Notes under the pieces: model-generated
Seen by the model: only the letters and a program-made list of their open reading frames with translations
Databases searched by the model: none
What the model was told of the DNA's origin: nothing
Made by a program: the position numbers and the translations under genes
In this document: one piece after another, positions 1-64,000 of the stretch
Layout of the letters: the number at the start of each line of letters is the position of its first letter
Numbering within the stretch: the first letter of the stretch is position 1
NCBI RefSeq assembly: GCF_054482525.1
Contig: NZ_JBTHVG010000004.1
Origin: a plasmid
DNA length: 64,000 bases
Strand: one strand, 5' to 3'

Positions 1-1
1 A

Positions 2-655
2 GAGCGCACGCTGGCAGTCCAGGCGGCACTCATGCAGCAGCCGGACAAATCTCTGGCACTGCTGGCATGGACGCTCTGCCTGAATGTGTTTGGCAGCGGG
101 GCGTACAGTAAACCAGCACAAATCAGCCTGGAATGTGAACATTACTCGCTGACCAGCGATGCGCCATCGGGGAAGGAAGGTGCCGCATTCATGGCGCTGA
201 TGGCAGAAAAAGCCCGTCTTGCTGCCCTGTTACCGGAGGGATGGTCACGGGACATGACGACATTCCTGTCACTCAGTCAGGAGGTGCTGTTATCCCTGCT
301 CAGCTTCTGCACTGCGTGCAGCATCCACGGTGTTCAGACCCGTGAGTATGGTCACACGTCACGCAGTCCGCTGGACTCGCTGGAAACCGCTATCGGCTTT
401 CACATGCGCGACTGGTGGCAGCCGACAAAAGCAAACTTCTTCGGACACCTGAAAAAGCCGCAGATTATCGCAGCCCTGAATGAGGCAGGACTGTCCGGTG
501 CCGCACGGGACGCGGAGAAGATGAAGAAAGGCGATGCCGCTGAACATGCAGAGTTCCATATGAAAGACAACCGCTGGGTGCCTGGCTGGATGTGTTCACC
601 ACGTCCACAGACGGATGCCACTGAACGCGCCGATAACCTGGCTGATGCCGCCTGA
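2..655 (+). CDS. 3' part of a leading-region protein (ParB-like family suspected); 5' end lies outside the window
   Basis: Reading frame is open from the window edge and in frame with ORF 32..655; sits immediately upstream of psiB. Family assignment is from memory of leading-region gene order only. Confidence 0.45.
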   Translation, partial: ERTLAVQAALMQQPDKSLALLAWTLCLNVFGSGAYSKPAQISLECEHYSLTSDAPSGKEGAAFMALMAEKARLAALLPEGWSRDMTTFLSLSQEVLLSLLSFCTACSIHGVQTREYGHTSRSPLDSLETAIGFHMRDWWQPTKANFFGHLKKPQIIAALNEAGLSGAARDAEKMKKGDAAEHAEFHMKDNRWVPGWMCSPRPQTDATERADNLADAA

Positions 656-706
656 TGAACAACCACACCGCCCCGCCGGAGACGGGGCGGCAGAGGGAGA
701 AATACG

Positions 707-1144
707 ATGATGAATACCGAACTGACACTGAATGCCCTGCAGTCCATGAATGCCCAGGAATATGAAGAAATCCGTGCTGCGGGAAGCGATATGCGCCGTA
801 ATCTCACTCACGAGGTGATGCGTGAAGTGGACGCACCAGCTAACTGGATGATGAACGGAGAGTATGGCAGCGAGTTCGGGGGCTTTTTCCCCGTCCAGGT
901 TCGTTTCACGCCAGCCCACGAACGTTTCCACCTGGCATTATGTTCGCCGGGAGACGTCTCTCAGCTCTGGATGCTGGTTCTGGTGAATGGTGGTGGACAG
1001 CCTTTCGCCGTCGTTCAGGTGCAACATATCTTCACGCCTGTCGCGATCAGTCACACGCTGGCGCTTGCCGCGACACTGGATGCGCAGGGATACAGTGTTA
1101 ACGACATCATCCATATCCTGATGGCAGAAGGAGGTCAGGCATGA
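707..1144 (+). CDS. psiB: PsiB, plasmid SOS-inhibition protein B
   Basis: 145 aa product with near full-length similarity to PsiB of F/IncI plasmids (TELTLNxLQxMNAQEYE...HILMAEGGQ); followed by psiA with a 4 bp overlap. Confidence 0.93.
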
Positions 1145-1860
1145 GCGCACGTTCACGGGCACTGATCCCCCTCAGCGCAGAACAACAGGCCGCCATGCAG
1201 GCGGTGGCTGTCACAGAACAACGTCGTCGTCAGGGACGCACACTTTCAGCATGGCCTTATGCCACCGCTTTCTTTCGCTGCCTGAATGGCAGTCGCCGGA
1301 TTTCGCTGACCGATCTCCGCTTTTTTGCCCCTGCGCTGACGAAGGAGGAATTTCATGGCAACCGTCTCCTGTGGCTGGCTGCCGTGGATAAACTGATTGA
1401 AAGTTTTGGGGAAGTCTGTGTTCTTCCCCTGCCATCCGATGCGGGGCACCGTCTGTTCCCGTCCGTGCCTTTTCGTGAAGGTGAGCGTCGTCGTCAGAAA
1501 ACCACGCTGACAGAGCAGAAATACAGCCGCCAGCGGGAACGTGAGGCAGAACGACGGGAACTGGAATACCAGACATGTTTTGCTCAGGCGCAGATTGACC
1601 TTGCGTTTCATACTCCCGCCACGGTCGGAAGCTGGTTGTCCCGCTGGTCTGGTGTTGTTGAGGAGCATGATCTGGAAACGATTTTCTGGGGGTGGTGCGG
1701 GCGTTTTCCGTCACTGTCATCATTTGACCGGTTTTTCTGGCAGGAGGAACCACTCTGGCGGCTGATTTTTGAAGCCGGTGAGGCCGGTCGTGGTGCACCG
1801 ATACAGGTACGTGCACTTGAGCAGTGGATGATCCCGAACAAGCTGGAGAACGTAATATGA
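1141..1860 (+). CDS. psiA: PsiA, plasmid SOS-inhibition protein A
   Basis: 239 aa ORF overlapping the psiB stop (ATGA); size and position match PsiA. Confidence 0.85.
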
Positions 1861-2453
1861 TGAAATCAGACGAAAAATACCAGGTTCCCGCGTGGATGCG
1901 ACCTCTGTTGCCGTTGCTCTGCAACACCGGGGGGAACGATCCGGAAGAACTGCTGAATGATACAGAAACCACTGCCAGTGCGAATGTTGTCCGTTATGTA
2001 CTGATAGTTGCTGTGCGGTCGCAGGTTGATCTGCTGCAGCTTCTGTACAGGAAAGGGCTGTTGCGCACAGAGATACCAGGTGGCTTTTCACCGGAAGAAG
2101 CGCAGGCACTCCTGGATAATCTGGTGCGCAGCCATATCAGCAAGGCGCTGTCGGGCGAGCGAATGGCAGCCCGTGACAGAAATGCCGATCTGGCCTGGAT
2201 TAGACAGCAACTGGTCGATGCCGCCTGGTTTGTCCGTGCCACACTGGAAGCGCATGGGATGAGCGTCGGAAATGAGAGTCCCCCTGCTCCGCCGGAGACA
2301 ATGCCGGACATACAGACACGGGAACTGGTGATGTTGATCAAGCGACTGGCATCATCGCTGAAAGCGGTGAAACCGGACAGTTGTGTGGTGCGTGAAGCGC
2401 AGGACTGGCTGCGCGACAGAAAACTTGTGGATATCACAGATATTCTCCGGTGA
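1857..2453 (+). CDS. leading-region hypothetical protein (about 198 aa)
   Basis: ATG at 1857 overlaps the psiA stop; the listed 1824 start lies inside psiA. No recognisable domain. Confidence 0.55.
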   Translation: MMKSDEKYQVPAWMRPLLPLLCNTGGNDPEELLNDTETTASANVVRYVLIVAVRSQVDLLQLLYRKGLLRTEIPGGFSPEEAQALLDNLVRSHISKALSGERMAARDRNADLAWIRQQLVDAAWFVRATLEAHGMSVGNESPPAPPETMPDIQTRELVMLIKRLASSLKAVKPDSCVVREAQDWLRDRKLVDITDILR

Positions 2454-2914
2454 ACCAGGCATGTATATTTTACGCAGGGACATGCCGGTCATGATCGTTT
2501 CGTTCCAGGGGTGGTCTGGAGATCATGCGGTGTGCTCCCTGCTCTCGCCGGAATAAGGACGTCGCCGCCGGCTCCGCTTTTACCCGGCCATGCGGGGCAT
2601 GGCCTTGTGGGTTTTCAGTTATGTGGCCTCAGCGTCGTGTGCGGGCTGTGCCGTGCCTCCATCGTAGCCGGGCTTCTGCGGGCGGGTTGCAAGGTAAGGT
2701 GAACCGCTGCGGTCACCCGGTCCCTCCTTCCCGTCCGCCGTGATTTTCCGGTCGTTCACCCGCTCAGATTTCGCGGTCTCACCCTCCAACTCCCGCCAGC
2801 CGTGTGCGTCAGGCTGCGGCTTCCCTTGCGCCCTTGCAACCCTGCAGGCCCGGCAAAGATGGAGGCACGGCACCGCCCGGTGTCGCAGAACATGTGACTA
2901 TGGAGGATTCGGGA

Positions 2915-3415
2915 ATGTCTGTTGTTGCACCTGCTGTATACGTTGGAACCTGGCACAAATACAACTGTGGAAGCATCGCCGGACGCTGGTTTGACCTGAC
3001 CACGTTTGATGATGAGCGCGACTTTTTCGCCGCCTGCCGTGCTCTTCACCAGGATGAAGCCGATCCTGAACTGATGTTTCAGGATTATGAGGGATTCCCG
3101 GGGAATATGGCCTCTGAATGCCATATCAACTGGGCCTGGGTTGAAGGCTTCCGCCAGGCACGGGATGAAGGCTGCGAAGAGGCTTATCGTCTCTGGGTGG
3201 AGGATACCGGTGAGACGGATTTTGACACCTTCCGCGATGCCTGGTGGGGCGAGGCTGACAGTGAGGAGGCTTTTGCGGTTGAGTTCGCCAGTGATACCGG
3301 CCTGCTGGCTGACGTGCCGGAGACGGTGGCGCTCTATTTTGACTATGAGGCGTATGCGCGGGATTTATTCCTGGACTCCTTCACCTTTATTGACGGTCAT
3401 GTGTTCCGTCGGTGA
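2915..3415 (+). CDS. ardA: ArdA antirestriction protein (type I restriction inhibitor, DNA mimic)
   Basis: 166 aa from the internal ATG at 2915 (MSVVAPAVYVGTWHKYNCGSIAGRWFDLTTFDDERDFF...), matching ArdA length and acidic composition; the longer 2804 start runs into a GC-rich leader. Confidence 0.9.
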   Translation: MSVVAPAVYVGTWHKYNCGSIAGRWFDLTTFDDERDFFAACRALHQDEADPELMFQDYEGFPGNMASECHINWAWVEGFRQARDEGCEEAYRLWVEDTGETDFDTFRDAWWGEADSEEAFAVEFASDTGLLADVPETVALYFDYEAYARDLFLDSFTFIDGHVFRR

Positions 3416-3770
3416 TTTACTCCCCCGCTCCGGCGGGGGTATGGCCTGCCAGGCCGCCGGAAAACCCTGGCAGGCTTACGCCTGCCTGAAATGCAGGAGG
3501 GCCGCGCCTGCGGCGCTGCCCTTCCTGCCCGTCATGGTGTGAGGCATTTTTCTGTTATGTCGTTTCTGTTGTTCTGATTTCCGGAGGCGGGGACACCTTC
3601 GGCTCCCGGCTGCCTGGCGGCATCCGGTCGTCAGGCCCGACTCCGACAGGCAGCTGCTGGCGCACCCGCCAGTCTCCGCCGAACCCGCTGGCGCGGTTTC
3701 GGGCTGCCGCTACGGTCCGATGTCTGAAAAACCAGGCTTGCAGCGACCGTTCCGGTCGCGCCGCCCCTGT

Positions 3771-4120
3771 CGCGCCGGAAACGGCGCTCCCTGCACACCT
3801 GACGGTGTGTAAGGCCACTGCGCCTGATGGCGCAGTCAACCCTTCCGCCGCCACCCCTGCGGCCTGTTTCCCGCTGTGGACTTTCCGGGGGCTGGAGTAA
3901 CCACATCCCGTTTCAGCAGTCCAGGGGAAGATATACCGTCCACAAAATTTTTAGCCATAAACCCGGCAAAAAATTTTGCGTCCGCCCCCGGACAGCTGCC
4001 CCGTGACGTGGTGACGGACGCCCCATCGGAAAGGTCCACTGCGGGGAGAAACCCCGAAGAAGTGGACGGCAGAAGGGGCTTTCGCCCCTCCGGGGAGCAA
4101 CCGGTCGGCCCGGCGACCTG
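3771..4120 (+). promoter_or_regulatory. Frpo/ssi-like structured repeat, copy 1 (putative single-strand promoter)
   Basis: About 350 bp non-coding block repeated at 6637..6990 with internal palindromes (CACACC-TGACG-GGTGTG; CTGCGCC-TGAT-GGCGCAG); ends about 20 bp before ORF 4144. Confidence 0.55.
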
Positions 4121-4143
4121 ATTCAGCAGAAGGAGACGTTTTC

Positions 4144-4578
4144 ATGACTGTCAGCAGCACGATTTCCGTTTTTTGCCGCGACGGGGTGTTCCGTACCGTT
4201 TACTGCCACCTGCACGGTGAGCCGACCTGGAACGGTCGCATCCTGCATACCCACTATGCCACCGGTCAGCAGGCCGAAGCCCTGGTTGAACACGGTGATA
4301 TCCGTTGCCTCGGTCCCCGTTGCGACAAACCCGCCGGGCATACGCTTCAGAACCCGGTGGACGGTGTGACGGCTTATTACGGACGTGACAGTGGTTTCCG
4401 GATGGACAGTGAGGCGCGTGAGTACCGTTCTTTCAGGGAGGCTATTGCCACTGAAAGCACTGAAGAGGTGCGCTTCCATTATGTGTTCATCGACGGCTAC
4501 TGGAAGGTGATGTACCGCACGCCGGAAGGCTGGAAGATGAAAGCGCTCGCGCTGGCACTGCGTCGCTGTCCGAAATGA
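4144..4578 (+). CDS. leading-region hypothetical protein (144 aa) downstream of ssi-like repeat
   Basis: Clean ORF with GGAG-type RBS (agaaggagacgttttcATG); no recognisable domain. Confidence 0.6.
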   Translation: MTVSSTISVFCRDGVFRTVYCHLHGEPTWNGRILHTHYATGQQAEALVEHGDIRCLGPRCDKPAGHTLQNPVDGVTAYYGRDSGFRMDSEAREYRSFREAIATESTEEVRFHYVFIDGYWKVMYRTPEGWKMKALALALRRCPK

Positions 4579-4670
4579 AAAAAGGCAGGGCGATAAACCC
4601 TGCCTCTCTCCGCCGGCGCTTCCCCGCCAGGAAGTCCGGCATCTCAATCACTATCTATGGAGATTATGCC

Positions 4671-4937
4671 ATGAGACCATCAATTATCTTCGCAACCGCC
4701 GAGTATGTAAAGCGTCTGCGTGAAGAGTGCCTGCGGGAGAATAAACCCCTGCACCGCCATACCCGCTTCAGACGTCAGGAGCTGGCACAGGATGAGATTA
4801 ACCCGGACGTCCTGGCGATGAGCGGCCATATCGCCAGACGCTGCAGTGAGCAGAAGCGGGTGCGTATCCCCGCTATGAAAGTCAGCGAATGGGGCCACCT
4901 GCTCCGCGCGCTTGAAATTGAGCGGGTCTGCCACTGA
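4671..4937 (+). CDS. hypothetical small protein (about 88 aa)
   Basis: ATG at 4671 preceded by ctatggagattatgcc; the listed 4575 start overlaps the previous gene end. Confidence 0.4.
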   Translation: MRPSIIFATAEYVKRLREECLRENKPLHRHTRFRRQELAQDEINPDVLAMSGHIARRCSEQKRVRIPAMKVSEWGHLLRALEIERVCH

Positions 4938-5001
4938 TTAACCCTTGCCGTCTGCCTGTGCAGGCGGCAGGATACGTTCAGACATCTCACCAGGAGGAAC
5001 C

Positions 5002-5892
5002 GTGAGTAAGAAGAAAACCACCACGACGCCCACGCCGCATGATGCCGCGTTCCGGTCGTTCCTGGCGAATCCCGACGTCGCCAGAGATTTTCTGGAACTG
5101 CATCTTCCGGCGGAGTACCGGCAGTTGTGCGACCTGTCCACGCTGAAGCTGGAACCCGCCACCTTTGTTGAGCCGGACCTGCATCAGTACGCCAGCGATA
5201 TCCTCTGGAGTGTGAAAACCACCGGGGGTGAAGACGGCTATGTTTATACGCTCATCGAGCACCAGAGCACCGAAAATCTGTACATGCCTTTCCGCATGTT
5301 ACGTTACAGTGTGGCGGCGATGCAGAGACATCTGGAGCAGCACAAAACGTTGCCACTGGTGATTCCTGTGCTGTTCTATCATGGTGAGCGCAGCCCGTAC
5401 CCGTACAGCATGAACTGGCTGGACTGTTTTGAGAATCCGGCACTTGCGGCTAAAATATACACAAAGCCGTTTCCGCTGGTTGATATCACTGTCGTTGATG
5501 ACAATGAAATCATGAACCATCGCCGGATGGCCGCACTGACGCTGCTGATGAAGCATATCCGCCATCGTGACATGATGGATCTGCTGGACAAACTCCCGCA
5601 GGTCATGGTGGAAATTTCAGACGAGCAGGTGCGTGTTCTGATTCATTACATCGTTAACGCAGGGGACTCTGTATCACCGGAATTTATGCGGGCGCTGGCT
5701 GAGCGTCTGCCGCAGCATGAGGATAAACTGATGACTATCGCAGAACGTCTTGAGCAAAAAGGTCGCCAGGAAGGAGCGCTTGAAAAAGCCCTGGCTATTG
5801 CGTGCCAGCTTCAGAAAATGGGGATGACGCCGGAGCAGATTAAGCAGGCTACCGGACTTTCCGAAGCTGAACTGAAAAAAATCATTCACTGA
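5002..5892 (+). CDS. Rpn-family (YhgA-like) PD-(D/E)XK recombination-promoting nuclease
   Basis: GTG start at 5002 with strong RBS (caggaggaac cGTG); product VSKKKTTTTPTPHDAAFRSFLANPDVARDFLELHLP... resembles E. coli Rpn proteins across the nuclease core and C-terminal domain. Confidence 0.75.
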   Translation: MSKKKTTTTPTPHDAAFRSFLANPDVARDFLELHLPAEYRQLCDLSTLKLEPATFVEPDLHQYASDILWSVKTTGGEDGYVYTLIEHQSTENLYMPFRMLRYSVAAMQRHLEQHKTLPLVIPVLFYHGERSPYPYSMNWLDCFENPALAAKIYTKPFPLVDITVVDDNEIMNHRRMAALTLLMKHIRHRDMMDLLDKLPQVMVEISDEQVRVLIHYIVNAGDSVSPEFMRALAERLPQHEDKLMTIAERLEQKGRQEGALEKALAIACQLQKMGMTPEQIKQATGLSEAELKKIIH

Positions 5893-5902
5893 TGAGAGCA
5901 TC

Positions 5903-5930
5903 ACAGCCCGGCAAAATGCCGGGCTTTTTT
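5903..5930 (+). terminator. rho-independent terminator after the Rpn gene
   Basis: cagcccggcaaaatgccgggc followed by a T-run. Confidence 0.6.
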
Positions 5931-5954
5931 GTCAGCAGGAGCAGAGAAAACAGT

Positions 5955-6149
5955 ATGACGCTTGCAGAACGTCTTATACAGAAAGGTTTCGACGAAGGTT
6001 TTAAAGAAGGTTTTAAGAAAGGTGCGCTTGAAGTGGCGCGGGAAGCAGCCTGCCGGCTGCGGGATATGGGCTGGACGCCGGAACGGATTCAGGAGGCGAC
6101 CGGACTTTCCGGTGAAGAACTGAAAAAGCTGTTTCCTGATGAGCAGTAG
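5955..6149 (+). CDS. stand-alone Rpn C-terminal-domain paralog (about 64 aa)
   Basis: MTLAERLIQKGFDEGFKEG...MGWTPERIQEATGLSGEELKKLF aligns with the last about 55 aa of the upstream Rpn (MTIAERLEQKGRQEGALEK...MGMTPEQIKQATGLSEAELKKII). Confidence 0.6.
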   Translation: MTLAERLIQKGFDEGFKEGFKKGALEVAREAACRLRDMGWTPERIQEATGLSGEELKKLFPDEQ

Positions 6150-6179
6150 CCTGACATTCTGCCAGGCTGTGAATCACGC

Positions 6180-6431
6180 TCACACATTCCCTGCCGTTTC
6201 CCCCAGTTCATTTTCCAGACGCCTGATGATATCTGCCTTGCGCATCCCCTGCATGTGAGGCAGCAGGTCACGGACTGAAAGTGCCTGGGTGGTCCTCCAG
6301 ACGGTGACGTCCACCTGTTCCGCATTTTCCCAGGCGTGCCATGTTCTCTGCGTCACGCCAAATTCTCTGGCCGCTTTTTCGCGTGACCATAGCATGCTTT
6401 TTCGCCAGATTCGCAGTTCCCAGCCGGTCAT
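6180..6431 (-). CDS. small helix-turn-helix DNA-binding protein (83 aa)
   Basis: REKAAREFGVTQRTWHAWENAE resembles an XRE/Cro-type HTH; palindromic sites lie in its upstream region. Confidence 0.5.
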   Translation of the reverse strand: MTGWELRIWRKSMLWSREKAAREFGVTQRTWHAWENAEQVDVTVWRTTQALSVRDLLPHMQGMRKADIIRRLENELGETAGNV

Positions 6432-6447
6432 AAAACACCTTTGAAAA

Positions 6448-6535
6448 AGTGAAAAAACTTCACTTTATTTTATCATCACAATTGCCAAATCAGCGCGATA
6501 AATAAGTGTAAAAAAGTGAAGAAATTTCACTTTTT
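6448..6535. promoter_or_regulatory. pair of 15 bp palindromes (GTGAAAAAACTTCAC and GTGAAGAAATTTCAC), putative operators
   Basis: Two near-identical inverted-repeat sites about 65 bp apart, immediately upstream of the minus-strand HTH gene. Confidence 0.35.
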
Positions 6536-6636
6536 TTGTTTGTAAGTGTCGTGCGGTTTTCTCTGTTTTCACCTGTGCGGGAGTGGTGTGCCAGTGACCA
6601 CCACATGCCATTGTTGTGCCGTCGTTTTTCTTCAGT

Positions 6637-6990
6637 CGCGCCGGATGCGGCGCTCCCTGCACACCTTACGGTGTGTAAGGCCACTGCGCCTGATGGCGCA
6701 GCTGTCTCTTGCCTGTCTGCCGCCGCACTGCGGCCTGTTCTCCGCAGACGGACTTTCCGGGGGTACATACACGACCACATCCCGTTTCAGTCGTCCAGGG
6801 GAGAGATGTACCAGCCACAAAACTTTTTGCCGCTGGCGTCAAAAACTTTTGCGTCTGCCCCCGGACAACTGCCCCGTGACGTGGTGAGCGTCCCCCGTCG
6901 GAAAGGTCCACTGCGGGGAAATACCCTAAGACCCGGACGGCAGAAGGAGCTTCGCTCCTCCGGGAAATGACCTGGCTGACCCGGCAGTCG
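6637..6990 (+). promoter_or_regulatory. Frpo/ssi-like structured repeat, copy 2
   Basis: Homologous to 3771..4120 over its whole length with scattered substitutions; ends about 20 bp before ORF 7012. Confidence 0.55.
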
Positions 6991-7011
6991 TGACGATGAG
7001 GAGACAATGTG

Positions 7012-7860
7012 ATGAATCAGACTTTACCCACTGCTGACCTGAATACTGCCGGCACGACAGATGTTATTCCGTCTGTGGCTATCGACCGCATCATCGCGCA
7101 GCGTAACGAAGGTATTGCACTATTCATGCAGGCGATGGAATGCCTGGCGACAGCGCGCAGGATTCTGCTCGATGCGTCAGGTGATATTTTTCTTTACGGG
7201 TTTGAAGACTGCGTGACTGATTCCGTTCGTCGCATGGATAAGCCGGAAGAAGCGAAAAGGAATATCACCCGTCTTGCCGACCGGAAAATCTGGGACCGCC
7301 TGATGACAGATACGGGCATGTACACCTTCATGAGTTCATGCCAGCGTGATGAGTGGAACAGCCAGCTGATGAGCGACACCTGTCCTGAAATCACCCTGGA
7401 CAATGTACTGGCAACATTCCGCCATCTTAATACCAGCAAGATGCAGACGTTTGAACAGGGACTGATTGATGTCTACCGGAAATTGTCATGGGATTACAGA
7501 ACCAATAATCCCTGCCGTCTGGGCAAGAAAATCATTATTGAAAACATGCTGTACCGCTGGAGTAACGGGCGTGTGACGCTGGACTGCAGCGGACGGGAGG
7601 CACTGGATGACCTGGTACGTCCTTTTTATCTGCTGGAGGGGCGAAACGTTCCTGACTTCCGGAGCAGCATCGGGGCGCAGTATGGTGAATTTCTCGGGAA
7701 CGGCGACAACGTCGGTAAGCTGTTAGAAGGGGAATATTTTACGGTGCGTGGCTACCAGAAAGGGACCGTACACATTGTCTTTAAGCGTCCTGACCTTGTT
7801 GAAAAACTGAATGATATTATTGCACGGCATTATCCTGGTGCATTGCCGCCACGAGTCTGA
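7012..7860 (+). CDS. leading-region hypothetical protein (about 282 aa) downstream of ssi-like repeat
   Basis: ATG at 7012 after GAGGAG RBS; long clean ORF; no domain assigned with confidence. Confidence 0.6.
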   Translation: MNQTLPTADLNTAGTTDVIPSVAIDRIIAQRNEGIALFMQAMECLATARRILLDASGDIFLYGFEDCVTDSVRRMDKPEEAKRNITRLADRKIWDRLMTDTGMYTFMSSCQRDEWNSQLMSDTCPEITLDNVLATFRHLNTSKMQTFEQGLIDVYRKLSWDYRTNNPCRLGKKIIIENMLYRWSNGRVTLDCSGREALDDLVRPFYLLEGRNVPDFRSSIGAQYGEFLGNGDNVGKLLEGEYFTVRGYQKGTVHIVFKRPDLVEKLNDIIARHYPGALPPRV

Positions 7861-7867
7861 TTAAACA

Positions 7868-7905
7868 GAAAAGCCCTGGTATTTATGCCGGGGCTTTTTT
7901 TTCTG
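7868..7905 (+). terminator. rho-independent terminator
   Basis: agccctggtatttatgccggggc followed by a T-run of 8. Confidence 0.6.
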
Positions 7906-7945
7906 TAATCATCATAATCTCAGAACACGATGTGACATTGTCACA

Positions 7946-8287
7946 TCAATTGTTGTTCATATCGATGCCATCTTTCCTGCCTGAATCTGTCTTTTTAGGT
8001 GCTGTTTTAGAGGAAGAACGGCGGGATGGTTTTTTCGATTCTGCTTCCCGAATAATGTCACGAAGTGCCTTCTCTCCTACTTCATACCCTGCATTTTTAA
8101 GCGTGTCACGAACATCTGCCAGTGTATAACCCTTTGTCCTTACCAGGACAATGATGTCATCACGAATGGCATCAAGAAAATCACGCAATGTTTTCCGTTG
8201 AGCGGTGAGGTCCGGCAATTCCGATAAGGCAGCTTTTGCCAGCTGGATGTCATCATCTGAGTAAAATTTTTTAGAAGCCATTGGCAC
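7946..8287 (-). CDS. hypothetical protein (113 aa) with basic Ser/Lys-rich C-terminus, adjacent to oriT
   Basis: Clean ORF; tail SKKPSRRSSSKTAPKKTDSGRK suggests nucleic-acid binding; no family assigned. Confidence 0.5.
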   Translation of the reverse strand: MPMASKKFYSDDDIQLAKAALSELPDLTAQRKTLRDFLDAIRDDIIVLVRTKGYTLADVRDTLKNAGYEVGEKALRDIIREAESKKPSRRSSSKTAPKKTDSGRKDGIDMNNN

Positions 8288-8289
8288 TT

Positions 8290-8514
8290 TCTCTCCGTTT
8301 CATGTTGAAGTCTGATTTTATCATCAAAAACTGACTCCTGGCAGGGCTGCGCCCTGCTTCTGCCGTCTGCATAAGACTATGATGCACAAAAATAACAGGC
8401 TATAATGGCCTGAAAAACGGGACAGGATGTGCAATTGTAATACCGTCACACGCGACGCTATTACAATTGCCATCTGGTCAGGGCTTCGCCCCGACACCCC
8501 GTAAGGAGCCTGAA
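8290..8514. other. oriT region (IncI1-type) with NikA-binding inverted repeat
   Basis: Intergenic region upstream of nikA containing the imperfect inverted repeat GCAATTGTAATA...TATTACAATTGC (about 8430..8470) and the palindrome CAGGGCTGCGCCCTG (about 8340). Confidence 0.65.
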
Positions 8515-8847
8515 GTGAGTGATAGTGCGGTAAGAAAGAAAAGTGAGGTACGGCAAAAGACAGTTGTCAGGACACTCAGATTCTCTCCTGTTGAGGATGA
8601 AACCATCAGGAAAAAAGCTGAAGATTCCGGACTTACTGTATCTGCTTACATCCGAAATGCAGCACTGAATAAGCGAATTAACTCCCGTACAGATGATGCT
8701 TTTCTGAAGGAGTTAATGAGACTGGGAAGGATGCAGAAGCATCTGTTTGTTCAGGGAAAAAGAACCGGTGACAAGGAATACGCAGAAGTGCTTGTTGCCA
8801 TAACCGAACTTACAAATACATTGCGTAAACAGTTAATGGAAGGTTGA
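8515..8847 (+). CDS. nikA: NikA relaxosome accessory protein (ribbon-helix-helix)
   Basis: 110 aa from a GTG start after AGGAG RBS (VSDSAVRKKSEVRQKTVVRTLRFSPVEDETIRKKAED...), matching R64 NikA; the upstream part of the listed ORF is oriT. Confidence 0.85.
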   Translation: MSDSAVRKKSEVRQKTVVRTLRFSPVEDETIRKKAEDSGLTVSAYIRNAALNKRINSRTDDAFLKELMRLGRMQKHLFVQGKRTGDKEYAEVLVAITELTNTLRKQLMEG

Positions 8848-8857
8848 GGATTCTCCG

Positions 8858-11560
8858 GTGAATGCAGTCATTCCGAAAAAGAGAAGGGACGGCAAGTCTT
8901 CGTTCGAAGACCTGGTATCCTACGTCTCTGTCCGGGATGACATGACCGATGAGGAACTGGATTTATCTTCTTCTTCGCAGGCTGAACAACCGCACCGAAG
9001 CCGTTTCAGTCGCCTTGTTGATTATGCGACACGTCTTCGAAATGAGTCATTCGTGGCGCTGGTTGATGTCATGAAGGACGGCTGCGAATGGGTCAACTTT
9101 TATGGTGTCACCTGCTTTCATAACTGTACTTCTCTTGAAACTGCCGCTGCAGATATGGAGTACATTGCCCGGCAGGCACACTATGCAAAAGATGACACTG
9201 ATCCTGTTTTTCACTACATCCTTTCCTGGCAGTCACATGAAAGCCCGCGTCCGGAACAGATTTATGACAGTGTACGTCATACGCTGAAATCACTCGGCCT
9301 TGCCGACCATCAGTATGTCTCTGCCGTGCATACTGATACAGATAATCTGCACGTCCATGTGGCTGTTAACCGGGTACACCCTGAAACGGGTTATCTGAAC
9401 CGGTTATCATGGAGTCAGGAAAAACTCAGTCGTGCCTGCCGTGAGCTTGAACTGAAGCATGGTTTTGCTCCGGATAACGGTTGCTGGGTCCATGCGCCGG
9501 GAAATCGTATCGTTCGCAAAACTGCCGTTGAACGTGATCGCCAGAACGCTTGGACACGCGGAAAAAAACAAACTTTTCGCGAGTATGTTGCGCAGACAGC
9601 GGTCGCTGGTTTACGCAGTGAACCTGTACATGACTGGTTATCCCTGCATCGTCGTCTTGCTGAAGATGGTTTGTACCTGTCTCAGATGGACGGAAAATTT
9701 CTGGTGATGGATGGCTGGGATCGCAACAGGGAAGGTGTACAGCTTGACTCGTTTGGTCCCTCCTGGTGTGCAGAAAAACTCATGAAAAAAATGGGTGACT
9801 ACACGCCAGTGCCAAAAGACATTTTCAGCCAGGTGGAAGCACCAGGACGCTATAATCCGGACTTCATTGCAGCTGATGTTCGCCCGGAAAAAATCGCTGA
9901 AACAGAAAGTCTGCAGCAGTATGCCTGTCGTCATCTTGGAGAACGTCTGCCGGAAATGGCACGGGAAGGACGGCTGGAAAACTGCCAGGCTATTCACCGC
10001 ACACTGGCTGAAGCGGGATTATGGATGCGTGTTCAGCATGGTCACCTGGTTATCTGTGACGGTTATGATCATAACCAGACTCCCGTTCGTGCTGACAGCG
10101 TATGGTCACTGCTGACGCTCGACAATGTGAATCAACTCGATGGTGGCTGGCAGCCTGTACCAACAGATATTTTCCGCCAGGTTACGCCAACAGAACGCTT
10201 CCGTGGTCGTCGTATGGAGAGCTGTCCTGCGACCGATAAAGAATGGCACCGTATGCGTACAGGTACGGGGCCGCAGGGGGCTATCAAACGCGAACTGTTT
10301 TCTGACAAAGAAAGTCTGTGGGGATACAGCATCAGCCATTGTAGCCCTCAGATTGAAGAAATGATCACACAGGGTGAGTTTACCTGGCAGCGTTGTCATG
10401 AGTTGTTTGCACAACAGGGACTGATGCTACAGAAACAACATCACGGGCTTGTTGTCGTTGATGCCTTTAATCATGAGCAAACGCCGGTGAAGGCCAGCAG
10501 CATTCATCCTGATCTGACTCTGGGGCGTGCAGAGCCACAGGCCGGACCTTTTGTGAGTGCCCCAGCAGATTTGTTTGACAGGGTGCAACCTGAAAGTCGC
10601 TATAACCCGGAGCTGGCTGTCAGTGACAGGTACGGGGTCAGCAGTAAACGTGACCCAATGCTGCGCCGGCAGCGACGTGAAGCCAGAGCTGAGGCCCGTG
10701 CTGACCTGCGTGCCCGCTATCTGGCATGGCGTGAACAATGGCGTAAACCAGATCTGCGTTATGGGGAACGTTGTCGGGAAATTCATCAGGCATGCCGTCT
10801 GCGGAAGTCACACATTCGTGCGCAGTACGATGATCCGGCATTACGTAAGCTGCATTATCACATTGCAGAAGTTCAGCGAATGCAGGCATTGATCAGGCTG
10901 AAAGAAGACATCAGGGATGAGCGGCAGAAACTTATTGCTGACGGGAAGTGGTATCCACCCTCTTACCGTCAGTGGGTCGAAATTCAGGCTGCTCAGGGAG
11001 ACAGGGCTGCTGTATCGCAGCTGAGAGGCTGGGATTATCGCGATCGCCGTAAAGATAAGTCACGCACAACGACAACAGACCGCTGTGTCGTGCTTTGTGA
11101 ACCGGGCGGAACGCCGGTATACGGTAATACCGGTGATCTCGAGGCCCGTTTGCAGAAGAACGGGAGTGTTCGTTTCCGTGACCGTCGGACGGGAGAGTTT
11201 GTCTGTACGGATTATGGTGACAGGGTTGTTTTCCGTAATCACCATGACCGCAATGCGCTGGCAGATAAACTGGATTTGATTGCACCGGTATTATTCGGGC
11301 GTGATCCACGCATGGGTTTTGAACCAGAAGGAAACGACAAACAATTTAACCAGGTCTTTGCTGAAATGGTTGCCTGGCATAATGTGACAGGCCGTACCGG
11401 TCACGAAGACTACAGGATTACGCGACCGGACGTGGATCATCACCGTGAAGGAAGTGAACGCTACTACCGCGATTATATCGCGGCGAACAGCAACGATGAC
11501 GCATCACTGCCTCCGCCGGAGCAGGATAAACTCTGGGAACCGCCTTCTCCGATGAGATGA
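8858..11560 (+). CDS. nikB: NikB relaxase (MOBP-type)
   Basis: 900 aa ORF after nikA; contains the histidine motif HVHVAVNRVHPETG; size matches R64 NikB. Confidence 0.9.
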   Translation: MNAVIPKKRRDGKSSFEDLVSYVSVRDDMTDEELDLSSSSQAEQPHRSRFSRLVDYATRLRNESFVALVDVMKDGCEWVNFYGVTCFHNCTSLETAAADMEYIARQAHYAKDDTDPVFHYILSWQSHESPRPEQIYDSVRHTLKSLGLADHQYVSAVHTDTDNLHVHVAVNRVHPETGYLNRLSWSQEKLSRACRELELKHGFAPDNGCWVHAPGNRIVRKTAVERDRQNAWTRGKKQTFREYVAQTAVAGLRSEPVHDWLSLHRRLAEDGLYLSQMDGKFLVMDGWDRNREGVQLDSFGPSWCAEKLMKKMGDYTPVPKDIFSQVEAPGRYNPDFIAADVRPEKIAETESLQQYACRHLGERLPEMAREGRLENCQAIHRTLAEAGLWMRVQHGHLVICDGYDHNQTPVRADSVWSLLTLDNVNQLDGGWQPVPTDIFRQVTPTERFRGRRMESCPATDKEWHRMRTGTGPQGAIKRELFSDKESLWGYSISHCSPQIEEMITQGEFTWQRCHELFAQQGLMLQKQHHGLVVVDAFNHEQTPVKASSIHPDLTLGRAEPQAGPFVSAPADLFDRVQPESRYNPELAVSDRYGVSSKRDPMLRRQRREARAEARADLRARYLAWREQWRKPDLRYGERCREIHQACRLRKSHIRAQYDDPALRKLHYHIAEVQRMQALIRLKEDIRDERQKLIADGKWYPPSYRQWVEIQAAQGDRAAVSQLRGWDYRDRRKDKSRTTTTDRCVVLCEPGGTPVYGNTGDLEARLQKNGSVRFRDRRTGEFVCTDYGDRVVFRNHHDRNALADKLDLIAPVLFGRDPRMGFEPEGNDKQFNQVFAEMVAWHNVTGRTGHEDYRITRPDVDHHREGSERYYRDYIAANSNDDASLPPPEQDKLWEPPSPMR

Positions 11561-11682
11561 CAGATGAAGCTTTATTAGTTTCGTTATAGAATGAAAAAAT
11601 CACCAATATTAAATATGGGTGTGGTGGTAAAAATAAATATGTTAGGCAATGTTAAGTAACTCTATTGACGGAATCATGTTTT

Positions 11683-12501
11683 ATGAGCACTAATCTTGCT
11701 TTTCGTTATGCAAGTGTTGAAACTTTTTTTAAAATGATTGAAAACCAAGAATTATGGTTTACCGATCTTCGGAATATGAATGATCCGGAAGAATACTCGG
11801 CTGGCTATGAAATAGTCAAGAGAATAATAAATGAGGAATTTCCAGATTGCATTAGACTATTAGAAGAAGTATCACCTAATAAGATAGACGAAAATTTTAA
11901 GATATTAATTTGTTGTTTCTGTTCTGATGGAGATCGTTCCAACATGTGGAGCGAGTATGGTGATAATGGCAAAGGCGTTGCTATTGGTTATGATAAGAAT
12001 ATTATAACCCAAAATCATATTTTGGCTCGGTTTGAAGAACATTTTCAACCTATTAGTGGTAGAGTTGTCTTTCATCCTGTTATCTATTCAGAAGAACTGT
12101 TTCGAGAATATGTAAGAAACGCATTGCATGATTATATTAATCGCTCAAGTTTAAATATTAAATATGCACGTGGCATACTTCATGCACATCTTATCAGACT
12201 ATGTTCATTATATAAGAGAGAGAGTTTTGAATGTGAAAATGAGGTCCGAGGACTTATTGAAGTAGATGAACGTACATTCCCACCATACAAACTTGAAAAA
12301 CGTAGTACTGATTACGGAATTGCGTATTATACTAAGGTGAAATTTACCTGTAACAATATTACGGCAATTAGAGAGATTGTGTTGGGGCCTTTATTTGAAC
12401 AATCTGATGAACAGCTTCGGTCAAAATTAGATGATCTAGGGTTAAAGAATATAAAAATTAGACGTTCCATATGTACCTACAATGATGTGGTTAATCTGTA
12501 A
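11683..12501 (+). CDS. AT-rich cargo gene, DUF2971-like protein (about 272 aa)
   Basis: Markedly AT-rich codon usage compared with flanking nikB/trbC; motifs FTDLRNMNDPEEY and CCFCSDGDRSNMWSEYGDNGKGVAIGY recalled as DUF2971-like (not searched); terminator follows. Confidence 0.6.
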   Translation: MSTNLAFRYASVETFFKMIENQELWFTDLRNMNDPEEYSAGYEIVKRIINEEFPDCIRLLEEVSPNKIDENFKILICCFCSDGDRSNMWSEYGDNGKGVAIGYDKNIITQNHILARFEEHFQPISGRVVFHPVIYSEELFREYVRNALHDYINRSSLNIKYARGILHAHLIRLCSLYKRESFECENEVRGLIEVDERTFPPYKLEKRSTDYGIAYYTKVKFTCNNITAIREIVLGPLFEQSDEQLRSKLDDLGLKNIKIRRSICTYNDVVNL

Positions 12502-12504
12502 TCT

Positions 12505-12540
12505 GAATGCTGGTATCTAGTACCAGCATTTTTAAATAGG
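12505..12540 (+). terminator. rho-independent terminator after the DUF2971-like gene
   Basis: atgctggtatctagtaccagcat hairpin followed by ttttaaa. Confidence 0.55.
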
Positions 12541-12573
12541 TTTTTTGCGGGAAGACCAAAGTATGGTCACAGT

Positions 12574-14865
12574 TCAGTACATTCCGTCCCAGTCCGGACG
12601 GTTGTTTTTTTTATGATGAAACCCGTTTACAGGACGCCCTGTCGGGTGGTTATTGTCCTGTGGAAGCGTTAACAGGTTTATACCGGCTCTTTCTGCTCTC
12701 ACTGATATCTGATTTTCCTCATTTGTTTCAGGTAGTTCTGGTCTGTTCAGTGTGATATAGCGAATTCGTCGCTCTTCCCGGGTGGTCGTTTTAAGCGTAT
12801 TCACCGCTGTTTCCCATAAGGCACTTTCACGTGCGTTGATATCCGTGTCGTACTCTTCCAGCATTGCCATAGCCGCCTGACGTCCTGCAATGCGTTGCTG
12901 GAATGTATCCACGATCGTGTGCGGCTCTGTGCGAATTTTTCGTCTTTTTCTGGAGGGTTTTGCAGTCAGGACGCCAATGATGGCACTGACATTTTCCGGT
13001 GACGGTATTCGACGTTGAGTAGTACGGGGAACAAGACGGCGGAGACGGTCCAGGCGTGGCGCATCCACGCTGATATACCTGTTTATAACAACGGGATCGC
13101 TGCTGCAGCTTTTCTCATCGTCAGGGATGAAGAATGATGCTGATGGTACGGTTTCTCCCCGGAAAATAGAAAAGAACTCGCCAGGATGAAGTTCAATCAA
13201 CTCCTGAACATTTATCTTGCTTTCCATCAGGATGCTGATTTGTGGGCTGTCAATCCATGATTCACCAAATATGCCGTCCTGACGCTGCAGGTTGTTCATC
13301 CTCGCCCTGGCTTCTTCACCGGCGGCGCTTTTCAGCGTTCTGGCCGTACTACCCTCGCTGACAATCCTGCCGGCAAATTTTGTCCCCGTGTTCTGCATCA
13401 GTGTTGCAGTATTCGTGGCTGTTGTCTGTCCTTCTATACGTTCCTGGTCCTGTGCCATCAAAATCAGAGCAAAATCCAGTGAACGCACCTGAGTGGCTTC
13501 CACAGCAATACGGTCCGTATAGTATGCCCCCACTTCATCAAGGAAACACAGATAAGGGAAACGCCCCTTATATTTTTTGACTTCCAGTGCATCGGAATCA
13601 GTTCCTTCGAGGCGGTAGCCCAAATCACGGGCGAGAATCATACTTTTCTGGGTGATAAACATTCGTCCAAGAGCAGACGTTGTATGCGCTGATGTATCCA
13701 GAGCGGGGATCATTACCATCAGAATCCTGTCGCTGTGAATGCTGTCACGGATATCGATATCACCGGAATCTTCAGCAAAAATATCCCCGAATGCTTCCGT
13801 GAATGTGCTGAAAGTTTCAGAAAACTGCCCGGAGAGATAAGCATGTTGTTTTCTGGGTTCTTCCGTCCAGGCTGATGGTGTCCTGACCAGCGACAGGTCG
13901 AAACCGGGAACGTCCTGAAGGTAGTTACGTAACGGTGCGATAGCTTCTTCCGGCCACTGATCATCGAGGCCACGACAGTAAAGTTTGGCCATCCCTTCGA
14001 GAGTCATATGTTCACGGAGCATCTGCAGCGACATTGTTTTGCCTTCGCGCACACACCAGAATTTAGTACCAAATACCAGTGCCTTATTCATGGCAATGGC
14101 CCGGGACTGCCACTCGCCCCCCTGGACGTTCTGGGGCAGCATTGACTGCATTGTCTCCGCTGTGAATGCCTCAGTGCTGTAACAGAAGGGATTCCAGGTA
14201 TTTGACTGAGGACGCGTTTTTTCACCACTCAGAATGATTTCACTGCGGGATTTTCCTCCGTTCATGAAGTTAATGACTTCCACATCGTCTTCACGTCCAA
14301 AGCGTCTGGCCAGATACCAGATCGTTCTTGCCGTATCATTCTGTGCCTTGCCATCGACAAGGGTGAATCCTCTTGCCCAGCAAAGTGGGTTAATCGCCCA
14401 GGCAAAGATGGTTTCCGTTTTACCGCCACCGGTGGTGGCGAAAAACATTATATGGCGGGTCAGATCGTCCATACTCAGCCATAACTCCCTGCCAATATCC
14501 CTGACGCGTTGATAACCAACATAGAATATGCCGCTGGCCGGTGATTCCAGAATGACCTCATACTGGAACAGGGTTGGCCAGAAGCTGAAAAGACTTCTTT
14601 TAATCATTCTGTCCTGTGACGGGTCAGCACATTCCAGCGTCATGGGCATACGAAGAGGGCAGCGCCATCGCTGCAGACTAAATACCAGCATTGTTATCAG
14701 TGTGAACAACAGACATGCCGGTAATGCAAGTGGCCAGATAAAACTGGCCACAAGACTTGCCACCAGGCAAAAGCCATAGATATTGAGACTCTGGAGTGCA
14801 TTCCAGACAGGATTTCCCCAGGCTGTACGGTGTAAAAGCTCGGGGTTAACGCGATGTTCACTCAT
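12574..14865 (-). CDS. trbC: TrbC, type IVB coupling ATPase (DotL/IcmO-like)
   Basis: 763 aa, N-terminal transmembrane segments, Walker A (TTGGGKTET); position after nikB as in R64. Confidence 0.8.
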   Translation of the reverse strand: MSEHRVNPELLHRTAWGNPVWNALQSLNIYGFCLVASLVASFIWPLALPACLLFTLITMLVFSLQRWRCPLRMPMTLECADPSQDRMIKRSLFSFWPTLFQYEVILESPASGIFYVGYQRVRDIGRELWLSMDDLTRHIMFFATTGGGKTETIFAWAINPLCWARGFTLVDGKAQNDTARTIWYLARRFGREDDVEVINFMNGGKSRSEIILSGEKTRPQSNTWNPFCYSTEAFTAETMQSMLPQNVQGGEWQSRAIAMNKALVFGTKFWCVREGKTMSLQMLREHMTLEGMAKLYCRGLDDQWPEEAIAPLRNYLQDVPGFDLSLVRTPSAWTEEPRKQHAYLSGQFSETFSTFTEAFGDIFAEDSGDIDIRDSIHSDRILMVMIPALDTSAHTTSALGRMFITQKSMILARDLGYRLEGTDSDALEVKKYKGRFPYLCFLDEVGAYYTDRIAVEATQVRSLDFALILMAQDQERIEGQTTATNTATLMQNTGTKFAGRIVSEGSTARTLKSAAGEEARARMNNLQRQDGIFGESWIDSPQISILMESKINVQELIELHPGEFFSIFRGETVPSASFFIPDDEKSCSSDPVVINRYISVDAPRLDRLRRLVPRTTQRRIPSPENVSAIIGVLTAKPSRKRRKIRTEPHTIVDTFQQRIAGRQAAMAMLEEYDTDINARESALWETAVNTLKTTTREERRIRYITLNRPELPETNEENQISVRAERAGINLLTLPQDNNHPTGRPVNGFHHKKNNRPDWDGMY

Positions 14866-15928
14866 GGCCAGACTCGCTGTCGGTGGTTTTCAGGAATAAA
14901 TTAAGCGTGCCAGTTTCCTGCAGAATTCCTGTAGGCAGATGCCAGCCGGTGTCGGACAGCACCCATGGGGTACCGGCAAATCCGAACTTACGGAAGGCGA
15001 CATTGTTAACATCAATCGCAGCTCTGGCTGCTTTCAGGCATGTTTCATCTGCAGGCGTTGTTTCTTCTGATGGCGTCATCATTCCGTTATCTGCGGAATA
15101 CAGTCGGTGCCAGCCGGCAGCACGTTTCTGAGCATCTTTTTCACACAGCAGTGGTGCCACACGGTCGGTGGATTCCTCTCCACCAATAACTGAAACCGGG
15201 TAGATAACGACATTGAAGTCGCTGGCCAGGCGTTTTAAGGCCGGCTCCAGAAGTCTGCAGTTAGGACAGGCAGGATCGAGAAATGCGAACAGGGTTCGTT
15301 CATGACCGGATGACAGGTTGATGGTAAACATGCCCCGATCGGCGTTCCGCTTCAGAACAGTAGCCAGATTATGTCGCGCAGCTGCGGCTTCCGGATTTTT
15401 GCTTGTGATTGTTTTCTCCGGGACCTGGACGTCTTTTTTCGGGGGAACCGGGAGTTGAATGCCTTCATTTAATGGCACAGTGTGATTCAGGTGAGGGGGT
15501 AGCAGTCGTGGCTCACCTGCTGTCTGTACTGCTTCAGGCGTTGTATCATCCCAGAATACACGATCAACATAGCGGAACAGAGAGAAGCCAATCGTTGCCA
15601 TTACGAACAGCACAACGCTGGCGATTATGCCACGGAACAAAGGTGTTCTGCTGAAGCGGCGTTCCATCAGATATTCAAGGCGCAGGCAGGAATCAATAGC
15701 TGTAAGTATCTGGTCAGCGTTATGCTCCTGTTTATCAATCAGGACGGTTTCTCTGTTACGGGTGCCCATGGCGTCAAAGGCTATATGAATCAGTTGATTA
15801 TTTCGTGTTACCAGCCCTGACAGGGCATCCCGTGGAAGGACAGCAATAATTTCTGTCCTGCCATCCGGCCAGATTGCCTGCACGGAAATATGTTTTGCAA
15901 TGCGTGTTGCAAAGTACTCGATTGTCAT
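14858..15928 (-). CDS. trbB: TrbB, thioredoxin-fold disulfide isomerase-like protein
   Basis: 356 aa with a CPNC thiol-disulfide motif; overlaps the trbC start. Confidence 0.75.
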   Translation of the reverse strand: MTIEYFATRIAKHISVQAIWPDGRTEIIAVLPRDALSGLVTRNNQLIHIAFDAMGTRNRETVLIDKQEHNADQILTAIDSCLRLEYLMERRFSRTPLFRGIIASVVLFVMATIGFSLFRYVDRVFWDDTTPEAVQTAGEPRLLPPHLNHTVPLNEGIQLPVPPKKDVQVPEKTITSKNPEAAAARHNLATVLKRNADRGMFTINLSSGHERTLFAFLDPACPNCRLLEPALKRLASDFNVVIYPVSVIGGEESTDRVAPLLCEKDAQKRAAGWHRLYSADNGMMTPSEETTPADETCLKAARAAIDVNNVAFRKFGFAGTPWVLSDTGWHLPTGILQETGTLNLFLKTTDSESGHE

Positions 15929-15946
15929 TTTCAGTTCTCCGGATAA

Positions 15947-17155
15947 TCAGAATTCGTTGTCTGTAGCAGGTGTGCGGGGCAGGATGTCGTCGGTGAGGGA
16001 CCAGTTGGTCAGGATGCGGCGTTTCCGGTCGCGATCTGGTTGTGGTTCATCCCAGATAAGACCGAGACTGAGCATATCCCGCCGTAAGCCTTCCACCGCT
16101 TCATCAACACAGGGTTCAGGGCAGGGAAGACCAAAACGCATGGCTTCGGCCTCTGCACGTGCAACGGCCACCACGCCAGCGCCTTCAATAAATCCTTTCG
16201 TGGTATTGGCGCGGTGTAATGCATAAAACAGCGTTCTGTCCACGCCTTTCAGCCAAATCCAGTTGGGTGGCGTAAGCCGCAGGTCATGTGCATACAGCCA
16301 GACCAGCCCACTGCGGACGTAGCGATGTTGTTTCAGCCATTGCTGTGCTCCGTTGCTTTTAATCACTCTCTGGAAAGCTGATTTGGCCAGTGAATAAACA
16401 GGGGTACAGAATTTCCCGCTGTCCCGTTTGCTTTTAATTCTGCATGAGAGGTTCAGTGTATCCATGAGCTTTAATGCTGCCTTCCGATCATCCAGGAAAT
16501 ACTGAAGGCCAAATATGGCAAAGAGCGCTTTTTCATGTGGTGCCATGTCTTTCCAGGACGTTAAAGGTTTACCCAACTGGGCCATGAAACATCGTCTTGC
16601 AGCTGCAACATCGAGCTGCATATTGGTGATGAGAGTATGCTGTTCGACAAATGCTTCCGGGGTGAGAGCAACCCGCCGTTCAGGTCGTTTACCACCATGA
16701 AAGAGTTTTTTCGGATCACCATCTGCCAGTACAGGGGCGATAGCAGGGGATAACGAAGCAAAGATGTGTGGCAGTCGGGTAATATCTACTGGTCTGCGGG
16801 TGAAACGGCTTTGTCCCGGATGTTGATACCATTCCCACAAACACCAGAGTGTCACAGGTAAGAGGTACATCCACAGAATACCTATGGTCTGTTCCATGAC
16901 GTTAACCCACTGGCTATAGCTTATGTTGGCGGCGTTGTTACCGGTCATGGCAAGCAGGTTGTATCGTGGTGCTGCATAGTTATGAAATGGTCCCCAGTCG
17001 ACCAGTCCCCATAAGGTATGAAGAATCAGGCAGCTGGTGTAAACCACTTCCGGCAAGAATAACCATATGACGAATAGCAGCAGGATAAGAAGGACACCAA
17101 CAGCGCCCCATATCTGCATAGGATCTTCTGCGACAGGCTGTCGATTGTAAGACAT
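15947..17155 (-). CDS. trbA: TrbA, membrane protein (DotM/IcmP-like)
   Basis: 402 aa hydrophobic N-terminus; operon position upstream of trbB. Confidence 0.75.
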   Translation of the reverse strand: MSYNRQPVAEDPMQIWGAVGVLLILLLFVIWLFLPEVVYTSCLILHTLWGLVDWGPFHNYAAPRYNLLAMTGNNAANISYSQWVNVMEQTIGILWMYLLPVTLWCLWEWYQHPGQSRFTRRPVDITRLPHIFASLSPAIAPVLADGDPKKLFHGGKRPERRVALTPEAFVEQHTLITNMQLDVAAARRCFMAQLGKPLTSWKDMAPHEKALFAIFGLQYFLDDRKAALKLMDTLNLSCRIKSKRDSGKFCTPVYSLAKSAFQRVIKSNGAQQWLKQHRYVRSGLVWLYAHDLRLTPPNWIWLKGVDRTLFYALHRANTTKGFIEGAGVVAVARAEAEAMRFGLPCPEPCVDEAVEGLRRDMLSLGLIWDEPQPDRDRKRRILTNWSLTDDILPRTPATDNEF

Positions 17156-17252
17156 GACAAAGTCTCCATTTCTGGAATTTAAATCAAACGGAAAGGTTAA
17201 AAATTTATTTGCAGGCGATAAGAGCTAACCAGAGGAATTAGCCGTGTGATAA

Positions 17253-17420
17253 AAGGATTGTTGCAGATACGAAAGTCGTTAGAATAGCCGCGGACGCTTG
17301 AGGCTGTATGCCGAAAGCGTTTTGTGGATGGTATACAGCAGAAAGCCCCCTGGAGATTTTTTATCAATCAACCAGGGGCTCTACTGTAATGCCTAGACAA
17401 CATTATAGTAGCCTGATAAT
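17253..17420 (+). repeat. partial duplicate of the pnd leader region (no toxin ORF)
   Basis: About 170 bp that matches 18672..18845 with roughly ten differences by eye, then diverges just before the position of the pndA start. Confidence 0.6.
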
Positions 17421-17461
17421 TTAGATATGTGTACATCCTACCGGAAAAGATACTTTTCAGG

Positions 17462-18553
17462 TCATTTATCAATGGGTGTTATTACCACCGGTAGTTTGTT
17501 TACGTCTTCTAAATTAACTGGTACCGGAGGTAACCATATTAATCTAGGTTTACGCTCATGGGCTAGTTCTGGTTTCTTACTTCCTGTCCAGTATGTATGC
17601 CAGTGTCCCCGGCGTATATGAGGACGTTTGCTACCTATTGTTGTCCGCTCTTTCCCTGTGGGTTCTGCTTGGCGATATTGCCGTATGGCTTGCCCCATTC
17701 GAATACCAACGTCCCACTCCCGAATGTTTTGTGCTGGTAGTTCATGGTGAGTGTGAACATGCTTTTTGTGCTTTTCTGACCGTTTAAATTGATTTTTTTC
17801 TTTTATATCATTGATCTGTGAACAGATATAAAGCACCATTGATATCTGTGCGTTAAGAAGATTAAACTCCCTGTCTCTGAAATCTTTGAGCTTTTCGTTA
17901 ACTGTTACGACGACTTCACCATCGATACACTCCATCTTTCTGGAGTCAAGAAGTCCTTCACGAGAGTCCTTTATTCTGATGATATTATTGACGACGTCAA
18001 CATCCTTTTCTTTTAGCCCTGTAGTTCCTTGACTTTGTTTCAGATCATCAATAATGAAAAGCCGGATAATATTTCCATTATTGTCCAAAAATGGATAAAA
18101 GAAAAATCCATGTATCGGATAGGACGTAGGAAGTATAGTATGCAGATTTTCGGCTGAAACATAGATACTCCATGAAGGGAGTTCCTTGAGGATCTGTGCA
18201 GGAATGTTATCAACATAGGTGTTAGCCACATCACTGATGATGTCCTCGCTTAGGCGATAAATTTTCTTTGTATAGCGCCAGTATATAAAACACAAAATAC
18301 TGTGTGGTGACGATAATTCGTTTCCATGAAATAAAGATTCTAGTTTAGAAGCCAGTTCTTCATTTTTTTGTTGGCTCTGGAGACGACTCATTAGTATGCG
18401 TTCTTCATCTTTTCTGTCGATAAATAATAATGGATTGTCGCTGCGTTTTTTATTTCGGCATGCAAAGATTTGCTCTTCAAGCCCAGGGATTGTGTTGATG
18501 ACTTTTTTTATCTTTTTCAGGAAAATAGGTTGTTTTAACTGCGACATTTCCAT
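17462..18553 (-). CDS. AT-rich cargo gene, 363 aa protein of unknown function
   Basis: Clean ORF with AT-rich codon usage unlike neighbouring trbA; basic His/Trp-rich C-terminal block (RPHIRRGHWHTYWTGSKKPE...RKPRLIWLPPVP); lies between the two pnd-leader copies. Confidence 0.65.
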   Translation of the reverse strand: MEMSQLKQPIFLKKIKKVINTIPGLEEQIFACRNKKRSDNPLLFIDRKDEERILMSRLQSQQKNEELASKLESLFHGNELSSPHSILCFIYWRYTKKIYRLSEDIISDVANTYVDNIPAQILKELPSWSIYVSAENLHTILPTSYPIHGFFFYPFLDNNGNIIRLFIIDDLKQSQGTTGLKEKDVDVVNNIIRIKDSREGLLDSRKMECIDGEVVVTVNEKLKDFRDREFNLLNAQISMVLYICSQINDIKEKNQFKRSEKHKKHVHTHHELPAQNIREWDVGIRMGQAIRQYRQAEPTGKERTTIGSKRPHIRRGHWHTYWTGSKKPELAHERKPRLIWLPPVPVNLEDVNKLPVVITPIDK

Positions 18554-18671
18554 CTCCTAAGGGGATTCTTTTATTAACTAAAATCAGCATAACATGCGTT
18601 GTTGTGAAGTAGAGAACCATGTATTGGGTTGGTTGTTAACTTCAAAAACAACGCTGAATCATTCAAATAAT

Positions 18672-18864
18672 AAAAGGATTGTTACAGATACGAAAGTCGT
18701 TAGAATAGCTGCGGGCGCTTGAGGCTGTATGCCGAAAGCGTTTTGTGGACGGTATACAGCAGAAAGCCCCTGGAGATTTTTTTATCAATCAACCAAGGGC
18801 TCTACTGTAATGCCTCAACAACATTATAGTAGCCCGATAACCGCCGGAAGGCAATGGAGGGGCT
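18672..18864 (+). promoter_or_regulatory. pnd leader region (mok/pndC-like overlapping frame and probable antisense RNA pndB)
   Basis: Conserved leader directly upstream of pndA; in hok/sok-type loci this region carries the antisense RNA and the translational-coupling ORF. RNA ends were not mapped. Confidence 0.45.
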
Positions 18865-18867
18865 ATG

Positions 18868-19020
18868 ATGCCACAGCGAACGTTTTTAATGATGTTAATC
18901 GTCGTCTGTGTGACGATTCTGTGTTTTGTCTGGATGGTGAGGGATTCGCTTTGCGGACTCCGGCTCCAGCAGGGAAACACAGTGCTTGTGGCAACGTTAG
19001 CCTACGAAGTTAAACGTTAA
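18868..19020 (+). CDS. pndA: PndA, Hok-family type I toxin
   Basis: 50 aa hydrophobic peptide MPQRTFLMMLIVVCVTILCFVWMVRDSLCGLRLQQGNTVLVATLAYEVKR, typical of Hok/SrnB/PndA; not in the ORF track because it is under 60 aa. Confidence 0.8.
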   Translation: MPQRTFLMMLIVVCVTILCFVWMVRDSLCGLRLQQGNTVLVATLAYEVKR

Positions 19021-19091
19021 CGGGCAACACGGCGGCAGGTTTTCTGCCGCCGCTTTGTTGCGAAGGCTGACCTCATTGCGCCCTTTCTTCT

Positions 19092-19343
19092 TCAATGAAG
19101 CGTATCTGGTATTGTTTCATTTTCCCTGAAGCCGATTAGCTCCAGCCGAATGCCTTTGCCATCGGGGGCCACGTTCTGCATTTCGCAGATACCACGTCGG
19201 GTCATGAGTGTGAAGGCTGTCATTGCCAGCATGGCTAACGCGTTTTCCTCGCTTCCGCTGCGTTTCTCGAGAGCATCGGCAATTTCTTCTATGCTCCCCA
19301 CCTGAAAGCAAGAGTCGAATTCTTTACTCCACTTTTCTGACAT
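19092..19343 (-). CDS. hypothetical protein (83 aa)
   Basis: ORF only; no recognisable domain. Confidence 0.35.
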   Translation of the reverse strand: MSEKWSKEFDSCFQVGSIEEIADALEKRSGSEENALAMLAMTAFTLMTRRGICEMQNVAPDGKGIRLELIGFRENETIPDTLH

Positions 19344-19495
19344 CGGATTTTCTCTCTGTATTTATGGGTAGTTATCGAACTGAATGTGCCAGTTTTTTCA
19401 GGAGACGGCAAAGTTGAGATGATTGGTTCTGATTCAAAGCATGAGTTTCCCCGGTGTGACGGGCATGTCGGGCGGATTTTGAGAAACAACAGATG

Positions 19496-19530
19496 TAAAA
19501 AAACCGACTGGTGAGGTCGGTTTTTTTACT
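19496..19530. terminator. bidirectional terminator-like hairpin
   Basis: aaaaaaaccgac tggtgag gtcggttttttt: stem flanked by an A-run and a T-run. Confidence 0.5.
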
Positions 19531-19540
19531 GTTCCGTTAC

Positions 19541-19771
19541 AGAGTGGGTGGCTCTGGTCGGAAAAGAACTGTCTATAACTGACTTGTAGATAGTACGTCT
19601 GGAATTATATTTCTGCAAGTACTGGATAAGTGTATACTCGGCATGTCAGCTCTGAGGCATGTTCTGTCCGACATATTGTTCAGCGGGAAGAACAGGTTGC
19701 AAGTCCTGGCCAAAACATCAGGTGGTGCTGGTTTTGGTGCTCTGGTCGGAGAAGAACTGTCTATAACTGAC
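19541..19771. repeat. two copies of a 33 bp direct repeat (GCTCTGGTCGGARAAGAACTGTCTATAACTGAC) about 200 bp apart
   Basis: Copies at about 19541..19573 and 19739..19771 differ at one position. Confidence 0.5.
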
Positions 19772-20003
19772 ACTATAGAAACCGTTGTGACAGGCAGTGT
19801 AAGAGCGAACAACGGGGTTCTTTCTCCAGTGATGGAGAAGCGGATGATTAATCTGTTAATCATCGTTCTCAGGGCAGTAGTTGCCGTTGCAAACGCGCTG
19901 ATTGCTGTTCTGGAACTGATCCGGGAACTTATCGACTGATAAGCCTGGAAACGTAACTAAGGGCAGGGAGTTACCGCTTCCTGCCCTTTAACAAAAAGAG
20001 ATC

Positions 20004-20180
20004 TCACGTTAAAAATTTGTACCCTTCTTTAACTTCCAGTGCCTGCTCCTTTGACTCAAACATCAGTCTTGTTTTCCCGGGAACACCCCATGAAATGTAT
20101 TCAACATCTATCCACCATTTTCCATATTCTTCATATGGCTCGGATATTACTTTTTTGACAAAGGCGTCTACCAGATTCAT
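20004..20180 (-). CDS. small hypothetical protein (about 58 aa from the internal Met)
   Basis: AT-rich small ORF MNLVDAFVKKVISEPYEEYGKWWIDVEY...; weak evidence. Confidence 0.3.
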   Translation of the reverse strand: MNLVDAFVKKVISEPYEEYGKWWIDVEYISWGVPGKTRLMFESKEQALEVKEGYKFLT

Positions 20181-20565
20181 TGTTTTTTCCTTTTTGTGTT
20201 GAAAATAATTAATGCCAGAGCACAGCGAAAATAATGAATGCGCTGGCTGTGATAATTGCGATTTTCTCCCATATGATATTTTTCTCATGGGGGTTTCTAC
20301 GGAGATTATTTCTTCGCATTGAGATACCGGTATTCATGTTTTATCTTGGATTTTTGTTTTGTTGTCTGTCTGGCAGGCTGTTCTGCGCCCGTTTGTGACA
20401 AGGTTAGCTTATGGGGTTAAATGGTCACGGACATCATGCGGACGGTTCCCTGTCACATGCCATCTGGTTTTTTCATTCAAATTGAGAGATATTGCTAAGT
20501 TGAGTCGCTTGCGATAGTGGACTCCTGTTTGCAAGTGAGTGCCATTGTTTATTTCATGAAGAGGA

Positions 20566-20781
20566 TTGATTATGAGCATGCCTCCTGCGATAGCTAATAC
20601 TTTCTTGTTTGAAATGATGAAGAGTAAATCAAAAGACGTTACACTTGCTGCGATCTATGCATTAGGTGAAGGCCGGTGTCAGGCGGAGAACATTACTCGT
20701 GAATTACATAGATTGAGTCAAAGTGATGATATGGAAATAAAAATTGCTGCGATTAAAGCACTTGGTCGAATTTATCGGTAA
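20566..20781 (+). CDS. small hypothetical protein with HEAT/PBS-like repeat signature
   Basis: AAIYALGEGR...IKIAAIKALGRIY resembles two short HEAT-type repeats; weak evidence. Confidence 0.3.
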   Translation: MIMSMPPAIANTFLFEMMKSKSKDVTLAAIYALGEGRCQAENITRELHRLSQSDDMEIKIAAIKALGRIYR

Positions 20782-20852
20782 CGGCATAAGTTATCTGTTG
20801 TAATGAACAAAAGCCGGCTCATTTGAACCGGCTGTTATGGAGGGAGCTTATC

Positions 20853-21515
20853 TTAAAATACTTCGGCTACAGGTATGCCTGCAATCTGCTCCCACTCCTT
20901 ACGCTTTTCCTGAATCAGGCGAGGAAAGTCGACAGGGTAATCATATCCTCGACTTGCCATCGCGTGCATGGTGTTTGATGCGGTTTCTGGATGAGTACAC
21001 CATGATGGAATAGGAACCATTGGCAGGTTGATGTATTTCGTATGAATTTCCAGTGTTTTGTCGTCTGTTACAGTACGAGTGAAATTATGAATGTCAAAAC
21101 CGATAACATCCATAATGTTGCCTGGATAAATACGGACATACAACATTGTGCCATTTTTAAGGTCAATACCGAAATAAGCTCCCTGAGTTAAAGATAATCC
21201 TTCATACCCCTTCTCTGGAGAGTAGAAGCCTGACTCTTTTATTGTTTGTACAACTTTTCTTATTTTTTCTCTCCTTGTTTTTGCACGTGAGTACATCCAT
21301 ATGCCTGGCGCAAGTAATAAGAACCAACTACCAAAAGTGACAACATAATCTTCGACCTTATTTCCGAAATAACGATCAGAACATAGCATTTCGGTAAAGC
21401 CTAATGCGCAGAACAGAAAAAAAGGTATTCCAAGAAAGAAATAAGCTTTTCTTAATACATAATAAAATAGCCACCAGGTTGGAAATCTGTCTGTTGTTTC
21501 TTTTTTAGCTTTCAT
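20853..21515 (-). CDS. excA: ExcA entry-exclusion membrane protein
   Basis: 220 aa with hydrophobic N-terminus, immediately downstream of traY as in R64. Confidence 0.7.
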
Positions 21516-21585
21516 ATAATGCCTCCCCTCGTACTATCTATTATTTTAATGCCGATGGGGAGGTTGTGCAATATTTATATTGATA

Positions 21586-23823
21586 TTATCCTTTTATTCC
21601 GTCCTTGTCGTCACTTCCTTTTGTATTATCTTTAAGACGATCTGTTTTCATTCCAGGAGTATGTCGGATATTGCGACTTCCTCCAATAAATATTTCTTTA
21701 ACAGAATTTGCCATGCTGCCAAGCGTGTTGGCTCCATCACGTCCCCCTAGGAAGTTAATAACATGATCAGGTAGGTAGGCCTGAAGGGCAAATATGGCAG
21801 CTACAGTGGTTGTACAAATTCTGGCGTATATCAGCAAGAAACCAGCAAGACTGAAAATACCGGTCAGCGAATTGAACTGTACGTTAACCAGGGCAGCGCC
21901 AAATAATGCATTCAGTATTGTGCCTACGGCGATGATGGCTACAGAAGCAAAGAAAAAACCAAAGACCATGATGGGCGGCCTTATCATACTATCAATTAAG
22001 TATATATAACCGTAGGCTGCCCGACTTCCTCTGTCTTCTGATGTCCCGAGATGTGTTGCAGCCCACAGCGGCCCGGCGGTACATCCTATTAATACGCTGA
22101 CTATCCAGTTCCCGATGCCTGTCATCCAGAAAATAAACGGAATGAATGGCAGGTAAATTGATAAGGAAAATCCAGCACAGAACATCAGGAACAAAAGAAA
22201 ATAAACAGGTGGTGCAAGTGCTTCAAACAGCGCGGTAAGCATCGAAGCGGCACCTGTTAGTGAGTTAAAGAATTTTACAAGAATTGAATCTTTGCCACCG
22301 GCAACGACAACTCTGGCCGTTGTATATATAGTCCAGATTCCTTCTGCACTTACCATTGTTATATCTCCGATATTTTTCATTTTTATCAGAGGATTAATTT
22401 GAGCACTGGTTGTGCCTGTGCCACTTGTTTCCGTTGCAATCCTGTTAGTGAGACTAACAAGGGGGCCCATAATTTCAGACAAGGCAGATTTCGGATCTTG
22501 TGCATTTGCCATGCGTTGTTCACTGGATGATACTACTGTGCCCAGCGGTGGCGTATAGGAGGAATTCTGCAGTTGCGTCCTATAGGCACTCATGACCGCA
22601 CTGAATAAGTCAGTATCACCAACTTCTCCCAGTGATGACATTGAAGTTACAGCTGGAGCTCTGTCAGCCAGCTCTGCCAGACGCTGGTTAGCAGTGGCAA
22701 AGGTCTGATACCATGCGCCAAGCGTTACCCACCCGTAGGTTGTGAGATAAGATTTAAGAGCCTCTTTTCTGGATTGCTCTCCGTTATCAGTGGGTAGCGA
22801 TTTTTGCACAGCACGTTCGTATTCGTCGGCTGCTTTCTGAATTCGTGTCTCGATATCCGGCAGTGTTCCGTTGCCAGAATTTCTTTTTTCCAGAAATGTT
22901 GTCACAAACTCACTGGCAGCGTTGTCCATGTCGCTAATCATATTATCCATGGCTGCACGTTGTGCTGAGATAACACCGCTGTATTCGTTTTTACTGAAGG
23001 GATTAAAGAATTTTCCAATCGTCGACTGATCTGTTGTTCCGTTCCCTTCTACTGACAGGCTGGCAGTACCACAGATACCGCTGCCATTGGATATTGTGAC
23101 AGTGTAATTACCACTGGCGGTTTTAGCTGATTCTGTCATCAGTGAAGTCGAGGATTTGGCCGTCTGATTAAAATCATTTAGCCCTGCGTTAACCGCATAC
23201 TTACACAGTTCCATTTCAAAAATGCCACGCGCTGCTGTTCGTGTGGATGCCTGAACTGGCTGTACAGTCATTGAATAACCATTTGCGATATTATCAGCGG
23301 CAACTTGCACCATCACATTGGCGGACCCAACCCCCATTATCGATGCGCCCCATAACATAATGAGCTGAGCGAGACTCCAGCCATTTCCGGTAGGAACGAT
23401 CATCAGAAAACCTGCGACGAAACTCAGTATGCCGACAATATCGCGCCCGACGCTGAATACCTGTCCCTGATGCCCCGAACGCACAACATGGCGGATACTA
23501 ATGAAGATACACCAGACGATAGCAAGTACGGCAATGATATTGTTGAACACCCAGAACATGCTTCCGATCAGGGTGGGGTCGCTGGTTGACAGTGGATTGG
23601 TGACCACATCACCGAATATCGTGACCAGCGCCTGGCGGGACAGATCGTCAGGATTGGTGGCGGCAGACACAATATCCTGATAGGTCACTGAAGCCATTGC
23701 CGGCAGTGAGGATATAGCAAGGCCTGCACAGAGTGCGCGAAGTAAAATTTTCACAGTAACTCCGGAATAGAATTGCGTATGGGCAAAGGCCACACAGGAT
23801 TTAATTAAGGGGGATGGCGACAT
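21586..23823 (-). CDS. traY: TraY polytopic inner-membrane protein (DotA-like)
   Basis: 745 aa with multiple transmembrane segments; position and size match R64 TraY. Confidence 0.8.
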   Translation of the reverse strand: MSPSPLIKSCVAFAHTQFYSGVTVKILLRALCAGLAISSLPAMASVTYQDIVSAATNPDDLSRQALVTIFGDVVTNPLSTSDPTLIGSMFWVFNNIIAVLAIVWCIFISIRHVVRSGHQGQVFSVGRDIVGILSFVAGFLMIVPTGNGWSLAQLIMLWGASIMGVGSANVMVQVAADNIANGYSMTVQPVQASTRTAARGIFEMELCKYAVNAGLNDFNQTAKSSTSLMTESAKTASGNYTVTISNGSGICGTASLSVEGNGTTDQSTIGKFFNPFSKNEYSGVISAQRAAMDNMISDMDNAASEFVTTFLEKRNSGNGTLPDIETRIQKAADEYERAVQKSLPTDNGEQSRKEALKSYLTTYGWVTLGAWYQTFATANQRLAELADRAPAVTSMSSLGEVGDTDLFSAVMSAYRTQLQNSSYTPPLGTVVSSSEQRMANAQDPKSALSEIMGPLVSLTNRIATETSGTGTTSAQINPLIKMKNIGDITMVSAEGIWTIYTTARVVVAGGKDSILVKFFNSLTGAASMLTALFEALAPPVYFLLFLMFCAGFSLSIYLPFIPFIFWMTGIGNWIVSVLIGCTAGPLWAATHLGTSEDRGSRAAYGYIYLIDSMIRPPIMVFGFFFASVAIIAVGTILNALFGAALVNVQFNSLTGIFSLAGFLLIYARICTTTVAAIFALQAYLPDHVINFLGGRDGANTLGSMANSVKEIFIGGSRNIRHTPGMKTDRLKDNTKGSDDKDGIKG

Positions 23824-23850
23824 GCCACTGGTACTGGCATCTGGACGTGA

Positions 23851-24435
23851 TCAGTATTGTTTACTGGTTACGGCAATTAATGTGGCATTGCGCCAGCCAT
23901 TGCGGTCGTTCAGAAAATCACGGAAAGTCCCCTGCTCGGGTTCGCTGACTTTTCGTTCATGCAACTGCCAGAGGCGGTATGTAACAATCAGTGCTCTGGA
24001 AGCACAAAGAGCGACGCCTGACAGTATCAACACAAGAGTGCTGATGGCGCGTACCAGAGTCGTAAGAGGTAATGAAGAGGCGGCAAAGAGCATACCACTG
24101 AGAAACAAAGCGATGGCCAGCAGACTCCAGCAACAGAATCGCCATACTGTTCTGCGCCGGCGGAAACGACGATCCAGATCGTCTACTGACATATGGCTGG
24201 CCTGCAGAGCTTCTTCCCACGTGAGGTGGAGTTGCGCCTTTTTATTATTTACCTGACGAAATCTGTCCAGCCTGCGTTTTTGTTGTTCCAGCATATGCTG
24301 TACAGAATTCGTTATCAGGCGAGTCTCCATCAGCGGAACAAAAATGTTAATAATCCTCCGGGTGGCTATGCGGGTTATGGATGGTGATTTTTTGACGTTT
24401 TTCGTCTGGTCTGAATTTTCCGGTAACTTATTCAT
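23851..24435 (-). CDS. traX: TraX membrane protein
   Basis: 194 aa; operon position. Confidence 0.65.
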   Translation of the reverse strand: MNKLPENSDQTKNVKKSPSITRIATRRIINIFVPLMETRLITNSVQHMLEQQKRRLDRFRQVNNKKAQLHLTWEEALQASHMSVDDLDRRFRRRRTVWRFCCWSLLAIALFLSGMLFAASSLPLTTLVRAISTLVLILSGVALCASRALIVTYRLWQLHERKVSEPEQGTFRDFLNDRNGWRNATLIAVTSKQY

Positions 24436-24463
24436 TTTTTCAGTCCTGTTCTGACGTCAGCTT

Positions 24464-25666
24464 TCAACGTGCGTTTGCCTGATTGATTGTTTTCTCAAGG
24501 CTACCGAGTTGTTTTTCATAATACTGGCGGGCAGTCAGAGCCAGTTGCTGGCCAGAGATAACATTACCCTGGCGGATCTGTTCTTTCAGATCGTTCAGCT
24601 GCCAGTTCATTTGCGCAGTGATTCTTACCAGTTCACGGAGCAGGTTATCCCCCTGCATTTCCTGTAAATCCACCAGGTATGCTGTGTTGGCGTAGCGCCG
24701 GCCAGCCTCAAAAGCTTCAAACTCACGGGTACTCATATATCCCCGTGCTTTTGCTTCTGGTGAAGCCACCTGGTCGAAGTAAGCGGCCGCTGAGTCTGAC
24801 TGCAGTGTTTCAGCCAGTGCTTTACGTGTGCTTTCATTAGGCGTGCTGTCAGCAATCAACGTCAGTTGGGGATTCGACGCAGAATCAATGATGCCGTTGT
24901 ATTCGTTCTGGAGTCCGACGTAGGTTCGCCCACTCTGGGTATTCACTTCTCCTTTACCCAGAGCACGACCGGCAGAGGGGCGGGAAGTGTTTTTCATGTA
25001 AGCCGTCGCTGCATCTATTTGCTTCTGATCCCATGTCAGTGCCGCAGGTGTGTCCGCTGTACCTGCGCCGTGGTAAATCGAGCGTACCTGACTGTCTCCA
25101 CCTGGTATTTCGCCCACAGAAGGACAAACGGCGGTTCCTCCAAAACGTGCATATTCTGCTTCTGTACAGTAACTGGCGTGTATGGCCGCGCCATCATAAG
25201 CTTCCCGCACGGGAGAGTTTGCTGCGCTGGCCAGACGGTCGCGGATGCTACGGTTGCTCACACCGCCACCTTTACTGAGTTTTGAGGCTGCGGATGCTGA
25301 GGCACTTTTGCTTTCTGTTGCAATCCCTGATGCGGATTCACTGCAGATGGAGTCTGGCACGGTGAAGCTTTTCCGTGCCTCCTCGAGGCGCTGAGTTTCA
25401 TTACTGAAAATCATCTGCTGACGTGTCGCCTGTCCGTTCTGGGCAATGACACTTGCCAGCTTTTCAGAGTTCTGATTGATAGCGGTACCCGTGGCTGTCT
25501 GGGTACTCAGTATGTCACTCAGCACACCTTTGATGGCCTCCATTCTGGGGACGACCTGCTGTTCAACGGGACGGCTGGCGACGACGGTGACTGAATAAGC
25601 ATGAGCCTGGTATGCCGTTCCATTCAGGATAGCTATAAGGGCTGCGAGTAATGTTTTTCTTTGCAT
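24464..25666 (-). CDS. traW: TraW lipoprotein
   Basis: 400 aa with signal peptide; operon position. Confidence 0.7.
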   Translation of the reverse strand: MQRKTLLAALIAILNGTAYQAHAYSVTVVASRPVEQQVVPRMEAIKGVLSDILSTQTATGTAINQNSEKLASVIAQNGQATRQQMIFSNETQRLEEARKSFTVPDSICSESASGIATESKSASASAASKLSKGGGVSNRSIRDRLASAANSPVREAYDGAAIHASYCTEAEYARFGGTAVCPSVGEIPGGDSQVRSIYHGAGTADTPAALTWDQKQIDAATAYMKNTSRPSAGRALGKGEVNTQSGRTYVGLQNEYNGIIDSASNPQLTLIADSTPNESTRKALAETLQSDSAAAYFDQVASPEAKARGYMSTREFEAFEAGRRYANTAYLVDLQEMQGDNLLRELVRITAQMNWQLNDLKEQIRQGNVISGQQLALTARQYYEKQLGSLEKTINQANAR

Positions 25667-26247
25667 TTTATTGTCTCCTGCTCGGGGTGGAGCACAAGGT
25701 CAGGAAGGCTGTCGTATTTTCTGTCTTCAGGTAGTGGGGCCAGTGGGAAACACTGATATCGCCTGGTGATATAACCTTTCCTGTTCCGGTTATCGATGAT
25801 GCTGAAAGAACGACGTCTGACGCGCCGTAAGGTGGAAGGGTCAGTATCCATTACAGGCCAGTCACCGGCACTCAGTGCCGGCGTTCCGGGAACGGATGGC
25901 CATAACCAGGTATCATCGGACATCAGCGAAGCCAGCGGTGAAGGGAGTATCCACTGGATGACATGCTGAACGTCGAATGGTGCTTCATCCGGGACAGAAA
26001 CCTGCCATATTGCCGTTGTTATCAGCTCATCTGTGCTGGACGGCAACAACAGCCGCATGCCTGTAACCTTTCCCTGTGTTCTGGCATCCGAGGCGTATAT
26101 CACTCTGGGATTGGGGGCCGGATGTAACCTGAAGACACGTGACGGCAGAGTGAATGAGAAACTGTCACCTTTTACCTCAAGTTTTTTAAGAAATACCTGC
26201 CCTCTGGCAGGTCTCCGGCAGCGTGGGGTGATATGAATTGTACACAT
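25633..26247 (-). CDS. traV: TraV
   Basis: 204 aa ORF overlapping the traW start; operon position. Confidence 0.6.
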   Translation of the reverse strand: MCTIHITPRCRRPARGQVFLKKLEVKGDSFSFTLPSRVFRLHPAPNPRVIYASDARTQGKVTGMRLLLPSSTDELITTAIWQVSVPDEAPFDVQHVIQWILPSPLASLMSDDTWLWPSVPGTPALSAGDWPVMDTDPSTLRRVRRRSFSIIDNRNRKGYITRRYQCFPLAPLPEDRKYDSLPDLVLHPEQETIKCKEKHYSQPL

Positions 26248-29200
26248 CAGAGATTGTATCCCTGTTTTCGGATGAGCTCCGAGGCCAGTTCTTCAATAAC
26301 ATTGTCACTGTTATGTTGGCCCGCCCGGTGCTCAATTAATGACGTTGCAGAACCTCTGGGGAAGTTTTCGGCCAGAATCTTACGTGCCCGAACTGAACCT
26401 AACTTATTTGTCAGTGTTTTACGCAGGGCACTGTCTTTTGGCGATGAGTTCAGCGCCCATAGCTCCAGTGGACCGACGGTAAATTTGAGTATTCTCGCAA
26501 GCGTGCCACTTTTTACCCTGAATACTCCCAGAACAGGAACACCACTACCATCTGGTGCCGGGCCTTCCGGCATTTTCAGGAAGCGTTTCAGCATAAATTC
26601 AGGCACGTTGAAGTTATCCCTCAGTACGGGGATATCTTCGGGTTTGTAGCGCAGTAACCAGAGAGTATTTGCTGACTTAAGAACGCTTTCCGGGTAGTCC
26701 CTCAGATACTGCGTACTCAGAACCGTGCGGATAGCAAACTTGCGTTGCTCACGCTCCTGGGTATCCAGATTTTCCCAGATGAAGTCAATGCCCCGGGCGT
26801 TATGCAGTTCATCATAAACTTTTGTCTTAACCTCCTGATCAAGTTGGTTAATACGTTTAAGAGCGATTTCATGGTATTCCCGTGGAAGCTGCTTTAACAC
26901 TTCATCCCTGTATTGTGGCAGGGTGAAGTCACCACCGGCGATCTGACCTGCAAGCAGGTACATGATGCCGGTTTTAAGCCTGCCTGCAGGCGTTTTGTCA
27001 CCGGCAACATTATTCAGATCGACAGCGATGACCCGGGTTTCCGGGTTGATCATAAACCGGGTATACCCGGATATCATGGGGTAGTCGTTATGTCCCTGCT
27101 CGAGAGCGCGGCGGATGTAGTCCAGCAGAAGTTCGTTTGAACCATCACGCTGAACAGTACCGAAAACATCCCTGAGACTGGTATGGCCCAGCATCGAGGA
27201 CACTTCGGGAAGCTGGGGCATTGCCTGATAATGTGCCCGCTGAGCCGCCATGATATACCCGGCATTGTGGAGCATATCCCGGACTTCGAACCAGGTTGAT
27301 CTGGCCCACCAGGCTGCATCATGTTTTTCATACAGTCCCGAGTCCTGCAGTGCTGAATCCACCAGTTCTTCCGTTGAGGCGCGATAAAGTCGCGGATTAT
27401 TTTCACCGTACTCTTTAAAAGCCAGCTCGATAAGCTGGTTGATAATTTGTCGGGTGTCTCCGGGGTTACAGGGTTGACCGGTACCGGTATCGACACAGAG
27501 AGCACACAGCACAGATGACATGAAATTCTTTTCCGGCGTAATAGGCTTTTTAGCGCCGTACATCACGTCAAAAAGGTTACGGGTGTATTCCGGATCATTG
27601 CTCAGAATAATACCGACAGCTTCGTCTTTTCTTTCCGGAGGAAGACTGTCGCGAATAAGCTGAACCAGTCCCTGAGCACTGTATCCCTTATCGATATAGG
27701 CAATGAAGGGCAGGTTTTTCTGAGCAGATGATATCTGTATTTCCGACAACGTATTAATCAGAACTGATTTACCCAGTCCCGGATCGCCTGGTGCCAGTTC
27801 TGTATGTTTATTTTGTTGGGATGACGCCAGACCAACCTCAAATGCGGAACCGTCTTCTGTATGTAACATCAGATTCCCTTTGCCTCGCCAGACAGAGCCT
27901 GCCCTGTTAAGCGGGAAAAGCGAGATGGCATGTGACAACGGGGGATACAGGGGAACCGGGCCGGAGCCTCCGGATGCCGCGAGAATGGTATTCACCCAGG
28001 CGCGTCGGGGATCGCCAAATGTTGTCGTGGTGCCACATACGCCCCAGCCTTCAATGGCCGATTTCAGAATGGCCTGGTTTCGTGTGCATATTTCACGTGT
28101 TTTTCCCCACGTGGAGGCCATGATGGTCATTATGCAGACAGGTTCTTTTTCATCCGTTGCAGCCAGGGTCATAACGGATTCATACATTGGACGAACGGCA
28201 GAAATGAAGCTGCTGTAAGTCAGAAGCGTTTTCTTCAGATTAAGAGCCTTCATCCCGCCGGGCATCAGATCCATTCTGATGCGCCAGGGGACTGCGCGGG
28301 GGACGGCACGGACCAGTTCGTTAAACGTCTGCAGATTTTGCGGAGGTAAAGTAATCGATACCATTCCGTGCCAGAGTCCGCCCGCCTGAACCAGGTTGCC
28401 CTGTGTGGTCACCTGAGTGTTGAATAACTGCAAATGCAATGAAGGAGCATGTAGTACGGATTCATCGTCAGTCCAGCGATATCCCGCTGGCTGGGCATCT
28501 TCAGGCAGGTGGGGTTGCCAGTTACGCGGTGTGCTGTGCCGTTCTGTCTGACGACGTATTTCACGCCCGACCTCGTGTATATCCAGTAGCCGGAGAATCA
28601 GGCCATCAGATGAATGTCTCAGTGCCTGTTCCACATTATCAAGAAAAGCTTCGTGGCGGATTTTCAGTGCAGATAAGGCCCACTGCCAGGGGGACTGGGC
28701 AAAGCGTGCTTTCGGTACCCGTTCAGCCAGTCTTCTGACAAGCTCATCATGGGCGGTGCGATCGCTGTTGCTGATAAGGTCGGGTCCACTCCAGATCGCC
28801 AGCCAGCAACGCTCCCGGACCAGCCATGGGGACAGTGTTGTGACTTTCTCATCGACCACATCCTGTAACTGGATACCTGTATTAGCCAGTGAGCGCTTTT
28901 GTGGGGCGACCATGTCTTCGATTTCTTCTTTCCCCATGTCAGGATCACGCTCAAAAACGAAGCTGATTTTATGACCGCTGTTTTTATATGCCGTATTCAG
29001 GCTGTCACTCATGCTGGTGATCAGCGATTCCAGTGAACCTGGGCCAGTCTGGTCGGATGCTTCATCCATTTCCCTGAAAGCACCGCTGACTTCAAAGACA
29101 GAGAGATATTCTCCACGCTTTGTGGCTGCAATATAGGGCGAATTCAGCCATGGGCGGCGTTCACGATCCTGTCTGTCCAGACCAATTACAGTACGTAAAT

Positions 29201-29291
29201 CGCAATATTCAACAAAACTGCTTGCGACAGAGAAACGGGATAGCGTGTTCAGACAGTCTTCGATAGTGAAGATTAAACGGTTTATGTTCAT
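26247..29291 (-). CDS. traU: TraU ATPase (DotO/IcmB, VirB4-like)
   Basis: 1014 aa from the internal Met (MNINRLIFTIED...); Walker A GDPGLGKSV; the extended ORF start to 29384 would overlap traT. Confidence 0.8.
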   Translation of the reverse strand: MNINRLIFTIEDCLNTLSRFSVASSFVEYCDLRTVIGLDRQDRERRPWLNSPYIAATKRGEYLSVFEVSGAFREMDEASDQTGPGSLESLITSMSDSLNTAYKNSGHKISFVFERDPDMGKEEIEDMVAPQKRSLANTGIQLQDVVDEKVTTLSPWLVRERCWLAIWSGPDLISNSDRTAHDELVRRLAERVPKARFAQSPWQWALSALKIRHEAFLDNVEQALRHSSDGLILRLLDIHEVGREIRRQTERHSTPRNWQPHLPEDAQPAGYRWTDDESVLHAPSLHLQLFNTQVTTQGNLVQAGGLWHGMVSITLPPQNLQTFNELVRAVPRAVPWRIRMDLMPGGMKALNLKKTLLTYSSFISAVRPMYESVMTLAATDEKEPVCIMTIMASTWGKTREICTRNQAILKSAIEGWGVCGTTTTFGDPRRAWVNTILAASGGSGPVPLYPPLSHAISLFPLNRAGSVWRGKGNLMLHTEDGSAFEVGLASSQQNKHTELAPGDPGLGKSVLINTLSEIQISSAQKNLPFIAYIDKGYSAQGLVQLIRDSLPPERKDEAVGIILSNDPEYTRNLFDVMYGAKKPITPEKNFMSSVLCALCVDTGTGQPCNPGDTRQIINQLIELAFKEYGENNPRLYRASTEELVDSALQDSGLYEKHDAAWWARSTWFEVRDMLHNAGYIMAAQRAHYQAMPQLPEVSSMLGHTSLRDVFGTVQRDGSNELLLDYIRRALEQGHNDYPMISGYTRFMINPETRVIAVDLNNVAGDKTPAGRLKTGIMYLLAGQIAGGDFTLPQYRDEVLKQLPREYHEIALKRINQLDQEVKTKVYDELHNARGIDFIWENLDTQEREQRKFAIRTVLSTQYLRDYPESVLKSANTLWLLRYKPEDIPVLRDNFNVPEFMLKRFLKMPEGPAPDGSGVPVLGVFRVKSGTLARILKFTVGPLELWALNSSPKDSALRKTLTNKLGSVRARKILAENFPRGSATSLIEHRAGQHNSDNVIEELASELIRKQGYNL

Positions 29292-29380
29292 AGGTGAGGG
29301 AACTCCGGACTTACAGGAGGGAGGTTTGTGCAGTTTGATTTTTTTAATGCCACCCCGCGCTGGAGTGGCATGAAGAAAAA

Positions 29381-30181
29381 TCAATCAACGTATTCTTTTT
29401 TGATGAATGAATCTGGTGTCAGAATCAGGGCAATCCCGTTCATTTTTTCACGCAGGGGCGAACGACCGGAAGGTGGATAGCGACGAAAAACGTCAGCGAA
29501 ATCGGCCGGGCGGAAACTGCGGAATTTATCCTCAACCGCCAGTCTGTTTTGCATCAGTGCAGAGAGCGCTTCCCGTCCCCGCCGGACCCGGAACTTATCA
29601 TTACTGAAAACTTCCTGTAATGAACGGCGGTTAAGGGCCACGACTGTGGATGGATGAAGGTCGGGTAGCCACACCATAACGCCCTGTGCTGCGGCATAAC
29701 CATTCAGTGAATGCCAGGCGTGGCAGAAAGCACATAAGCTGTAAGGCGGGCCGTCTTCATGAAACAGTTCCTGCTCTTTCTCTGACAACGGCTCTGTACT
29801 GGTGATTTCAGCTTTCTGTACATGGCGGAGTGAAAGACGTCTGGCAGACAGACGGGCCTGCTCAAGCGCCCGTTCAGCGGCTTTTACTGCCGTGTTGTAC
29901 TTTTCCTTTTCGCCGGTTGCGACTGGTTCACCACGCCTGATTAACTTAACCAGATGTTCTGTGGCCTTATTAAGACGAACTCGTGTGTCACTGATTGTGT
30001 CGGTAAGCTGTCTGAGTGGCCATGAGTCATCCAGTCTGAAACGGTGCCTGACGTTTTGCCGGCAGCAGATACATCGACCGGGCGTTGTTAATTCCGGTTC
30101 CGGTAACAGTGGCTCCTGTGTATGAACCACATCAATTTCTGGAAAGGGATACAACCACAAGTTTTTAATGCTGTGTTGCAT
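29381..30181 (-). CDS. traT: TraT
   Basis: 266 aa; operon position. Confidence 0.65.
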   Translation of the reverse strand: MQHSIKNLWLYPFPEIDVVHTQEPLLPEPELTTPGRCICCRQNVRHRFRLDDSWPLRQLTDTISDTRVRLNKATEHLVKLIRRGEPVATGEKEKYNTAVKAAERALEQARLSARRLSLRHVQKAEITSTEPLSEKEQELFHEDGPPYSLCAFCHAWHSLNGYAAAQGVMVWLPDLHPSTVVALNRRSLQEVFSNDKFRVRRGREALSALMQNRLAVEDKFRSFRPADFADVFRRYPPSGRSPLREKMNGIALILTPDSFIKKEYVD

Positions 30182-30353
30182 GAGCAGGCTCCGTACTGGT
30201 GTAACGTTTCACGGCTTCCAGAATGATGTTTGCGATTTCATCGGAACAGCATTCTGCAAAAATGAATTCCTGATCGTCCCGACTGTCGTGGGCAATCACA
30301 TTGCCGTTTTCTGTTCGTCGTAACGTTATGTGCTCCGGGCTCCAGGCAGACAT
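30165..30353 (-). CDS. traS: TraS
   Basis: 62 aa ORF overlapping the traT start. Confidence 0.5.
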   Translation of the reverse strand: MSAWSPEHITLRRTENGNVIAHDSRDDQEFIFAECCSDEIANIILEAVKRYTSTEPAHATQH

Positions 30354-30416
30354 ATGTGCCTCCTTGTATTGCCGAACAGGAAGGGCACCGGATAAATGCC
30401 AGTGCCCTGGACAAGA

Positions 30417-30821
30417 TTAGCCAATGGAAATTGAGGAAATCCCCAACTGTTTCTGGCTGCGACTCATCATTTCAGGTCCGGCGACAAGTACCGCCCCAAT
30501 GACGATAGATACAATGCAACTAGCCAGTCCCATCCCCCCTTGTTTCCCAACTTTTTTCAGGCCAATCAGGCCCCCGAGAAACAGAATTACGCCGATGAAC
30601 TGCGCAATAGTCAGTGATGATGACTGTGCTGTTTTGGCACCTTGTTCGACATTGCGAACCATATCGGCAAGATCTCCATCGGCAAGAACGGCTTTGGGCA
30701 GCAACATCATGGGAATGAGCAGCAGGAACTTAGTCAGTTTGCTCCGGCATGACATTACAAACAGTTGTGCGTGGATAAATGCGGCGTACAGACGGGCCGC
30801 TACGACACGAATACGTGACAT
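30417..30821 (-). CDS. traR: TraR membrane protein
   Basis: 134 aa hydrophobic; operon position. Confidence 0.6.
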   Translation of the reverse strand: MSRIRVVAARLYAAFIHAQLFVMSCRSKLTKFLLLIPMMLLPKAVLADGDLADMVRNVEQGAKTAQSSSLTIAQFIGVILFLGGLIGLKKVGKQGGMGLASCIVSIVIGAVLVAGPEMMSRSQKQLGISSISIG

Positions 30822-30871
30822 AGTTTCTCCTTAAATGGATATATCAGTGGTTTATATGAAGGTGAAAAAAA

Positions 30872-31399
30872 TCAGAAGACGATTCCAATGCTTGCCAGCA
30901 GGGCATTGAGGACACGATCGATAAAGACCAGCAGGACGCCGGCAATAAATTTGACGTTTCCCTTACTGACGGATTCACTGGCACTCAGTGCGGTATGTCC
31001 ATCGAGTCCGGCCTTGCGCCAGATGGATATCCCGTTCATTACAAATCCAACACCGGCCAGCTTGGCCAGCGACAGAACTGCATTTGCTGCGCCAGCAGCA
31101 GCGCCAAACGTCTGAGGTTGTACATATGCAATCGGGCCAAATGAGTCAGCCCTGAATCCCATTTGTACGCCTCCGGCGTTAATCATTGCCGGGAGTGATA
31201 CGAGCATGCAGCTGGTTAACATCCCCGCAATAAATTTTCCGGGAGACATTTTTACCGGACCGGCTGAACGGGCGCGGGCAAACAGGGTAATCATGCTGAT
31301 CACCCCGATGAATTCTCCCCAGGTAAACAGGAAATCCATTCCGGCACTGAAAATACTGCTGGCAAAGTTCTCAATGGCGGTCAGGGCATCCATGTTCAT
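30872..31399 (-). CDS. traQ: TraQ membrane protein
   Basis: 175 aa hydrophobic; operon position. Confidence 0.6.
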   Translation of the reverse strand: MNMDALTAIENFASSIFSAGMDFLFTWGEFIGVISMITLFARARSAGPVKMSPGKFIAGMLTSCMLVSLPAMINAGGVQMGFRADSFGPIAYVQPQTFGAAAGAANAVLSLAKLAGVGFVMNGISIWRKAGLDGHTALSASESVSKGNVKFIAGVLLVFIDRVLNALLASIGIVF

Positions 31400-32103
31400 C
31401 AGCGTAACGTCCCTGCACTGGTGATGATGGTCCGGGTAGTCGGATCAATCCGCTGGATCACCACATTGCCCAGCGTCTGACCTTCTCTGACAGCCCAGGT
31501 ACTACCCTGCCAGCGAATCCAGGCCATACCAGTTTCCATCGACATGATTTTCATTCCGTTAAGTACAGACGACGTTTTTTTCTTTGCTGGATGCGGTGTG
31601 GAAGAGGATTCAGTGACGCTTTTCTGTGTCATTATTCCGTTCAGGCGGCTCCGGATATCATCCAGCTGACGGCGTGTTTCCTGTGCGTATTCTTCATCCT
31701 TTTTTATAGCTTCGCCCAGCTTGTTAATGCTGTCGTGAAGCATATTCAGTGTTGCCTGAATTTTTTCATCGCGGTTATCCAGCTCTGTTTTTACATCCCG
31801 GGCAAGCTGGCTCATATCTTCTCCTGTCCGGACAGTCATAGTCTCAGTGGACTGAACGGAAGGTGATGATTCTTGTGTGGTTTGCCAGGTCTGTACGCCA
31901 GCATCCGCATCATTAAACGGAGGCATGCCTGTTTCCGATGGCGCTCTCAGGAACAGATACCATATGGCTGCGAGCAACACGATTGCACATAGCCCCCATG
32001 TTGCTACAGATATCCCCCAGACGGAACGTTTCCAGAAGGGGGCGGGTTTCTCTTCGGGTTCACCGAAGCTGCCGGTTTCATCTATTTCTGTTTCAGGTTT
32101 CAT
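31399..32103 (-). CDS. traP: TraP
   Basis: 234 aa with one transmembrane segment; operon position. Confidence 0.6.
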   Translation of the reverse strand: MKPETEIDETGSFGEPEEKPAPFWKRSVWGISVATWGLCAIVLLAAIWYLFLRAPSETGMPPFNDADAGVQTWQTTQESSPSVQSTETMTVRTGEDMSQLARDVKTELDNRDEKIQATLNMLHDSINKLGEAIKKDEEYAQETRRQLDDIRSRLNGIMTQKSVTESSSTPHPAKKKTSSVLNGMKIMSMETGMAWIRWQGSTWAVREGQTLGNVVIQRIDPTTRTIITSAGTLR

Positions 32104-33392
32104 TATGGTGTCTCCGGTTGTTCATCATACCGACGTTGCATCACAGCTTTTCTTTGCTCCATGGCTGTCTGCATTCGTGCCTGCGAGCGTTGTTCCGCCT
32201 GTGATGTACGATTAACTGAAGGGGAAATGCCACTGGAAAGGGAAGATGACCTGGCGTCGTTTGTCATTACCGGGTCAACAAACAGAATTGATACGACTTC
32301 ATGCTGATACACTTCTACCTGTTTATAGGGCTCACTTTCTGCCTGGCGGGTTAATATCTGACTTCCTCTTTCCGCCATACCACCGGCAATAACGCCCGCA
32401 ACAGCTTCACCACTGGGCATTCCCACGCGTCCGGTAACCGTGCCATAGTTACCCTGAATAACCTGCGTGTTGGCATCTTTATAAAGTGTGCCAATACTGC
32501 CCACACCTCCTAACACTGACGGCAGAATGATATGTTTAAACCAGCGTGTATTCACATTGCTGGCCACGGATGACATCAGGTTGTCTTCCCGTTGAGCATA
32601 TGCATTGACCTTAAGGTCCATGCCGTTCCAGCTCATCCGGTCGAAATGGATCTCCACGCCGTTACCCACCAGTTTGACTCCCGGACTGAACAGCGTTGCC
32701 CCTGCCCAGGGGCCAGCGGGAATGGTTGCGATAACCTTGGATGACGGGTTATCAGAATCCACTGCAGTATCAATATATGCCGGTATACGGGTCAGAGCAG
32801 GTATCAGTTGTATCCCTTTTTCTGCTACAGGCGTGGACAGGCTGGCATTCTGTAATGCGAATTGCTGCGTACCATTCTGCCCTGTTGTTTCTGCCGGAGA
32901 TTTATTCCACATAGTCGTTGCTATGGTTGGTGTACTACCGGCAGGATGCTGATCTTTTATTCTTACAATCAGCTTTTGCAGCCGCTCCATACGTTTTTCA
33001 CTGGCTGCTCGATCCTCCTGTGGTGTGCCGGAAGCCTGGCGATGAGCATAGTTTTCCGGTTTTGCTGCAGGCTGTTGTTGCTTTTCCGGAGTGTCCGGAA
33101 TATCAAGCCCCTGTGGAAGACTGGCAATGAACGTCTGATTATTGCGGGCTGCAGCTGCGGCCCCTCGTTCATTATCCGCTCTTAACAGTTCACGATAGTG
33201 AGGCGTTTCGGTAACGCTGCGCGTTCCGCCGCTTGCTGCACTGTTAATGTTCACGGCTGACTGCATATCGCTGTTACTCCCTGATAGTTTGGAAAACGCG
33301 ATATAGCCGCCGCCAAATAAGATGATGCTGCCCAGTCCAAGCAGGGCAGCCAGTTTCTTTCCGGATTTACCGGCATCCTGTTCAGCACTCAT
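32103..33392 (-). CDS. traO: TraO (DotG/IcmE-like core component)
   Basis: 429 aa; N-terminal transmembrane segment; operon position. Confidence 0.7.
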   Translation of the reverse strand: MSAEQDAGKSGKKLAALLGLGSIILFGGGYIAFSKLSGSNSDMQSAVNINSAASGGTRSVTETPHYRELLRADNERGAAAAARNNQTFIASLPQGLDIPDTPEKQQQPAAKPENYAHRQASGTPQEDRAASEKRMERLQKLIVRIKDQHPAGSTPTIATTMWNKSPAETTGQNGTQQFALQNASLSTPVAEKGIQLIPALTRIPAYIDTAVDSDNPSSKVIATIPAGPWAGATLFSPGVKLVGNGVEIHFDRMSWNGMDLKVNAYAQREDNLMSSVASNVNTRWFKHIILPSVLGGVGSIGTLYKDANTQVIQGNYGTVTGRVGMPSGEAVAGVIAGGMAERGSQILTRQAESEPYKQVEVYQHEVVSILFVDPVMTNDARSSSLSSGISPSVNRTSQAEQRSQARMQTAMEQRKAVMQRRYDEQPETP

Positions 33393-33394
33393 GA

Positions 33395-34378
33395 TTACTC
33401 CAGTTCTGGTGTCACGTGAACGGACTGGCCATTCACAGAGAAAGTCAGTAGTGGGGTGACGGGAAGTTTCCAGAGATGAGTTCCGTCGGCAGAGGACAAG
33501 GTCTGTTCAAATTCATCGCGCAACATCGCCCGGGAACGAACCAGAAGGTCATCGCCGTGTTGCCAGATCGTTGTATCCGGGACATTACCTGTGAATTTCA
33601 GCCTCTTAACTGAAGGGTCCCGGGGAGGAATACCATCCAGAAATGCCTGTAATGTTGCATCATGCAGGGCGATCTTATCCGTCGGGATGGAGACAACTGG
33701 GCTGGTTGGTCCCTGCCGTGGTATTCGCAGATCCAGACGACTGTCCATTTCCTGACTGGATGACGGCGTATCTGTTTCGCCACTGGTTACGTTCAGGATG
33801 ACCGGTACCGACAGACCTTTCAGGTAGACAGAAATATTTCCGGATGCCCATGGCCGCAATGGTGTGATTGTCACCATGTTCTCGTTGTACTGCACATCAA
33901 AGAGTTTTGGTGCCGCGTTATAAGGAGGATCGGATTGTGGCCATGGTGAACCGTTGATATCGGTAAATGTCACCACGCTCAGGTTGTTCATGGCTGTGCG
34001 AACAAGAGGAAGGCTGGCACCGGGGGACAGATTAACTGTCAGAGAGCTGATACGGGGTACAACACTGGTGATGGGCGCATTGATGGCCCGCTCGTTATCC
34101 GCCATGAGACTGCGTAGTGAGCGAATCTCATCGGCGGAGAGCTCAGAATCAAGCCTTGCCGCATCCTGTACCAGCGGGCTGGCCTGCCCGGGGGCAGGCA
34201 GCTCACCTTTTACCAGTGTTGCCGGAACACCTCCGGTGTTTTGGGAGGTGTTCTGAACGTGATCGCTGGCAGAATTTGTCGTTTGTGGTGTGCGTGCGTT
34301 CTGCCATCCTGCGTTATCTGCAGACGTGGCGGCGCTGCACACCAGGAGCAGTGTGCTCAGTAAATAACGTGATTGCAT
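33395..34378 (-). CDS. traN: TraN (DotH/IcmK-like)
   Basis: 327 aa with signal peptide; operon position. Confidence 0.7.
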   Translation of the reverse strand: MQSRYLLSTLLLVCSAATSADNAGWQNARTPQTTNSASDHVQNTSQNTGGVPATLVKGELPAPGQASPLVQDAARLDSELSADEIRSLRSLMADNERAINAPITSVVPRISSLTVNLSPGASLPLVRTAMNNLSVVTFTDINGSPWPQSDPPYNAAPKLFDVQYNENMVTITPLRPWASGNISVYLKGLSVPVILNVTSGETDTPSSSQEMDSRLDLRIPRQGPTSPVVSIPTDKIALHDATLQAFLDGIPPRDPSVKRLKFTGNVPDTTIWQHGDDLLVRSRAMLRDEFEQTLSSADGTHLWKLPVTPLLTFSVNGQSVHVTPELE

Positions 34379-34388
34379 ATTACTTATC

Positions 34389-35081
34389 TCAGGAGTTCGG
34401 TCCGGCGTTACGGGAGATCATCTGCCGGATTTCCATACCGGATGGTTTCAGTCTGGGGTCAACACGCTGGATGGTGATTTCGAAAACAAAAGACTGTTCT
34501 GGCTTGCTGGTTGTCTGGCCGACCAGACGCATACGGACAGGATACTGGAATGTCCAGAACCATACGCCGTCGGACATTTGTCCCTGTCGTACCAGAACGC
34601 CAGCACCTGTCGTGGCGGTCAGATTCATCTTCTCTTTCTTGATCGTCTCCAGAATGTTAGATGCCTGTAATGCATTCACATATCCGACAAAACCTTCGTC
34701 AGAAAAACGCGGAGACAGGGAGGAGATCTGTGAACGATAGTGCACAAAATCCAGGTTGAATGCGGTCGCCAGTGCCTGGCTGCCAAAGGCCATTGCATCA
34801 TTCTGACTCCATGCTGGCTGACTTGTTGGTGCCAGCCTGACCAGACGACCATTGTCTGTAGCGAAATATTCGCGCTCCACATTCGTTGAGTGCCAGTACT
34901 GAATGGCGTTACCAGTAATACTGATAAGAAGACATGTGCCCGTACATAAAAGCGCTTTTATCAGCGCAGGGACATTATTTGCCCGCTGTTCTGACTGCTT
35001 CATAGCCCTGATTGTGCTCTTCAGTATTTCCGGGTCAGGTGCCGGATGTGATGGCGAGGATGGCTCGGTATTTTCGGTCAT
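34389..35081 (-). CDS. traM: TraM (DotI/IcmL-like)
   Basis: 230 aa; operon position. Confidence 0.7.
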   Translation of the reverse strand: MTENTEPSSPSHPAPDPEILKSTIRAMKQSEQRANNVPALIKALLCTGTCLLISITGNAIQYWHSTNVEREYFATDNGRLVRLAPTSQPAWSQNDAMAFGSQALATAFNLDFVHYRSQISSLSPRFSDEGFVGYVNALQASNILETIKKEKMNLTATTGAGVLVRQGQMSDGVWFWTFQYPVRMRLVGQTTSKPEQSFVFEITIQRVDPRLKPSGMEIRQMISRNAGPNS

Positions 35082-35425
35082 AGGTTGTAGTCCTTCCAGG
35101 GATCAATATTCCCCGGCAGCTTTTCATTCACCTTGTCCACGACCGCGTCGCAGACCTGGTTTTCCAGCTGCGACAGAATGTCGTCAAGGCTGGGGAACTG
35201 GGGGAGGTTTATGCTGATTTTTTTGATTCGTGACAGACAGGACTGCAGGGATGAGGAAACATCGTTTTCACGTTGTGACCATGCATCCGCAGCTGCACGT
35301 GCTCGCTCATATCCTGTATTACTACCGGCCTGTGCCGCGCTACCCGCACGACAGGTTGCAGCACTTGCCGTGGATGAAATCAGGATAAGGCCGAGCACGG
35401 CAACCAGAGACTTATGCATGTTCAT
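35078..35425 (-). CDS. traL: TraL lipoprotein
   Basis: 115 aa with signal peptide; operon position. Confidence 0.6.
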   Translation of the reverse strand: MNMHKSLVAVLGLILISSTASAATCRAGSAAQAGSNTGYERARAAADAWSQRENDVSSSLQSCLSRIKKISINLPQFPSLDDILSQLENQVCDAVVDKVNEKLPGNIDPWKDYNL

Positions 35426-35442
35426 ATGGCTTCCTTACCGGC

Positions 35443-38400
35443 TCATCGGCCGGGGCTGTGGGAGAGATCCTGATGCAGAGTTTTTTCCTGCCTGTCCTCC
35501 GGCTTTTGGCTGTTGGACCACTGCTGCCATGACTGCTCGAAGCCCAGGTTCCGGTACAACGCATCAGGTTGTTTTTCCGGCGTGTAGACAGCAGCAAAAA
35601 GCGGTTCTTCCCGGGTTTTCAGATGAAACTGCATAAGCTCCGGTGCAGGGCGATTCGTGCTGTCAGCATCGTGGTTTACCGCTTCACCATAACCTGCAAA
35701 GCGTAAACCTTTGTCGGTCAGCGCATTGATAACCAGCTGACTGTTGTCGGCTGATGGGGTGGCCAGTGCCGGATACAATGTGCCGTTCAGCCGGACCACA
35801 CCCTGCAGATGTTCATCGGCACTCTGGACAAGTAGCAGGTTGAGTTCACGCGTATCCTTATCCACTGATCCCAGAACAGGTGTCAGCTTGTCAGGGGCTG
35901 CGCTGGTTATTTCTGTTACCTGATTTGCGTTCTGTGGCGCGGAGACCGGATGTCGGTCTTCACCGATAAACAGATGTGAGCCGACGTTTTCTGGCATACG
36001 TAACGCTTTCATCTCTTCGGGCCACCCCTGGCTGATTTGCGCAGCCACTTTCATAAAGGTTTCGACCGGAATCGCCTGAATACGCTGACCTTTATCCGGA
36101 TTATCATGTGATACCGAGATCCCGTTGGTAACTGACTCCATGGACCACTTATTCCGGAAACGTGCTTTTTGCTCTCCCGGGAGGATGAATTGTTCGCGGT
36201 TCTGAAGTGTCAGTGTCACCACGTCACCTTTCTGATGGTTTTTGACCAGACTTTCCAGTTGTTCCCCCCAGTAGAGTTTGCTGCCACTGCGGTTTTTAAG
36301 CTCAACAAAGAAACTCTCTCCTTTGCCGGGTGCATATTCAGCACGACCAAAATTGTGCAGTACGGCAGTCACGCTCTCTCCCGGGCGAAGTTTTCCTGGT
36401 GGTTCTTCACCTTGTGCCGCATCTGCCGTTTTGCCAGGTTCAGCCGGTGATGATGCAGGGACGGTGCTGACGGTTGATGCTTCAGGGGCTACTGGGGACG
36501 CCGGGGATTGTGTGGCTTCTTTTTCCTGAACAGGGTCTGGGACTGCTGGTTGTTCAGGGGTATTCCGGTTAAGTTCCGGTGTTGGCTTATGGGTGACAAC
36601 AGTATCCTTACCGACAGCCATTTCCTTGCGTAATTTTTCGAGCGCCGCTCGCTGATCCGGGAATTTCATGCGCACTTTGATGTTGTGCTCGATGATCAAC
36701 TGCATCGCTTTTTGCTTAAAGGCATCACTGCCCGTCAGCTCAATGACACCACCATAAAAATCAGTGGCCACAGCAAGTGCAGCCAGAACACTGCGATCGT
36801 CATTGCTGGCACCGTTGACCATTTCCAGCCGGTTTACCCGGTCAATGAAGGCAGGTTTGCCATCCAGTTTGTACAGGACGGTTCTGTCTGCTCGTTCTTC
36901 ACCTTCCAGCGATTTAATGATTTCGTCCAGATTGAGCGATATCGGTGCATCAGGGCGTTCCGGGGCGTAGACAATACTGTCAGGTGCCGGTGTGGTCGTC
37001 GTGGTTTCCGGTGAGGGTGTGGGATCACTGTTCTCATGCGCCTGGGAATCCGTTTTTTTACGCGTAAAAAAGCCACGCGCTTTGTCGAGAAACGATGAAG
37101 TATTATCAGAAGATGATGTGCTCTGAACAGGTTGCTGTGGAGTGGGGTCATCCCGGACAGCCGGTTCTACTGTATCTGTTGTGGCCTGAAGTTCTGACTC
37201 ATCAGCCTGAACGTGGCCTGTGTCCGGTTGCGACGGCATATCACTGTTTTCCTGCAGATGCTCAGGATTTTCATTGTTCATCAGCTCCTGATATGTGCTG
37301 TAGTTTTCGTATTCTTCGGGGCCATCTGACTCAGGAAGGAACGGCTCTGGCTGAAGGGGAATGTCTTCAGTTACATGGTTGACCGCCTCTTCCCGGGGAG
37401 TATCCGGGGATATTCCGGTGCTTTGTTTGTCATCAGGCTCCGTCATCACGGTCATTTCCTCTTTGACTGCATCAGGGGAAGGTGATGGCTCGGCTGATTC
37501 ATTCATGGTTTCAGATGAGGGACTGTCTTCAGGGGATGCGGTGGTGGCAGCAGGGGCCGGTATTTCAGGTGAAGTGCCGGATTCCTGTTGTGACTCGTTT
37601 TTTTCCGGTTGTGACAGTTCAGCTTCAAATTCACGCCAGTCTTTATCTGTGGCCACCGAGACAACTTTTTCCGGAGGTTCCGCCGGATGAGCGGGTTCAT
37701 CAGGGGCAGACGCCGTTGTACTTTCCGGGGACGCCAGTGATTCTGCAGGGGAGTCCTGAACTACAGAGCTTTCCGTTTGCGCCTGAACGTTATCAGCGTG
37801 CCGCTCATCTTTGCCGTTATTTTCAGTGGCGTGACTGGTAAATGACTGTGTTTCATCAGCAATGTTACTGCTGGAAGCAGCTGGTTGTTCCTGCTGCGTG
37901 GCGGACGGCAGAGAAGGTCCCTGGTCATGGCTGTGCCCTGTATCGGGTGATGTTTCAGGATATTCTGTCGGAGTCATGGTTTTTTCCTCAGTGTGGACCG
38001 GTGTAAAAACGAGGTTGCCTATCACCAGTGCCTCGCGCATTTCCGGGGTGTTACTGTTGGGGGTGGAAACCCCGATGTGTTCTAACTGGGCGTTGATGAC
38101 ATGCTGAAAAGCGGCCCGTCCCCGGCTTGCGTCCAGGTCATTGAAATCGGTCAGCCCCTGCGCTTTTTCGGCATCGGTGAACGCAGGAAAGATGACCGAT
38201 CCTCCTGTCAGTTCTGCGGCTTTTGTTGCACTGACGATACCTTTGTTAACCCGGATTGCATGATCGTTGTCGGCACAGAAGATAAAGGGGCTTTGCGTCC
38301 ACTTTTGCCGGGCATTTTCGGCAACGGCAATCATGTTGCCTCCATCCACCGTCATCAGTACCGGAAGGCCCGTGGCTTCGTGCAGGGAGGCCGCAGTGGC

Positions 38401-39246
38401 ATAGCCCTCGGCAAACAGTACCGGCTGACCGTTGCGCGGTGTGCCCAGCGCAAACCAGTTACCGGTTTTCTCCGAATCTATCAGGATGCGGGCATCTTTC
38501 CCCCCGGTGACCGGAATACGCTGGTAAGAGCGTATCGCGCCGTTACGGTTACTGAAGGGAATAACCAGTTCATTTTTGTTGTTTACCCGCACCCCCGGTG
38601 CAGCCTGAATGCCTTTCCGGGTCAGGTATTCATGTGCTGTGGCCTGCGGCCATTTGTTGATATAGCGGCGGGCATACGCGGCCTGTCGGTTGTACTGTGC
38701 TTTCAGTTCCCGCTCCGCGTCCTCCCTGCGTTGCATTGAATGCGCTTTCAGGTGGAGTCTTGCGCGGGGATCTGTCTGTTCTCCGCCGGAGAAGGTCCAG
38801 GTGATCGGCGAATTATCCGCGCTGCGATAATCCCTGTACCAGCCGGCAGGTCTGCCGTCCAGGAATCCGCGATATGCGCCACTTTTTTGTCCTTTTTTGT
38901 CATCGGCGGTCGGGACACGGTGGATTTTCCCGTCCATGACCGGCAGTTCTTTCAGAACCAGTCCGGCATTCTCCAGAACCTGGGCAAACTCGGTGACCGG
39001 ATCACTGCCGTTCATGGAGACGTCCTGTGGCCGGGGCAGCCAGCGGTCCAGCCTGGACAGGTCCGCCCCCGGGCGGGCGAACCAGAGTTTGTGCTCCTTG
39101 TCCCAGATGACGGGCGTGTGCCCGTTCATCGGGGGATGTGCTTTTTTGAGATCTTCTATTTCATCTGCAGGCACGGCAAGCCAGGTGCGGTAGCGGGATA
39201 CAGACGGCATGAGTGCTTCTCCTGAAAAAAGACGGAAAAAAACCAC
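35443..39246 (-). CDS. sogL: SogL DNA primase (SogS expected from an internal in-frame start)
   Basis: 1267 aa; N-terminal primase region, long acidic Pro/Ser/Thr/Glu-rich linker, C-terminal domain; matches IncI1 Sog. Confidence 0.85.
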   Translation of the reverse strand: MVFFRLFSGEALMPSVSRYRTWLAVPADEIEDLKKAHPPMNGHTPVIWDKEHKLWFARPGADLSRLDRWLPRPQDVSMNGSDPVTEFAQVLENAGLVLKELPVMDGKIHRVPTADDKKGQKSGAYRGFLDGRPAGWYRDYRSADNSPITWTFSGGEQTDPRARLHLKAHSMQRREDAERELKAQYNRQAAYARRYINKWPQATAHEYLTRKGIQAAPGVRVNNKNELVIPFSNRNGAIRSYQRIPVTGGKDARILIDSEKTGNWFALGTPRNGQPVLFAEGYATAASLHEATGLPVLMTVDGGNMIAVAENARQKWTQSPFIFCADNDHAIRVNKGIVSATKAAELTGGSVIFPAFTDAEKAQGLTDFNDLDASRGRAAFQHVINAQLEHIGVSTPNSNTPEMREALVIGNLVFTPVHTEEKTMTPTEYPETSPDTGHSHDQGPSLPSATQQEQPAASSSNIADETQSFTSHATENNGKDERHADNVQAQTESSVVQDSPAESLASPESTTASAPDEPAHPAEPPEKVVSVATDKDWREFEAELSQPEKNESQQESGTSPEIPAPAATTASPEDSPSSETMNESAEPSPSPDAVKEEMTVMTEPDDKQSTGISPDTPREEAVNHVTEDIPLQPEPFLPESDGPEEYENYSTYQELMNNENPEHLQENSDMPSQPDTGHVQADESELQATTDTVEPAVRDDPTPQQPVQSTSSSDNTSSFLDKARGFFTRKKTDSQAHENSDPTPSPETTTTTPAPDSIVYAPERPDAPISLNLDEIIKSLEGEERADRTVLYKLDGKPAFIDRVNRLEMVNGASNDDRSVLAALAVATDFYGGVIELTGSDAFKQKAMQLIIEHNIKVRMKFPDQRAALEKLRKEMAVGKDTVVTHKPTPELNRNTPEQPAVPDPVQEKEATQSPASPVAPEASTVSTVPASSPAEPGKTADAAQGEEPPGKLRPGESVTAVLHNFGRAEYAPGKGESFFVELKNRSGSKLYWGEQLESLVKNHQKGDVVTLTLQNREQFILPGEQKARFRNKWSMESVTNGISVSHDNPDKGQRIQAIPVETFMKVAAQISQGWPEEMKALRMPENVGSHLFIGEDRHPVSAPQNANQVTEITSAAPDKLTPVLGSVDKDTRELNLLLVQSADEHLQGVVRLNGTLYPALATPSADNSQLVINALTDKGLRFAGYGEAVNHDADSTNRPAPELMQFHLKTREEPLFAAVYTPEKQPDALYRNLGFEQSWQQWSNSQKPEDRQEKTLHQDLSHSPGR

Positions 39247-39299
39247 CGCCGGAAGCCGGGGGTGGCTGGGGGGATAGAAAATCGGGGGAGAAATGTTTG

Positions 39300-39851
39300 T
39301 CAGGGTCTCCAGTCTGTACCCTTATTCCAGCGATCCTGCCAGTGTTCAAGATATTGTGCGGCTACATCCGGCATATTCTTGAGCACAACGACATTCTCTG
39401 AATTCTTGCGTGCAGCAGCACGAGAGAAGTTATAGGAGCCAGTTTCAACCGTGTTTCCGTCAACAATGATGACTTTGTCGTGATGGATGGGGAAGGCATC
39501 TACAGTCCGGAGAGGAATGTCCAGCAGGTTGATATATTTCATCGCTTCCTGACTTGCCCGGTTCGTATTCCCCTTGTCATCAACAACAATACGGACGTCC
39601 ACTCCGCGTTTTTTCGCTTTTGCCAGCGCATGCATTACATCCGGGTCGGTGAAGGAATATGCCATCATCCTGATGGAGCTTTCCGCACTGTTGATTGTGT
39701 CAAGCACCAGAGCGGATGCGCTTCCTTCAGGAGAAAAGCCGACCTTCACGGATGGCGTGTCGATCATTGCAAACGATGGTGTCGTGAACAGTAACGGGCA
39801 TGCCAGTAGCGATACCCGGAGCAGAGTAACGATAGTTTTTTTACCTGACAT
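39300..39851 (-). CDS. nuc: Nuc, phospholipase-D-family periplasmic endonuclease
   Basis: Internal Met followed by a signal peptide (MSGKKTIVTLLRVSLLACPLLF); HxK(x)4D-type motif HHDKVIIVDGNTVETGSYN; the longer 303 aa ORF lacks a plausible start context. Confidence 0.75.
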   Translation of the reverse strand: MSGKKTIVTLLRVSLLACPLLFTTPSFAMIDTPSVKVGFSPEGSASALVLDTINSAESSIRMMAYSFTDPDVMHALAKAKKRGVDVRIVVDDKGNTNRASQEAMKYINLLDIPLRTVDAFPIHHDKVIIVDGNTVETGSYNFSRAAARKNSENVVVLKNMPDVAAQYLEHWQDRWNKGTDWRP

Positions 39852-39865
39852 AAAGACTCCAGAAT

Positions 39866-40156
39866 TTAATCGAGGCCAGTCCAGTCTCGTGGTGATTCCG
39901 TATGGTGGCGATACCACCATGGACGACCGGAGGCGATGGCCCCTCTCAGAATGCTGAAAATGCGAGTACAGATCGTCCTGACAGTCCAGCCTGAACGGTC
40001 GAGAATGACGAAAAATAAAATGATGCCGGTGCAAATCCAGAAGGTTGTTTTGGAGGGAAAGGGGCATATAAACAGATAAATCATGGTGAACGGCAGAGGT
40101 ACGCCCTGGATGTTGACTGGCGGTGTTGCATATCGCCAGAAACCTTCTCTTTTCAT
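39866..40156 (-). CDS. traK: TraK small membrane protein
   Basis: 96 aa hydrophobic ORF between traJ and nuc; start overlaps the traJ stop. Confidence 0.55.
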   Translation of the reverse strand: MKREGFWRYATPPVNIQGVPLPFTMIYLFICPFPSKTTFWICTGIILFFVILDRSGWTVRTICTRIFSILRGAIASGRPWWYRHHTESPRDWTGLD

Positions 40157-41301
40157 GACCGTAACTCCCCTGGCGGGATAAAAAGAATCGCTTCTCTTCG
40201 GTCAACTTCATTCCGGATATACATTTCCAGAATCTGGTCCCGGATACGGCGCTTCTCCTGCCGGATTATGGCATCAATGTGATGCCCCCACTCTGCATGC
40301 GGCATTCCGGAAAGATTGTCGCGAAGCTCATCGTTAATGACGATATATTCCCGGACGGCTTTACGACCACCGTCATTTGTTCTGACCAGAACCTGAACCA
40401 GAATGAACTGCAACAGTGACAGGACAGCCCAGGCCATCGAATCCCTGATGACAGGGGGAAACAGCCCAAGAAGACGTGCCAGCGTTTCACCAGGAGATTT
40501 CGTATGCATGGTGCTCAGGCAGTAATGCCCGGTGTTGCCTGCCTGTACCGCTGCGTCGGCGGTTTCGTTATCCCTGATCTCACCAACACCGATAATTTCG
40601 GGATTACGTCGTACAGCAGAACGCAGTCCGGCAGCAAAACTGACCACATCACGCCCGATTTCTGCCTGATGCGGTGGGAGCAGATCGTTTTCATTTCCCA
40701 GGATATATTCCACCGGGTCTTCATATGTCACGATTTTGGCGTCGGGGAAATTGTCCATAATGTAACGGTACAGTGCTGAACACAGCGTTGATTTTCCTGA
40801 CCCGGTTTCACCACATACAAATCCCAGACCGCTTTTGCAGACCATTGCTTCAAGCAGGTCTGGTTCAATGTTCATGGAGAGAATGTCCGGTATTTCTGTC
40901 GGGATGACACGCATGGTTATTGAGACTGCTTTCTCCTCTGCACCAGATGTGCCCTGAATGAGGTGAGAGCGTAACCGGATGCGTTCTCCGCGTTTAAGAC
41001 CATAGCGACCGGATGCATCCCCGTTAATCTGTATCGTCCTGTCAACCGGATTGCCTGCCAGAACGCGGGGAACGACTTCCCGACCGAACAGTTCATCAAT
41101 CAGGGAGGACATGAGTGTGGTTGGTAACGTTGCACTGGAACAACGCACCCGTCGGCCAAAGCGACTGACAGATACAGGTGACCCACCGGTCAGATCCACA
41201 TCACTGACTTTATGTGCGGCACACCAGACAAAGAAATGCCGTAATTCATCTGCAGTGAAACGCTGAAACGGAAAAAGACCAAACTCATCAGGAATATTCA
41301 T
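40153..41301 (-). CDS. traJ: TraJ ATPase (DotB/VirB11-like)
   Basis: 382 aa with Walker A GETGSGKST. Confidence 0.85.
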   Translation of the reverse strand: MNIPDEFGLFPFQRFTADELRHFFVWCAAHKVSDVDLTGGSPVSVSRFGRRVRCSSATLPTTLMSSLIDELFGREVVPRVLAGNPVDRTIQINGDASGRYGLKRGERIRLRSHLIQGTSGAEEKAVSITMRVIPTEIPDILSMNIEPDLLEAMVCKSGLGFVCGETGSGKSTLCSALYRYIMDNFPDAKIVTYEDPVEYILGNENDLLPPHQAEIGRDVVSFAAGLRSAVRRNPEIIGVGEIRDNETADAAVQAGNTGHYCLSTMHTKSPGETLARLLGLFPPVIRDSMAWAVLSLLQFILVQVLVRTNDGGRKAVREYIVINDELRDNLSGMPHAEWGHHIDAIIRQEKRRIRDQILEMYIRNEVDRREAILFIPPGELRS

Positions 41302-42116
41302 CGGGAGCCTCCTTCAGTGCCTATAAGCGGACGCCAGTGAGATTTCTGAAGATTGAATTCCGCATGATTTTTAAGGCGACGAACACGATCTCCAGTGACC
41401 AGTTTTTTCCCGTCACCTGTAACGGTTTGCATTTGATCAGAAACATCCGGACGGGTGATCATGCCCTGACGCCAGAGAAGTGAGTACAGCATCATGCCCC
41501 GGTAATCACGGGTGAGGGTTTTCTGGTTGGCTTCAAGCGTCAGGTCGGCGTTTTGTCTTCCTTCCTGCCATCCCTGCCGTAATGCGGTTTCCCACACTTT
41601 TCGTTGCACGCTGTCTTCTGGAACGACGCTGCCTTCTGTACCCGGAGTGGCTGTTGTTGAAAGCCCCCGGAGAAGCCAGTCACGCCAGCCCGGTGGATTG
41701 CTGACAAAGCGTTCAGGGCGAATGATGGTCCAGACCCGGGAAGAGGTCCGGATTTGATCTGGCGTGATATGAGCTACGTCCTGTGCTTCATCAATAACCG
41801 GTGGTAGCCAGCCTTCCGGGCTAATCAGTGGCCGGAAATCGTATAAGGCATTAAGTGTGCTTTCCCGGGCGTTGAGTGCCTGAATCAGCTCCCATGAACG
41901 CTGAGCCTTGCCACCACGAAATCCAAGCGTTTTACCTGCGTCGGTCAGCATTTTCCAGCGTGTTTCTGACAGACTATCCGGCTTTTCACTTCGTGGTTTA
42001 AGCCATGCATTAATGTCAGGTGGTGGCGTATTGACACCACCTGGCGAGATGGTAGGGGAAGAAGAACAACCAGTAAGCAGTATTACTGGCAAAATGAGAG
42101 AGGTGAGTGCTTTCAT
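41298..42116 (-). CDS. traI: TraI lipoprotein (DotC-like)
   Basis: 272 aa with lipoprotein signal (LTGCSS). Confidence 0.75.
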   Translation of the reverse strand: MKALTSLILPVILLTGCSSSPTISPGGVNTPPPDINAWLKPRSEKPDSLSETRWKMLTDAGKTLGFRGGKAQRSWELIQALNARESTLNALYDFRPLISPEGWLPPVIDEAQDVAHITPDQIRTSSRVWTIIRPERFVSNPPGWRDWLLRGLSTTATPGTEGSVVPEDSVQRKVWETALRQGWQEGRQNADLTLEANQKTLTRDYRGMMLYSLLWRQGMITRPDVSDQMQTVTGDGKKLVTGDRVRRLKNHAEFNLQKSHWRPLIGTEGGSR

Positions 42117-42571
42117 TTTTTCCGGTTCTCCGGCTGCATGAAGCTGACCTGTAACAAGCCCGGATATTGATGGATTGTTGCTCTCCAGGCTGTCTGGGCT
42201 TCAATAAGTCTCAACGTATTGGAAAACGTCATATCCCGGACGTGAAGGTTGACTGGTAACGGCAGGCGGACACCATTGTAGTTAAACTGCATCCCCCTGA
42301 CTCTGGCCAGTTCGTTCAGTAATTCAATTGCATCACCTTCCCAGTCAAAGGAAAGGCGATCGCTGTTAGCTGTCAGAAGATGAGACCCCGTTGAAACCGG
42401 AAGTTGGCCGGAAAACACACCTTTGTCCCATAATGTGTACTGAGTGTGCCGGGTAACCGCCACATCAGAGGCAGCACCGTAGTTACGCGGAACAGGAGTA
42501 TGCTGAGAAGGGGAGTTGCAGCCAGCCAGAAAAAGGGCGGCAAGACACCCCGCAGGTATAATACGGTTCAT
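42113..42571 (-). CDS. traH: TraH lipoprotein (DotD-like)
   Basis: 152 aa with lipoprotein signal (LAGCNS). Confidence 0.7.
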   Translation of the reverse strand: MNRIIPAGCLAALFLAGCNSPSQHTPVPRNYGAASDVAVTRHTQYTLWDKGVFSGQLPVSTGSHLLTANSDRLSFDWEGDAIELLNELARVRGMQFNYNGVRLPLPVNLHVRDMTFSNTLRLIEAQTAWRATIHQYPGLLQVSFMQPENRKK

Positions 42572-42780
42572 AATAATTCCTGAGCAGTTAAATCAGAATG
42601 GGATATACCGGTGCTCCGGTACAGACAGGATGATGTTTGTTTCCGGCTATACTTGCGTTACCGGAAATAAATGCCAGTGTGGCCAGGTAAATAGCCTCAT
42701 AGTTTACTGAAGGTGATTATTCCTGATACTGGCTGGTTGATGTGTCGTCAGACATAAAACGAATATGAGCGTAATCTTTA

Positions 42781-42915
42781 ACGCTCCGCGCCGAATCGAT
42801 CCATGATGGATGACTCGACGATTTATGAATCGAACGTACCGGCGCTTGTCCCTGAAACAGTTCCCGGCCCTCGTCCGGATGACCTGCAATTCAGACAGGC
42901 ACATGTGCCCGTACA
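42781..42915 (-). promoter_or_regulatory. conserved tra-region element, copy 1 (mini-ORF MDRFGAER)
   Basis: Shares a 5' core AACGCTCCGCGCCGAA-CGATCCA and a 3' block (CTGCARTTCWGACRG) with copies at 62171..62300 and 63233..63365. Confidence 0.45.
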
Positions 42916-42965
42916 CTCTTGTATCTTACTGAGTATATCAGAATTTATGTAAATTCAAATATCCT

Positions 42966-43550
42966 CTATGCCTCTTTGTTGTATTTTCCGTCAAGTATGA
43001 GCCGGGTACCATCGTAATGCATGATCAGGGCATCAAGGTACGCCGGTTTGAATTTCTTGCCGAGCCTATCTCTGGCCAGAAATGATAAACAATGATTATG
43101 TGTCATTATTACTATGTTCCTTTTATGAGATTCTCTTGCGATTGATTCAAGCGTCTTATAAAGATCATTATTGCAGTCTGATAAACTGTCCATAACGACG
43201 GGGTCTTTACCGGAGAAGAATTTTGCAGTTTGTATGGTTCTTACCGCATTGCTGGAGTAAATATCATATTCACTGAAGATTGTTGCGAACTTAATACCTT
43301 CCTGCTGTGCTTTCTCTGTACCGGTAATAGTGATTCCGCTTTTATCCGAATAGCATGGCATATCTGAACGGTCGCAACGTTCTCCATGGCGGAAAAGGAA
43401 AATAACGGTGTTATCAGCATTAATTTCTTTTGCCTGTTCTAGGGTGATATCGGGAAGCGAGCTTTTTGCTTTTGTCACTGCAGCTACCAGGAAAACAGAA
43501 AATAAAAGAATGAATGCTGTCTTTGAATAAGAAGAACGTGGTTTCATCAT
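42966..43550 (-). CDS. traG: TraG-position protein, histidine-phosphatase superfamily, secreted
   Basis: 194 aa with signal peptide and RHG catalytic motif (FLFRHGER); AT-rich; gene symbol assigned by position only. Confidence 0.55.
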   Translation of the reverse strand: MMKPRSSYSKTAFILLFSVFLVAAVTKAKSSLPDITLEQAKEINADNTVIFLFRHGERCDRSDMPCYSDKSGITITGTEKAQQEGIKFATIFSEYDIYSSNAVRTIQTAKFFSGKDPVVMDSLSDCNNDLYKTLESIARESHKRNIVIMTHNHCLSFLARDRLGKKFKPAYLDALIMHYDGTRLILDGKYNKEA

Positions 43551-43609
43551 GTTATTTAAAATGAATATAAAAATACCCCCGGGTTTAGTGCCGGGGGCGG
43601 GGACAGTAA

Positions 43610-44812
43610 TCAGAAAGTGAACTGAAGTTGTGCCATTGCACCGTAATCGTGGTCAGTTCCTACCAGGCCGGAAACATCGATATGTACGACGTCAAATGGA
43701 GAGATACCAACGCCAGCGGTGAAGGCGCTTCCGGAGTTTGATGCCATGTTCTGACGATAACCGGCACGCAATTGCGCCCATTTCCATGCGTTAAATTCAG
43801 CACCAACACTTGCAAACTGACGTTTGCTGTCAGAAGTGAAGCCACTGGCAGGAGTCAGATCAACGTCAAGAGCAGTGGTAAACAGGTCATTATGCCAGGA
43901 TACACCGGCGGTTGCCTGTGGACGAACTTTGAAGGTTTCTTTAAAGCCATTGACGACTTTAGTATCAATACTGCGTGGAATGATGTTCTGGGCAACAAGA
44001 CCGACAGTCCAGTTGTCATTCAGGTCTGTATAAGCACCAATATCGGCGTTGAATCCGTTTTTCGTGTTGTGGTACTTGTCACCGTCAAAATCGTCTTTGT
44101 CGTAATCACGAACCGTTACGTTGTAGTTAAACAGGTCCACACGCTGATATTTTGGTGTGACGCCAAGAGACCATTTTTGTCCGGCCGTTTCCAGTTCTTT
44201 GGCAAATGAAATTCCGACGTCGGTAATTACAGCTGCACGCCCGAATGCGCGTGAGGTCAGGGCATTCTTATCGACGTCGGTAATTGTTCCATTGGCAACT
44301 TTGTCCAGATAATCCAGGTCTGCATCGTTTACTTTTCCGTTTACGCTGACAGTTCCGTAAGACTTGACCATAAGGGCAAACGGCAGAGTGTCATTTGCCA
44401 TGGCTGCTACAGCTGATACACCTACCTGAGCATCTGCATTGATATTGCGGAATTCCTGCAGACGATGTTTAAGATTTGCCGCTGCCTGTTGTACGCCATG
44501 CTGGTTATCTACAGCACTGTCAAACAAATCCCAGTCATCTTTAACATCATCAGCTTTATTTGATACATCATCAGGATCAGCAACTTGTGCCCCAACAGAC
44601 GGCAGAAGAAGGCTGAAATCATCATTGCTGTTGTGCTTTGTCAGTAAAGCCGGGTTTGCCAGAGGTGCCACACCATAATGGGAAGATGCTACCCCGGTGC
44701 CACCCATTGCATCGTTACGCGCTTCAAAATATGACGTTGCTGCTGCAGCGTTAAAGGAAAATAATACAGCAGATGCAATGATGGTGCGGGTAATATGATT
44801 TTTCTTCATCAT
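43610..44812 (-). CDS. traF: TraF outer-membrane beta-barrel protein
   Basis: 400 aa, signal peptide, C-terminal aromatic residue (…QLQFTF) typical of beta-barrel OMPs. Confidence 0.65.
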   Translation of the reverse strand: MMKKNHITRTIIASAVLFSFNAAAATSYFEARNDAMGGTGVASSHYGVAPLANPALLTKHNSNDDFSLLLPSVGAQVADPDDVSNKADDVKDDWDLFDSAVDNQHGVQQAAANLKHRLQEFRNINADAQVGVSAVAAMANDTLPFALMVKSYGTVSVNGKVNDADLDYLDKVANGTITDVDKNALTSRAFGRAAVITDVGISFAKELETAGQKWSLGVTPKYQRVDLFNYNVTVRDYDKDDFDGDKYHNTKNGFNADIGAYTDLNDNWTVGLVAQNIIPRSIDTKVVNGFKETFKVRPQATAGVSWHNDLFTTALDVDLTPASGFTSDSKRQFASVGAEFNAWKWAQLRAGYRQNMASNSGSAFTAGVGISPFDVVHIDVSGLVGTDHDYGAMAQLQFTF

Positions 44813-44897
44813 TTAATTTCCTGTTTATCAGAATTTAGACAAAACAACGCTATGACACGGATGTGCCGTAAATTTTTACTTTGGTACTATCTGGTAT

Positions 44898-45722
44898 TTA
44901 CCAGGGTAATAAAGACGTATTAAATAAGCTAACAGGTAGTATTTGCCCTGTAATAAGGTTTCCGGCAAGGCCAGGTCTCAACGTAACGCGTCGCAAAGAC
45001 ATTGTTGTATTCTGCCTGGTTGTATATTCAGTTAACCATTTTCTTTTTTCATCGTTCAGAAGTGTTGGTGATAATGATAGTGCCGGATATATTACAGAGC
45101 CATTTATTTCTTTTTCCTGTCTCAATATTACCCCGCAATATTCTCTTTTCGTGTTTCCTGCGAAGGGGAAACTATGCCAGAAAATAACTTCAGTGTTGCT
45201 GCTATTATTAATAAGCATTCTGAAATTATCAGCAGTATCTGGCCATTCACCGGACAACGCTATCGGATAGTTTTCATGGCCATTCAGCCAGTCCGGATTG
45301 AGATTAAAACATTCAGCAAGATGTTCGAGAGCGTCAGCTGAAAGATAGTCTGCAAGTCTGGCCGGGTCCTGTATAACCGTGGAGCGGATATTCCATGGCG
45401 ACAGCAATGTTGCCAGTAATGGCGCATTTATATCATGCGACAGCATGATGTATTCAATTCTGCTTATTATGTTTCCTGTGGTGTTATCCGCAGGCATAAA
45501 CATATTATGAAGAGCATCCTCAAGCAGGATTCGGGTTAAATCAGCGGTGGATATGGCTAATTGTTCGCTCATTATCCCCAGAACTTCTCTTACCCCTTGT
45601 GGGTAACGGACCTGCAGAGGTGTCGGGTTTATCTGACGACCGTTGATGAGTTTTTCGCCGATTGCTTTTTTGTCCAGCGAGAGCATCATTCGGGCCGCAA
45701 TACCGGTCGTATTCAGTCTCAT
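44898..45722 (-). CDS. traE: TraE
   Basis: 274 aa, first gene of the block downstream of rci. Confidence 0.6.
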   Translation of the reverse strand: MRLNTTGIAARMMLSLDKKAIGEKLINGRQINPTPLQVRYPQGVREVLGIMSEQLAISTADLTRILLEDALHNMFMPADNTTGNIISRIEYIMLSHDINAPLLATLLSPWNIRSTVIQDPARLADYLSADALEHLAECFNLNPDWLNGHENYPIALSGEWPDTADNFRMLINNSSNTEVIFWHSFPFAGNTKREYCGVILRQEKEINGSVIYPALSLSPTLLNDEKRKWLTEYTTRQNTTMSLRRVTLRPGLAGNLITGQILPVSLFNTSLLPW

Positions 45723-45872
45723 TGTTCCTCCGACTGAAAAAGTCTTTTCAGCTCATGTGGTTATTGTATCTTCGGTGTTTTTTCTGGTGAAACGAATAAT
45801 TTCGATCATGCAGATCGAATGTGTTTGGCGAGTTGTTGCAACTCGCCTTTCTGTATGTGTTTTGAATGATGT

Positions 45873-47027
45873 TTACAGCGGGGTGCTGCCCGGGTTCAGA
45901 GGGCAAATCATAATGTAGTCAGGGTCGTTAACAGGTAACGCTCCGGGAGATGGGACACGTTCGCCTTTCTGTGCTGCAATGGCCAGTGTACGCAACAAAA
46001 CCTCACTGGCGCGGTGAACTGCTTCCTCTTTCGTTGTGGCAGTGACGTGAAGGTTATCAAAATCACCGATCTCAATACGATGCGCTTTCTGCCCATTTTC
46101 TTCATCGATGGTCGTGATATGGGCAGGATACGGCACAAACCATGCTGCCACTTTTTGTGTCTGCCGCCGGCGGGCATCAAGCTTACTGACCAGTTGCCAT
46201 GCACGAAGATGAGTATACCGTTTCAGCATATTCATGGAACGATGTCCTGATATTGCAGCAATCTCCATTACATTCAGGCTACCCAGTTCGAAGAAGCGGC
46301 TTATTGCTTCATGCCGTAGATCGTGAAAATGCAGGTCCTCGATGCGAAGTCGTTGTGTGGCTATTCTCCAGGCATTTTTAAAGCCGGATGCGGTGTAATC
46401 AAAAACATTGCCGTGGAGATTAACGGGCATCATCTGAAGAAAGTTACGGGCACGTCTGGACAGAGGAACATCCCGTGAGTGACCGTTTTTGGTTTCAGGT
46501 AAATGAGCCACACCGTGGCGCAAATCAATGTGTTCCCAACGTAAGGCCAGTATTTCGCCCTGCCGCATGGCTGTTTCAAGGGCAAGATGGAAAATGACAT
46601 ACAACATCAGATTTTTTTCGCGGAAATAGCGAGAAAGGCGACGTTCTTCTGAAGACGTTAGCCGACGATCTCGTCCGGAGGATACTTTCGGCTTGCGAAC
46701 CAGTTCAACCGGGTTAGTACGACAGGTTCCCCATTCAACACGAGCAATATTGAACAGAGATGACAGAAGGGCGAGTTCAAGACGTACAGTATTACCTGTA
46801 ATGGCTTTACCCGTTCGGGGGTTGATTTCTGCTAAACGAACGTCTCTGTATGTAGCAATATCAACGGTTGTTATTTCGTCCATATTCCGAAGGGCAATGG
46901 GATATCGCTTGATAACATTGCTCCGGTAAAACTCCTGTTGATGCCCTTTCTTGTGAACAGAAACTGTTTTCAGGTACTTATCCAGTGCGCGTGACAGGGA
47001 CATTTTACGGATGCGTGGAGACGGCAT
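45873..47027 (-). CDS. rci: Rci shufflon-specific tyrosine recombinase
   Basis: 384 aa from the internal Met ([20 protein letters not shown]...); integrase-family catalytic residues (R...HDLRH...Y); adjacent to sfx repeats. Confidence 0.9.
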
Positions 47028-47077
47028 GCTAACCTCAAAAGAGGAAAAAATAATGCCAACAATCATTCTCTGCAAGC

Positions 47078-49014
47078 GTGCCAATCCGGTACCTGGCGTA
47101 AAAGCAATTCTGGTAGTACGGTGATAACTGGTCGTATAGCAAATGGTCAGCAAATACCGCTGCCAACAGGATTTTCTGCCAGTCAGTGCTCATGGAGTGT
47201 GAGCAATGCAGAAAACCCTCAAGGTTGGAAGCCGAATTACTTTGCTGGATCAGTTGCAACTTATGATGCAAATCGAATTGTTAAATGTGGTTTTTATGAT
47301 GAATACAATTTCCATAAAGGGACATTTAGAGCTGATTTAACCGGAAAATGTAGTTATGTCGTCGCGTGTCAGAACTGAGATTAAATTGCTGGCGCTGCTG
47401 GCCTACGTGCCAATCCGGTACCTGGAGAAAGGTAGGATCTGGTGAGCTTCAAATTGCTACAGCACAGGCGACAGGTTGGCGCTTTCCTGGAGCAACAGCT
47501 ACCTGTCCAACTGGAAAACGTGTTACAGGTGGCGGCGGAATATGCACCTCACGAACTGGTTACATATGGCTTACCAGGTCATTCCCATCAGCCAATAACT
47601 CATGGTCGGCTGCGTGCGATACAACCGAAGATCAGAATGGTTCAATAACTGTATATGCCATTTGCCAATAAGCTATTTCAAGCAAGTAATCTTCATAAAG
47701 TAGGACGAATACTGTGTGTAGTTTTTGGCTTGCCAAGTCATCTCGCCGTTAGAGTCAGGCATGTCAATAGGAACGACTTCTGTTTCTGCCATTTCACGCC
47801 CGTCAATACGATAGGTGTTAATACACAGTTTAAACCTCCCTAAGACCTGTGTGTTTTTGGGATATAACGTAAATGTTTTTATATTCGTCCATATCGACGC
47901 TGATGATGATTTCCAGGTACCGGATTGGCACTGGCCTACGTGCCAATCCGGTACCTGGGGCGCTCCTAAAACTCAATTCACAACGCAGACCTACAACATA
48001 GCTAAAAACACTCGTAATTTAAGGCTCGGGGTCCATGCATATTGCTCATGGACTTACCTGAATGGCTCACCCTTTGGTGGTTTTCAACAGGTATATTCCG
48101 ACCAAAACAACGTTTGGTATGTGAGTAATTATGCTTGGGGAAATTATGAGTCTGGTGGGACCATATCAGTCACATGCCTCAATCTTCCTGGTGCTGGAGT
48201 TTAATTAAAGGGGCAACAGTAGGCATCGACATGTTCCTCATCAACACCATCACCAATACCGTACATGCGTGTTCCAGTCATAATGTATCCAGTCGGACAT
48301 TGAATCGGCTTGTAATAGATCGAACCACCACTCTTACCGCCGATAAAGTGATTCATTGCTACGGATGATTTGTACCAATTACATGCTGAGTAATTAATTT
48401 TATTACCCCCTGACCACCGACCGGATTGGCACGTAGGCCAGTGCCAATCCGGTACGTGGAAGACTTCTGGTTCGCTCAATGGTTCTTACACAAACTTAGG
48501 TTCACATAGAGGTTCATTCTCAGGGCGGAATTCAGGGGGCAGTACATTGTTTATTTATGCATCTGGAGGTAATGGAGGATCTGCCGGAGGTGCATGTGCA
48601 AATACATCCCGACTGCAGGGATATGTTGGTGGGACGCTAATTAGCGTGAATGCCAGCAATAACCCTGCATATGGAAAAACAGCCTTTATCAGCTTTGCTG
48701 TACCTGCAGGTACTTCCTATCAGATAACATCCTATCCAACAGAAAATACATCATGTGGTGCCGGGGTATTTTCAGTATTTGGATATCAAACTTAATTGAG
48801 CGTTACACACGACGCAATACAACCTGTCTTATGCTCGTATTTGTACCATTTACGTGAACCTGCTGGGCTCTCAACTACCTGGCAGTAGTGGGCATCCTCT
48901 GCGTTGCCCATTCTGGCAATGGCACAGAAGTCGAATTGCCCCAGATAACCTGTGGTGGAAAGCTGAGTAACTTTGAGTTTTCCACCTATTGTCCTCCACG
49001 TACCGGATTGGCAC
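47078..49014. mobile_element. shufflon multiple-inversion region with seven 19 bp sfx sites
   Basis: sfx core GTGCCAATCCGGTACNTGG at about 47078, 47408, 47940, 48441 (one orientation) and about 47913, 48413, 48996 (inverted); each encodes C-Q-S-G-T/R-W and is followed by alternative PilV C-terminal reading frames on both strands. Confidence 0.9.
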
Positions 49015-50096
49015 GAAAGTATTGCCCCTGTATTATCGCGGCCTACAAGGCCGTTAGGCGAACATGATGCGCCAGCAACGGCAGTTCTTTCCAGTTGTAA
49101 GTATTCACCAGTATAAAGGCGACCATCAGCACGAACAGTACCGCCTTTCACCTGACCGCCGGTATAGATGCCCTTGTTGTTTACACTTCGAACCCATGAT
49201 CCGTCGGACATATAAAATCCGCCACCGTGAGTTTCATTGAGCCAGCCTTTGCTGTTACGAGTAATTAACCAACCATTATTACTTCTGATATCACCGCCAG
49301 CGGTGACATTTACGTCAAAGTTTCCGCTATTGCCTTTTACCTGACCGCTGAAAGTGCCATTTACACCATTCACATTGCCGCTGAAATTACCAGTCTGGGC
49401 ATTTACTGCCCCAATGTTATTCAGGTTATTTGATCCCATATCAATGGCCGTGTGCATTTTGTTTAAGTCAGGGCGACCATTGACCTGGAATCTGTAAAGA
49501 CGATCAGTGTCCTCTGCTGCACCACTAAGTTCATCTGTCGATAACAGTACGGCAATATGCCCGTTACCGCTTTTGGCACCATAATTACTTAAAGCTACTG
49601 ACCAGGAACGTAATGCACCTGTGGCTGTTTTGCCGTCCTGGATATATCCACCAAGACCAGTGGTAATATCCTTAGCCATCTGGATAAGTGCTTTCACTGG
49701 ATAAGGGGTGCCACCACTGGATACAACCATTGCCTGTAGTAATTCCGGGTTTTGGGTGTTTCGAACTACATATGCCTGTAACCGCTGCCCCTCGCTGTTT
49801 GTCTCAGTAAAGCCGCTGGACAAAAAGCCGGTATTTTTCAGCATGGTTGTCGTGATAACGGCAGGGGTTGTTGTGGTACTACTGGCCTGGAGAGTTGTGT
49901 AGTTTTTCCCTATATAAGAGCGGGCTGCACTGGCCCAGTTGCTGACAAGACGAGCTTCAGCCTGCCAACCTTTGGTTTTTAAATAGTCCTGCCATATGCC
50001 TGCACCCCAGGCAACTATGATCATAACAATCAATAAAGCCGCGCCAATTTCCAGCGATGCCCAGCCTCGGTCATATTTTTTCATCAGATTACCCAT
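48792..50096 (-). CDS. pilV: PilV thin-pilus adhesin (minor type IV prepilin) with currently joined shufflon C-terminal segment
   Basis: 434 aa; prepilin-like N-terminus; reading frame crosses the sfx at about 48996..49014 (…SCQSGTWRT…) into the adjacent invertible segment. Confidence 0.85.
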
Positions 50097-50767
50097 AGTG
50101 GTTGATAAAGATTATCCAGTAGCAAAAGGACATGGCCAAGACACAGCCATGGACCCAGTGGGCCTTCTTTATGTCCTTTTATGCACCATGTTGAATGCCA
50201 TAAGACAAATCCTCCTGCGCCCAGCAACACACTCCATATGGCGTTATATAGCCCTGACCATGCGGTAATACCTGCAATAAGCCACAGGTCTCCTGTGCCA
50301 ATATTAAGACGATGGCGGTTAACCAGTTTATGCAGACAGAATAAGACAATTGCGGCAGAGACAATTTCTGTTGCACGGAGCCACCATATATCAGTTGTGA
50401 TTTGTGATAATATTCCAGCGATTAAAAAACGCCTGGTGAATGTACCCGGTAAGAGGCCTGTTAGTGCATCCGTTACTGCCATTTGCAGCATGAACGAAAG
50501 AATAAGAACAGCATGAATACGGTAGATAAGTGGGGATGACGATAAAATAATTAATGCCACAGCTATACTATATAGCCATATTCCTGACAGAACTGCAGTG
50601 TGTGTCTTATACCAGAGATGTTCTGTATCAGATAAAAAATAACGAACTCTGAATAACAGAGTTCGTCCAATAATGGAAAATATGAACATCAATGGGAGGA
50701 TATAAACAGGGGAGAGACTTATGCCTACGATTGTCTGCATTGTCTGCCTCCCTGCCCGGGAAGGCAT
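50084..50767 (-). CDS. pilU: PilU prepilin peptidase
   Basis: 227 aa polytopic membrane protein; operon position. Confidence 0.75.
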
Positions 50768-51285
50768 ATCCCTTTCATGTCACGATAAATTCTCCATACT
50801 TTATTAGCATATTGCTCTCTTGTTTCATGTCTGTCCTTACGGAATCCGGCATTGTATGACCCAAGGCAATTCCAGCTGACGCCACATATCTGAAAATGTC
50901 TTGCCAGTATCCAGCTTCCTATATGGATATTAAGACATGGTTTGGTAATTAAATCCTCAGACTTTTTGATTACGCCCATCTTTATAAGCTTTGGAATATG
51001 GGTTGAGTTTATTTGCATCAACCCATAATCCGTACTACTGGCTTTGCCTGTTTTTCTGTCCTTATTTATGTTAATTGCGCCCGGCTTCAATGAAGATTCC
51101 CCGGCAGAAATGGCCTTCAACAATAATGGTTCAATTTGATAGCGTGCGCCGGCGGCGGCAAAGCAATTGTCCCACTTGTTAGTCCAGATTTGTTTGGGGG
51201 CGATGTATGAAGCTCGGGCGGGATAAATAAGAGAACAAAGCAGGATTAATGAAATAAGTCTGAGGGGCACTTTACCCCCGGACAT
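50725..51285 (-). CDS. pilT: PilT lytic transglycosylase
   Basis: 186 aa with signal peptide and SLT-type motif (AISAGESS…YGLMQIN). Confidence 0.75.
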   Translation of the reverse strand: MSGGKVPLRLISLILLCSLIYPARASYIAPKQIWTNKWDNCFAAAGARYQIEPLLLKAISAGESSLKPGAININKDRKTGKASSTDYGLMQINSTHIPKLIKMGVIKKSEDLITKPCLNIHIGSWILARHFQICGVSWNCLGSYNAGFRKDRHETREQYANKVWRIYRDMKGICLPGQGGRQCRQS

Positions 51286-51294
51286 TAAAACTCC

Positions 51295-51909
51295 TTAGCC
51301 ATTGATGGTGAAGATTAGTTTGTTTGTACCGGTGCTGCCATTATCAGCTGTGCATTGCGCACTGGCTTCTTCAGTAGTGACTTTTCCATCACTGTGAGCC
51401 GTACTGTTCAGGGTAATACCGTTAGTTAAACCAGTACGACTGATTTGTGTGGCAATCTGGATACAGGCATCCTGTGGGACTTTTTCATAGGTGACGGTAA
51501 AACCATTGTTGAAACCTGATGTTGAAGCCGGAGCAACAGTTACGGCACCGCCCCATGAGTTATAGAGCGTTGCTGTACCTGATGATGGAGTACCACGCAC
51601 TGTCATGGTCTTGGGTACGCCACCCATCTGAATGAGAGCACCCGTCATTTTGGCTCCACTGGTAAACGTATATCCATCGCTACCTTTTAGCAGCCCCTGA
51701 GTACTTGTGATGATTGTCTGTATGTTCGAACTTTCATTTGCCACACCGGTTCGTGAACGCAACATATACAATCCACCAAAAACAAGGGCAAGTACGATAA
51801 TTACAACAAGTGCTATTGCACCCTGTTCCATAATACCCCAGCCTTTGTCATGAGACGTTTCTTTCTCATTTTTCTTCAGAACGTTAGCATTAATATTTTG
51901 AATTAACAT
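51295..51909 (-). CDS. pilS: PilS major type IVB prepilin
   Basis: 204 aa with long leader and hydrophobic pilin N-terminus (WGIMEQGAIALVVIIVLALV). Confidence 0.8.
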   Translation of the reverse strand: MLIQNINANVLKKNEKETSHDKGWGIMEQGAIALVVIIVLALVFGGLYMLRSRTGVANESSNIQTIITSTQGLLKGSDGYTFTSGAKMTGALIQMGGVPKTMTVRGTPSSGTATLYNSWGGAVTVAPASTSGFNNGFTVTYEKVPQDACIQIATQISRTGLTNGITLNSTAHSDGKVTTEEASAQCTADNGSTGTNKLIFTING

Positions 51910-51925
51910 AAATACCTCGTTTTAT

Positions 51926-53011
51926 TTAAATACTACCCATACTGTTGTCGCCAATAGACTGAATGTCTACAACGGCCATGACCAGTAACAGGAGTGACAT
52001 GACAAGAAATATCAGCATAATTAAACGCACAACAGCTGCTCGTTTTTTTACACGCTCCAGCGTTTGTACAAGCCACCGTTGGCCATAATTGCCGATTAGC
52101 TCCGTTGCACCATCTCCCTGTAATAAAGACAGAAAGTTGGCAGACTCCCTGGAAGGGAAATGATAACCGCACTGTCGTAAAGCCAGCCCAAGGTGATCCC
52201 CCTGGCGGACGCGGTAAATAATGCTGTCAAGGCGTGTACTTAACCATGGTGATGCAAATTCCTGAAGAACGTTCAGTGAGTTGAGCGTTGTCATTTTGGC
52301 TTTCAGAAGTGCAGCCATATTCAGGAGGAATGCTGCCCCCTGTATATCCTTATAAATACTCCATGGCATTATATTGTCAGCCAAAGAGCGGCTTTTCCAG
52401 TTTTTCAGAGACCATGATATTACACCTGTGACCACTGCAAAAAGAACGGCACATATAGCGCCGTAATTATCGACAAACAAAGATAATCCATAGAGAAAAC
52501 CAAGAGCACCACTCCATGAATCAGGGGAGCTTATTTTGCTCAGTACAGGTATTAGCTCTGTATTAAGAACATATAATGTCCCCGTCATCATGATTAACAA
52601 TCCCACCGGGTAAATAGCCATTTGCCATATGGCCTGATGGAGTTGCTTTTTGGCATCTGTAAGCGTGGTGGCAAATTGTAATGCATCCACAATGGAACCA
52701 CTTCTTATTCCGGCACTGATTACTGCAGCCTCTTCCTGGGGAACCCATAAACCAAGAGTATATTCCAGAGAGTTTTCGCCACTGTTTTCACGAAGAGACT
52801 CAATACAGTCTGTGGCCAGTTCAGCAAAGGGGTGCCATTTTCGTCCAAAGTCTGTCCAGGCATCCCGCATCTGTTCCAGTGCGGTCTTTAATGGCTGTTT
52901 ATTTTCCAGCAGAAAACGCAGAGCTTCGTAAAACTGCACCCTGTAGGGGGCGCTGAACGTTTTTCTGACAATGAAACGTCTCAGCCGTTGACTGAAATTC
53001 ATTTCACGCAT
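51926..53011 (-). CDS. pilR: PilR inner-membrane platform protein (GspF-like)
   Basis: 361 aa polytopic membrane protein. Confidence 0.75.
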   Translation of the reverse strand: MREMNFSQRLRRFIVRKTFSAPYRVQFYEALRFLLENKQPLKTALEQMRDAWTDFGRKWHPFAELATDCIESLRENSGENSLEYTLGLWVPQEEAAVISAGIRSGSIVDALQFATTLTDAKKQLHQAIWQMAIYPVGLLIMMTGTLYVLNTELIPVLSKISSPDSWSGALGFLYGLSLFVDNYGAICAVLFAVVTGVISWSLKNWKSRSLADNIMPWSIYKDIQGAAFLLNMAALLKAKMTTLNSLNVLQEFASPWLSTRLDSIIYRVRQGDHLGLALRQCGYHFPSRESANFLSLLQGDGATELIGNYGQRWLVQTLERVKKRAAVVRLIMLIFLVMSLLLLVMAVVDIQSIGDNSMGSI

Positions 53012-53023
53012 GTTGTTCTCCTG

Positions 53024-54577
53024 TTAGGCATCATCGATGCTGAGGCGTTCGTCTTCGTCCAGAGGGATGATTCTGTCGGCTTCAAGAGGGTCCACCAGGC
53101 CTTCATTGATACGGCGAAGCAGATGCTCCACACGACTGATGCCATGCATGTTTTCAAGCCAGTATTTACGTGCTGCAACTTTGCCGCGTGTTTTCAGAAT
53201 CTGAAATAAGCGATTATCAGGTTCTATCACTTCAGCAATTACGGTCCTGCCGGTGAGGCCTTTACCTATTTCACCGCGCTTTCTGCCGTTAATAATTACG
53301 TCGTGATTACAGTCGGAGCATCCGTGAGGATTTCGGAACCAGATATTATCTGTACTGCAGAGTGAATCTTTATTGCAGTGCCGCTCAAGGTAAGCGCGGT
53401 CGTCTTCGCTAAGTTCAGGTACTCGCTTTTCCCATGGAATACGGCAGGAGGGACACAGCGTTGGTACAAGGCGCTGGCTTATCATCCCAATCAGTAATTG
53501 CGCATCACAAATAAGATCGGCATTCATACCCATCGTAATCATTCGCTCCGGTATACCCAGAGCTGAGTTTGTATGTAATGTCGTCAGAACGATGTGACCG
53601 GTCTGAGCCGCGTAGGTGGTTGACATCATCGAGACAAGATCGCGCATTTCCCCTTCCATGATGGCATCGGGGTCAAGTCGCATTGCCGATGAAATAGCAC
53701 GACTCCATGCCAGTTTGACGGCCTCTTCGTCGGATTTGTCACAGATAATCGGGGTTTGTGTTGCCCCCAGTATCTGTCCTTCCAGCGGATCTTCGATCGT
53801 CAGCAGGTGTCGCCCCTGATTATCGTCAAGATATACACGGCAGGCACTGCGTAACGTTGTTGATTTACCCGAACCTGTTGGACCAGACAGAACAATTTTC
53901 CCTTCCGGGCGGCGCAGCATGACGTTCAGCAACCGGATTTGCTCCGGTATAAAGCCCAGTTGCTTAAACGTGGGAACTTTGTCTCCGTCATCGGGTATCA
54001 GGCGCATAACCGCAATCAGACCATCTCCCGTAGGTCTGTGACTGTATCGTGCACCAAATATTCCTATTTTTCGCATTAATTGTGGGGACAGGCGCGCATC
54101 CTGTTCCCTTTGAGGGAAGAAACTGGTTTCAGTGACATCAGCCATTGACAGAATGGCTGTTGCGCAAAGTGAATAACCCAATGCAGGTTGATCTTCATCT
54201 ACAGTCTGCAGTTCACCGAATATTCTCATGCGAACTTTGAAAATAGACTCTGAAATTAAAAAATGAATATCCGAAGCACCAAGTTTTCTGGCCGTTTCAA
54301 AATAGGAGAGAACTTTCTTCTCACTTTCACTGACATCTGCAAGATCTTTCAGATGAATAATCCGTTCTTTCGGACCTTTATTTTCATCATCCTGACCGGC
54401 TTCCTGTAACTCAGACAGCGAGACTACTTTTGGGGTGATGTCAGGGTATAACTTTAGCAGTTCCTGGAGATTACTCTGTACGTCAGGTCTTGTTCGCTGA
54501 TTTGTTTCGATGAGAATTTCATGGGTGTCTCCCCGGGATATAAAAAGGAGAGCATCCTTCAGATTATATTTGTCCAT
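53024..54577 (-). CDS. pilQ: PilQ assembly ATPase (GspE-like)
   Basis: 517 aa with Walker A GPTGSGKST and a Cys cluster. Confidence 0.85.
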   Translation of the reverse strand: MDKYNLKDALLFISRGDTHEILIETNQRTRPDVQSNLQELLKLYPDITPKVVSLSELQEAGQDDENKGPKERIIHLKDLADVSESEKKVLSYFETARKLGASDIHFLISESIFKVRMRIFGELQTVDEDQPALGYSLCATAILSMADVTETSFFPQREQDARLSPQLMRKIGIFGARYSHRPTGDGLIAVMRLIPDDGDKVPTFKQLGFIPEQIRLLNVMLRRPEGKIVLSGPTGSGKSTTLRSACRVYLDDNQGRHLLTIEDPLEGQILGATQTPIICDKSDEEAVKLAWSRAISSAMRLDPDAIMEGEMRDLVSMMSTTYAAQTGHIVLTTLHTNSALGIPERMITMGMNADLICDAQLLIGMISQRLVPTLCPSCRIPWEKRVPELSEDDRAYLERHCNKDSLCSTDNIWFRNPHGCSDCNHDVIINGRKRGEIGKGLTGRTVIAEVIEPDNRLFQILKTRGKVAARKYWLENMHGISRVEHLLRRINEGLVDPLEADRIIPLDEDERLSIDDA

Positions 54578-54587
54578 ATCACATCAC

Positions 54588-55040
54588 TCAGAAAGTAAGG
54601 GTGGTGCCATCACTTAACGTGACGCCAGACAATGAGATCGACTTCACCGTGACGGATGTACCCGGAAGCTGGCTACCAGTGGTGACGCTTGTCTGACGTC
54701 CATCAGCCATGCGAAGAACGGCATGAAGACGTTTATCTTTGCCGTTTATTTCCATAATAACGGGCAATTCCTTTCTGTTTTTAGATGTCGGCTGCTCTGA
54801 AACTGATGGCAAGGAGGCAGTCACACCAGAGAAACCTGAAACAGTTTCTGATGACAGATTAACATCTGATTCTTCGAGTTGTTTCTGTAGCTGTGCGCCC
54901 TGAACTTTTGCCTGTAAAAGAATATTCCGGTTTTGTTGTGCTTCAAGTTCTCCTATTGTGACAAGAGGTTGTGTTGTTGCAAATGAAAAACCAGAGAAGA
55001 AAAATATGGATGGAATAATGAGTAATTTACCTGGACGCAT
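54588..55040 (-). CDS. pilP: PilP
   Basis: 150 aa with signal peptide; operon position. Confidence 0.65.
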   Translation of the reverse strand: MRPGKLLIIPSIFFFSGFSFATTQPLVTIGELEAQQNRNILLQAKVQGAQLQKQLEESDVNLSSETVSGFSGVTASLPSVSEQPTSKNRKELPVIMEINGKDKRLHAVLRMADGRQTSVTTGSQLPGTSVTVKSISLSGVTLSDGTTLTF

Positions 55041-56322
55041 ATATATGACCTTCTGAGGAATAACTGAAAGTACCGCCGTTTAATTCAAAATGGATATTGC
55101 TCAGACGAACGCCGGTATCCTGAAATAAAGGGAACAACTCATCAGGATTTACAGGCGTTGATAAACTGAACTGATATTCTTTCCATTTCTGAACAGGGGC
55201 TGGTTCACCATCGTTACCTGGTAATGGTTCCTGTATGGCTATTTCATTAATGGCCGGCGTTAACTGTTTTTTCTGAAACCACGTGAACACCCGCATCAGT
55301 TGTTCTGAGGGGGCAGGGACTGCCTCATCCCTGCGGGGCAGGGAAGGCAGTGGCCGGGTTACAGAAGCCAGGCGTGCACCATCTTTAAGGTTAAAGTCAG
55401 GAATAACATTAAAGATTTCTTTGCTTCTTGCCAGAAAGCCTTCAATAGTTCCTCCTGGCTGTCGTTCGTAAATCAGTGTGAATGTCTCGGGAGTACATGT
55501 TCCACCGGTAAGTTTCCAGCCTTCTAGCGCGACCGGTGATGGTTTTCGAAGGTCCGCGCAGGCTTTCAGAAAATCACTGATTACAGGTTGTGACGCCCAT
55601 GGATGCGGGAGCTCCGGTGGTGGTTCGGGCTTTTTAAACTGTAATCTTGCCCGTGCAGCTATCTCCTCGGCGGTCGGTCCTACATCAGGCTCTGGCTGAG
55701 TCATCCAGAATACTGTGCCTGCGCCGGCTGCTACTAAAAACAGTACGGCAGGAAGTGTGAATTTGCTGCGATTGCCGACAGTAAGTTTGCAACGGCGGAG
55801 GTCTGCTGATGATAACCGGGTAATAATACTTTCCCAGTTATCAGGATGTTCCAGAGACGATACAACCTGCCATTTTTCGGGGGGCTCTTCGTTCATCGCC
55901 AGAAAAAGGCTGACCTTTTGGGCAACGTCGGCATCATTTCCTGATAAGTCAGCCATAACGGCAGGCTGGCCATTAATGGAAGCAAGGAATAAGAGCTCCT
56001 TATCGCTGTACCGGAAGACACCGTATCCATTTCTGACCCATGAGCAGAAAGCCAGTGCCAGGGAAAAATAATGATTGCGTTCTGGCCTGGTCAGTATTCC
56101 TGTGCCGGTAAGGCGGCTGATCTCTCCACGGGAATTTCTGCTGCCTACAGTCACTTTCAGGGAGGTAAGCCGTCTGGGTTTTACATGAGACTTGTGTTTA
56201 TGATGTGAGGGGACGCGCTGTTTTTTTACGACAGGAGTCCATTTAAGACAGGCAGCCCACACGCGATGATTTACTTTAGGATCTGCGAGAAGCACTACCG
56301 GGTTGATATCTTCATCAGCCAT
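55027..56322 (-). CDS. pilO: PilO
   Basis: 431 aa; operon position. Confidence 0.65.
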   Translation of the reverse strand: MADEDINPVVLLADPKVNHRVWAACLKWTPVVKKQRVPSHHKHKSHVKPRRLTSLKVTVGSRNSRGEISRLTGTGILTRPERNHYFSLALAFCSWVRNGYGVFRYSDKELLFLASINGQPAVMADLSGNDADVAQKVSLFLAMNEEPPEKWQVVSSLEHPDNWESIITRLSSADLRRCKLTVGNRSKFTLPAVLFLVAAGAGTVFWMTQPEPDVGPTAEEIAARARLQFKKPEPPPELPHPWASQPVISDFLKACADLRKPSPVALEGWKLTGGTCTPETFTLIYERQPGGTIEGFLARSKEIFNVIPDFNLKDGARLASVTRPLPSLPRRDEAVPAPSEQLMRVFTWFQKKQLTPAINEIAIQEPLPGNDGEPAPVQKWKEYQFSLSTPVNPDELFPLFQDTGVRLSNIHFELNGGTFSYSSEGHIYASR

Positions 56323-57997
56323 TATTGCCTCCTGACGGGAAAGTCGGGGTAATGATGATCACAAGCGTGCTGCGTTCATTTTTCCCGGTTTGTGAACCAC
56401 CAAATAATGGATTTGCTGGCGTAAACGTACCGGCTTTACTTGTCGTCGTATTGTTCTGATCGAAACCAGTAACGACAAGTGATTGCCCTTCTTTCAGATT
56501 GACCTTCTGGCTCAGTGAACGCAGTTTGGTATATGGCATTTCGATGTAACTGTTTCCGTCTTTTGACGTAAAGCTACGGATAGTCGGGGGATCAGACAGA
56601 TTAAAGTTCATCTGCAACTGGAGATTGCCTGTTTTCTGAATTAAAGGCAGCAGGGTCATATTGAATCCAGTGGTGATCATGCCCGGTGTTAATGTTGTTG
56701 TTGCCCCTACATCCGTAGTCGTAGTTGTTGCTGACTGGGCGACGTAAACTGTCTGATCTGCCATCTGGATAGGTACCGGCGTCAGGTTTGTGACCGTGCT
56801 TTCTTGTGAAGTTACAACGCTGACATCGCCTTGTTCACTCAGTGCTTTAATCAGAAGGCTGGAACCGCTGAATTTGGCGGCATTCCCTGTTGCCGTATCC
56901 AGAATTGATACGCCTGCAGATGTAGCGCCTGTAAAATCTCCGCTTGCATTGTTCAACGTTGCTCCGGCGGAATGTAGCGATTTGTAAACAAGGTTCCAGT
57001 CCAGACCGAACTGCTCGTTTCTGGTATTGCTGACGCTCAGAACCTGTACGTTCAGGGCTACCTGGCGGTTCATAATACTGTTTTGTTCGTCCACATATCG
57101 TGCGACGGCTTCCTGGACAGCAGGAGTATCAGTGACTGTTAGCGTTGAGCTCGATGCAGATAACCAGTAACGGCCTTTTTCTGGTGTCAGCATCGCTTCA
57201 ATAGTTTTCCGGATGTCTTCATACAGGTCGTATTCCTGACCGACGGTTGTGCTCTGAGAGGACGTAGCATCACCGGATGCTGAGTTATCCTGGCCTCCTG
57301 TTGCCCCCATTGTGCTTGTTGAGCCAGAGCTGACGCTGGAACTGCTGCTGGTTTTGGTGTTCAGCATATGAAGTGGATACGTTCTGGTTTCAGTCAGATA
57401 GAATACAATCCGACCATTATCCATGCGCCAGTACAGACCGCTTCGGCTGGCCATCAAATCCAGAAGACCATTGATATCTCCCTGCCACATGAGGTTATTC
57501 AGCGTTAATGGCTGAGTGGAGGTAGTCATTGTTGTGCTGCCCAGGCTGCTTAACGGCAGACGACCATTTTCATCAGGTGCTGGTAGTGTCCCAGTCATCT
57601 GGCGGGTAGCGCCTCCTTCAAGAGTTGAATTGGCTGCGTCAGGGGTGATGATTACGGGGATGCCGCATACGGCAGTAATACGTTGCCCCAGTTCCTGTAG
57701 AGTGATCTCTCCTTTTCTTGCCTGCGTGATGTAGCAGGCCGGAGCTGTTTGTTTTTTCTCTCTTGATACCTGAGCGACCGGAACAGGGTTTATCCATTGA
57801 TTATCGAGCCAGGTAAGAGCCTGTGATTTGCGGGCAGAAAGGGCTGATACCTTTTCCCGTGCATGTGCTGAGTCCTCCTGTGCTTTTTTCTGCATTTTAT
57901 TGATTTCGCTGAAAGTACATCCGGAGATGGAAAGAGCGACGGCGATCATGCAGGGGAGCACCGCCAGCTTCATTGAACGCTGGTGTGATTTTTTCAT
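56315..57997 (-). CDS. pilN: PilN secretin-like lipoprotein
   Basis: 560 aa, lipoprotein signal (ISGCT), Ser/Thr-rich region and secretin-like C-terminal domain. Confidence 0.75.
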   Translation of the reverse strand: MKKSHQRSMKLAVLPCMIAVALSISGCTFSEINKMQKKAQEDSAHAREKVSALSARKSQALTWLDNQWINPVPVAQVSREKKQTAPACYITQARKGEITLQELGQRITAVCGIPVIITPDAANSTLEGGATRQMTGTLPAPDENGRLPLSSLGSTTMTTSTQPLTLNNLMWQGDINGLLDLMASRSGLYWRMDNGRIVFYLTETRTYPLHMLNTKTSSSSSVSSGSTSTMGATGGQDNSASGDATSSQSTTVGQEYDLYEDIRKTIEAMLTPEKGRYWLSASSSTLTVTDTPAVQEAVARYVDEQNSIMNRQVALNVQVLSVSNTRNEQFGLDWNLVYKSLHSAGATLNNASGDFTGATSAGVSILDTATGNAAKFSGSSLLIKALSEQGDVSVVTSQESTVTNLTPVPIQMADQTVYVAQSATTTTTDVGATTTLTPGMITTGFNMTLLPLIQKTGNLQLQMNFNLSDPPTIRSFTSKDGNSYIEMPYTKLRSLSQKVNLKEGQSLVVTGFDQNNTTTSKAGTFTPANPLFGGSQTGKNERSTLVIIITPTFPSGGNNG

Positions 57998-58010
57998 GAA
58001 TATATCCAGA

Positions 58011-58448
58011 TTAGTTAACGTAGACGACAGAACCAGCAGTAATGCCTGCCGGGGGTGTCAGACCGGTTGCAGTTCCTGATAGCCAGGTGAGTTGCCCGTT
58101 TTGGAAGATCCCTATTAGTGCAGAACCACGACTTTTTGAACGCAAAGTTTCAACAAGTCCTGGTTGTTCAGGCATCCATACCCACAGACGTCCCTGTTGT
58201 AACTGATGTTTAATTCGGGAGTCCGGAGTGACAGGGAGAGCCAGTTTATCTGAAGAAATTACTCCGTCCTGCTGGCCTGATACGTATCTGATATCATTGA
58301 TTCTGTTAGCAATCATTAGTATCTGACTTGCCCATACAGACGCACTTGCATATTGCTGGGCGTTCGTGGTTTCAGACATCTGCTGATTCTGGTAGCTTCC
58401 AGTGATAATCAGAATGGTCAGGCCGACGGCCATGACCAGCCATCCCAT
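58011..58448 (-). CDS. pilM: PilM
   Basis: 145 aa; operon position. Confidence 0.6.
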   Translation of the reverse strand: MGWLVMAVGLTILIITGSYQNQQMSETTNAQQYASASVWASQILMIANRINDIRYVSGQQDGVISSDKLALPVTPDSRIKHQLQQGRLWVWMPEQPGLVETLRSKSRGSALIGIFQNGQLTWLSGTATGLTPPAGITAGSVVYVN

Positions 58449-59515
58449 TAGCGACCATCCCTTGTATCAGAAACTGTAATGATGCACTGCATGCGGGAGG
58501 CCTGTGCGTATAAAGGTTTTTGCGCGGTCCGATATAACTCAAATACCTGCTCCATGGCTGATTCAAATGATCCCCGGAACATCAAAGGCGCATCAAGACG
58601 GTAATCGGTTACAGAAAGTGGCCATATGACCATCCAGTGCGTTGATGCCATGCTTTCGCATTTTGTTTCTTCTGCCCACTTAATAATGTTTTCCCTTAAT
58701 GTAGTGCCTGCCGGCGCACGCCACTCTTTACCCTGAGATACCGGTTTGACAGGTGTCCCGGTCATGAGTGGGATAGACTTGACTGTGGAGCCGGTCGGAG
58801 TCGGGATTGCAGCGGGCGTAGACGGAGATACGCTGTTTCCCCTGAATGGGTTTCGTGGTTTGTTCTGGCTATTTGCTGTCGTTGAAGACTCCGGGGAAGT
58901 GGATGTGGTTACCATGGCTGCTGGCGAGATAGTGGTTGCCGTGTCCTGTGCCGGTGCAGTAGCCGATGTTGTGACGGTCAACGTTTTATTATCCCAGTCC
59001 AGATGGCCCCAGAGGTGTTGTTCTTCCAGCAACCGGTTCAGAGAACGGGTCCACTGATCATTGGCAGACCATGAAACCAGTTTGGTATTCAGTTTGGGCG
59101 TGGCTGCATTCTCTTGTCTGAATTTCCATCCTTCCGGTAGTAATGTTTTTATCCACTGACTGACGGTCCGGTTACGGGCCGTCGGCGATAGTGTTACAGG
59201 GGCGCTACCAGGCTTGCCTGTAATGATTAACCGGGAGAAATTCTGACTTATTGTTGGTGAAGGTAACGGTCGGGATTCGCTTACTGGCTGTGCTGTTTTT
59301 ACTGTCTCTGGCACGCTGACTCTCGGGGGCGGAGTTATTTTAGGTGGAGAAAGTCGTTGTTGCGTAAGTGCCAGGACGCCAGCACTCTCACTGATTTGTC
59401 CGTCAACAAAAACCAGAGCAGGCGTATCTGATGGTGCCACGTTATTGCCGCCGGAAATTCCGGCACAGCCGGACAATAATGACGGCAGTATAAGTGTCAG
59501 ACAGTTTTTTTTCAT
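58448..59515 (-). CDS. pilL: PilL lipoprotein
   Basis: 355 aa with lipoprotein signal (LSGCAG). Confidence 0.65.
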   Translation of the reverse strand: MKKNCLTLILPSLLSGCAGISGGNNVAPSDTPALVFVDGQISESAGVLALTQQRLSPPKITPPPRVSVPETVKTAQPVSESRPLPSPTISQNFSRLIITGKPGSAPVTLSPTARNRTVSQWIKTLLPEGWKFRQENAATPKLNTKLVSWSANDQWTRSLNRLLEEQHLWGHLDWDNKTLTVTTSATAPAQDTATTISPAAMVTTSTSPESSTTANSQNKPRNPFRGNSVSPSTPAAIPTPTGSTVKSIPLMTGTPVKPVSQGKEWRAPAGTTLRENIIKWAEETKCESMASTHWMVIWPLSVTDYRLDAPLMFRGSFESAMEQVFELYRTAQKPLYAQASRMQCIITVSDTRDGR

Positions 59516-59548
59516 AACGGAGACTCCGTGTTCGTATATACGAGTTTG

Positions 59549-60142
59549 TTAATTGATGTGAGGCGGCTGGAGAGGACGAATGACGACTGTCATTCCGTCC
59601 GAATGCAAATGCGGGAAAGACCACTGAAATAAGAGATATATAAAAGGAATTGATAATTTTTCGTACAGACTTGTTTTCCGTGGGTATGTAATAACTGAAA
59701 AACTCAAATCATAAGATTTCAGTCTCTTTATAAGTTTATTTATTCTTGCTGGAGTAAAGAGATGTGAATGCATGACAATGATTTCATCATTATTAATTGC
59801 TTTTGATATCAGAGAAAGCAATACATCCCAGTGTTTCCTCATTGACTTCGGGCAACGTGTGTCAGCATAGGGGCTAAGATGTATAGTTGATTTCTTGCTT
59901 CCCTTTTTCTTCTTCACAAAGAATGTGAAGTCGTATTTAGATGCAGACCTTACAATAAGAAGTACACATCTGAAAAGTAGTGGGAAAATGCAAATCACAA
60001 CCACCACACAGAAATATAACATATAAGGCAATGATAAGTTGTCAGTGTATGGATAACGTAAGTATTGCCATGGGGTAGTGATGTACAGACAAAGCGTACA
60101 CCAAAGCAACCAGAGATATAATGGTACGTTATTATTTTTCAT
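59549..60142 (-). CDS. pilK: PilK
   Basis: 197 aa AT-rich membrane protein; operon position. Confidence 0.55.
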   Translation of the reverse strand: MKNNNVPLYLWLLWCTLCLYITTPWQYLRYPYTDNLSLPYMLYFCVVVVICIFPLLFRCVLLIVRSASKYDFTFFVKKKKGSKKSTIHLSPYADTRCPKSMRKHWDVLLSLISKAINNDEIIVMHSHLFTPARINKLIKRLKSYDLSFSVITYPRKTSLYEKLSIPFIYLLFQWSFPHLHSDGMTVVIRPLQPPHIN

Positions 60143-60266
60143 GTTGGCTGAGGCAGGCGACTAAAATAACAGACTAAGGAGGATTAACTGTTTAATTCTT
60201 TGGAACAAAAAAATGCAGTTCCTGATCATCACACACCATTGAATAAACATTTTGCTTCGGTTGCGT

Positions 60267-60521
60267 TCATGATAGCCAGTCCTGTAGATGCTGATGGCGG
60301 GAGCTGCTGCCCTTGTGCCAGCGGCAGTGGCTGCCGGGAGCACGCTCCAGTCGGAACAGAAATCGGTTGTCGCGTAGTACCACCACGAGACAGTTATCCG
60401 GCGTGCAGAAACGTCGGGCAAGCTCATCGGGGTCTGTCGGTGTTTTCGTTGAAAACAGCCTGCGTTTGCAGTGTGCGTCGACGACCAGTATTTGCAGTCG
60501 TCCGGGATGTTGCTGTGGCAT
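60267..60521 (-). CDS. pilJ: pil operon small protein (pilJ by position, about 84 aa)
   Basis: Internal Met (MPQQHPGRLQILVVD...); naming by order only. Confidence 0.4.
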   Translation of the reverse strand: MPQQHPGRLQILVVDAHCKRRLFSTKTPTDPDELARRFCTPDNCLVVVLRDNRFLFRLERAPGSHCRWHKGSSSRHQHLQDWLS

Positions 60522-60692
60522 CAAAGACTCCTTCCGGAACGGGAAAAGAAGCAGCTGTACCGTCATAACTGCACGTACCGGTTGCGAAAAAACGGCACAA
60601 GCGAGTAGTGACAGAAAGAATGTCGGAAACGGCAGGAAGGGCGGTACAGGCTGCGAAGACTGGAAACGGGGTATGCCGGGGATTACACATCC

Positions 60693-61376
60693 TCAGTGTA
60701 ATGTGATAGTCGTCTGCTCCTGTGTTGCACCCCAGACATCTTCTGGCAAGCTGGGCAGCCCGATAAATAGGGTGTGAAAGAGGGTTTCTCTGCGTTCGAT
60801 CCCGAATTGATGTTCGTATCCTCTCACCACCTGAAATCCTTCGTCGGAGAATATTAACTCTGCCGTTTCCAGAAGCTGCATAGTTTTGCGGTGTAGTGGA
60901 GTGATCAGCTGCAACGTAACTGGTGCCCTCATATCGCCTGTCGGTAGAAAACACTCTTCGGTGCGACTTAGTTGTAGCAGATGGCGTTTCCCGGAACAGG
61001 CCCGTTCAATGGATTCATTGAACACCCTCTCAGGCCATGGGCAGACATAAGTGCGCCAGCCTGCTTTCTGTAATTTACCCAGCGCAGCCCGAAAACGAAA
61101 CAACGGACATTCCCCGACAGTGGCAGAGCTGAGAAAGAGCGTATTCAGCGTTCCGATGATGGGAATATTGCGATCTTTTTCGGTCAATGCTTTTAACGCC
61201 ATGATTTCGCCAGGGAGACTACTGAACTCAGGATGTCTGCTGGCACCAGAAAGCCATTCAAGCAGGTAATGCCGTAATCCGGTTTCACTGGTTATATTGT
61301 GGTTTTCCTGTGCCGTTTTCAGGGCATTCAGTGCACACCAGAGCAACTGGCGCACGGGATGTTCTGTCGTGGTCAT
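60693..61376 (-). CDS. pilI: first gene of the pil operon (pilI by position, 227 aa)
   Basis: Clean ORF upstream of the pil block; naming by order only. Confidence 0.45.
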   Translation of the reverse strand: MTTTEHPVRQLLWCALNALKTAQENHNITSETGLRHYLLEWLSGASRHPEFSSLPGEIMALKALTEKDRNIPIIGTLNTLFLSSATVGECPLFRFRAALGKLQKAGWRTYVCPWPERVFNESIERACSGKRHLLQLSRTEECFLPTGDMRAPVTLQLITPLHRKTMQLLETAELIFSDEGFQVVRGYEHQFGIERRETLFHTLFIGLPSLPEDVWGATQEQTTITLH

Positions 61377-61588
61377 GCGAATGTCCTACTGTGAGATGAA
61401 AAGAAGACCGGTATCCGTTCTCTCCGCCACACGTGATGGCACGGGCCGGCCTTTGATAAAACGAATCAATACTCTGGGGTGAAGCCTTTTATTTCTTTCG
61501 CCATTAAGAAATACACGGTTCCATCAAAAGACAGGGGGAGTCCATGGTGGGGATGGCTTCGTGCAGGCTTCACTCCGGAATATTCTCT

Positions 61589-61625
61589 TGAATTGAAAAA
61601 AGCCCGGCCCGAAGGCCGGGAAATA
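61589..61625 (-). terminator. rho-independent terminator downstream of the NusG-like gene
   Basis: Minus-strand read: cccggccttcgggccgggc followed by ttttttc. Confidence 0.6.
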
Positions 61626-61629
61626 CTGG

Positions 61630-62163
61630 CTATGGGATGTTTACAAGGCGCTCCATAAAGCCGTGATGTTCGGCATTTGATACCAGTTCCAGGAGCAGGG
61701 ATATCCTCGACTCAGGCTGGAGAGTATTTTCCATTCTGAGGAGATACTGATATTGTGCTTTTGTCAGCCATATGCTGGAAGCCGCATTCAGCTCTTCCCT
61801 GGCTCCCGGATTTAGCACAGGGTCCGGGTAAATCTTCATTAATCCATCAACAATATCTTTATTGACGGGTTTTATTTCACCGCCAAACTTCACGAAATCA
61901 ATGAAGGCGCTATGGCGACGTAATGCCGATACTGGTTGAATGTCAAAATTAGCCAGAATAAAAAAGTACCCTGGAAAAATAGCGAATATTCTTTCACGGT
62001 AACAGCACCTGGAGTCTGCCCGTCTTATCTTTCTTGTTATTAATGGAGTCCATGGTACGACGTTTTGCTCATTCAGCCATGAGAATAAAGATTCTCTGTT
62101 TTTGCCGGCTGTATTATATTGCGCAAGATACCAGTTCCGGTTATTCAGGTGTTCTATATTCAC
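61630..62163 (-). CDS. NusG/RfaH-family transcription antiterminator paralog (tra regulator; TraC-like by position)
   Basis: N-terminal NGN-like region (NWYLAQYN...FPGYFFILANFD) comparable to RfaH; no ATG at the N-terminus; likely GTG start at 62163 five nt after the mini-ORF stop. Confidence 0.6.
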   Translation of the reverse strand: MNIEHLNNRNWYLAQYNTAGKNRESLFSWLNEQNVVPWTPLITRKIRRADSRCCYRERIFAIFPGYFFILANFDIQPVSALRRHSAFIDFVKFGGEIKPVNKDIVDGLMKIYPDPVLNPGAREELNAASSIWLTKAQYQYLLRMENTLQPESRISLLLELVSNAEHHGFMERLVNIP

Positions 62164-62170
62164 GAAGTTC

Positions 62171-62300
62171 AACGCTCCGCGCAAAACCGATCCATGATGG
62201 ACGATTTTGCGATGTCAGGCGAATATGCTAAATCATATGTCTGAAGCAGTGTCCAGCCCATATCTGGATAAACTGCAGTTCTGACAGGCATATAACCAGC
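62171..62300 (-). promoter_or_regulatory. conserved tra-region element, copy 2 (mini-ORF MDRFCAER ends 5 nt before the NusG-like start)
   Basis: Same 5' core and 3' block as copies 1 and 3. Confidence 0.5.
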
Positions 62301-62604
62301 AGACTCTAGTACGTTCTGTATCGGTGATTTGGCGAACTCACAGATAAAGAACGGCTAAGCACTAATATCAGCAATACAGTGGCACAGTATTGTGATACGC
62401 GAAATAAAACATCAGCACGTCAGTTCAGAGTAAGGTCGCCATATATCGGGCATGAGCCAGATACAAATAATTGGGACACCGTCTGAAGTGATTTGCTTTA
62501 TTAAAGTAACTTGTGCTTGGTGTTTATGTTTATCAATTTGGGATCGCCTGTAAAGTGCAAAATGCAATTTCCATGAAAGTGTCCCCTTTAATGGGGACAC
62601 CTGT

Positions 62605-62913
62605 TCACATTTTTTCGTTTTCTTTAGCTGTATTGCTAATCATGAAAACGAACGTTCGCATCAGCACAGCAGAGCGAAGTGCATCATATCCTTCCAGATT
62701 TAAGTTCTTCAGGCTTCGCTTCAGGTAGGTTCGTACCGTTTCGGGAGAAAGCCGACAGTTCTGAGCAATGGCGTCGTAAGGAACACCCATTGCGTAAAAA
62801 ACGCAGACTTTAAGCTGGTTTGTTGATAGCTCGGGAAACATGCCTTCCAACAGAGTGATGGCCGGGAGTTTCTGTATCAGTTGAGGTGACATAGCAAAGG
62901 TCTCCGATGACAA
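62605..62913 (-). CDS. LuxR/FixJ-type HTH transcriptional regulator (TraB-like by position)
   Basis: 102 aa with C-terminal HTH (LSPETVRTYLKRSLKNL). Confidence 0.6.
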   Translation of the reverse strand: MSSETFAMSPQLIQKLPAITLLEGMFPELSTNQLKVCVFYAMGVPYDAIAQNCRLSPETVRTYLKRSLKNLNLEGYDALRSAVLMRTFVFMISNTAKENEKM

Positions 62914-63232
62914 CTAAAAACGCTATCACTGAGTTCCTACGCTCATTGGTGATAGCCCAGACGGGGGTAGGAATACCGGCGTCATCGGAAACCGGCCAGG
63001 CTAATGCCTGCCCCGCCTGAGCTACCATAGATGACGACAAGAAATACAAGTTCCTGTCTTTATGGTATGGCAAAAAACGACGCCAAATGAAGAAATTAAC
63101 TTCTGCGCCGACGATGACTACGCGGGTTCCTACGCCCGATCACAGTTTTGCCTGTGACCAGTAAAGGGTACTTAGTATAACGCACCGAGTCAACTAACAG
63201 CTTAAAAAACATACAAAAAAGCGTCAAAACTT

Positions 63233-63365
63233 AACGCTCCGCGCCGAAGCGATCCAGGCGTGATGCTTCTGCTTTGTGGCGTTCGAACATGCTGGTCCAT
63301 ATGCACGAAACGGTGTCTGACCCTCGTCCAGACAATCCGCAGTTCTGACGAACATATGAACAAAT
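63233..63365 (-). promoter_or_regulatory. conserved tra-region element, copy 3
   Basis: Same 5' core (AACGCTCCGCGCCGAAGCGATCCA) and 3' block (CCGCAGTTCTGACGAACATAT); mini-ORF frame is preserved but begins with CTG. Confidence 0.45.
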
Positions 63366-63446
63366 ATGCTCTTGTAGAGGCTGTTGTTACACAATTGGCG
63401 GGTTGTGTAACAAATGGTTTTATCATCTAAGAATTATTCTATTTAC

Positions 63447-63712
63447 GATCGAATGATCTACAAAATGATTTTTTAAAGGTTTTTTAGATCGTTTAATTGC
63501 ATTAAAACAGAATATTATTCTGTTAGGTGGATCGGTTGTAAGATAAATGATCGTGAGCAGGACAAAAGTCGATCTTTTAATCCAAAAGAAGGATCTAAAG
63601 CAGAAAAATCTGCTTTTAAAAATAGATTTTATTTTTTTGACGCAGGTCAAGATTAACTTATTAGAGGTATCAGTGAGGAGGCACTGGAAGAGAAGAGATC
63701 GTTGTAATGCTT
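63447..63712. other. AT-rich region with a cluster of eight GATC sites
   Basis: Eight GATC counted by eye in about 265 bp, mostly as GATCG/CGATC. Confidence 0.4.
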
Positions 63713-63888
63713 TTCAAATTAACGTAAAGCGGGTATATTTCGGCTGTTATTAGCTGTGCAGAGGGTGGCACTCTGTGGAGCAAAGCGGCGAAAGTCGGAC
63801 GGCAGAATGCGCCATAAGGCATTCAGGAGAGATGGCATGTACGGGCAGTAAGTCAGAAGACTGAAGATGTTCCGGAAGCCATAAAAGG

Positions 63889-63950
63889 AAAACCCCCACT
63901 ATCTTTCTTACGAACTTGGCGGAACGACGAAAGATAGTGGGGGCCTCACA
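63889..63950. other. long perfect hairpin (15 bp stem, about 24 nt loop)
   Basis: CCCCCACTATCTTTC ... GAAAGATAGTGGGGG. Confidence 0.5.
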
Positions 63951-64000
63951 GAATACGGGTAAAGTATAATGAAACCGTACCAGAGATTCAACCCTGTGCA

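Follow-up and report, generated by a model that had tools for sequence, protein, structure and literature searches.

Promoters that work on single-stranded plasmid DNA have been described in several conjugative plasmids. In the class 1 elements, known as Frpo or ssi (Masai & Arai 1997), a long stem-loop rebuilds a -35 and a -10 box, and the promoter is active only as single-stranded DNA. Wen et al. (NAR 2025, PMC12672017) found that six leading-region operons of pESBL are strongly induced in early transconjugants, and that transcription starts determined by 5' RACE agree with hairpin promoters predicted in silico. These authors distinguished three classes of hairpin promoter, consisting of ssi1-3/Frpo (class 1), the ardA and klcA promoters (class 2) and the M.EcoGIX promoter (class 3); the ardA and klcA promoters were alike in sequence and structure, and classes 2 and 3 were conserved in F. 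In a preprint from January 2026 (10.64898/2026.01.09.698686) the F element was named ssp2 and reported to control the expression of yfgB (ArdB-like). Synthesis of the complementary strand came to a halt where the ssp2 stem ends, with or without transcription, and this stall was resolved by UvrD. Deletion of ssp2 led to less PsiB output and to less transfer into recipients that were non-isogenic or carried restriction-modification systems. The same preprint reports that class 1 transcripts can prime complementary-strand synthesis, a process that ssp2 blocks, and that class 3 is without roadblock activity.

Here we analyzed a stretch of 64,000 nucleotides of plasmid DNA (contig NZ_JBTHVG010000004.1 of assembly GCF_054482525.1), hereafter the window, which comprises the leading region and the backbone of a conjugative plasmid of the IncI-gamma/K1 type. 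Our results indicate that the region at 2454-2914 very probably serves ardA as a single-stranded-DNA promoter of class 2 (ssp2 family). Since this promoter type, and the ortholog at the same locus of an IncI1 plasmid, were published in December 2025, the finding as such is already known. What our analysis adds is minor, and concerns a stem variant, design rules that hold across the family, signs of concerted evolution between two copies, and the homology between classes 2 and 3.

The region is a 461-bp gap between an unnamed ORF adjacent to psiA and the first codon of ardA (Table 1). Its GC content is 63.1%, rising to 65.4% in the core at 2555-2907, as compared with 49.1% for the whole window and 55-57% for the flanking leading-region genes. 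The closest complete plasmid, p15648-2 (NZ_CP009052), is 99.8% identical over the gap, and its record holds no annotation within the matching stretch. Further small genes follow ardA, and the whole leading-region gene set lies on the plus strand. The presence of a NikA-like gene and a MOBP relaxase gene to the right of ardA places oriT on that side and makes the minus strand the transferred one. This strand is the template for all leading-region genes, including psiB, psiA and ardA.

Table 1. Positions of the gap upstream of ardA, its predicted elements and the neighboring genes, in window coordinates.
Feature	Position	Strand	Basis or remark
ParB-like gene	ends 655	+	
psiB	707-1144	+	
psiA	1141-1860	+	
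Unnamed ORF	ends 2453	+	
Left spacer	2454-2554	.	specific to the ardA context of IncI-type plasmids; imperfect hairpin at ~2474-2542
Conserved class 2 ssDNA-promoter module (assigned by homology)	2555-2907	-	common to ardA- and klcA-upstream copies of IncI, IncK and IncF
Small GC hairpin GGCCATGC-GGG-GCATGGCC, then TTGTGGGTTTTCAG	2591-2609, tail to 2625	+	terminator scan
Long stem-loop, ~246 nt	2638-2883	-	DNA fold, profile match, family covariation
Distal arm	2642-2673	-	non-template role; from just upstream of -10 through the predicted start
-10, TACGAT	2661-2666	-	distal arm; read from sequence
-35, TTGCAA	2687-2692	-	distal arm; sequence and centroid fold
Proximal arm	2848-2879	-	template strand of the rebuilt promoter
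Predicted ardA leader, ~48 nt	2867-2914	+	Shine-Dalgarno GGAGGA at 2898-2903; ATG at 2915
ardA	2915-3415	+	Pfam ArdA PF07275, E 2.3e-29; ArdA in p15648-2 and pESBL annotation
NikA-like accessory gene	8467-8847		right of ardA
MOBP relaxase	8858-11560		right of ardA

A preliminary description of this DNA had characterized the gap as about 460 bp of GC-rich sequence with short ORFs only. The ends of the gap and its composition bear this out, as does a Pfam search with the translations of six short ORFs from 2454-2914, which returned no match. These ORFs overlap and span 57-84 aa. It could be argued that one of them (e.g. 2525-2743 on the plus strand or 2619-2873 on the minus strand) encodes a small protein, given that stop-free frames are present and that a few plasmid records label the homologous stretch “hypothetical protein”. 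However, the stop-free frames are not kept in the homologous copies of pESBL, F and other IncF plasmids; among these copies, which are 88-97% identical, both the frames and their open lengths vary. The indels are not multiples of three, conservation tracks base-pairing and not codons, and long open frames are to be expected at 65% GC. A coding function for the gap is therefore extremely unlikely.

When the core of 353 nt (2555-2907) was compared with plasmid sequences by BLAST, it was recovered from at least 5000 records from Escherichia, Klebsiella, Salmonella and Shigella, often with two to four copies per plasmid among the matches listed. The IncF copies align to positions 102-454 of the query at 88-97% identity. 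On IncF plasmids the core lies upstream of a KlcA/ArdB-type anti-restriction gene and reaches 97% identity, one such klcA-upstream copy being 96.9% identical to the window core. The two plasmids with experimental data both carry it. The gap upstream of ardA in pESBL (NC_018659) is 89.5% identical over the full 461 nt, and the core is 88.3% identical both to the klcA-upstream gap of pESBL and, over 353 nt, to the yffB-yfgB gap of F (NC_002483) that holds ssp2. The left spacer aligns with the region upstream of ardA in pESBL and not with the klcA-upstream copies. Within this spacer lies a second imperfect hairpin of about 70 nt (2474-2542), in which the pESBL substitutions are not compensatory.

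The closest described relative is thus the class 2 promoter of ardA in pESBL, which shares with the window element the locus, the 461-bp gap, the landmarks of the hairpin, the leader and the Shine-Dalgarno sequence, although its host is an IncI1 plasmid and that of the window element is IncI-gamma/K1. F ssp2 resembles the window element in driving an anti-restriction gene. Its hairpin is 98.5% identical to the klcA-upstream copies of other IncF plasmids. The gene downstream of ssp2 (yfgB) is, however, of the ArdB/KlcA type (PF03230) and not an ArdA gene (PF07275), and the leader differs too. Three candidates from an insect metagenome (Frpo' 4, Frpo* 1 and Frpo* 3; Samuel et al., Nature 2024, Supplementary Table 2), which were proposed from sequence and fold only, can be clearly aligned to the window element and are members of its family; Erwinia dacicola contigs (L080, L081) contain the same sequences. 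In its homology, its leading-region site in front of an early gene, its fold and the orientation of its -35 and -10 boxes, the window element agrees with class 2. On the strength of this homology, we assign it an ssp2-family function with high confidence; its activity, start site and single-strand specificity would be those carried over from the homologs.

The core of the fold is an inverted repeat of 32 nt (2642-2673 and 2848-2879), the arms of which are 91% complementary and lie 174 nt apart. With DNA parameters, the minus strand of 2630-2890 folds at -74.8 kcal/mol against a shuffle mean of -55.6 kcal/mol (z -5.1; 0 of 200 shuffles as stable). For the whole interval 2454-2914 the minus strand gives a z-score of -4.8 and the plus strand one of -5.9, each score being based on 100-200 shuffles of which none was as stable as the real sequence. 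The fold of the region far exceeds chance. Secondary-structure prediction of the minus strand, which the preliminary description had recommended, thus yields a stable large stem-loop (z about -5) in a region whose reading frames are not conserved. A profile of the family, built as described below, has a single match in the 64-kb window, at 2640-2881 (E 2.3e-46). Read from 5' to 3', the minus strand presents the complement of ardA, the proximal arm (2879-2848), the inner stem and loop, the distal arm (2673-2642) and the small hairpin. In the folded form the 5' end of the distal arm is at the loop and its 3' end at the base, and this arm hence plays the part of the non-template strand.

The stem rebuilds -35 and -10 boxes that point at ardA, which begins 32 nt past the base of the hairpin. 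The -35 box pairs with a self-complementary TTGCAA at 2834-2839. In the -10 box, T(-12) forms a T.T mismatch and C(-10) a C.T mismatch. Both hexamers match the consensus at 4 of 6 positions, and the spacer between them, measured on the distal arm, is an atypical 20 nt. For such a geometry to yield RNA in the sense of ardA, the strand that folds must be the minus strand. The predicted start of ardA, inferred from promoter geometry, would lie at about A2867, in a CA context 7 nt past the -10 box.

A conventional double-stranded promoter was considered as well and rejected: a sigma-70 scan of both strands of the duplex from 2300 to 3100, allowing a spacing of 16-18 nt, gave no site. As a duplex, the plus strand reads TTGCAA (2834-2839), 15 nt, AAAGAT (2855-2860) in the region of the proximal arm, and the minus strand reads TTGCAA, 20 nt, TACGAT. 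Neither strand of the duplex offers a workable sigma-70 promoter, which fits the single-strand-only activity reported for this type of promoter.

To define the family, one genome per species was scanned with a degenerate pattern of the distal arm. True members were found in Escherichia, Klebsiella, Salmonella, Yersinia pestis, Enterobacter, Lelliottia, Kosakonia, Cedecea, Siccibacter, Buttiauxella, Rahnella, Pantoea, Erwinia, Mixta and others. Pattern matches in the GC-rich DNA of Streptomyces, Verrucomicrobiota and Bacteroidota were without a partner arm; these were regarded as chance and dropped. Near-identical enterobacterial leading-region DNA was also encountered in contigs labeled Streptomyces morookaense (L008, L009) and in metagenome-assembled genomes of Oscillibacter, Oscillospiraceae and Collinsella (L011, L013, L026, L054). 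The occurrence of such DNA in assemblies with Gram-positive labels is most likely due to contamination or mis-binning.

Thirty-nine representatives from at least three length or sequence subfamilies were aligned, those derived from the scan being at most 96% identical to one another, and RNAalifold recovered the long hairpin from this alignment. Standard pairs occupy 96.9% of the 1208 pair cells, compared with 34-44% when the partners are slid by one to three columns, and compensatory double changes occur at 10 pairs. The covariation score was 0.225 against 0.090 after shuffling (0 of 500), but the shuffle statistics overstate independence, since 12 of the 31 consensus pairs, all invariant, are fixed by the search pattern, and since the sequences of the family are related. 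In the consensus structure the segment opposite the -10 box is unpaired, and A(-11) is mismatched in 37 of the 39 members. The -10 box is partly unpaired in every subfamily save for one Erwinia copy. This copy, from Erwinia sp. OLFS4 (L051:2342-2593), is the only clear exception we encountered; its arms are fully complementary through the -10 box, and the pattern matches both of its strands.

The motifs GCCCGGC-TAnnnT-nnnGGCACGGC and CCCTTGnnn are kept across the family. A search of the retrieved DNA with a profile HMM (nhmmer) returned 26 further copies that fell outside the search pattern. Among these pattern-independent copies, 24 have a distal arm, and TTGnnn and TAnnnT stand at unchanged spacing in all but one of the 24. 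The first ORF begins some 20-35 nt past the hairpin throughout the family, the distance from the hairpin base being nearly constant at ~30 nt. The downstream genes encode ArdA, KlcA/ArdB (PF03230), an N6/N4 DNA methylase, DUF1281-like proteins and a few unknowns.

These data also bear on the reading, put forward in the preliminary description, that the gap is a long non-coding leader of ardA. According to this explanation the ardA transcript would begin far upstream, and the 460 nt would fold in the mRNA as a structured 5' UTR controlling translation or stability. A transcript reading through from the psiB-psiA operon would include the region, and the plus strand also folds as DNA (z -5.9), as any long inverted repeat will fold on both strands. 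However, when folded with DNA parameters, all 39 of the 39 family members show a template strand of greater stability than the complementary one, by 8.35 kcal/mol on average, although in the window copy by only 1.7 kcal/mol. The template strands of the family contain 39 G.T pairs, mostly in one column, against 3 A.C, and in an mRNA these 39 G.T pairs would become A.C mismatches. This asymmetry favors a DNA structure on the transferred strand over an mRNA structure. Moreover, the conserved geometry of TTGnnn and TAnnnT indicates a start within the proximal arm, which agrees with the mapped starts of the homologs (PMC12672017). A scan of positions 1-9000 against Rfam 15 (E at most 1) returned nothing in 2454-2914, its three weak matches being chance matches elsewhere. 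A terminator-like hairpin also stands before the big stem. Consequently, we consider a structured 5' UTR very unlikely, and what had been taken as a long leader is replaced by a predicted one of about 48 nt.

The terminator-like hairpin is itself part of the conserved module and lies, in the sense of the mRNA, upstream of the big stem. In a copy from an insect metagenome its letters have changed and its pairing is retained (GGCCCG...CGGGCC). It may terminate the psiB-psiA operon and thereby insulate ardA, which would then depend on its own promoter. Together with the behavior of F ssp2, at the stem end of which strand conversion stalls independently of transcription until UvrD resolves it (10.64898/2026.01.09.698686), its conservation could suggest that the module is mainly a structural roadblock or insulator. 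In that case the large hairpin would delay complementary-strand synthesis, the small one would end the upstream operon, or both, and ardA would be transcribed from elsewhere. Against this stand the findings that F ssp2 is also the promoter of yfgB and that the ardA copy of pESBL has a mapped start. A roadblock is therefore better regarded as an added function and not as an alternative to a promoter; that it should be the main role of the window element, in place of a promoter, is highly improbable. The roadblock and its dependence on UvrD are known for the F copy only, and any roadblock at ardA would be a prediction from that copy.

The preliminary description had also noted that the gap occupies a position equivalent to that of two ssi-like repeats in the window without being homologous to them. 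Both observations hold, as the gap lies directly before a leading-region gene on the transferred strand. With reference sequences from Supplementary Table 2 of Samuel et al. 2024, the two repeats were identified as Frpo2/ssi2 (3767-4092, 99.7% identity) and Frpo1/ssi1 (6633-6962, 98.5%) of ColIb-P9, on the minus strand. Together with the ardA element, this makes three single-strand promoters, belonging to two classes, in 4.5 kb of the window. Class 1 elements (Masai & Arai 1997; ssi1-3 of ColIb-P9, Frpo1/2 of F) resemble the window element in being stem-loops of the transferred strand with -35 and -10 boxes in a leading region, and this common position and general design might speak for a diverged class 1 copy, i.e. 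a third ssi homolog. However, a self-comparison of 2454-2914 with the window by blastn at word size 7 gave only the region's own inverted repeat and no link to ssi. Frpo1-3 of ColIb and ssiD of F matched the window only at 3767-4092 and 6633-6962, and the class 2 family profile likewise gave no link between 2454-2914 and the ssi/Frpo repeats. The hexamers and the architecture of the stem differ as well, and Wen et al. (PMC12672017) treat the two as separate classes. The chance that the window element is a diverged ssi copy is negligible. The suggestion of a third, diverged single-strand promoter thus stands as regards the promoter, in the light of the pESBL ardA ortholog and the F ssp2 homolog, and fails as regards descent from ssi. 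The shared long-hairpin design shows that the window element works like an Frpo and is not a member of the Frpo family.

Two other features were observed in this part of the window. A direct repeat of 72-75% identity (5731-5879 and 5955-6127) reveals that a small ORF (5892-6149) begins with a second copy of the C-terminal ~50 aa of the Rpn-family ORF before it (4945-5892). An AT-rich inverted repeat of 26 nt (6444-6469 and 6510-6535, 85%), which is at the same time a direct repeat of AAAAAGTGAA...TTCACTTT, adjoins a divergent HTH regulator gene on the minus strand (6180-6431); the repeat at 6444-6535 may be an operator or promoter region.

Whereas class 1 is unrelated in sequence, class 3 is not. 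The class 3 element (ssp3) lies upstream of the operon for DUF1281 and a methylase (M.EcoGIX) in pESBL and F, and is absent from the window. The class 2 profile matches it (pESBL, L004:3277-3437; F, L096:2662-2822; also L002:86-246) with an E-value of 8.6e-15, at about 65% identity over some 158 positions. Both classes have the landmarks GCCGTG...CCGGGCG...AAGCCGCAGCGCG...GACCGGGTGAG...CTTGCAT-N8-GCCCGGT-TAACGT-GCCGGCACGGC in common, although the class 3 hairpin is shorter (~160 nt) and weaker (z -2.8) than that of class 2. Judging from these similarities, the hairpin in front of the M.EcoGIX operon, apparently the published class 3, looks like a short-loop relative of class 2 and not an unrelated element.

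Within class 2 the stem exists in variants that differ in the block from -35 to -10. In the window element (variant A: TTGCAA, TACGAT) the distal arm has a spacer of 20 nt and the proximal arm one of 15 nt; the same variant is found in the klcA-upstream copy of the same plasmid type (L097:5700-6063) and in many IncF copies. By contrast, 15 nt on the distal and 19 nt on the proximal arm are found in F ssp2, in both copies of pESBL and in almost every other member of the family. In the ardA promoter of pESBL, for example, TTGCAT, 15 nt and TAAGAT on the distal arm face 19 nt on the proximal arm, so that the block has been replaced on both arms relative to the window. Since the longer spacer is on the distal arm in one and on the proximal arm in the other, the surplus bases bulge from opposite strands in the window and in pESBL. 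Moreover, A(-11) is paired in the window copy, whereas it is unpaired in the ardA promoter of pESBL and in F ssp2. The activity of the window's stem variant is thus a prediction.

Copies on one plasmid share the stem variant, both in the plasmid type of the window and in pESBL, whereas orthologous copies on different plasmids differ. This sequence pattern points to concerted evolution of the two copies, about 7 kb apart, by gene conversion or cassette exchange. A joint reading of these observations, which we offer only tentatively and hold to be possible and not probable, would be as follows. Classes 2 and 3 would together be a single superfamily of hairpin promoters with members throughout Enterobacterales (Escherichia, Klebsiella, Yersinia, Pantoea, Erwinia, Buttiauxella, Rahnella and others), built to the rule that the -35 box is paired, that the effective spacer is set by an asymmetric bulge, and that A(-11) stays unpaired. 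Copies within a plasmid would be homogenized by gene conversion, and the window variant would be one in which the bulge has shifted to the non-template arm. In that event the plasmid would have a second roadblock dependent on UvrD in the ardA copy, 7 kb nearer to oriT than the klcA copy, and the final 5 kb of its leading region would stay single-stranded for longer.

For the ardA element itself we propose the following mechanism as a class 2 promoter. The strand transferred in conjugation would be the minus strand of the window, entering the recipient 5' first from oriT (on the right, near nikA at ~8467). Before complementary-strand synthesis, 2638-2883 of the entering strand would snap into the hairpin of ~246 nt, the stem of which would mimic a duplex promoter with the distal arm as the non-template strand (-35 TTGCAA, -10 TACGAT) and the proximal arm as the template. 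The mismatches in the -10 box, together with the bulge or internal loop between -35 and -10, would leave this promoter partly pre-opened. Host sigma-70 RNA polymerase would initiate at about A2867, the exact position being a prediction, and transcribe out of the hairpin into ardA. Transcription from the single strand would thus supply ArdA ahead of any action of type I restriction enzymes on the new duplex. Once the complementary strand has been synthesized, the hairpin would be lost and neither strand of the duplex would offer a usable promoter, and expression would be switched off. If the analogy with F ssp2 extends this far, the hairpin may in addition hold up complementary-strand synthesis until being unwound by UvrD. 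Homology, fold, covariation, strand bias and gene context are shown by the present analysis. Early induction, the mapping of the start site, the deletion phenotype and the roadblock come from the papers on its homologs and would apply here by analogy.

In practical terms, a blank gap of 460 bp can now be labeled as the probable single-strand promoter of ardA, with coordinates for its arms, its -35 and -10 boxes and its likely start. Elements of this type are far more widespread and more modular than the two tested examples, occurring in many genera and in front of several types of gene, and their natural stem variants provide material for studying how spacer bulges set the strength of promoter and roadblock. 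Single-strand promoters decide the expression of anti-restriction and anti-SOS genes during the first minutes in a new host, and are thus a control point for the spread of plasmids, including those that carry resistance.

Follow-up and report, generated by a model that had tools for sequence, protein, structure and literature searches.

Two leading-region repeats of an IncI1-type plasmid match the ssDNA promoter elements ssi2 and ssi1

Two structured repeats lie within the leading region of the plasmid analysed here, each heading an uncharacterised gene, and the question is what they are and whether they could drive expression of those genes as the plasmid enters a new host. The window, i.e. 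the whole stretch of 64,000 nt that was analysed, comes from an IncI1-type plasmid. A preliminary description made from the letters alone had presented the repeats as two homologous, palindrome-rich copies of about 350 bp, similar to Frpo/ssi elements and ending some 20 bp before their genes, and had proposed that they contain promoters that fire from incoming single-stranded DNA.

Identity and fold of the repeats

When positions 3771-4120 were compared with the window by BLASTN, a match was found at 6637-6964 (81.25% identity over 336 columns, E = 1.5e-79); in a MAFFT alignment of the two copies the mean column identity was 85%. The best-conserved blocks returned by a repeat search were 3769-3835/6635-6701 (96%) and 3964-4023/6837-6896 (87%). 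Segments 3767-4092 and 6633-6962 are confirmed as diverged copies of a single element. The homology is real and far beyond chance, but the plasmid contains three copies rather than two, the third being located beyond the window's left end, close to it and upstream of ssb (L001:5921-6251). The left ends first proposed were accurate to within 4 nt, while detectable homology and the published element stop at 4092 and 6962, ∼28 nt before the right ends proposed (4120 and 6990). This puts the start codons 51 and 49 nt beyond the element; the spacing of about 20 bp holds when counted from the earlier right ends (23 and 21 nt), but not from those of the element.

The likeness to Frpo/ssi turned out to be closer than had been suggested, these being the ssi repeats of ColIb-P9 themselves. 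Copy A showed a single mismatch in 326 nt (99.7% identity) to ssi2 of ColIb-P9 (AJ238399:4353-4678), and was 100% identical to the ColIb-P9 record NC_002122 and to ssi2 of pESBL-EA11. Copy B was 98.5% identical to ssi1 of ColIb-P9 (AJ238399:1459-1787; five differences), over the full 326-330 nt range of the elements, and 98.5% identical to pESBL ssi1. The elements of the window and of ColIb-P9 are essentially the same DNA, at the same position relative to oriT and in the same orientation, and nothing of substance differs between them. The pESBL-EA11 region from ardA to nikA is ∼97% identical to the window and shares its gene order, except that ygdA and the Rpn gene are separated in pESBL by an additional small ORF, absent from the window. 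The ssi1 and ssi2 elements of ColIb-P9 have been described (Bates et al. 1999; Nasim et al. 2004), and those of AJ238399 appear as "ColIb P-9 Frpo1/Frpo2" among the known Frpo/ssi in Supplementary Table 2 of Samuel et al. 2024; at least 5000 plasmid records contain homologues. The elements are thus already known: they were sequenced in 1999, thousands of plasmids have been catalogued with them and their in vivo validation came in 2025; they are textbook for the IncI1 group, which the preliminary description had missed.

The elements and the parts of their predicted fold are as follows:

3767..4092, minus strand: ssi2 (copy A), class 1 ssDNA promoter element (ColIb-P9 and pESBL-EA11 identity; fold)
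3772..3835, minus strand: T-strand 3′ end of ssi2, with three short G+C-rich hairpins (block 96% conserved, present in every fold)
3844..4073, minus strand: long imperfect hairpin of ssi2 (consensus fold of seven IncI-type copies)
3892-3899 / 4013-4020, minus strand: internal loop of the ssi2 hairpin
3919-3927 with 3985-3993, minus strand: pair of invariant CCCCTGGAC with GTCCGGGGG in the ssi2 hairpin
3928-3936, minus strand: 9-nt bulge, 3′ arm of the ssi2 hairpin
3941-3980, minus strand: apical A/T-rich stem and loop of the ssi2 hairpin
6633..6962, minus strand: ssi1 (copy B), class 1 ssDNA promoter element, the copy nearest oriT (ColIb-P9/pESBL identity; fold)
6638-6702, minus strand: equivalent block of three short hairpins in ssi1
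6716..6944, minus strand: long imperfect hairpin of ssi1 (fold and consensus fold)
6764-6773 / 6886-6892, minus strand: internal loop of the ssi1 hairpin
6793-6801 with 6858-6866, minus strand: pair of CCCCTGGAC with GTCCGGGGG in the ssi1 hairpin
6802-6811, minus strand: bulge of the ssi1 hairpin
6816-6853, minus strand: apical stem and loop of the ssi1 hairpin

The internal palindromes reported earlier were borne out by folding of the minus strand, which gave an imperfect hairpin of ∼230 nt plus small hairpins, at −110.8 kcal/mol for ssi2 (z = −8.9) and −106.1 kcal/mol for ssi1 (z = −8.5); none of 100 shuffled sequences folded as well. A long, stable, imperfect stem-loop on the transferred strand is one of the grounds for the class 1 assignment. 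The plus strand folds nearly as well (z = −8.1), as that of any palindrome would, so the active strand is not identifiable from folding alone. In the consensus of seven IncI-type copies, 97.9% of cells in the long hairpin were paired (G-T being taken as a standard pair), against 39-49% when the partners were slid. Double compensatory changes affected 10 pairs, against 2-3 with slid partners, and none of 500 shuffles reached 10, a count that refers to seven related sequences. Pairing in the long hairpin is conserved with compensatory changes. The block of short hairpins, which lies upstream of the long hairpin in the mRNA sense, is invariant and therefore provides no covariation evidence.

Homology to a characterised Frpo/ssi element is a further ground for the class assignment. 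Frpo1 and Frpo2 of F (ssiD; ssp1a/ssp1b) are the same kind of element and follow the same logic as ssi1 and ssi2, and the comparison with F proposed earlier gave 73-80% identity over about 80-118 nt. Homology with F Frpo1/2, as with a Serratia Frpo, does not extend beyond the apical ∼90-110 nt, in which the CCCCTGGAC/GTCCGGGGG pair and the A/T-rich stem lie; F cannot be aligned with the outer two thirds of the hairpin and lacks the three terminal short hairpins. The F Frpo upstream of ssb is the positional equivalent of IncI ssi3. The cargo of F Frpo1 is ygeA/ygeB (ORF95 and a DUF932 protein) and has no relationship to ygcA, ygdA or ygfB. With high confidence, then, the repeats are ssi2 and ssi1, two of the three class 1 ssDNA promoters of IncI1-type plasmids and the IncI counterparts of F Frpo1/Frpo2.

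Transferred strand and expression in the recipient

The landmarks that define the transferred strand, and the genes downstream of each element, are:

8415..8500, minus strand: oriT core, with ATCCTG|T, a 17-bp inverted repeat and an 8-bp inverted repeat adjoining nikA (read from the sequence)
4144..4578, plus strand: ygcA, 144 aa, first gene after ssi2, often mislabelled "PndC"
4671..4937, plus strand: ygdA, 88 aa, second gene of the presumed ssi2 operon (annotated in relatives)
5002..5892, plus strand: ygdB, Rpn-family (transposase_31) nuclease, third gene of the presumed ssi2 operon (annotation)
5905-5925: intrinsic terminator plus T run after ygdB (terminator scan)
7012..7860, plus strand: ygfB, 282 aa, DUF4942 protein, sole gene after ssi1
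∼7873-7906: hairpin plus T8 after ygfB

On the minus strand, at ∼8422/8423, a nick-region motif of the IncP type (ATCCTG|T) adjoins the 17-bp and 8-bp inverted repeats found upstream of nikA; to judge from IncP/IncI nick regions, the nick itself is presumably at this position. With the motif on this strand and next to nikA, the minus strand enters first, lower coordinates leading. This agrees with the strand assignment made earlier, in which the transferred strand is the template of the plus-strand genes; the transferred minus strand is also the functional strand of ssi2. In R64, too, 17-bp and 8-bp repeats lie directly upstream of nikA (PMC3817090). Position 1 of AJ238399 corresponds to about 8420 in the window, and ssi1 and ssi2 are 1.46 and 4.35 kb from the nick. 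As had been noted, psiB, psiA, ardA and the ORFs at 4144-4578 and 7012-7860 are all on the plus strand; the interval also contains genes on the minus strand (ygeA, 6180-6431; a small ORF, 6465-6662; yggA, 7946-8281). Both ORFs have the limits first given (144 aa, and 282 aa from the ATG), with an in-frame GTG at 7009 just ahead of the ygfB ATG. The location of the elements in the leading region, upstream of genes templated by the transferred strand, also points to class 1.

Identity of the elements, strand logic, fold, conservation and lack of a duplex promoter come from the present analysis, whereas early induction and start sites are taken from the literature. Benz and Hall (PNAS 2023) described three operons expressed from ssi3-1, between oriT and about 12 kb. 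According to Wen et al. (NAR 2025), who applied donor-depleted RNA-seq and 5′ RACE to pESBL, six leading-region operons were strongly induced, with a maximum of ∼500-fold at 15 min; ssi1-3 head three of these operons, with starts mapped by 5′ RACE, and these elements were designated "class 1" ssDNA promoters, the strongest and those with the highest transcription rates. They also report that induction fell with time and persisted longer in uvrD recipients. The firing from incoming ssDNA proposed for the window is therefore published for elements 100% and 98.5% identical to those studied here. By analogy, ygcA and ygfB would be among the induced genes, as judged from the statement that ssi1-3 head induced operons rather than from per-gene values.

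In the mechanism proposed, NikB would nick the minus strand at oriT (∼8422), and the strand would enter the recipient 5′ end first. Once single-stranded, each element would form its ∼230-nt imperfect hairpin, the stem of which would mimic duplex promoter DNA; host sigma-70 RNA polymerase would initiate there and copy the incoming strand towards oriT, giving a ygfB mRNA from ssi1 and a ygcA-ygdA-ygdB mRNA from ssi2 (operon extents are inferred). Synthesis of the complementary strand would abolish the hairpin and turn the promoter off, so expression would be a short pulse. The transcripts may also prime that synthesis.

The canonical −35/−10 signals anticipated on the transferred strand were not found. 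A strict scan of either strand of either element detected neither a duplex sigma-70 consensus nor a −35/−10 hexamer pair, and a relaxed scan of the T strand (≥8/12 matches, with A2 and T6 in the −10) detected none at a conserved position in six homologues. The lack of a sigma-70 duplex consensus fits a promoter that is silent as dsDNA; with no hexamers located, any promoter geometry can be proposed only weakly. Tentatively, invariant CCCCTGGAC, written TGGAC(N), on the 3′ arm of the hairpin might be −35-like, the apical A/T tract an UP-like element and the internal loop ∼17 nt beyond CCCCTGGAC a pre-melted −10 region, which would place the ssi2 transcription start near 4025-4030.

Class 2 ssDNA promoters, which in pESBL and F lie upstream of ardA and klcA, share with ssi the region, the strand logic and the long hairpin, but have no sequence similarity to ssi1-3. 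The copy in the window has a readable TTGCAA ... TACGAT on its 3′ arm, with mismatches opposite the −10:

∼2595-2880: class 2 ssDNA promoter copy

The ardA gene has, then, its own, different ssDNA promoter hairpin, which had gone unremarked.

Other roles considered for the hairpins

The elements might act mainly or additionally as single-strand initiation signals, the RNA made on the hairpin staying annealed and priming the complementary strand. The chance of this seems somewhat below even. The name ssi derives from that activity. According to reviews, Frpo RNA remains in an RNA-DNA hybrid that DNA polymerase III uses in vitro, and a 2026 preprint on F describes rifampicin-sensitive early conversion events downstream of ssp1/Frpo promoters; moreover, no role in transcription is assigned to the three invariant short hairpins of the 3′ end. 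However, the support comes from F rather than from the IncI copies and the sequence does not address it, while transcription into downstream genes is directly documented in pESBL (Wen et al. 2025). Priming adds to the promoter explanation rather than displacing it. A role as physical roadblocks that delay duplex conversion and prolong the pulse, by analogy with F ssp2, appears improbable. In its favour, very high stability is predicted for the hairpins (−106 to −111 kcal/mol), induction of pESBL lasted longer in uvrD recipients (Wen et al. 2025), and 3′ ends stalled in F are mapped by the preprint to the ssp2 stem, the stall being resolved by UvrD; but in F it is ssp2, the class lying upstream of the ArdB/KlcA homologue, to which this activity was attributed rather than ssp1/Frpo, and ssp3 was devoid of roadblock activity.

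It is very improbable that the structure acts in RNA, as long 5′ leaders or terminators of upstream operons served by ordinary promoters. The plus strand, which has the mRNA sense, does fold strongly (z = −8.1), and a terminator-like hairpin was flagged at 6684-6701, but no sigma-70-like promoter was found on the plus strand upstream of or within the repeats, nor any Rfam family match at them. Moreover, F leading genes are undetectable in donors and require Frpo in recipients, and the pulse of expression stops upon duplex conversion. Hardly credible at all is the idea that the repeats are functionless, being only scars left by recombination or the borders of modules in a mobile "leading-region cassette". 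Venturini et al. 2013 described a plasmid with a single hybrid repeat where a 9.7-kb segment is missing, and an IncK2/Z plasmid (L003) has an ssi2/ssi3 hybrid copy and lacks the ssb-ardA segment; such recombination follows from the similarity of the repeats and is a consequence, not a function. A hairpin maintained by compensatory changes, the homologues in so many plasmid records and a function shown experimentally all argue against it, and published deletion and transcript data contradict it.

The downstream genes and their significance

The two ORFs had been called uncharacterised; YgcA and YgfB are indeed already catalogued as such, and as enriched in leading regions. They are 99.3% and 98.6% identical, respectively, to the pESBL proteins. 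YgfB residues 90-275 match PF13708 (DUF4942; E = 1.2e-50), while YgdA had no family match and no homology to F YgeA. The structure prediction suggested earlier was made for YgcA and YgfB, and neither model had a convincing relative among solved structures, although YgcA was confidently predicted to be globular (pLDDT 97).

Two labels in circulation were rejected. YgcA might have been a PndC/Mok-type leader of a hok-family killer locus, but the only Rfam sok matches (17292-17449 and 18713-18870) are >12 kb from ygcA, and the annotated Hok gene is beyond trbA; with no adjoining Hok/sok and a globular protein of 144 aa, the PndC label is a misannotation. The DNA methyltransferase label sometimes given to DUF4942 proteins does not suit YgfB, in which the catalytic domain of such enzymes was not found.

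Neither protein matched ArdA, KlcA/ArdB or ArdC in Pfam, NCBIfam, PHROGs or PADLOC, or had such a fold, and an anti-defence role for them is a guess. A speculative and rather unlikely reading is that YgcA, YgfB or both act early, as establishment or anti-defence effectors of an undescribed kind. YgcA would then belong, as its plasmid representative, to a very large family with no Pfam entry, present in phages, plasmids, bacteria and archaea, whose conserved polar residues (N-terminal Thr3, His22, His66, Arg81-Asp82) suggest an enzyme or metal site. YgfB would be a stand-alone form of the domain that elsewhere is fused to phage DNA methyltransferases; it might work together with the leading region's own single-strand methylase or serve as a decoy for restriction-modification complexes.

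What a conjugative plasmid expresses in its first minutes inside a new host comes from single-stranded DNA promoters. Establishment genes, among them those for anti-restriction and SOS inhibition, are under their control, and these promoters therefore influence the spread of resistance plasmids such as those of IncI1. The elements in the window add nothing new in this respect; the point worth pursuing is their cargo, since the promoter class that gave the highest transcription rates in Wen et al. 2025 drives the uncharacterised YgcA and YgfB.

Identity, setting and transferred strand of the repeats

Positions 3500-8000 of the window match, at 100% identity, many IncI1/I-gamma plasmids of Salmonella, E. 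coli and Shigella. The gene layout was taken from the annotation of one of these, NZ_MW881231, and converted to window coordinates; the R64-style gene names are from LC567052.

Genes and repeats of the leading region (window coordinates, strand)
to 652, plus: yfhA (ParB-like)
707-1141, plus: psiB
1138-1857, plus: psiA
1854-2450, plus: ygaA
2915-3415, plus: ardA
3767-4092: copy A (ssi2)
4144-4578, plus: ygcA
4671-4937, plus: ygdA
5002-5892, plus: ygdB (Rpn-family)
to 6149, plus: small ORF
6180-6431, minus: ygeA (HTH gene)
6465-6662, minus: small ORF
6633-6962: copy B (ssi1)
7012-7860, plus: ygfB (DUF4942 gene)
7946-8281, minus: yggA (mobC-like)
8515-8847, plus: nikA
8858-11557, plus: nikB

The right end of the window bears an Rfam match to the repZ pseudoknot (63885-64000); ∼850 nt upstream of it lies a match to the C4 antisense RNA family (62945-63032, minus strand, 77.5 bits).

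The two structured repeats heading ygcA and ygfB proved homologous, as had been proposed: BLASTN gave 81.25% identity over 336 columns (E = 1.5 × 10–79), and MAFFT a column identity of 85%. Their left ends had been placed to within 4 nt, but the right ends had been set ∼28 nt beyond the limits of homology (4092 and 6962). Word-size-7 BLASTN revealed no further diverged copies in the window besides A and B, and Rfam, at gathering thresholds, no match within 3700-7900. Outside the window, ∼2.3 kb before its start, a third copy precedes ssb (L001, one of the DNA records compared, positions 5921-6251). The elements were then compared with those of ColIb-P9, using the coordinates in Supplementary Table 2 of Samuel et al. 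Positions 4353-4678 of the leading-region record of this plasmid (AJ238399) correspond to window 4092-3767, minus strand, with one mismatch in 326; 1459-1787 is 98.5% identical to window 6962-6633, and 11381-11711 is 98.5% identical to the copy upstream of ssb. Copy A is 100% identical to ColIb-P9 itself (NC_002122), and at least 5000 plasmid records contain a match. Benz and Hall (PNAS 2023) describe ssi3 as heading the ssb-yfhA-psiB-psiA operon, and three operons 'transcribed by ssi3-1', counted from oriT; by this numbering copy B is ssi1 and copy A is ssi2. The feature is not new, being already known in this exact sequence.

The IncK2/Z plasmid NZ_CP141242 (L003) contains a hybrid copy (3001-3329), the gene-proximal part of which is identical to ssi2 and the distal part to ssi3. 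This plasmid is without the entire ssb-psiB-psiA-ardA segment, and its klcA operon continues directly into ygcA. The hybrid is sequence evidence that recombination between ssi repeats may delete leading-region modules.

Upstream of nikA the window has the IncI1 oriT layout of 8-bp and 17-bp inverted repeats (described in PMC3817090). Past these repeats the minus strand reads ...TTGCACATCCTG followed by TCCCG..., a nick region of the IncP/IncI type. From the IncP/IncI oriT families we take the nick to lie at ∼8422/8423, in which case the relaxase would be attached to the minus strand at its 5′-end, and this strand would enter with decreasing coordinates. Position 1 of AJ238399 maps to ∼8420, and this record gives the minus-strand sequence, which is consistent with minus-strand transfer. 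The nick region and the record mapping thus bear out the strand assignment of the preliminary description, in which the minus strand is both the transferred (T) strand and the template for all plus-strand genes.

Early expression of the downstream operons

The transcriptomics of early transfer that had been suggested as a check has largely been done already, with near-identical elements of the related plasmid pESBL-EA11 (pESBL). Wen et al. (NAR 2025) lysed the donors osmotically and sequenced RNA from the remaining pESBL transconjugants. Induction was seen for six operons of the leading region, by up to ∼500-fold at 15 min, declining afterwards; hairpins lie upstream of all six, and the three that are counterparts of ColIb-P9 ssi1-3 ('class 1') were the strongest. 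Mapping by 5′ RACE confirmed where transcription starts, and induction was more prolonged in uvrD recipients, in which duplex conversion is slow. The pESBL elements are 100% (ssi2) and 98.5% (ssi1) identical to those of the window, as are YgcA (99.3%), YgdA (98.9%) and YgfB (98.6%) nearly so, and gene order is the same; these results therefore transfer directly to the window. In the F plasmid, the downstream proteins are no longer made early once Frpo1 or Frpo2 is deleted. The interpretation of the repeats as promoters firing from incoming single-stranded DNA is accordingly supported by elements known in this exact sequence and validated in vivo in pESBL.

A strong intrinsic terminator follows ygdB (5905-5925 plus a T run), and a hairpin followed by T8 lies after ygfB (∼7873-7906). 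On this basis, ssi2 would drive ygcA-ygdA-ygdB, and ssi1 ygfB alone.

A separate hairpin of ∼230 nt, with no sequence relationship to ssi1/2, was seen upstream of ardA (2595-2880, minus strand; fold z –4.1). Its identity to the pESBL region 5′ of ardA is 89%, and to that 5′ of klcA 88%, which makes it one of the ssDNA promoters that Wen et al. (2025) place in 'class 2'. The 3′ arm of its T strand contains TTGCAA ... TACGAT, the –10-like hexamer showing T.C and T.T mismatches with the opposite arm.

Fold and promoter geometry

In single-stranded DNA folding, copy A was predicted to reach –110.8 kcal/mol on its minus strand (shuffled sequences –75.6 ± 4.0; z –8.9), and copy B –106.1 kcal/mol (z –8.5). 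The plus strand folds nearly equally (z –8.1), so the active strand is not chosen by folding alone. A consensus fold was derived from seven IncI-type copies: the three paralogues of this plasmid type, two from an IncK2/Z plasmid and two from an IncFIB/I-gamma plasmid.

Parts of the consensus fold (window coordinates)
small hairpin, gene-proximal
3844-4073 (ssi2), 6716-6944 (ssi1): imperfect hairpin of ∼230 nt
apical stem, A/T-rich
bulge of 9-10 nt, on the 3′ arm
invariant helix CCCCTGGAC/GTCCGGGGG
internal loop
3772-3835 (ssi2), 6638-6702 (ssi1): three short G+C-rich hairpins, at the 3′ end

With G-T counted as a pair, 97.9% of the cells in these seven related copies form standard pairs; sliding the partners by 1-3 columns lowers this to 39-49%. 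Compensatory double changes are seen at ten pairs, compared with 2-3 for slid partners and 5.0 ± 1.3 in shuffles, none of 500 shuffles reaching ten. Conservation is highest in the three terminal hairpins (96% between copies versus 81% overall), which are invariant in all seven and absent from F Frpo1/2. They could be a priming signal, or a barrier to replication or transcription.

The extended hairpins expected on the T strand are thus predicted, but the 'reconstituted' –35/–10 boxes could be placed there by neither a strict nor a relaxed scan. The strict scan detected no sigma-70-like hexamer pair in either duplex strand of ssi1 or ssi2, which fits a promoter silent as dsDNA; the relaxed scan, which covered the T strands of six homologues, yielded no conserved candidate. 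Several hexamers were also considered by eye: a –35 at TTGTGG/TTGCGG, which leaves the bulge in the spacer; a –10 at TATATC, inside the bulge; and CAAAAT on the 5′ arm, directed at the loop. None proved conserved or well spaced. Comparison with F revealed homology of ssi1/2 to Frpo1/2 in the apical 80-118 nt only, and the likeness to Serratia Frpo is restricted likewise; this apical part should therefore hold the promoter. UP, –35 and –10 elements in such hairpins were described by Samuel et al. Reading from loop to base, the A/T tract on the 3′ arm might be an UP-like element, the invariant TGGAC(N) a –35-like hexamer, and the internal loop (3892-3899/4013-4020 in ssi2), 17 nt beyond it, a pre-melted –10 region. 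This tentative geometry, held with low confidence, would place the ssi2 transcript start near 4025-4030 and that of ssi1 at ∼6895-6900.

YgcA, YgfB and neighbouring genes

YgcA (144 aa) has no match in Pfam or NCBIfam, and matches two PHROGs, both of unknown function. Its family is large (1981 cluster representatives at E ≤ 1 × 10–3), with Thr3, Tyr20, His22, Gly25, Gly51, His66, Arg81 and Asp82 conserved. Since the hok/sok-type loci are >12 kb distant, 'post-segregation killing protein PndC' is a wrong name for YgcA; the presence of this label on ygcA in many database records, UniProt entries included, appears to be a propagated misannotation. Family 23 of the leading-region-enriched families of Samuel et al. 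('PndC', 2203 members) is most likely YgcA. Two matches to sok-type antisense RNA (Rfam, 84.6 and 132.8 bits) lie within a 171-nt direct repeat, 92% identical (regions 17249-17449 and 18670-18870), so there are two hok/sok-like (pnd-type) loci on the plasmid, separated by 1.4 kb. Near them, an AgrB match (19495-19582, minus strand) adjoins the annotated dqlB toxin.

One distant relative of YgcA lies among small genes on a 235-kb contig with DNA ligase and heme oxygenase genes, which looks like a phage. Another, 43% identical, is on a Salmonella contig (AAICIA010000080, L012, 681-1127), in a co-oriented gene run with two ArdC-type (ArdcN plus metalloprotease) genes; this is another setting in which the family has what appears to be an anti-restriction neighbourhood. 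The two contexts hint at early or anti-defence neighbourhoods, but too thinly to build on.

YgfB (282 aa) is a DUF4942 protein (E = 1.2 × 10–50). One hit in PHROGs falls on the equivalent section of a 'DNA methyltransferase' family 548 positions long; YgfB itself is without a methyltransferase domain. DUF4942/YdiA/YgfB is family 24 of Samuel et al. (2171 members, 'Uncharacterized'). The F Frpo1 cargo, YgeA/YgeB, is unrelated to YgcA and YgfB. Comparison also led to rejection of ygdA and ygfB as IncI versions of F YgeA or YgeB; nor is ygfB paralogous to the gene upstream of klcA that encodes a 256-aa leading-region protein. Literature searches found no functional study of ygcA/ygfB, DUF4942 or ccgAII.

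The small ORF after the ygdB terminator (likely start ATG 5955; 64 aa) duplicates the last ∼60 residues of the Rpn-family nuclease (TIGR01784 C-terminal match), through DNA repeats 5731-5774/5955-5998 and 5756-5879/6004-6127. Its sequence suggests a stand-alone version of the small domain at the C-terminus of Rpn, a domain reported to act as an intragenic antitoxin. The palindrome AAAAAGTGAA-N5-TTCACTTTTT occurs twice, 67 bp apart, just upstream of minus-strand ygeA (6433-6537), the second copy falling within the annotated minus-strand ORF 6465-6662; the two look like putative operators for the YgeA HTH regulator.

The interest that remains lies in the promoter geometry, in the three invariant terminal hairpins and in what YgcA and YgfB do, for which an anti-defence or establishment role is, from position and timing only, a reasonable guess.

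Follow-up and report, generated by a model that had tools for sequence, protein, structure and literature searches.

An IncI leading-region Rpn nuclease locus with a predicted intragenic antitoxin and a conserved free-standing tail gene that is probably not the length-matched inhibitor of the nuclease

Positions 1-11550 of the window (the whole 64,000-nucleotide stretch of plasmid contig NZ_JBTHVG010000004.1 that was analysed) align collinearly with an annotated IncI-gamma/K1 plasmid (98% identity), and have the gene order psiB-psiA-ygaA-ardA-ygcA-ygdA-rpn-small ORF-ygeA-ygfB-mobC-nikA-nikB. Synteny with annotated IncI plasmids, including R64, places the locus between ardA and nikA, on the strand of ardA and psiB and directed toward oriT. 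The rpn gene and the small ORF, here called rpnSs, belong to the leading region, at a distance of about 2.4 kb from oriT; a first-pass annotation made from the sequence alone had also put them in this region. Two copies of an element of about 290 nt occur as direct repeats (71-96% identical) at a spacing of about 2870 nt. When the minus strand from 3740 to 4070 is folded as single-stranded DNA it forms one long hairpin (dG -107 kcal/mol, z=-10.5), and by analogy with published elements (PMC12672017) the sequence resembles a single-strand promoter of the ssi/Frpo class. An Rfam search of window positions 1-12000 gave no match. The features of the locus are listed in Table 1.

Table 1. Features of the rpn-rpnSs locus, in window coordinates.
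Feature	Position	Strand	Description
ssi/Frpo-like element, ~290 nt	3769..4054	-	Upstream of the ygcA-ygdA-rpn block; second copy at 6635-6926
rpn (RpnL)	5002..5892	+	296-aa PD-(D/E)XK nuclease by homology, Rpn/YhgA family; ygdB of IncI plasmids
Promoter-like site TTGAGA-16-TAAAAT inside rpn	5429..5456	+	Consensus scan, 10/12 matches; within coding sequence
Ribosome-binding site GAGGA of internal start	5719..5723	+	7 nt upstream of ATG 5731
RpnS ORF	5731..5892	+	53 aa, in frame with rpn from Met244; tail type A; predicted cognate antitoxin
Single repeat RQEG in type A tail	5764..5775	+	Related loci (R[QM]EG)n, n=0-6
Terminator-like hairpin	5905..5931	+	AGCCCGGC-AAAAT-GCCGGGCT, then T-run
AGGAG Shine-Dalgarno-like site of rpnSs	5937..5941	+	13 nt before ATG 5955
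rpnSs	5955..6149	+	ATG start, 64 aa; free-standing type B homologue of the Rpn tail
Three repeats FDEG FKEG FKKG in rpnSs	5988..6023	+	12-nt tandem array
Second hairpin	6148..6168		Directly 3' of the rpnSs stop, between convergent rpnSs and ygeA

The rpn gene starts with GTG, 5 nt behind an AGGAGG. Residues 11-207 of its product, RpnL, match the Transposase_31/YhgA-like family of Pfam (PF04754, E=4.9e-78), and RpnL scores 177 bits against the NCBIfam model TIGR01784 'Rpn family' (cut-off 52.1) and is 53% identical to E. coli RpnA, all of which agrees with its first-pass assignment to the Rpn/YhgA-like PD-(D/E)XK nucleases. The residues needed for RpnA activity, D11, D63, E82, Q84 and R94 (PMC5350276), align with D14, D66, E86, Q88 and R98 of RpnL and all are identical, while the position of RpnA D165 (D165A is hyperactive) is occupied by N168. 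The N-domain has a pN/pS of 0.05. Judged by alignment, RpnL is an intact Rpn/YhgA nuclease with the full set of catalytic residues, and by analogy with RpnA, RpnB and RpnP2 it would be a DNA endonuclease that is toxic when present alone. No PADLOC model fits either RpnL or the 64-aa product of rpnSs.

Rpn genes have been shown to act as toxin-antitoxin systems: an internal start yields the C-terminal domain by itself, and this free domain, RpnS, is the antitoxin that inhibits the nuclease, RpnL (Zhong et al. 2023, PMC10400941); the first-pass remark that the C-terminal region can modulate the enzyme is in keeping with that work. The internal start of RpnA is proven at M244 (PMC10400941), and the candidate start in RpnL has the same residue number, Met244. 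It lies in a motif, (L/I/M)MT(I/L)A, that is common to all five K-12 Rpn paralogues, and 48 related cassette starts share its 27-nt context, CTGCCGCAGCATGAGGATAAACTGATG, without a change. RpnS would thus comprise the last 53 residues of the rpn frame, begun at Met244 behind a GAGGA of its own; this region has a pN/pS of 0.17. Internal transcription start sites are reported for K-12 rpn genes (PMC10400941), and the promoter-like site within rpn, whose hexamers are kept in related loci, is a candidate internal promoter for a short RpnS transcript. Since RpnS has both the sequence and the repeat number of the RpnL tail, it could bind to that tail and so keep the nuclease inactive, and we infer that it is the cognate antitoxin of RpnL.

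The homology of rpnSs to the Rpn tail, proposed in the first-pass annotation for the last ~55 residues, was borne out by pairwise alignment over 53 residues. Residues 1-59 of RpnSs align with Rpn residues 244-294 with 33 identities and one 8-residue gap (BLASTP, E=1e-16), and residue 1 of RpnSs aligns with Met244. At the DNA level 5731-5774 matches 5955-5998 (75%) and 5756-5879 matches 6004-6127 (72%), the two offsets differing by 24 nt. RpnSs also matches the C-terminal positions 218-273 of TIGR01784 (E=1.4e-7). This homology is, on sequence comparison, far beyond chance. Among the tails compared, RpnSs most resembles that of its upstream nuclease (33/53 identical, 62%), the tails of K-12 RpnA-E being at most 50% identical, and it has in common with the nuclease tail the first 11 residues and, after the repeats, the pattern A-L-E-x-A-x-x-x-A-C-x-L.

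Several lines of evidence mark the downstream gene, from its sequence, as a conserved RpnSs. Its relatives form 329 protein clusters whose lengths step by 4 aa; every B-type allele retains an ATG and an AGGAG of its own; and the gene is kept intact, with a pN/pS of 0.27 (21 alleles), a few metagenome copies (L023, L047, L052 and L057) being frameshifted or truncated. The conserved start, by comparison of relatives, is ATG 5955. An 85-aa ORF from ATG 5892, which is frequently called in RefSeq, was rejected: its start is lost in many relatives (stop context TGAGTAA), it overlaps the rpn stop and it would traverse the hairpin. DUF4351 (PF14261) is the domain named for some free-standing RpnS genes (PMC10400941); a Pfam-A scan of the 64-aa ORF did not find it and gave only a weak Yae1_N/HTH-like match, and database entries of RpnSs relatives carry a precomputed PF27070 tag. 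RpnA-S folds into a bundle of three helices, the first of them long (PDB 7th0, PMC10400941). An AF2 model of RpnSs, of modest confidence (pLDDT 68), has one long and two short helices, at residues 3-37, 42-49 and 53-59, and in a Foldseek search with this model, in which no match was statistically significant, 7th0 ranked third (top probability 0.75, target-normalised TM-score 0.72, E=1.9). With phmmer against the PDB, 7th0 was recovered solely with the RpnA tail as query; the top matches of the small ORF itself, IcmE/DotG and designed repeat proteins, were discarded as repeat or low-complexity artefacts. A tblastn search of phage genomes with the small ORF gave no match, and so no evidence for a phage-encoded mimic of the tail.

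The two ORFs are separated by a terminator-like hairpin, as the first-pass annotation had noticed. Its stem (5905..5925) has 9 bp, of which 7 are G-C pairs, and is followed by TTTTTTGT. An exact 42-mer of the hairpin and downstream sequence is found in 55 metagenome contigs, and in R64 and locus L063 the base of the stem shows a compensatory A-T to G-C change. A second hairpin, homologous to the first and without the T-run, takes the form AGCCTGGC-ATTCA/ATTCT-GCCAGGCT in relatives (8 bp) and is weakened to 6 bp in the window. The sequence GTCAGCAGGAGCAGAG is kept upstream of free-standing cassettes. As rpnSs lies behind the hairpin and T-run, read-through probably yields RpnSs at a lower level, and the spacing of its Shine-Dalgarno-like site, longer than optimal, suggests weak translation. 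With the hairpin upstream and 13 nt between this site and the ATG, translation of rpnSs may be very low.

The two tails also differ in their number of four-residue repeats. Across related loci the (R[QM]EG)n array of the nuclease tail starts 11 residues past Met244. In rpnSs, Tandem Repeats Finder (TRF) detects a period of 12 with 2.8-3.7 copies at 5980-6023, and its relatives carry (F-x-x-G)n with n=0-6, giving proteins of 60/64/68/72/76 aa together with a 0-repeat form of 52 aa; the DNA accordingly spans 156 to 228 nt in 12-nt steps. The window has one repeat in the nuclease tail against three in RpnSs, and the 8-residue alignment gap is exactly two tetrads. Among 49 paired loci the internal tail has 0-6 tetrads and the downstream ORF 0-5, the counts vary independently, and there are 20 distinct combinations. 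The counts are equal in only 3/49 loci (6.7 expected, P=0.07), a deficit that is not significant and comes from loci that are not independent. Such repeats, which vary in number and lie 8-20 residues after the initiating Met, set the specificity of RpnS, and a small protein with one repeat too many failed to inhibit RpnC (PMC10400941). This effect, together with the three repeats against one in the window and the rarity of equal counts, makes RpnSs an unlikely matched antitoxin for its own nuclease; by analogy, it probably does not serve its RpnL as a length-matched antitoxin. The mismatch rule has been demonstrated in RpnC only, and may not transfer to the IncI tail.

Comparison of related plasmids shows the tails to be modular cassettes, each made up of a ribosome-binding site, an ATG, the tail ORF, a stop and a hairpin. 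Type A tails are seen both fused to the nuclease, as in the window, and free-standing (loci L011 and L063-L065). Three tail cassettes are present in some plasmids, where the internal tail of the window occurs as a free-standing gene; the hairpin spacer is repeated before every free-standing cassette of these arrays. We give such arrays as individual examples and not as a count, because the coverage search of PLSDB joins paralogous pieces. In pGF43-A the free-standing middle cassette is protein-identical to the internal RpnS of the window, and the Rpn is that of the window up to MTIAERLEQ, barring three scattered substitutions; the break between the two falls in the conserved 5' box. R64 has a type C tail with 5 repeats and B-type RpnSs with 1 repeat, and the B-type ORF accompanies nucleases with either type A or type C tails (62% and 43% identical to B). 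Two routes probably account for cassette variation: the 12-nt repeats slip, and the conserved 5' box (ATGAC..GCAGAACGTCTT) serves as a site of recombination. No B-type tail was fused to a nuclease in the 58 loci analysed, and protein searches (1.8 billion representatives) returned no full-length Rpn with a B-type tail, an absence of fusions that is not decisive because database clustering could hide N-domain/B chimeras. The rpnSs gene occurs in 2029 PLSDB plasmids, with the match under a separate gene in 44/45 sampled rows (a spread sample of the 2029 plasmid matches), and the locus is present in 1378/5426 complete E. coli genomes.

The layout of RpnL, RpnS and RpnSs was published in 2023; the IncI locus is a further example, and the arrangement is not new. 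Some rpn loci were reported to carry an extra free-standing copy, RpnSs, as at rpnE-ypaA and rpnC, and plasmids were mentioned in general terms (PMC10400941). The literature searched makes no mention of the position about 2.4 kb from oriT, or of the cassette array. With the RpnL/RpnS systems of RpnA, RpnB, RpnC and RpnP2 the IncI locus shares the family, the catalytic residues, Met244 with its ribosome-binding site, the tail repeats and perhaps, going by the AF2 model of the RpnSs paralogue, a three-helix tail; it differs in lying in a conjugative leading region, not at a chromosomal site or in a defence island. RpnP2 itself comes from a plasmid of ECOR13 (PMC10400941).

Closer still are rpnE-ypaA and rpnC-rpnCSs, each with a small ORF directly downstream on the same strand that starts at the equivalent Met. 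RpnCSs and RpnESs are closest to their own upstream tails, as is IncI RpnSs (Zhong et al., PMC10400941), and YpaA too has a repeat number unlike its upstream tail, with one tetrad more than RpnE. YpaA is, however, 82% identical to the RpnE tail whereas RpnSs is 62% identical to its own, and ypaA, which has a well-spaced AGGAG, lies 12 nt past rpnE without an intervening hairpin, in contrast to the 62-nt spacer and terminator-like hairpin before rpnSs. Unlike the K-12 loci, IncI loci can have two free-standing cassettes, and almost all members of the lineage, not a scattered few, carry the B-type cassette. Rpn proteins of IncF plasmids from Klebsiella and Salmonella belong to the same family (N-domain 65-75% identical) and have an internal MTIAQQL start and repeat-bearing tails, but their genes adjoin the parAB partition genes and not the leading region; no downstream free-standing tail cassette was found in the three IncF-type examples examined. 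The IncI locus also resembles leading-region antitoxin and toxin-antitoxin genes in its place near oriT among ardA, psiB and single-strand-promoter-like elements. Orphan antitoxins are over-represented in such regions (Samuel and Burstein 2024, PMC11541004), a study with 0 occurrences of Rpn; rpnSs differs from these in that a toxin gene is present alongside.

Taking these results together, we consider it probable that the locus is an Rpn toxin-antitoxin nuclease locus of the type described by Zhong et al., with three products, in which RpnSs does not serve as a length-matched inhibitor of the RpnL beside it. The first-pass annotation had read it as a two-gene toxin-antitoxin-like or decoy arrangement; taken as a pair, the small ORF would be the antitoxin, or a back-up antitoxin, of the adjacent Rpn. 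The toxin-antitoxin part of that reading is supported by the precedent of other Rpn loci (PMC10400941), whereas for the decoy part no supporting evidence emerged. The internal start at Met244, which that annotation had missed, makes for three predicted products and not a two-gene pair. The small ORF is homologous to the antitoxin domain of other Rpn systems (PMC10400941), it shares the strand of the nuclease gene, next to which it lies, and the two are conserved together in about 2000 plasmids, and the two tails share their first residues and the A-L-E-x-A-x-x-x-A-C-x-L pattern. A perfectly matching intragenic RpnS is nevertheless available, the repeat numbers are unequal in 46/49 loci where a single extra repeat sufficed to abolish inhibition in RpnC, and the same B-type ORF stands beside two tails as different as types A and C, so that the pair as first proposed is unlikely. 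Distinctly unlikely, too, is that the small ORF is mainly a silent reservoir for recombination, which could be fused to the nuclease domain to alter tail specificity and which need not act as a free protein. The occurrence of type A tails in both states, the pGF43-A break inside the 5' box, the fusions of the Rpn N-domain with rpnSs regions reported by Zhong et al. (PMC10400941), the upstream terminator and the poorly spaced ribosome-binding site would all fit such a reservoir. Yet the B tail was never fused, whether in the 58 loci, the sampled rows (44/45 free-standing) or the protein searches; every B allele has its own ATG and AGGAG; and SPA tagging has demonstrated synthesis of the K-12 counterpart, YpaA, as a protein (PMC10400941).

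The position about 2.4 kb from oriT, downstream of a single-strand-promoter-like element, the over-representation of orphan antitoxins in leading regions (PMC11541004) and the uncoupling of the RpnSs repeat number from that of its nuclease could also be taken to fit an anti-defence or competition decoy, an orphan antitoxin made soon after conjugative entry against the Rpn of recipients or of resident related plasmids. We hold this to be very unlikely, since identity of the B-type tail to those of K-12 RpnA-E does not exceed 50%, a search of 1.8 billion representatives yielded no full-length Rpn ending in a B-type tail, RpnS action is paralogue-specific (PMC10400941), and an anti-defence island would have no need of a toxic nuclease in the same putatively early block. 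That the small ORF is a functionless 3' fragment of a decayed second rpn is highly improbable: annotations treat K-12 ypaA as a pseudogene and label the middle cassette of L065 'incomplete, missing N-terminus', and the four metagenome copies noted above are damaged, but the ORF starts exactly at the homologue of the internal-start Met with no trace of an N-domain upstream, its length changes solely by multiples of 12 nt, its pN/pS is 0.27 over 21 alleles, and it is intact in about 2000 plasmids.

Within the three-product reading, we think that B-type RpnSs would act in trans as a dominant-negative partner of Rpn-type tails, with a specificity unlike that of the intragenic RpnS. A more far-reaching proposal, which we rate as quite improbable, is that B-type RpnSs, instead of being an antitoxin of its own nuclease, is expressed early as a free-standing protein and acts as a modulator when genetic elements come into conflict. 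It might be a dominant-negative decoy that disarms resident or competing IncI-type Rpn of matching tail length, or possibly an 'anti-antitoxin' that sequesters RpnS and thereby arms RpnL. We retain this proposal because the gene is near-universal, always free-standing, under purifying selection, uncoupled in its repeats and beside oriT. If it were true, the hypervariable repeat number would be a specificity code between plasmids.

Rpn systems, which came to notice only recently and are widespread, form a class of nuclease toxin-antitoxin defence. Roughly one in four complete E. coli genomes contain the locus described here, as do about 2000 sequenced plasmids, many of which spread antibiotic resistance; the small gene is mostly annotated as a 'hypothetical protein' and often given a non-conserved start codon. 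With 20+ repeat combinations, two or three interchangeable tails and a B-type tail that is never fused, these plasmids offer a convenient system for studying the role of RpnSs and the specificity of the repeats. Their predicted toxic nuclease is encoded among the first genes to enter a recipient, where it may help or hinder plasmid establishment.

The product of the long open reading frame matches Pfam Transposase_31 (PF04754, E=4.9e-78), scores 177 bits against NCBIfam TIGR01784 'Rpn family recombination-promoting nuclease' (cut-off 52) and is 53% identical to E. coli RpnA, in agreement with the first-pass annotation of an Rpn/YhgA-like nuclease. The residues required for RpnA activity, D11, D63, E82, Q84 and R94 (PMC5350276), are all conserved in the alignment, and pN/pS in the nuclease domain, computed like the other values outside the repeats, is 0.05. 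Residue N168 (window 5503-5505) aligns with D165 of RpnA, part of the PDDE motif, where D165A gives a hyperactive enzyme; the plasmid Rpn motif at this point is DDNE. The PHROGs phage families include a full-length Rpn family (phrog_3300) and one of 138 positions, phrog_12274, whose match is confined to the C-terminal half of the protein, residues 171-293, tail included.

Features of the rpn locus and related tail arrays (window coordinates unless an accession or locus is named)
Feature	Position	Strand	Description
~290-nt element, two copies	3769-4054 and 6635-6926		71-96% identical; bracket the rpn block
rpn (ygdB)	5002..5892	+	GTG start 5 nt after AGGAGG; 296 aa
Promoter-like site inside rpn	5429-5456	+	consensus match only
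GAGGA ribosome-binding site	5719-5723	+	7 nt upstream of the Met244 codon
Intragenic RpnS ORF (putative)	5731..5892	+	53 aa, from Met244
Hairpin between rpn and small ORF	5905..5925	+	9 pairs, 7 G-C; then TTTTTTGT
rpnSs (small ORF)	5955..6149	+	ATG start; 64 aa
Second hairpin, after the type B cassette	6148-6168		homologous to the first, without T-run
ygeA	6180..6431	-	HTH gene
Three-cassette arrays	L063 (NZ_CP025846.1) 1607-2272; L064 (NZ_CP172128.1) 1530-2240; L065 1533-2198; L011		

Every E. coli rpn gene contains an internal translation start, from which the C-terminal domain is made as a small product, RpnS; when bound, RpnS blocks the toxicity, SOS induction and DNA cleavage of the full-length nuclease, RpnL (PMC10400941). 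[quoted passage not shown] Further free-standing tail copies, RpnSs, include ypaA after rpnE and another after rpnC; YpaA is produced as a protein, and both deletion and fusion to the N-terminal domain can remove such copies (PMC10400941). The second tail copy was also remarked in Koonin's commentary (PMC10400984). An Rpn with an extra tail gene is a kind of system already published. Plasmid-borne RpnP2 protects against T-even phages (PMC10400941).

BLASTP aligned residues 1-59 of the small product with Rpn residues 244-294 (33 identities, one 8-residue gap, E=1e-16), bearing out the proposed homology to the Rpn C-terminus. The alignment starts at Met244, and the proven internal start of RpnA has this number too; the 27-nt context of the Met244 codon recurs unchanged in 48 related cassette starts. 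Given this equivalence, the GAGGA motif and the conserved context, the window very probably encodes an intragenic RpnS; pN/pS of the internal tail is 0.17. A short transcript, as in K-12, might arise from the promoter-like site within rpn. Both ORFs of the two-gene arrangement described in the first-pass annotation are confirmed; that description missed the probable intragenic product.

The two tail copies are 72-75% identical at the DNA level, in aligned blocks offset by 224 and 248 nt. These offsets differ by 24 nt. The 8-residue gap corresponds to two whole tetrads: the sequence is QKG-RQEG-ALE in the nuclease tail and QKG-FDEG-FKEG-FKKG-ALE in the small ORF, where TRF detects a 12-nt tandem array at 5980-6023. 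The window's small-ORF tail (type B) shares 62% identity with the nuclease tail (type A) and at most 50% with the K-12 RpnA-E tails, which agrees with the published own-locus origin of RpnSs copies. K-12 YpaA likewise has one tetrad more than the RpnE tail; it is, however, 82% identical to that tail and separated from it by 12 nt, whereas the window pair has a 62-nt spacer with a hairpin. IncF plasmid Rpn proteins (Klebsiella, Salmonella) are 65-75% identical and adjoin parAB; no downstream tail cassette was found in three examples examined. Among the 49 related loci with both tail copies readable, each copy carries 0-5 tetrads, in 20 distinct combinations. Numbers were equal in three loci against 6.7 expected (P=0.07, not significant; the loci are also non-independent).

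Searches with the small protein returned 329 clusters, nearly all 'hypothetical protein' from enterobacterial plasmids, with lengths varying in 4-aa steps, and tblastn matched 2029 plasmids, the matched DNA ranging from 156 to 228 nt in 12-nt increments. Of 45 rows sampled evenly from these matches, 44 had a separate 'hypothetical protein' gene at the match and never the rpn gene; in the remaining row an rpn tail was matched weakly, at 50%. When the 42-mer spanning hairpin and RBS was searched for exactly, 55 metagenome contigs contained it; both these contigs and annotated plasmids keep the ATG at 5955 and GTCAGCAGGAGCAGAG upstream of it. Over 21 alleles, pN/pS is 0.27. From the conserved start, the 12-nt length steps, the pN/pS value and the separate gene in plasmids, we conclude at the sequence level that the small ORF is a conserved protein-coding gene of RpnSs type. 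An AF2 model (pLDDT 68) consists of a long helix plus two short helices; the top Foldseek probability, 0.75 (target-normalised TM-score 0.72), went to 7th0, the crystal structure of RpnA-S, no match being significant for so small a domain. No match to the 64-aa ORF was found by tblastn in 50,697 phage genomes. An alternative 85-aa ORF from the ATG at 5892, the usual RefSeq/PGAP call, which overlaps the rpn stop, was rejected, its start being absent wherever the stop context is TGAGTAA. This gene (5892-6149) is usually 'hypothetical protein' and in newer records 'RpnC/YadD family protein'. A 25-nt inverted repeat (5942-5966/6541-6565, 80% complementary, 574 nt apart) flanks rpnSs and ygeA, quite possibly by chance.

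The terminator-like structure proposed between the two ORFs is present as a hairpin followed by a T-run, and the same stop-hairpin-T-run-AGGAG spacer precedes each free-standing cassette (RBS, ATG, tail ORF, stop and hairpin); the stem base shows a compensatory A-T to G-C change in R64 and L063. Three tails occur in L011, p720632_86, pGF43-A and pCR-0005_3, and three-tail arrays have the order nuclease domain fused to a third type, C, with repeats (IQQG)n, then free-standing A, then B. R64 has the nuclease domain fused to C (five repeats), followed by B (one repeat). The Rpn of pGF43-A is that of the window, with three scattered substitutions, through MTIAERLEQ and then switches to type C, which places the cassette exchange point at the conserved 5' box, ATGAC..GCAGAACGTCTT; its free-standing A cassette encodes a protein identical to the window's internal RpnS. 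The type B cassette is last and free-standing in every case. None of the full-length Rpn proteins in the protein searches had a B-type tail, a negative that is not decisive because database clustering could hide chimeras. PGAP calls the middle cassette of L065 an 'incomplete' Rpn pseudogene. In L066 (NZ_CP060750.1, 2442-2554), ISCro1 (IS66-family) directly follows the post-rpn hairpin and the B cassette is missing, leaving that nuclease with its intragenic tail only.

A 1351-nt locus query matched 2039 PLSDB plasmids, nearly all conjugative (Escherichia, Salmonella, Shigella). Of 5426 complete E. coli genomes, 1378 carry the locus, with 1440 occurrences on plasmids and 64 on chromosomes. The best PLSDB match, an IncI-gamma/K1 plasmid with the order psiB-psiA-ygaA-ardA-ygcA-ygdA-rpn(ygdB)-small ORF-ygeA (HTH, opposite strand)-ygfB (DUF4942)-mobC-nikA-nikB, is collinear with window 1-11550 at 98% identity, and archetype R64 has the same layout. 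By this synteny the locus lies within the IncI leading region, ~2.4 kb from nikA and oriT, as first proposed. As ssDNA, the minus strand of the ~290-nt element is predicted to form a single long hairpin (dG -107 kcal/mol, z=-10.5); the first copy is situated upstream of ygcA-ygdA-rpn and the second upstream of ygfB. The element resembles in its predicted fold the ssi/Frpo single-strand promoters reported in IncI1 and F leading regions (PMC12672017), and the ygcA-ygdA-rpn block may be expressed early. Just upstream of the ygeA start, a 26-nt inverted repeat (6444-6469/6510-6535, AAAAAGTGAA..TTCACTTT, 85% complementary, 40 nt apart) is a candidate operator or divergent promoter region. The ygfB gene (7009-7860), adjoining the second element, matches phrog_6263 (DNA methyltransferase, E=2.7e-19) and several function-unassigned PHROG families. 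The ygcA gene (4144-4578) matches two phage families of unassigned function, phrog_1987 and phrog_23089; one RefSeq record names its homologue in L064 (1-377) 'post-segregation killing protein PndC', whereas elsewhere the label is 'hypothetical protein'.

We propose, as the best-supported reading, that RpnL would be a toxic endonuclease and RpnS, from Met244, its obligatorily matched antitoxin, while RpnSs would be a conserved tail paralogue, produced at a lower level by read-through, that pairs with Rpn-type tails of different specificity and is not a matched inhibitor of its own nuclease. The first-pass annotation suggested a toxin/antitoxin-like or decoy arrangement; in the antitoxin reading, RpnSs would be a back-up antitoxin of its own RpnL. 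Tetrad numbers unequal in 46 of the 49 loci, the loss of inhibition on mismatch in RpnC (PMC10400941) and the cassette arrays argue moderately against RpnSs as the matched antitoxin; by analogy with the RpnC repeat addition, an RpnSs with a different tetrad number would not be expected to block the nuclease of its own locus. A silent recombination cassette would account for the small ORF as a store of tails, a reading to which the type B cassette, never seen fused and keeping its own start signals, is moderately opposed. The case is strongest against a dead remnant, given the conserved start, the constraint on the coding sequence, the 12-nt length steps and the separate gene in the plasmid set. 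RpnSs as an early anti-Rpn decoy or anti-antitoxin is a further rival reading.

In the searchable literature we found no paper tying Rpn to IncI plasmids or the leading region, and none describing the arrays of two or three cassettes or the B-type cassette that is near-universal here. The locus offers a natural test bed for RpnSs function.

Follow-up and report, generated by a model that had tools for sequence, protein, structure and literature searches.

The small minus-strand gene ygeA, found in the leading region of an IncI-type conjugative plasmid, is probably a monocistronic, negatively autoregulated repressor gene, and comparison of related loci suggests that its helix-turn-helix (HTH) product would recognise a palindromic operator, AAGTGNA-N5-TNCACTT, placed directly against the -10 hexamer of the gene's own promoter. 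The window, by which we mean the whole stretch of 64,000 nucleotides that was analysed, represents the oriT-proximal part of a conjugative plasmid of IncI1/I-gamma type. A nucleotide comparison returned 100% identity over the query for the Salmonella plasmid MH430881 and 92-99% identity for about 2000 plasmids of the IncI complex. The exact ygeA protein sequence is present in at least 1000 public contigs, where it is sometimes annotated as 'ygeA' after R64. The features of the locus are collected in Table 1.

Table 1. Coordinates of ygeA, its predicted control elements and the surrounding genes in the window.
Feature	Position	Strand	Sequence	Remarks
ygeA (R64-type)	6180-6431	-		83 aa, ATG start; XRE/Cro-type helix-turn-helix, Aca2-like N-terminus
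Shine-Dalgarno sequence	6436-6441	-	AAGGTG	4 nt 5' of ATG; kept in IncI-type variants
O1, proximal operator (predicted)	6447-6465		AAGTGAAAAAACTTCACTT	centre 25 bp 5' of ATG; covers predicted start
Predicted extended -10	6467-6475	-	TGATAAAAT	hexamer TAAAAT at 6467-6472; predicted start ~6460
O2, distal operator (predicted)	6514-6532		AAGTGAAGAAATTTCACTT	centre 92 bp 5' of ATG, about -63 from predicted start
ssi/Frpo-like ssDNA promoter element	6635-6990	-		context only; drives the DUF4942 gene
DUF4942 gene	7009-7860	+		left of oriT
yggA (MobC-like)	7946-8287	-		
oriT	between 8287 and 8467			
nikA	8467-8847			right of ygeA
nikB	8858-11560			right of ygeA
Short Rpn-tail ORF	ends 6149	+		3' of the Rpn gene
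Rpn nuclease gene	4945-5892	+		Pfam Transposase_31, E = 3.8e-78
Two small ORFs, second ssi-like repeat, ArdA	~3700-4100 (repeat)			left of the Rpn gene

An earlier, sequence-only reading of this DNA had described an 83 aa minus-strand HTH gene preceded by two near-identical palindromes and lying between a pair of Rpn genes and an ssi-like repeat. Both the gene and its setting were confirmed. The palindromes were located as GTGAAAAAACTTCAC at 6449-6463 and GTGAAGAAATTTCAC at 6516-6530, and the gene order in the window runs from oriT through yggA, the DUF4942 gene and the HTH gene on the minus strand to the Rpn-tail ORF and the Rpn gene, with the ssi/Frpo-like element situated beyond the operators. 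ygeA converges on the preceding operon, formed by the Rpn pair, and the two stop codons are 30 bp apart. A terminator scan of the window gave no convincing minus-strand terminator for ygeA. Known RNA families (Rfam) were not detected within positions 1-9000, and the PADLOC defence-system models returned no meaningful match.

Both palindromes extend to AAAAAGTGAA-N5-TTCACTTT(T), and an 11-nt perfect-arm inverted repeat is found at 6510-6536. In their 19-bp form the two predicted operators O1 and O2 conform to the consensus AAGTGNA-N5-TNCACTT and are separated by 67 bp from centre to centre. A search with AAGTGAANNNNNTTCACTT at up to two mismatches gave two matches in 64 kb, namely O1 and O2, as compared with 0.31 expected, where the motif pattern was derived from the same data on which it was scored; the comparative test on 31 related loci, presented below, is therefore the stronger one. 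The looser core GTGNA-N5-TNCAC was also matched in the 64-kb window by O1 and O2 only. Since the predicted -10 abuts O1, the predicted start falls inside this operator, and its occupancy should block initiation. A good -35 for the ygeA promoter was found by position weight matrix (PWM) scanning in none of the lineages scanned.

Homologues of ygeA were collected by tblastn in plasmids, from the protein database and by one scan of species-representative genomes, the Salmonella and Serratia homologues stemming from the plasmid search and the set with 30-96% amino acid identity from the genome scan. In nearly all of some 30 Enterobacterales loci within this identity range, a proximal palindrome is centred 22-26 bp 5' of the ATG. 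This palindrome, AAGTG-N9-CACTT, occupies a constant position in Escherichia, Salmonella, Enterobacter, Citrobacter, Serratia, Hafnia, Yersinia, Erwinia, Rahnella, Buttiauxella and Pluralibacter. The proximal operator borders immediately on a TAnnnT hexamer, mostly TAAAAT or TAGAAT, in 27 HTH-proximal loci, and in five divergent loci the PWM scan placed the best conserved -10 at -41 to -36 from the ATG, with a TG extension in the IncI types. When six intergenic regions were aligned, the invariant columns clustered on O1, O2, the -10 and the ATG. Of the 42 motif instances in the 292 kb of the 31 related loci, 36 lie within 150 bp 5' of the HTH start, a region that makes up 1.6% of the sequence; across the family the operators are thus essentially confined to the region upstream of ygeA itself.

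Between the window-type and the Salmonella sub-type ygeA, which share 82-84% amino acid identity, dS is ~1.2, meaning that synonymous sites are near saturation, while dN is ~0.1 and dN/dS amounts to 0.07-0.09. The ratio of ~0.08 indicates that ygeA is under strong purifying selection. Between these sub-types, the spacer that separates O1 from O2 can no longer be aligned.

The outer AAGTG/CACTT bases of the operator are invariant, and the inner bases of the half-sites vary by protein lineage. Specifically, the half-sites GTGAA and GTGTA pair with the recognition helix (helix 3) T(Q/L)RTWHAWE, the half-site GTGCA pairs with the helix-3 sequence (S/C)LR(T/S)YK, and GTG(A/T)CA pairs with short ISLRTYKRYE forms. 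The site thus travels and co-evolves with the gene, as a cognate operator of the ygeA product would be expected to do. The proposal of the sequence-only reading that the paired palindromes form an autoregulatory operator gains support from the position of the sites, their core and the adjoining -10, all of them conserved in distant homologues, and from the lineage-specific half-sites.

The same data bear on the idea that the palindromes are not operators of ygeA at all, and instead act as weak bidirectional terminators or hairpins, or as sites for a host factor of the CRP type. An A-run and a T-run do border each palindrome, single-stranded O2 folds into a hairpin, and GTGA...TCAC resembles the CRP core. 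However, the terminator scan did not call the stems, which are AT-rich and contain 2 G-C pairs, and the T-run is absent after the palindrome in other lineages. The spacing from GTGA to TCAC is 7 bp, as opposed to 6 bp for CRP. Moreover, the outer AAGTG is invariant instead of co-varying freely, the inner bases follow the protein lineage, and the site accompanies the gene in backbones that are unrelated. We consider this explanation highly improbable.

The two operators differ in how well they are kept. About half of the homologous loci have a distal copy at -79 to -92, and Buttiauxella carries a third operator copy near -135. Five loci (L018, L024, L027, L028 and L030) lack O2 and retain O1 and the -10. 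Across lineages, the O1-O2 spacing takes values of 56, 57, 64 and 67 bp, so that there is no fixed helical phase. Conserved helical phasing, which the values of 67, 57 and 56 bp had suggested in the form of one-turn steps, was ruled out by the 64-bp spacing in Hafnia, by the O2 losses and by separations of 0.8 kb. A PWM scan found no conserved divergent sigma-70 promoter beside O2; candidates for a divergent promoter under O2 were seen in IncI types only and had no equivalents in distant loci, for which reason this candidate was dropped. Since O2 is lost in some lineages, has a variable spacing and lacks a conserved divergent promoter, we treat it as an auxiliary site that probably sharpens or stabilises repression and is probably not essential for it.

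Some loci show more unusual arrangements. In L025, L031 and L045, a toxin-antitoxin-like cassette separates ygeA from a second operator 836 bp upstream (835 bp in L025) that lies beside the Frpo flank. An operator copy is located 1112 bp upstream of the ygeA homologue in L046. Finally, L030 contains a second copy of the Frpo flank with TAAAAT and a perfect operator but without the gene, which amounts to an orphan promoter-operator.

We also weighed a timer like that of controller proteins, in which a low dose of protein would bind O2 and activate the -35-less promoter, and a high dose would fill O1 and repress it, giving a delayed, switch-like rise once the DNA has become double-stranded. In keeping with such a scheme, the promoter has a good extended -10 and in no lineage a -35, many lineages have a further site upstream with the same sequence, and the small XRE-type controller C.BclI is among the structural matches of the protein. 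It is at odds with the loss of O2 from the five loci that keep O1 and the -10, with an O1-O2 spacing that has no fixed position or phase (56, 57, 64 or 67 bp, and 0.8 kb in three plasmids), and with the absence of a restriction gene downstream. Taken together, a timer seems unlikely.

The protein itself fits the autorepressor reading. The product of ygeA scores 23.7 bits with Pfam HTH_31 (cut-off 27; E = 6e-5) and 16.5 bits with HTH_3 (cut-off 23; E = 9e-3), and the Citrobacter orthologue L019 reaches 26.0 bits with HTH_3, above the 23-bit cut-off. An AlphaFold model built with 12 homologues as input (pLDDT 87.8) contains five helices, at residues 3-12, 17-24, 28-35, 42-60 and 65-76, which form an XRE-type fold with the HTH at helices 2-3. 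The top Foldseek matches of this model were SinR, Aca2, NHTF, CapH and HipB, with C.BclI also present; the probabilities were 0.9-1.0 and the E-values were weak because the domain is small (a core of ~50 residues). A profile search of all PDB sequences gave Aca2 (7ezy) as the best match, with E = 3.8e-5 and an alignment that starts from residue 1 (MT.YEL...). Matches to the NCBIfam models RstR, MqsA and HipB were all sub-threshold, and in PHROGs the product falls in family 6962, which is labelled 'unknown function'.

By sequence, the nearest solved relative is thus Aca2 of phage ZF40 and relatives (DUF1870), with 26-29% identity in the Foldseek alignments. Aca2 acts as a dimer and is an HTH autorepressor whose own promoter contains two similar inverted repeats, of which one is dominant and the other auxiliary, the latter contributing only at high protein levels (PMC6765145). 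The resemblance extends to the layout of the promoter: ygeA also has inverted repeats in its own core promoter, with O1 abutting the -10 and covering the predicted start and O2 lying upstream, and the auxiliary role proposed for O2 parallels that of the lesser inverted repeat of Aca2 (PMC6765145). There are clear differences, however. The ygeA product has 83 aa as compared with 116-125 aa for Aca2, it lacks the C-terminal dimerisation domain, and only residues 1-68 of the 125-aa chain of 7ezy are covered by the alignment. The operator core of ygeA is AAGTG...CACTT, whereas that of Aca2 is TTCG...CGAA, and the ygeA sites lie on either side of the promoter, at a distance of 56-67 bp from each other. 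Other Aca2 entries in the PDB matched with E = 0.07-0.34 only, and Pfam DUF1870 gave no match at E <= 1. Furthermore, ygeA has neither an acr gene nor any other upstream gene in the same operon and is solo in nearly all homologous loci. Many 'solo' Aca-like genes without an acr partner exist (PMC9410906). The lack of such a partner, of a DUF1870 match and of the C-terminal domain speaks against membership of the Aca family.

Controller (C) proteins such as C.BclI, C.AhdI and C.Esp1396I resemble the ygeA product in being XRE-type HTH proteins of ~80 aa, in having paired palindromes at their own promoter and in the logic of expression that is delayed after cell entry. The C-boxes of these proteins are adjacent and span ~35 bp in all, whereas the sites of ygeA are non-adjacent (56-67 bp) and several lineages have no distal site. 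In addition, ygeA adjoins no restriction or methylase gene under its control, its neighbours being the convergent Rpn pair on one side and the divergent ssi element and DUF4942 gene on the other. Repressors of leading-region or establishment genes are likewise known, among them ArdK/ArdR of the IncN/IncW plasmids. Reg576 of the Bacillus plasmid p576 is an autoregulated repressor of establishment genes, and its absence from the naive recipient leads to a transient expression window (PMC6294495). Reg576 belongs to the ribbon-helix-helix proteins and has its operators at four promoters (PMC6294495), in contrast to the XRE-type product of ygeA, whose operator is found at its own promoter only. XRE-type antitoxins (HipB, HigA, MqsA) are related through weak sequence and fold matches, and they too bind multiple palindromes in their own promoter; ygeA differs from them in being monocistronic and without a toxin partner ORF, and disruption of its orthologue Hp21 is tolerated (PMC4288162). 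By analogy, the proposed mechanism would resemble that of Aca2- or Cro-type autorepressors, and its logic that of C proteins and Reg576.

The orientation of ygeA sets it apart from most of its neighbours. Wherever the flanking sequence was long enough, the gene is located 2-4.5 kb from a MOBP relaxase gene and oriT, always directly behind an ssDNA promoter element and between two leading operons. Its strand is opposite to that of the genes for DUF945/DUF932, DUF5983, DUF4942, KlcA, ArdA, PsiA, PsiB, ParB-like, SSB and methylase proteins; only the MobC-like yggA shares its strand, which makes ygeA one of only two opposite-strand genes of the leading region. This opposite orientation recurs in at least 11 plasmid backbones that are unrelated, and the gene that precedes ygeA varies among plasmids (Rpn, methylase, DUF957 or psiA). 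Because nikA, nikB and oriT lie to the right and the plus strand encodes ArdA and the remaining leading genes, the transferred strand is the minus strand. As this strand carries the sense and not the template of ygeA, transcription of the gene has to await synthesis of the complementary strand. The sequence-only reading was therefore correct in stating that the orientation bars transcription from the incoming single strand.

The transferred strand of the region 6400-7010 folds into a long hairpin at ~6720-6944 (z = -8), and this main Frpo hairpin starts ~190 bp from O2. The ssi/Frpo-like element is homologous to the repeat near ArdA from ~6635 onward only, which places both operators outside the shared ssi repeat; the idea that the operators are part of that repeat was thereby ruled out for the window. 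Mapping in pESBL, a related plasmid, has identified three ssDNA promoters of class 1, ssi1-3 (PMC12672017).

These elements can be combined into a simple course of events. ygeA would be silent during single-stranded entry and would become expressible after complementary-strand synthesis. A predicted sigma-70 promoter with an extended -10 and no usable -35 would then initiate transcription at ~6460. From the comparative data we infer that the small XRE-type protein binds O1, presumably as a dimer in view of the two-fold symmetry of the 19-bp sites and their co-variation with the protein lineage; this site follows immediately on the -10 hexamer and includes the predicted start, and its occupation would block RNA polymerase. 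The expected outcome in a naive recipient is a short burst of expression, after which the level would be low and self-limited, with O2, 67 bp upstream, probably serving as an auxiliary site. Scanning detected no other recognisable target on the plasmid, and the output may be directed in trans at the host or at other mobile elements. In its present form, the mechanism would be textbook negative autoregulation, which is well supported by comparative inference.

The sequence-only reading had gone further and proposed an off-switch, in which the protein, once made from double-stranded DNA, represses the promoters of the neighbouring leading-region operons. This view draws on the fact that ygeA can be expressed only from double-stranded DNA, on its constant location, directly behind an ssDNA promoter element and with leading operons on both sides, and on the repressor control of establishment genes elsewhere, for instance by Reg576 of p576 (PMC6294495). 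The distribution of operators does not follow such a scheme. No operators other than the two self sites were found at up to three mismatches in the 64-kb window or in the complete 91-kb IncI-gamma plasmid pPNCS007087.3, which rules out a plasmid-wide regulon of this site, and the family loci have none at other promoters. The absence of a conserved divergent sigma-70 promoter adjoining O2, together with the distance of ~190 bp to the Frpo hairpin, also speaks against it.

Published work on transient leading-gene expression, based on RNA-seq, 5' RACE and microscopy, attributes the shut-off of these genes to the loss of an ssDNA promoter structure upon conversion to double-stranded DNA (PMC12672017; PMC9849209), and such promoters inactivate without a repressor. 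In addition, the pESBL orthologue Hp21 (O3K_25942, 68116-68367, minus strand) obtained a Tn-seq P(non-essential) of 1.00, and its disruption by transposons left maintenance and transfer unaffected, while nikA and nikB scored 1.00 for transfer (PMC4288162). Under the Tn-seq conditions, which represent permissive laboratory mating only, loss of Hp21 thus neither blocks transfer nor frees anything lethal in donors, and no toxic operon is unleashed. A role of the ygeA product as a general off-switch of the leading region is not supported by these data, and we regard it as improbable.

A further possibility is that the promoter-operator is first of all a regulated antisense or convergent promoter at Frpo flanks, which directs transcription in double-stranded DNA against the 3' end of the operon before it, in the window the Rpn pair, with the protein setting its level and ygeA being just one output. 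The convergent arrangement, with 30 bp between the stops and no convincing minus-strand terminator, would suit such a function, as would the gene-less Frpo flank with TAAAAT and operator in L030 and the distal operators that stay at Frpo flanks after insertion of the toxin-antitoxin-like cassette. Yet only one orphan copy exists among ~40 loci, the operators in the window lie outside the ssi repeat, autorepression would keep the promoter weak, and the preceding gene differs between plasmids. We give this explanation little chance of being right.

A strongly conserved gene that seems to regulate only itself has no obvious selective value, which suggests that a target is missing from the story. 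The orphan operator in L030 and the distal copies 0.8-1.1 kb away are hints of a role beyond simple autoregulation. In view of these operators and of the strong conservation of a regulator directed only at itself, we also considered a more speculative reading, in which ygeA and its promoter-operator would be a conserved sensor of double-strandedness that flanks ssDNA promoters, the sole leading-region module to fire only after complementary-strand synthesis. Its output would be antisense or convergent silencing of adjacent leading operons in established plasmids, or trans-regulation of genes of the host or of rival elements. We consider this reading unlikely.

The ygeA product is best filed as a distinct clade of the XRE family, with operator and promoter now defined by prediction, and possibly as family 22 of a 2024 survey of leading-region genes. 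Samuel et al. 2024 (Supplementary Table 1) list family 22 with 2333 members, a median ORF position of 2 from oriT and strand -1, and its neighbours are families 20 (RpnE, position 3) and 18 (RpnB, position 4); the study gives no operator, mechanism or function for it. The gene order in the window matches the rows of families 22, 20 and 18, and by its position, orientation and neighbours ygeA may be a member of family 22, whose representative is WP_151333485.1.

Several similarly named or similarly placed genes were considered and rejected. The YgeA of the F plasmid (Couturier et al.) is unrelated in protein sequence and encoded on the opposite strand, so that the shared name is a mere collision; its gene is located downstream of Frpo1, on the other strand than the R64-type ygeA. 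The opposite-strand ORF next to Frpo2 of F does not encode an HTH and was discarded as an analogue. In IncL plasmids, orf20 of pOXA-48, an essential XRE-like regulator, was set aside as the homologue, as the gene with 31% identity precedes resD while orf20 follows nuc; from this gene order the two are probably distinct.

Plasmids of the IncI type and their MOBP relatives play a major part in carrying ESBL and other resistance genes, and their leading regions are now seen as anti-defence islands that are expressed from single-stranded DNA. If it corresponds to family 22 of the 2024 survey, ygeA is among the commonest gene families of these regions, with ~2300 members. What is new here is a predicted operator, AAGTGNA-N5-TNCACTT, with its promoter and their conserved placement, which together would provide a testable handle on a widespread regulator. 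Should a target in trans exist, the operator consensus would be needed to find it, and should ygeA indeed sense double-strandedness, it would add a second, protein-based layer to the switch in expression that accompanies the conversion of the plasmid from single- to double-stranded DNA.

Operators of the kind that precedes the HTH gene (ygeA, encoding the presumed 83-aa autorepressor) also occur away from it, beside DNA that flanks ssi/Frpo, the ssDNA-promoter element of the transferred strand. On a Pluralibacter plasmid contig (L030) an orphan Frpo flank carries the TAAAAT hexamer and a perfect operator with no HTH gene behind them, the real HTH gene lying 5 kb off. Four other homologous loci (L025, L031, L045 and L046) have retained a second operator 0.8-1.1 kb upstream of the HTH gene, from which it is separated by a divergent toxin-antitoxin-like pair that bears large palindromes of its own (TTCGTAC...GTACGAA). 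The window itself holds two ssi/Frpo-like repeats (3700-4100 and 6635-6990), which are closely similar across ~350 bp and have unrelated left flanks.

Features of the leading region and of homologous loci
Feature	Location	Strand	Remark
65-aa hypothetical protein WP_052975742.1	window 6465-6662	(-)	annotated in RefSeq relatives
Two additional AAGTG half-sites (TAAGTGT)	window 6504-6508, 6544-6548		asymmetric on either side of O2
Orphan Frpo flank, TAAAAT and perfect operator (AAGTGCAGTTTTTGCACTT)	L030 10950-11060		Pluralibacter plasmid contig
Second operator copy	L025 5158-5177; equivalents in L031, L045		beside Frpo flank
Second operator copy	L046 about 4881-4899		beside Frpo flank
yggA	window 7946-8287	(-)	annotated MobC-like
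Strong intrinsic terminator, AGCCCGGCAAAATGCCGGGCT then T-run	window 5905-5925		directly after Rpn stop codon
Apparent operon with HTH homologue	L002 7543-8829		pOXA-48-type IncL plasmid

The ORF of WP_052975742.1 overlaps the upstream operator O2, the predicted promoter and the ssi flank, and looks like a spurious call across regulatory DNA. The additional half-sites near O2 could be due to chance in AT-rich DNA, or could serve as accessory half-sites.

At the end of the Rpn gene, the terminator falls within a listed 85-aa ORF (window 5892-6149). The start of this short Rpn-tail ORF is more plausibly placed at ATG 5956, where a GGAG ribosome-binding site is present. Its orthologues show a weak HTH_Rpn_C match, and the ORF may encode an RpnS-like small partner that is expressed separately from the nuclease. 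In an I-gamma relative, the leading region contains an inserted gene for the RNA-guided endonuclease TnpB (L001 2352-3527), which separates psiA from ardA and is oriented like the leading genes.

The IncL/M homologue (L002), 31% identical to the HTH protein of the window, is not a solo gene: its reading frame overlaps those of the adjacent genes, one hypothetical and the other annotated 'restriction endonuclease', with which it appears to form an operon. It has no palindrome of the AAGTG...CACTT operator type upstream. The HTH family is therefore also used within operons outside the leading region.

Besides the HTH gene, yggA is the only leading-region gene on the non-transferred strand. Since its homologue in pCTX-M3, Orf35, is a reported repressor of the nikA-nikB-tra operon (PMC6112013), both of these opposite-strand genes beside oriT may, by analogy, be regulators for the dsDNA phase.
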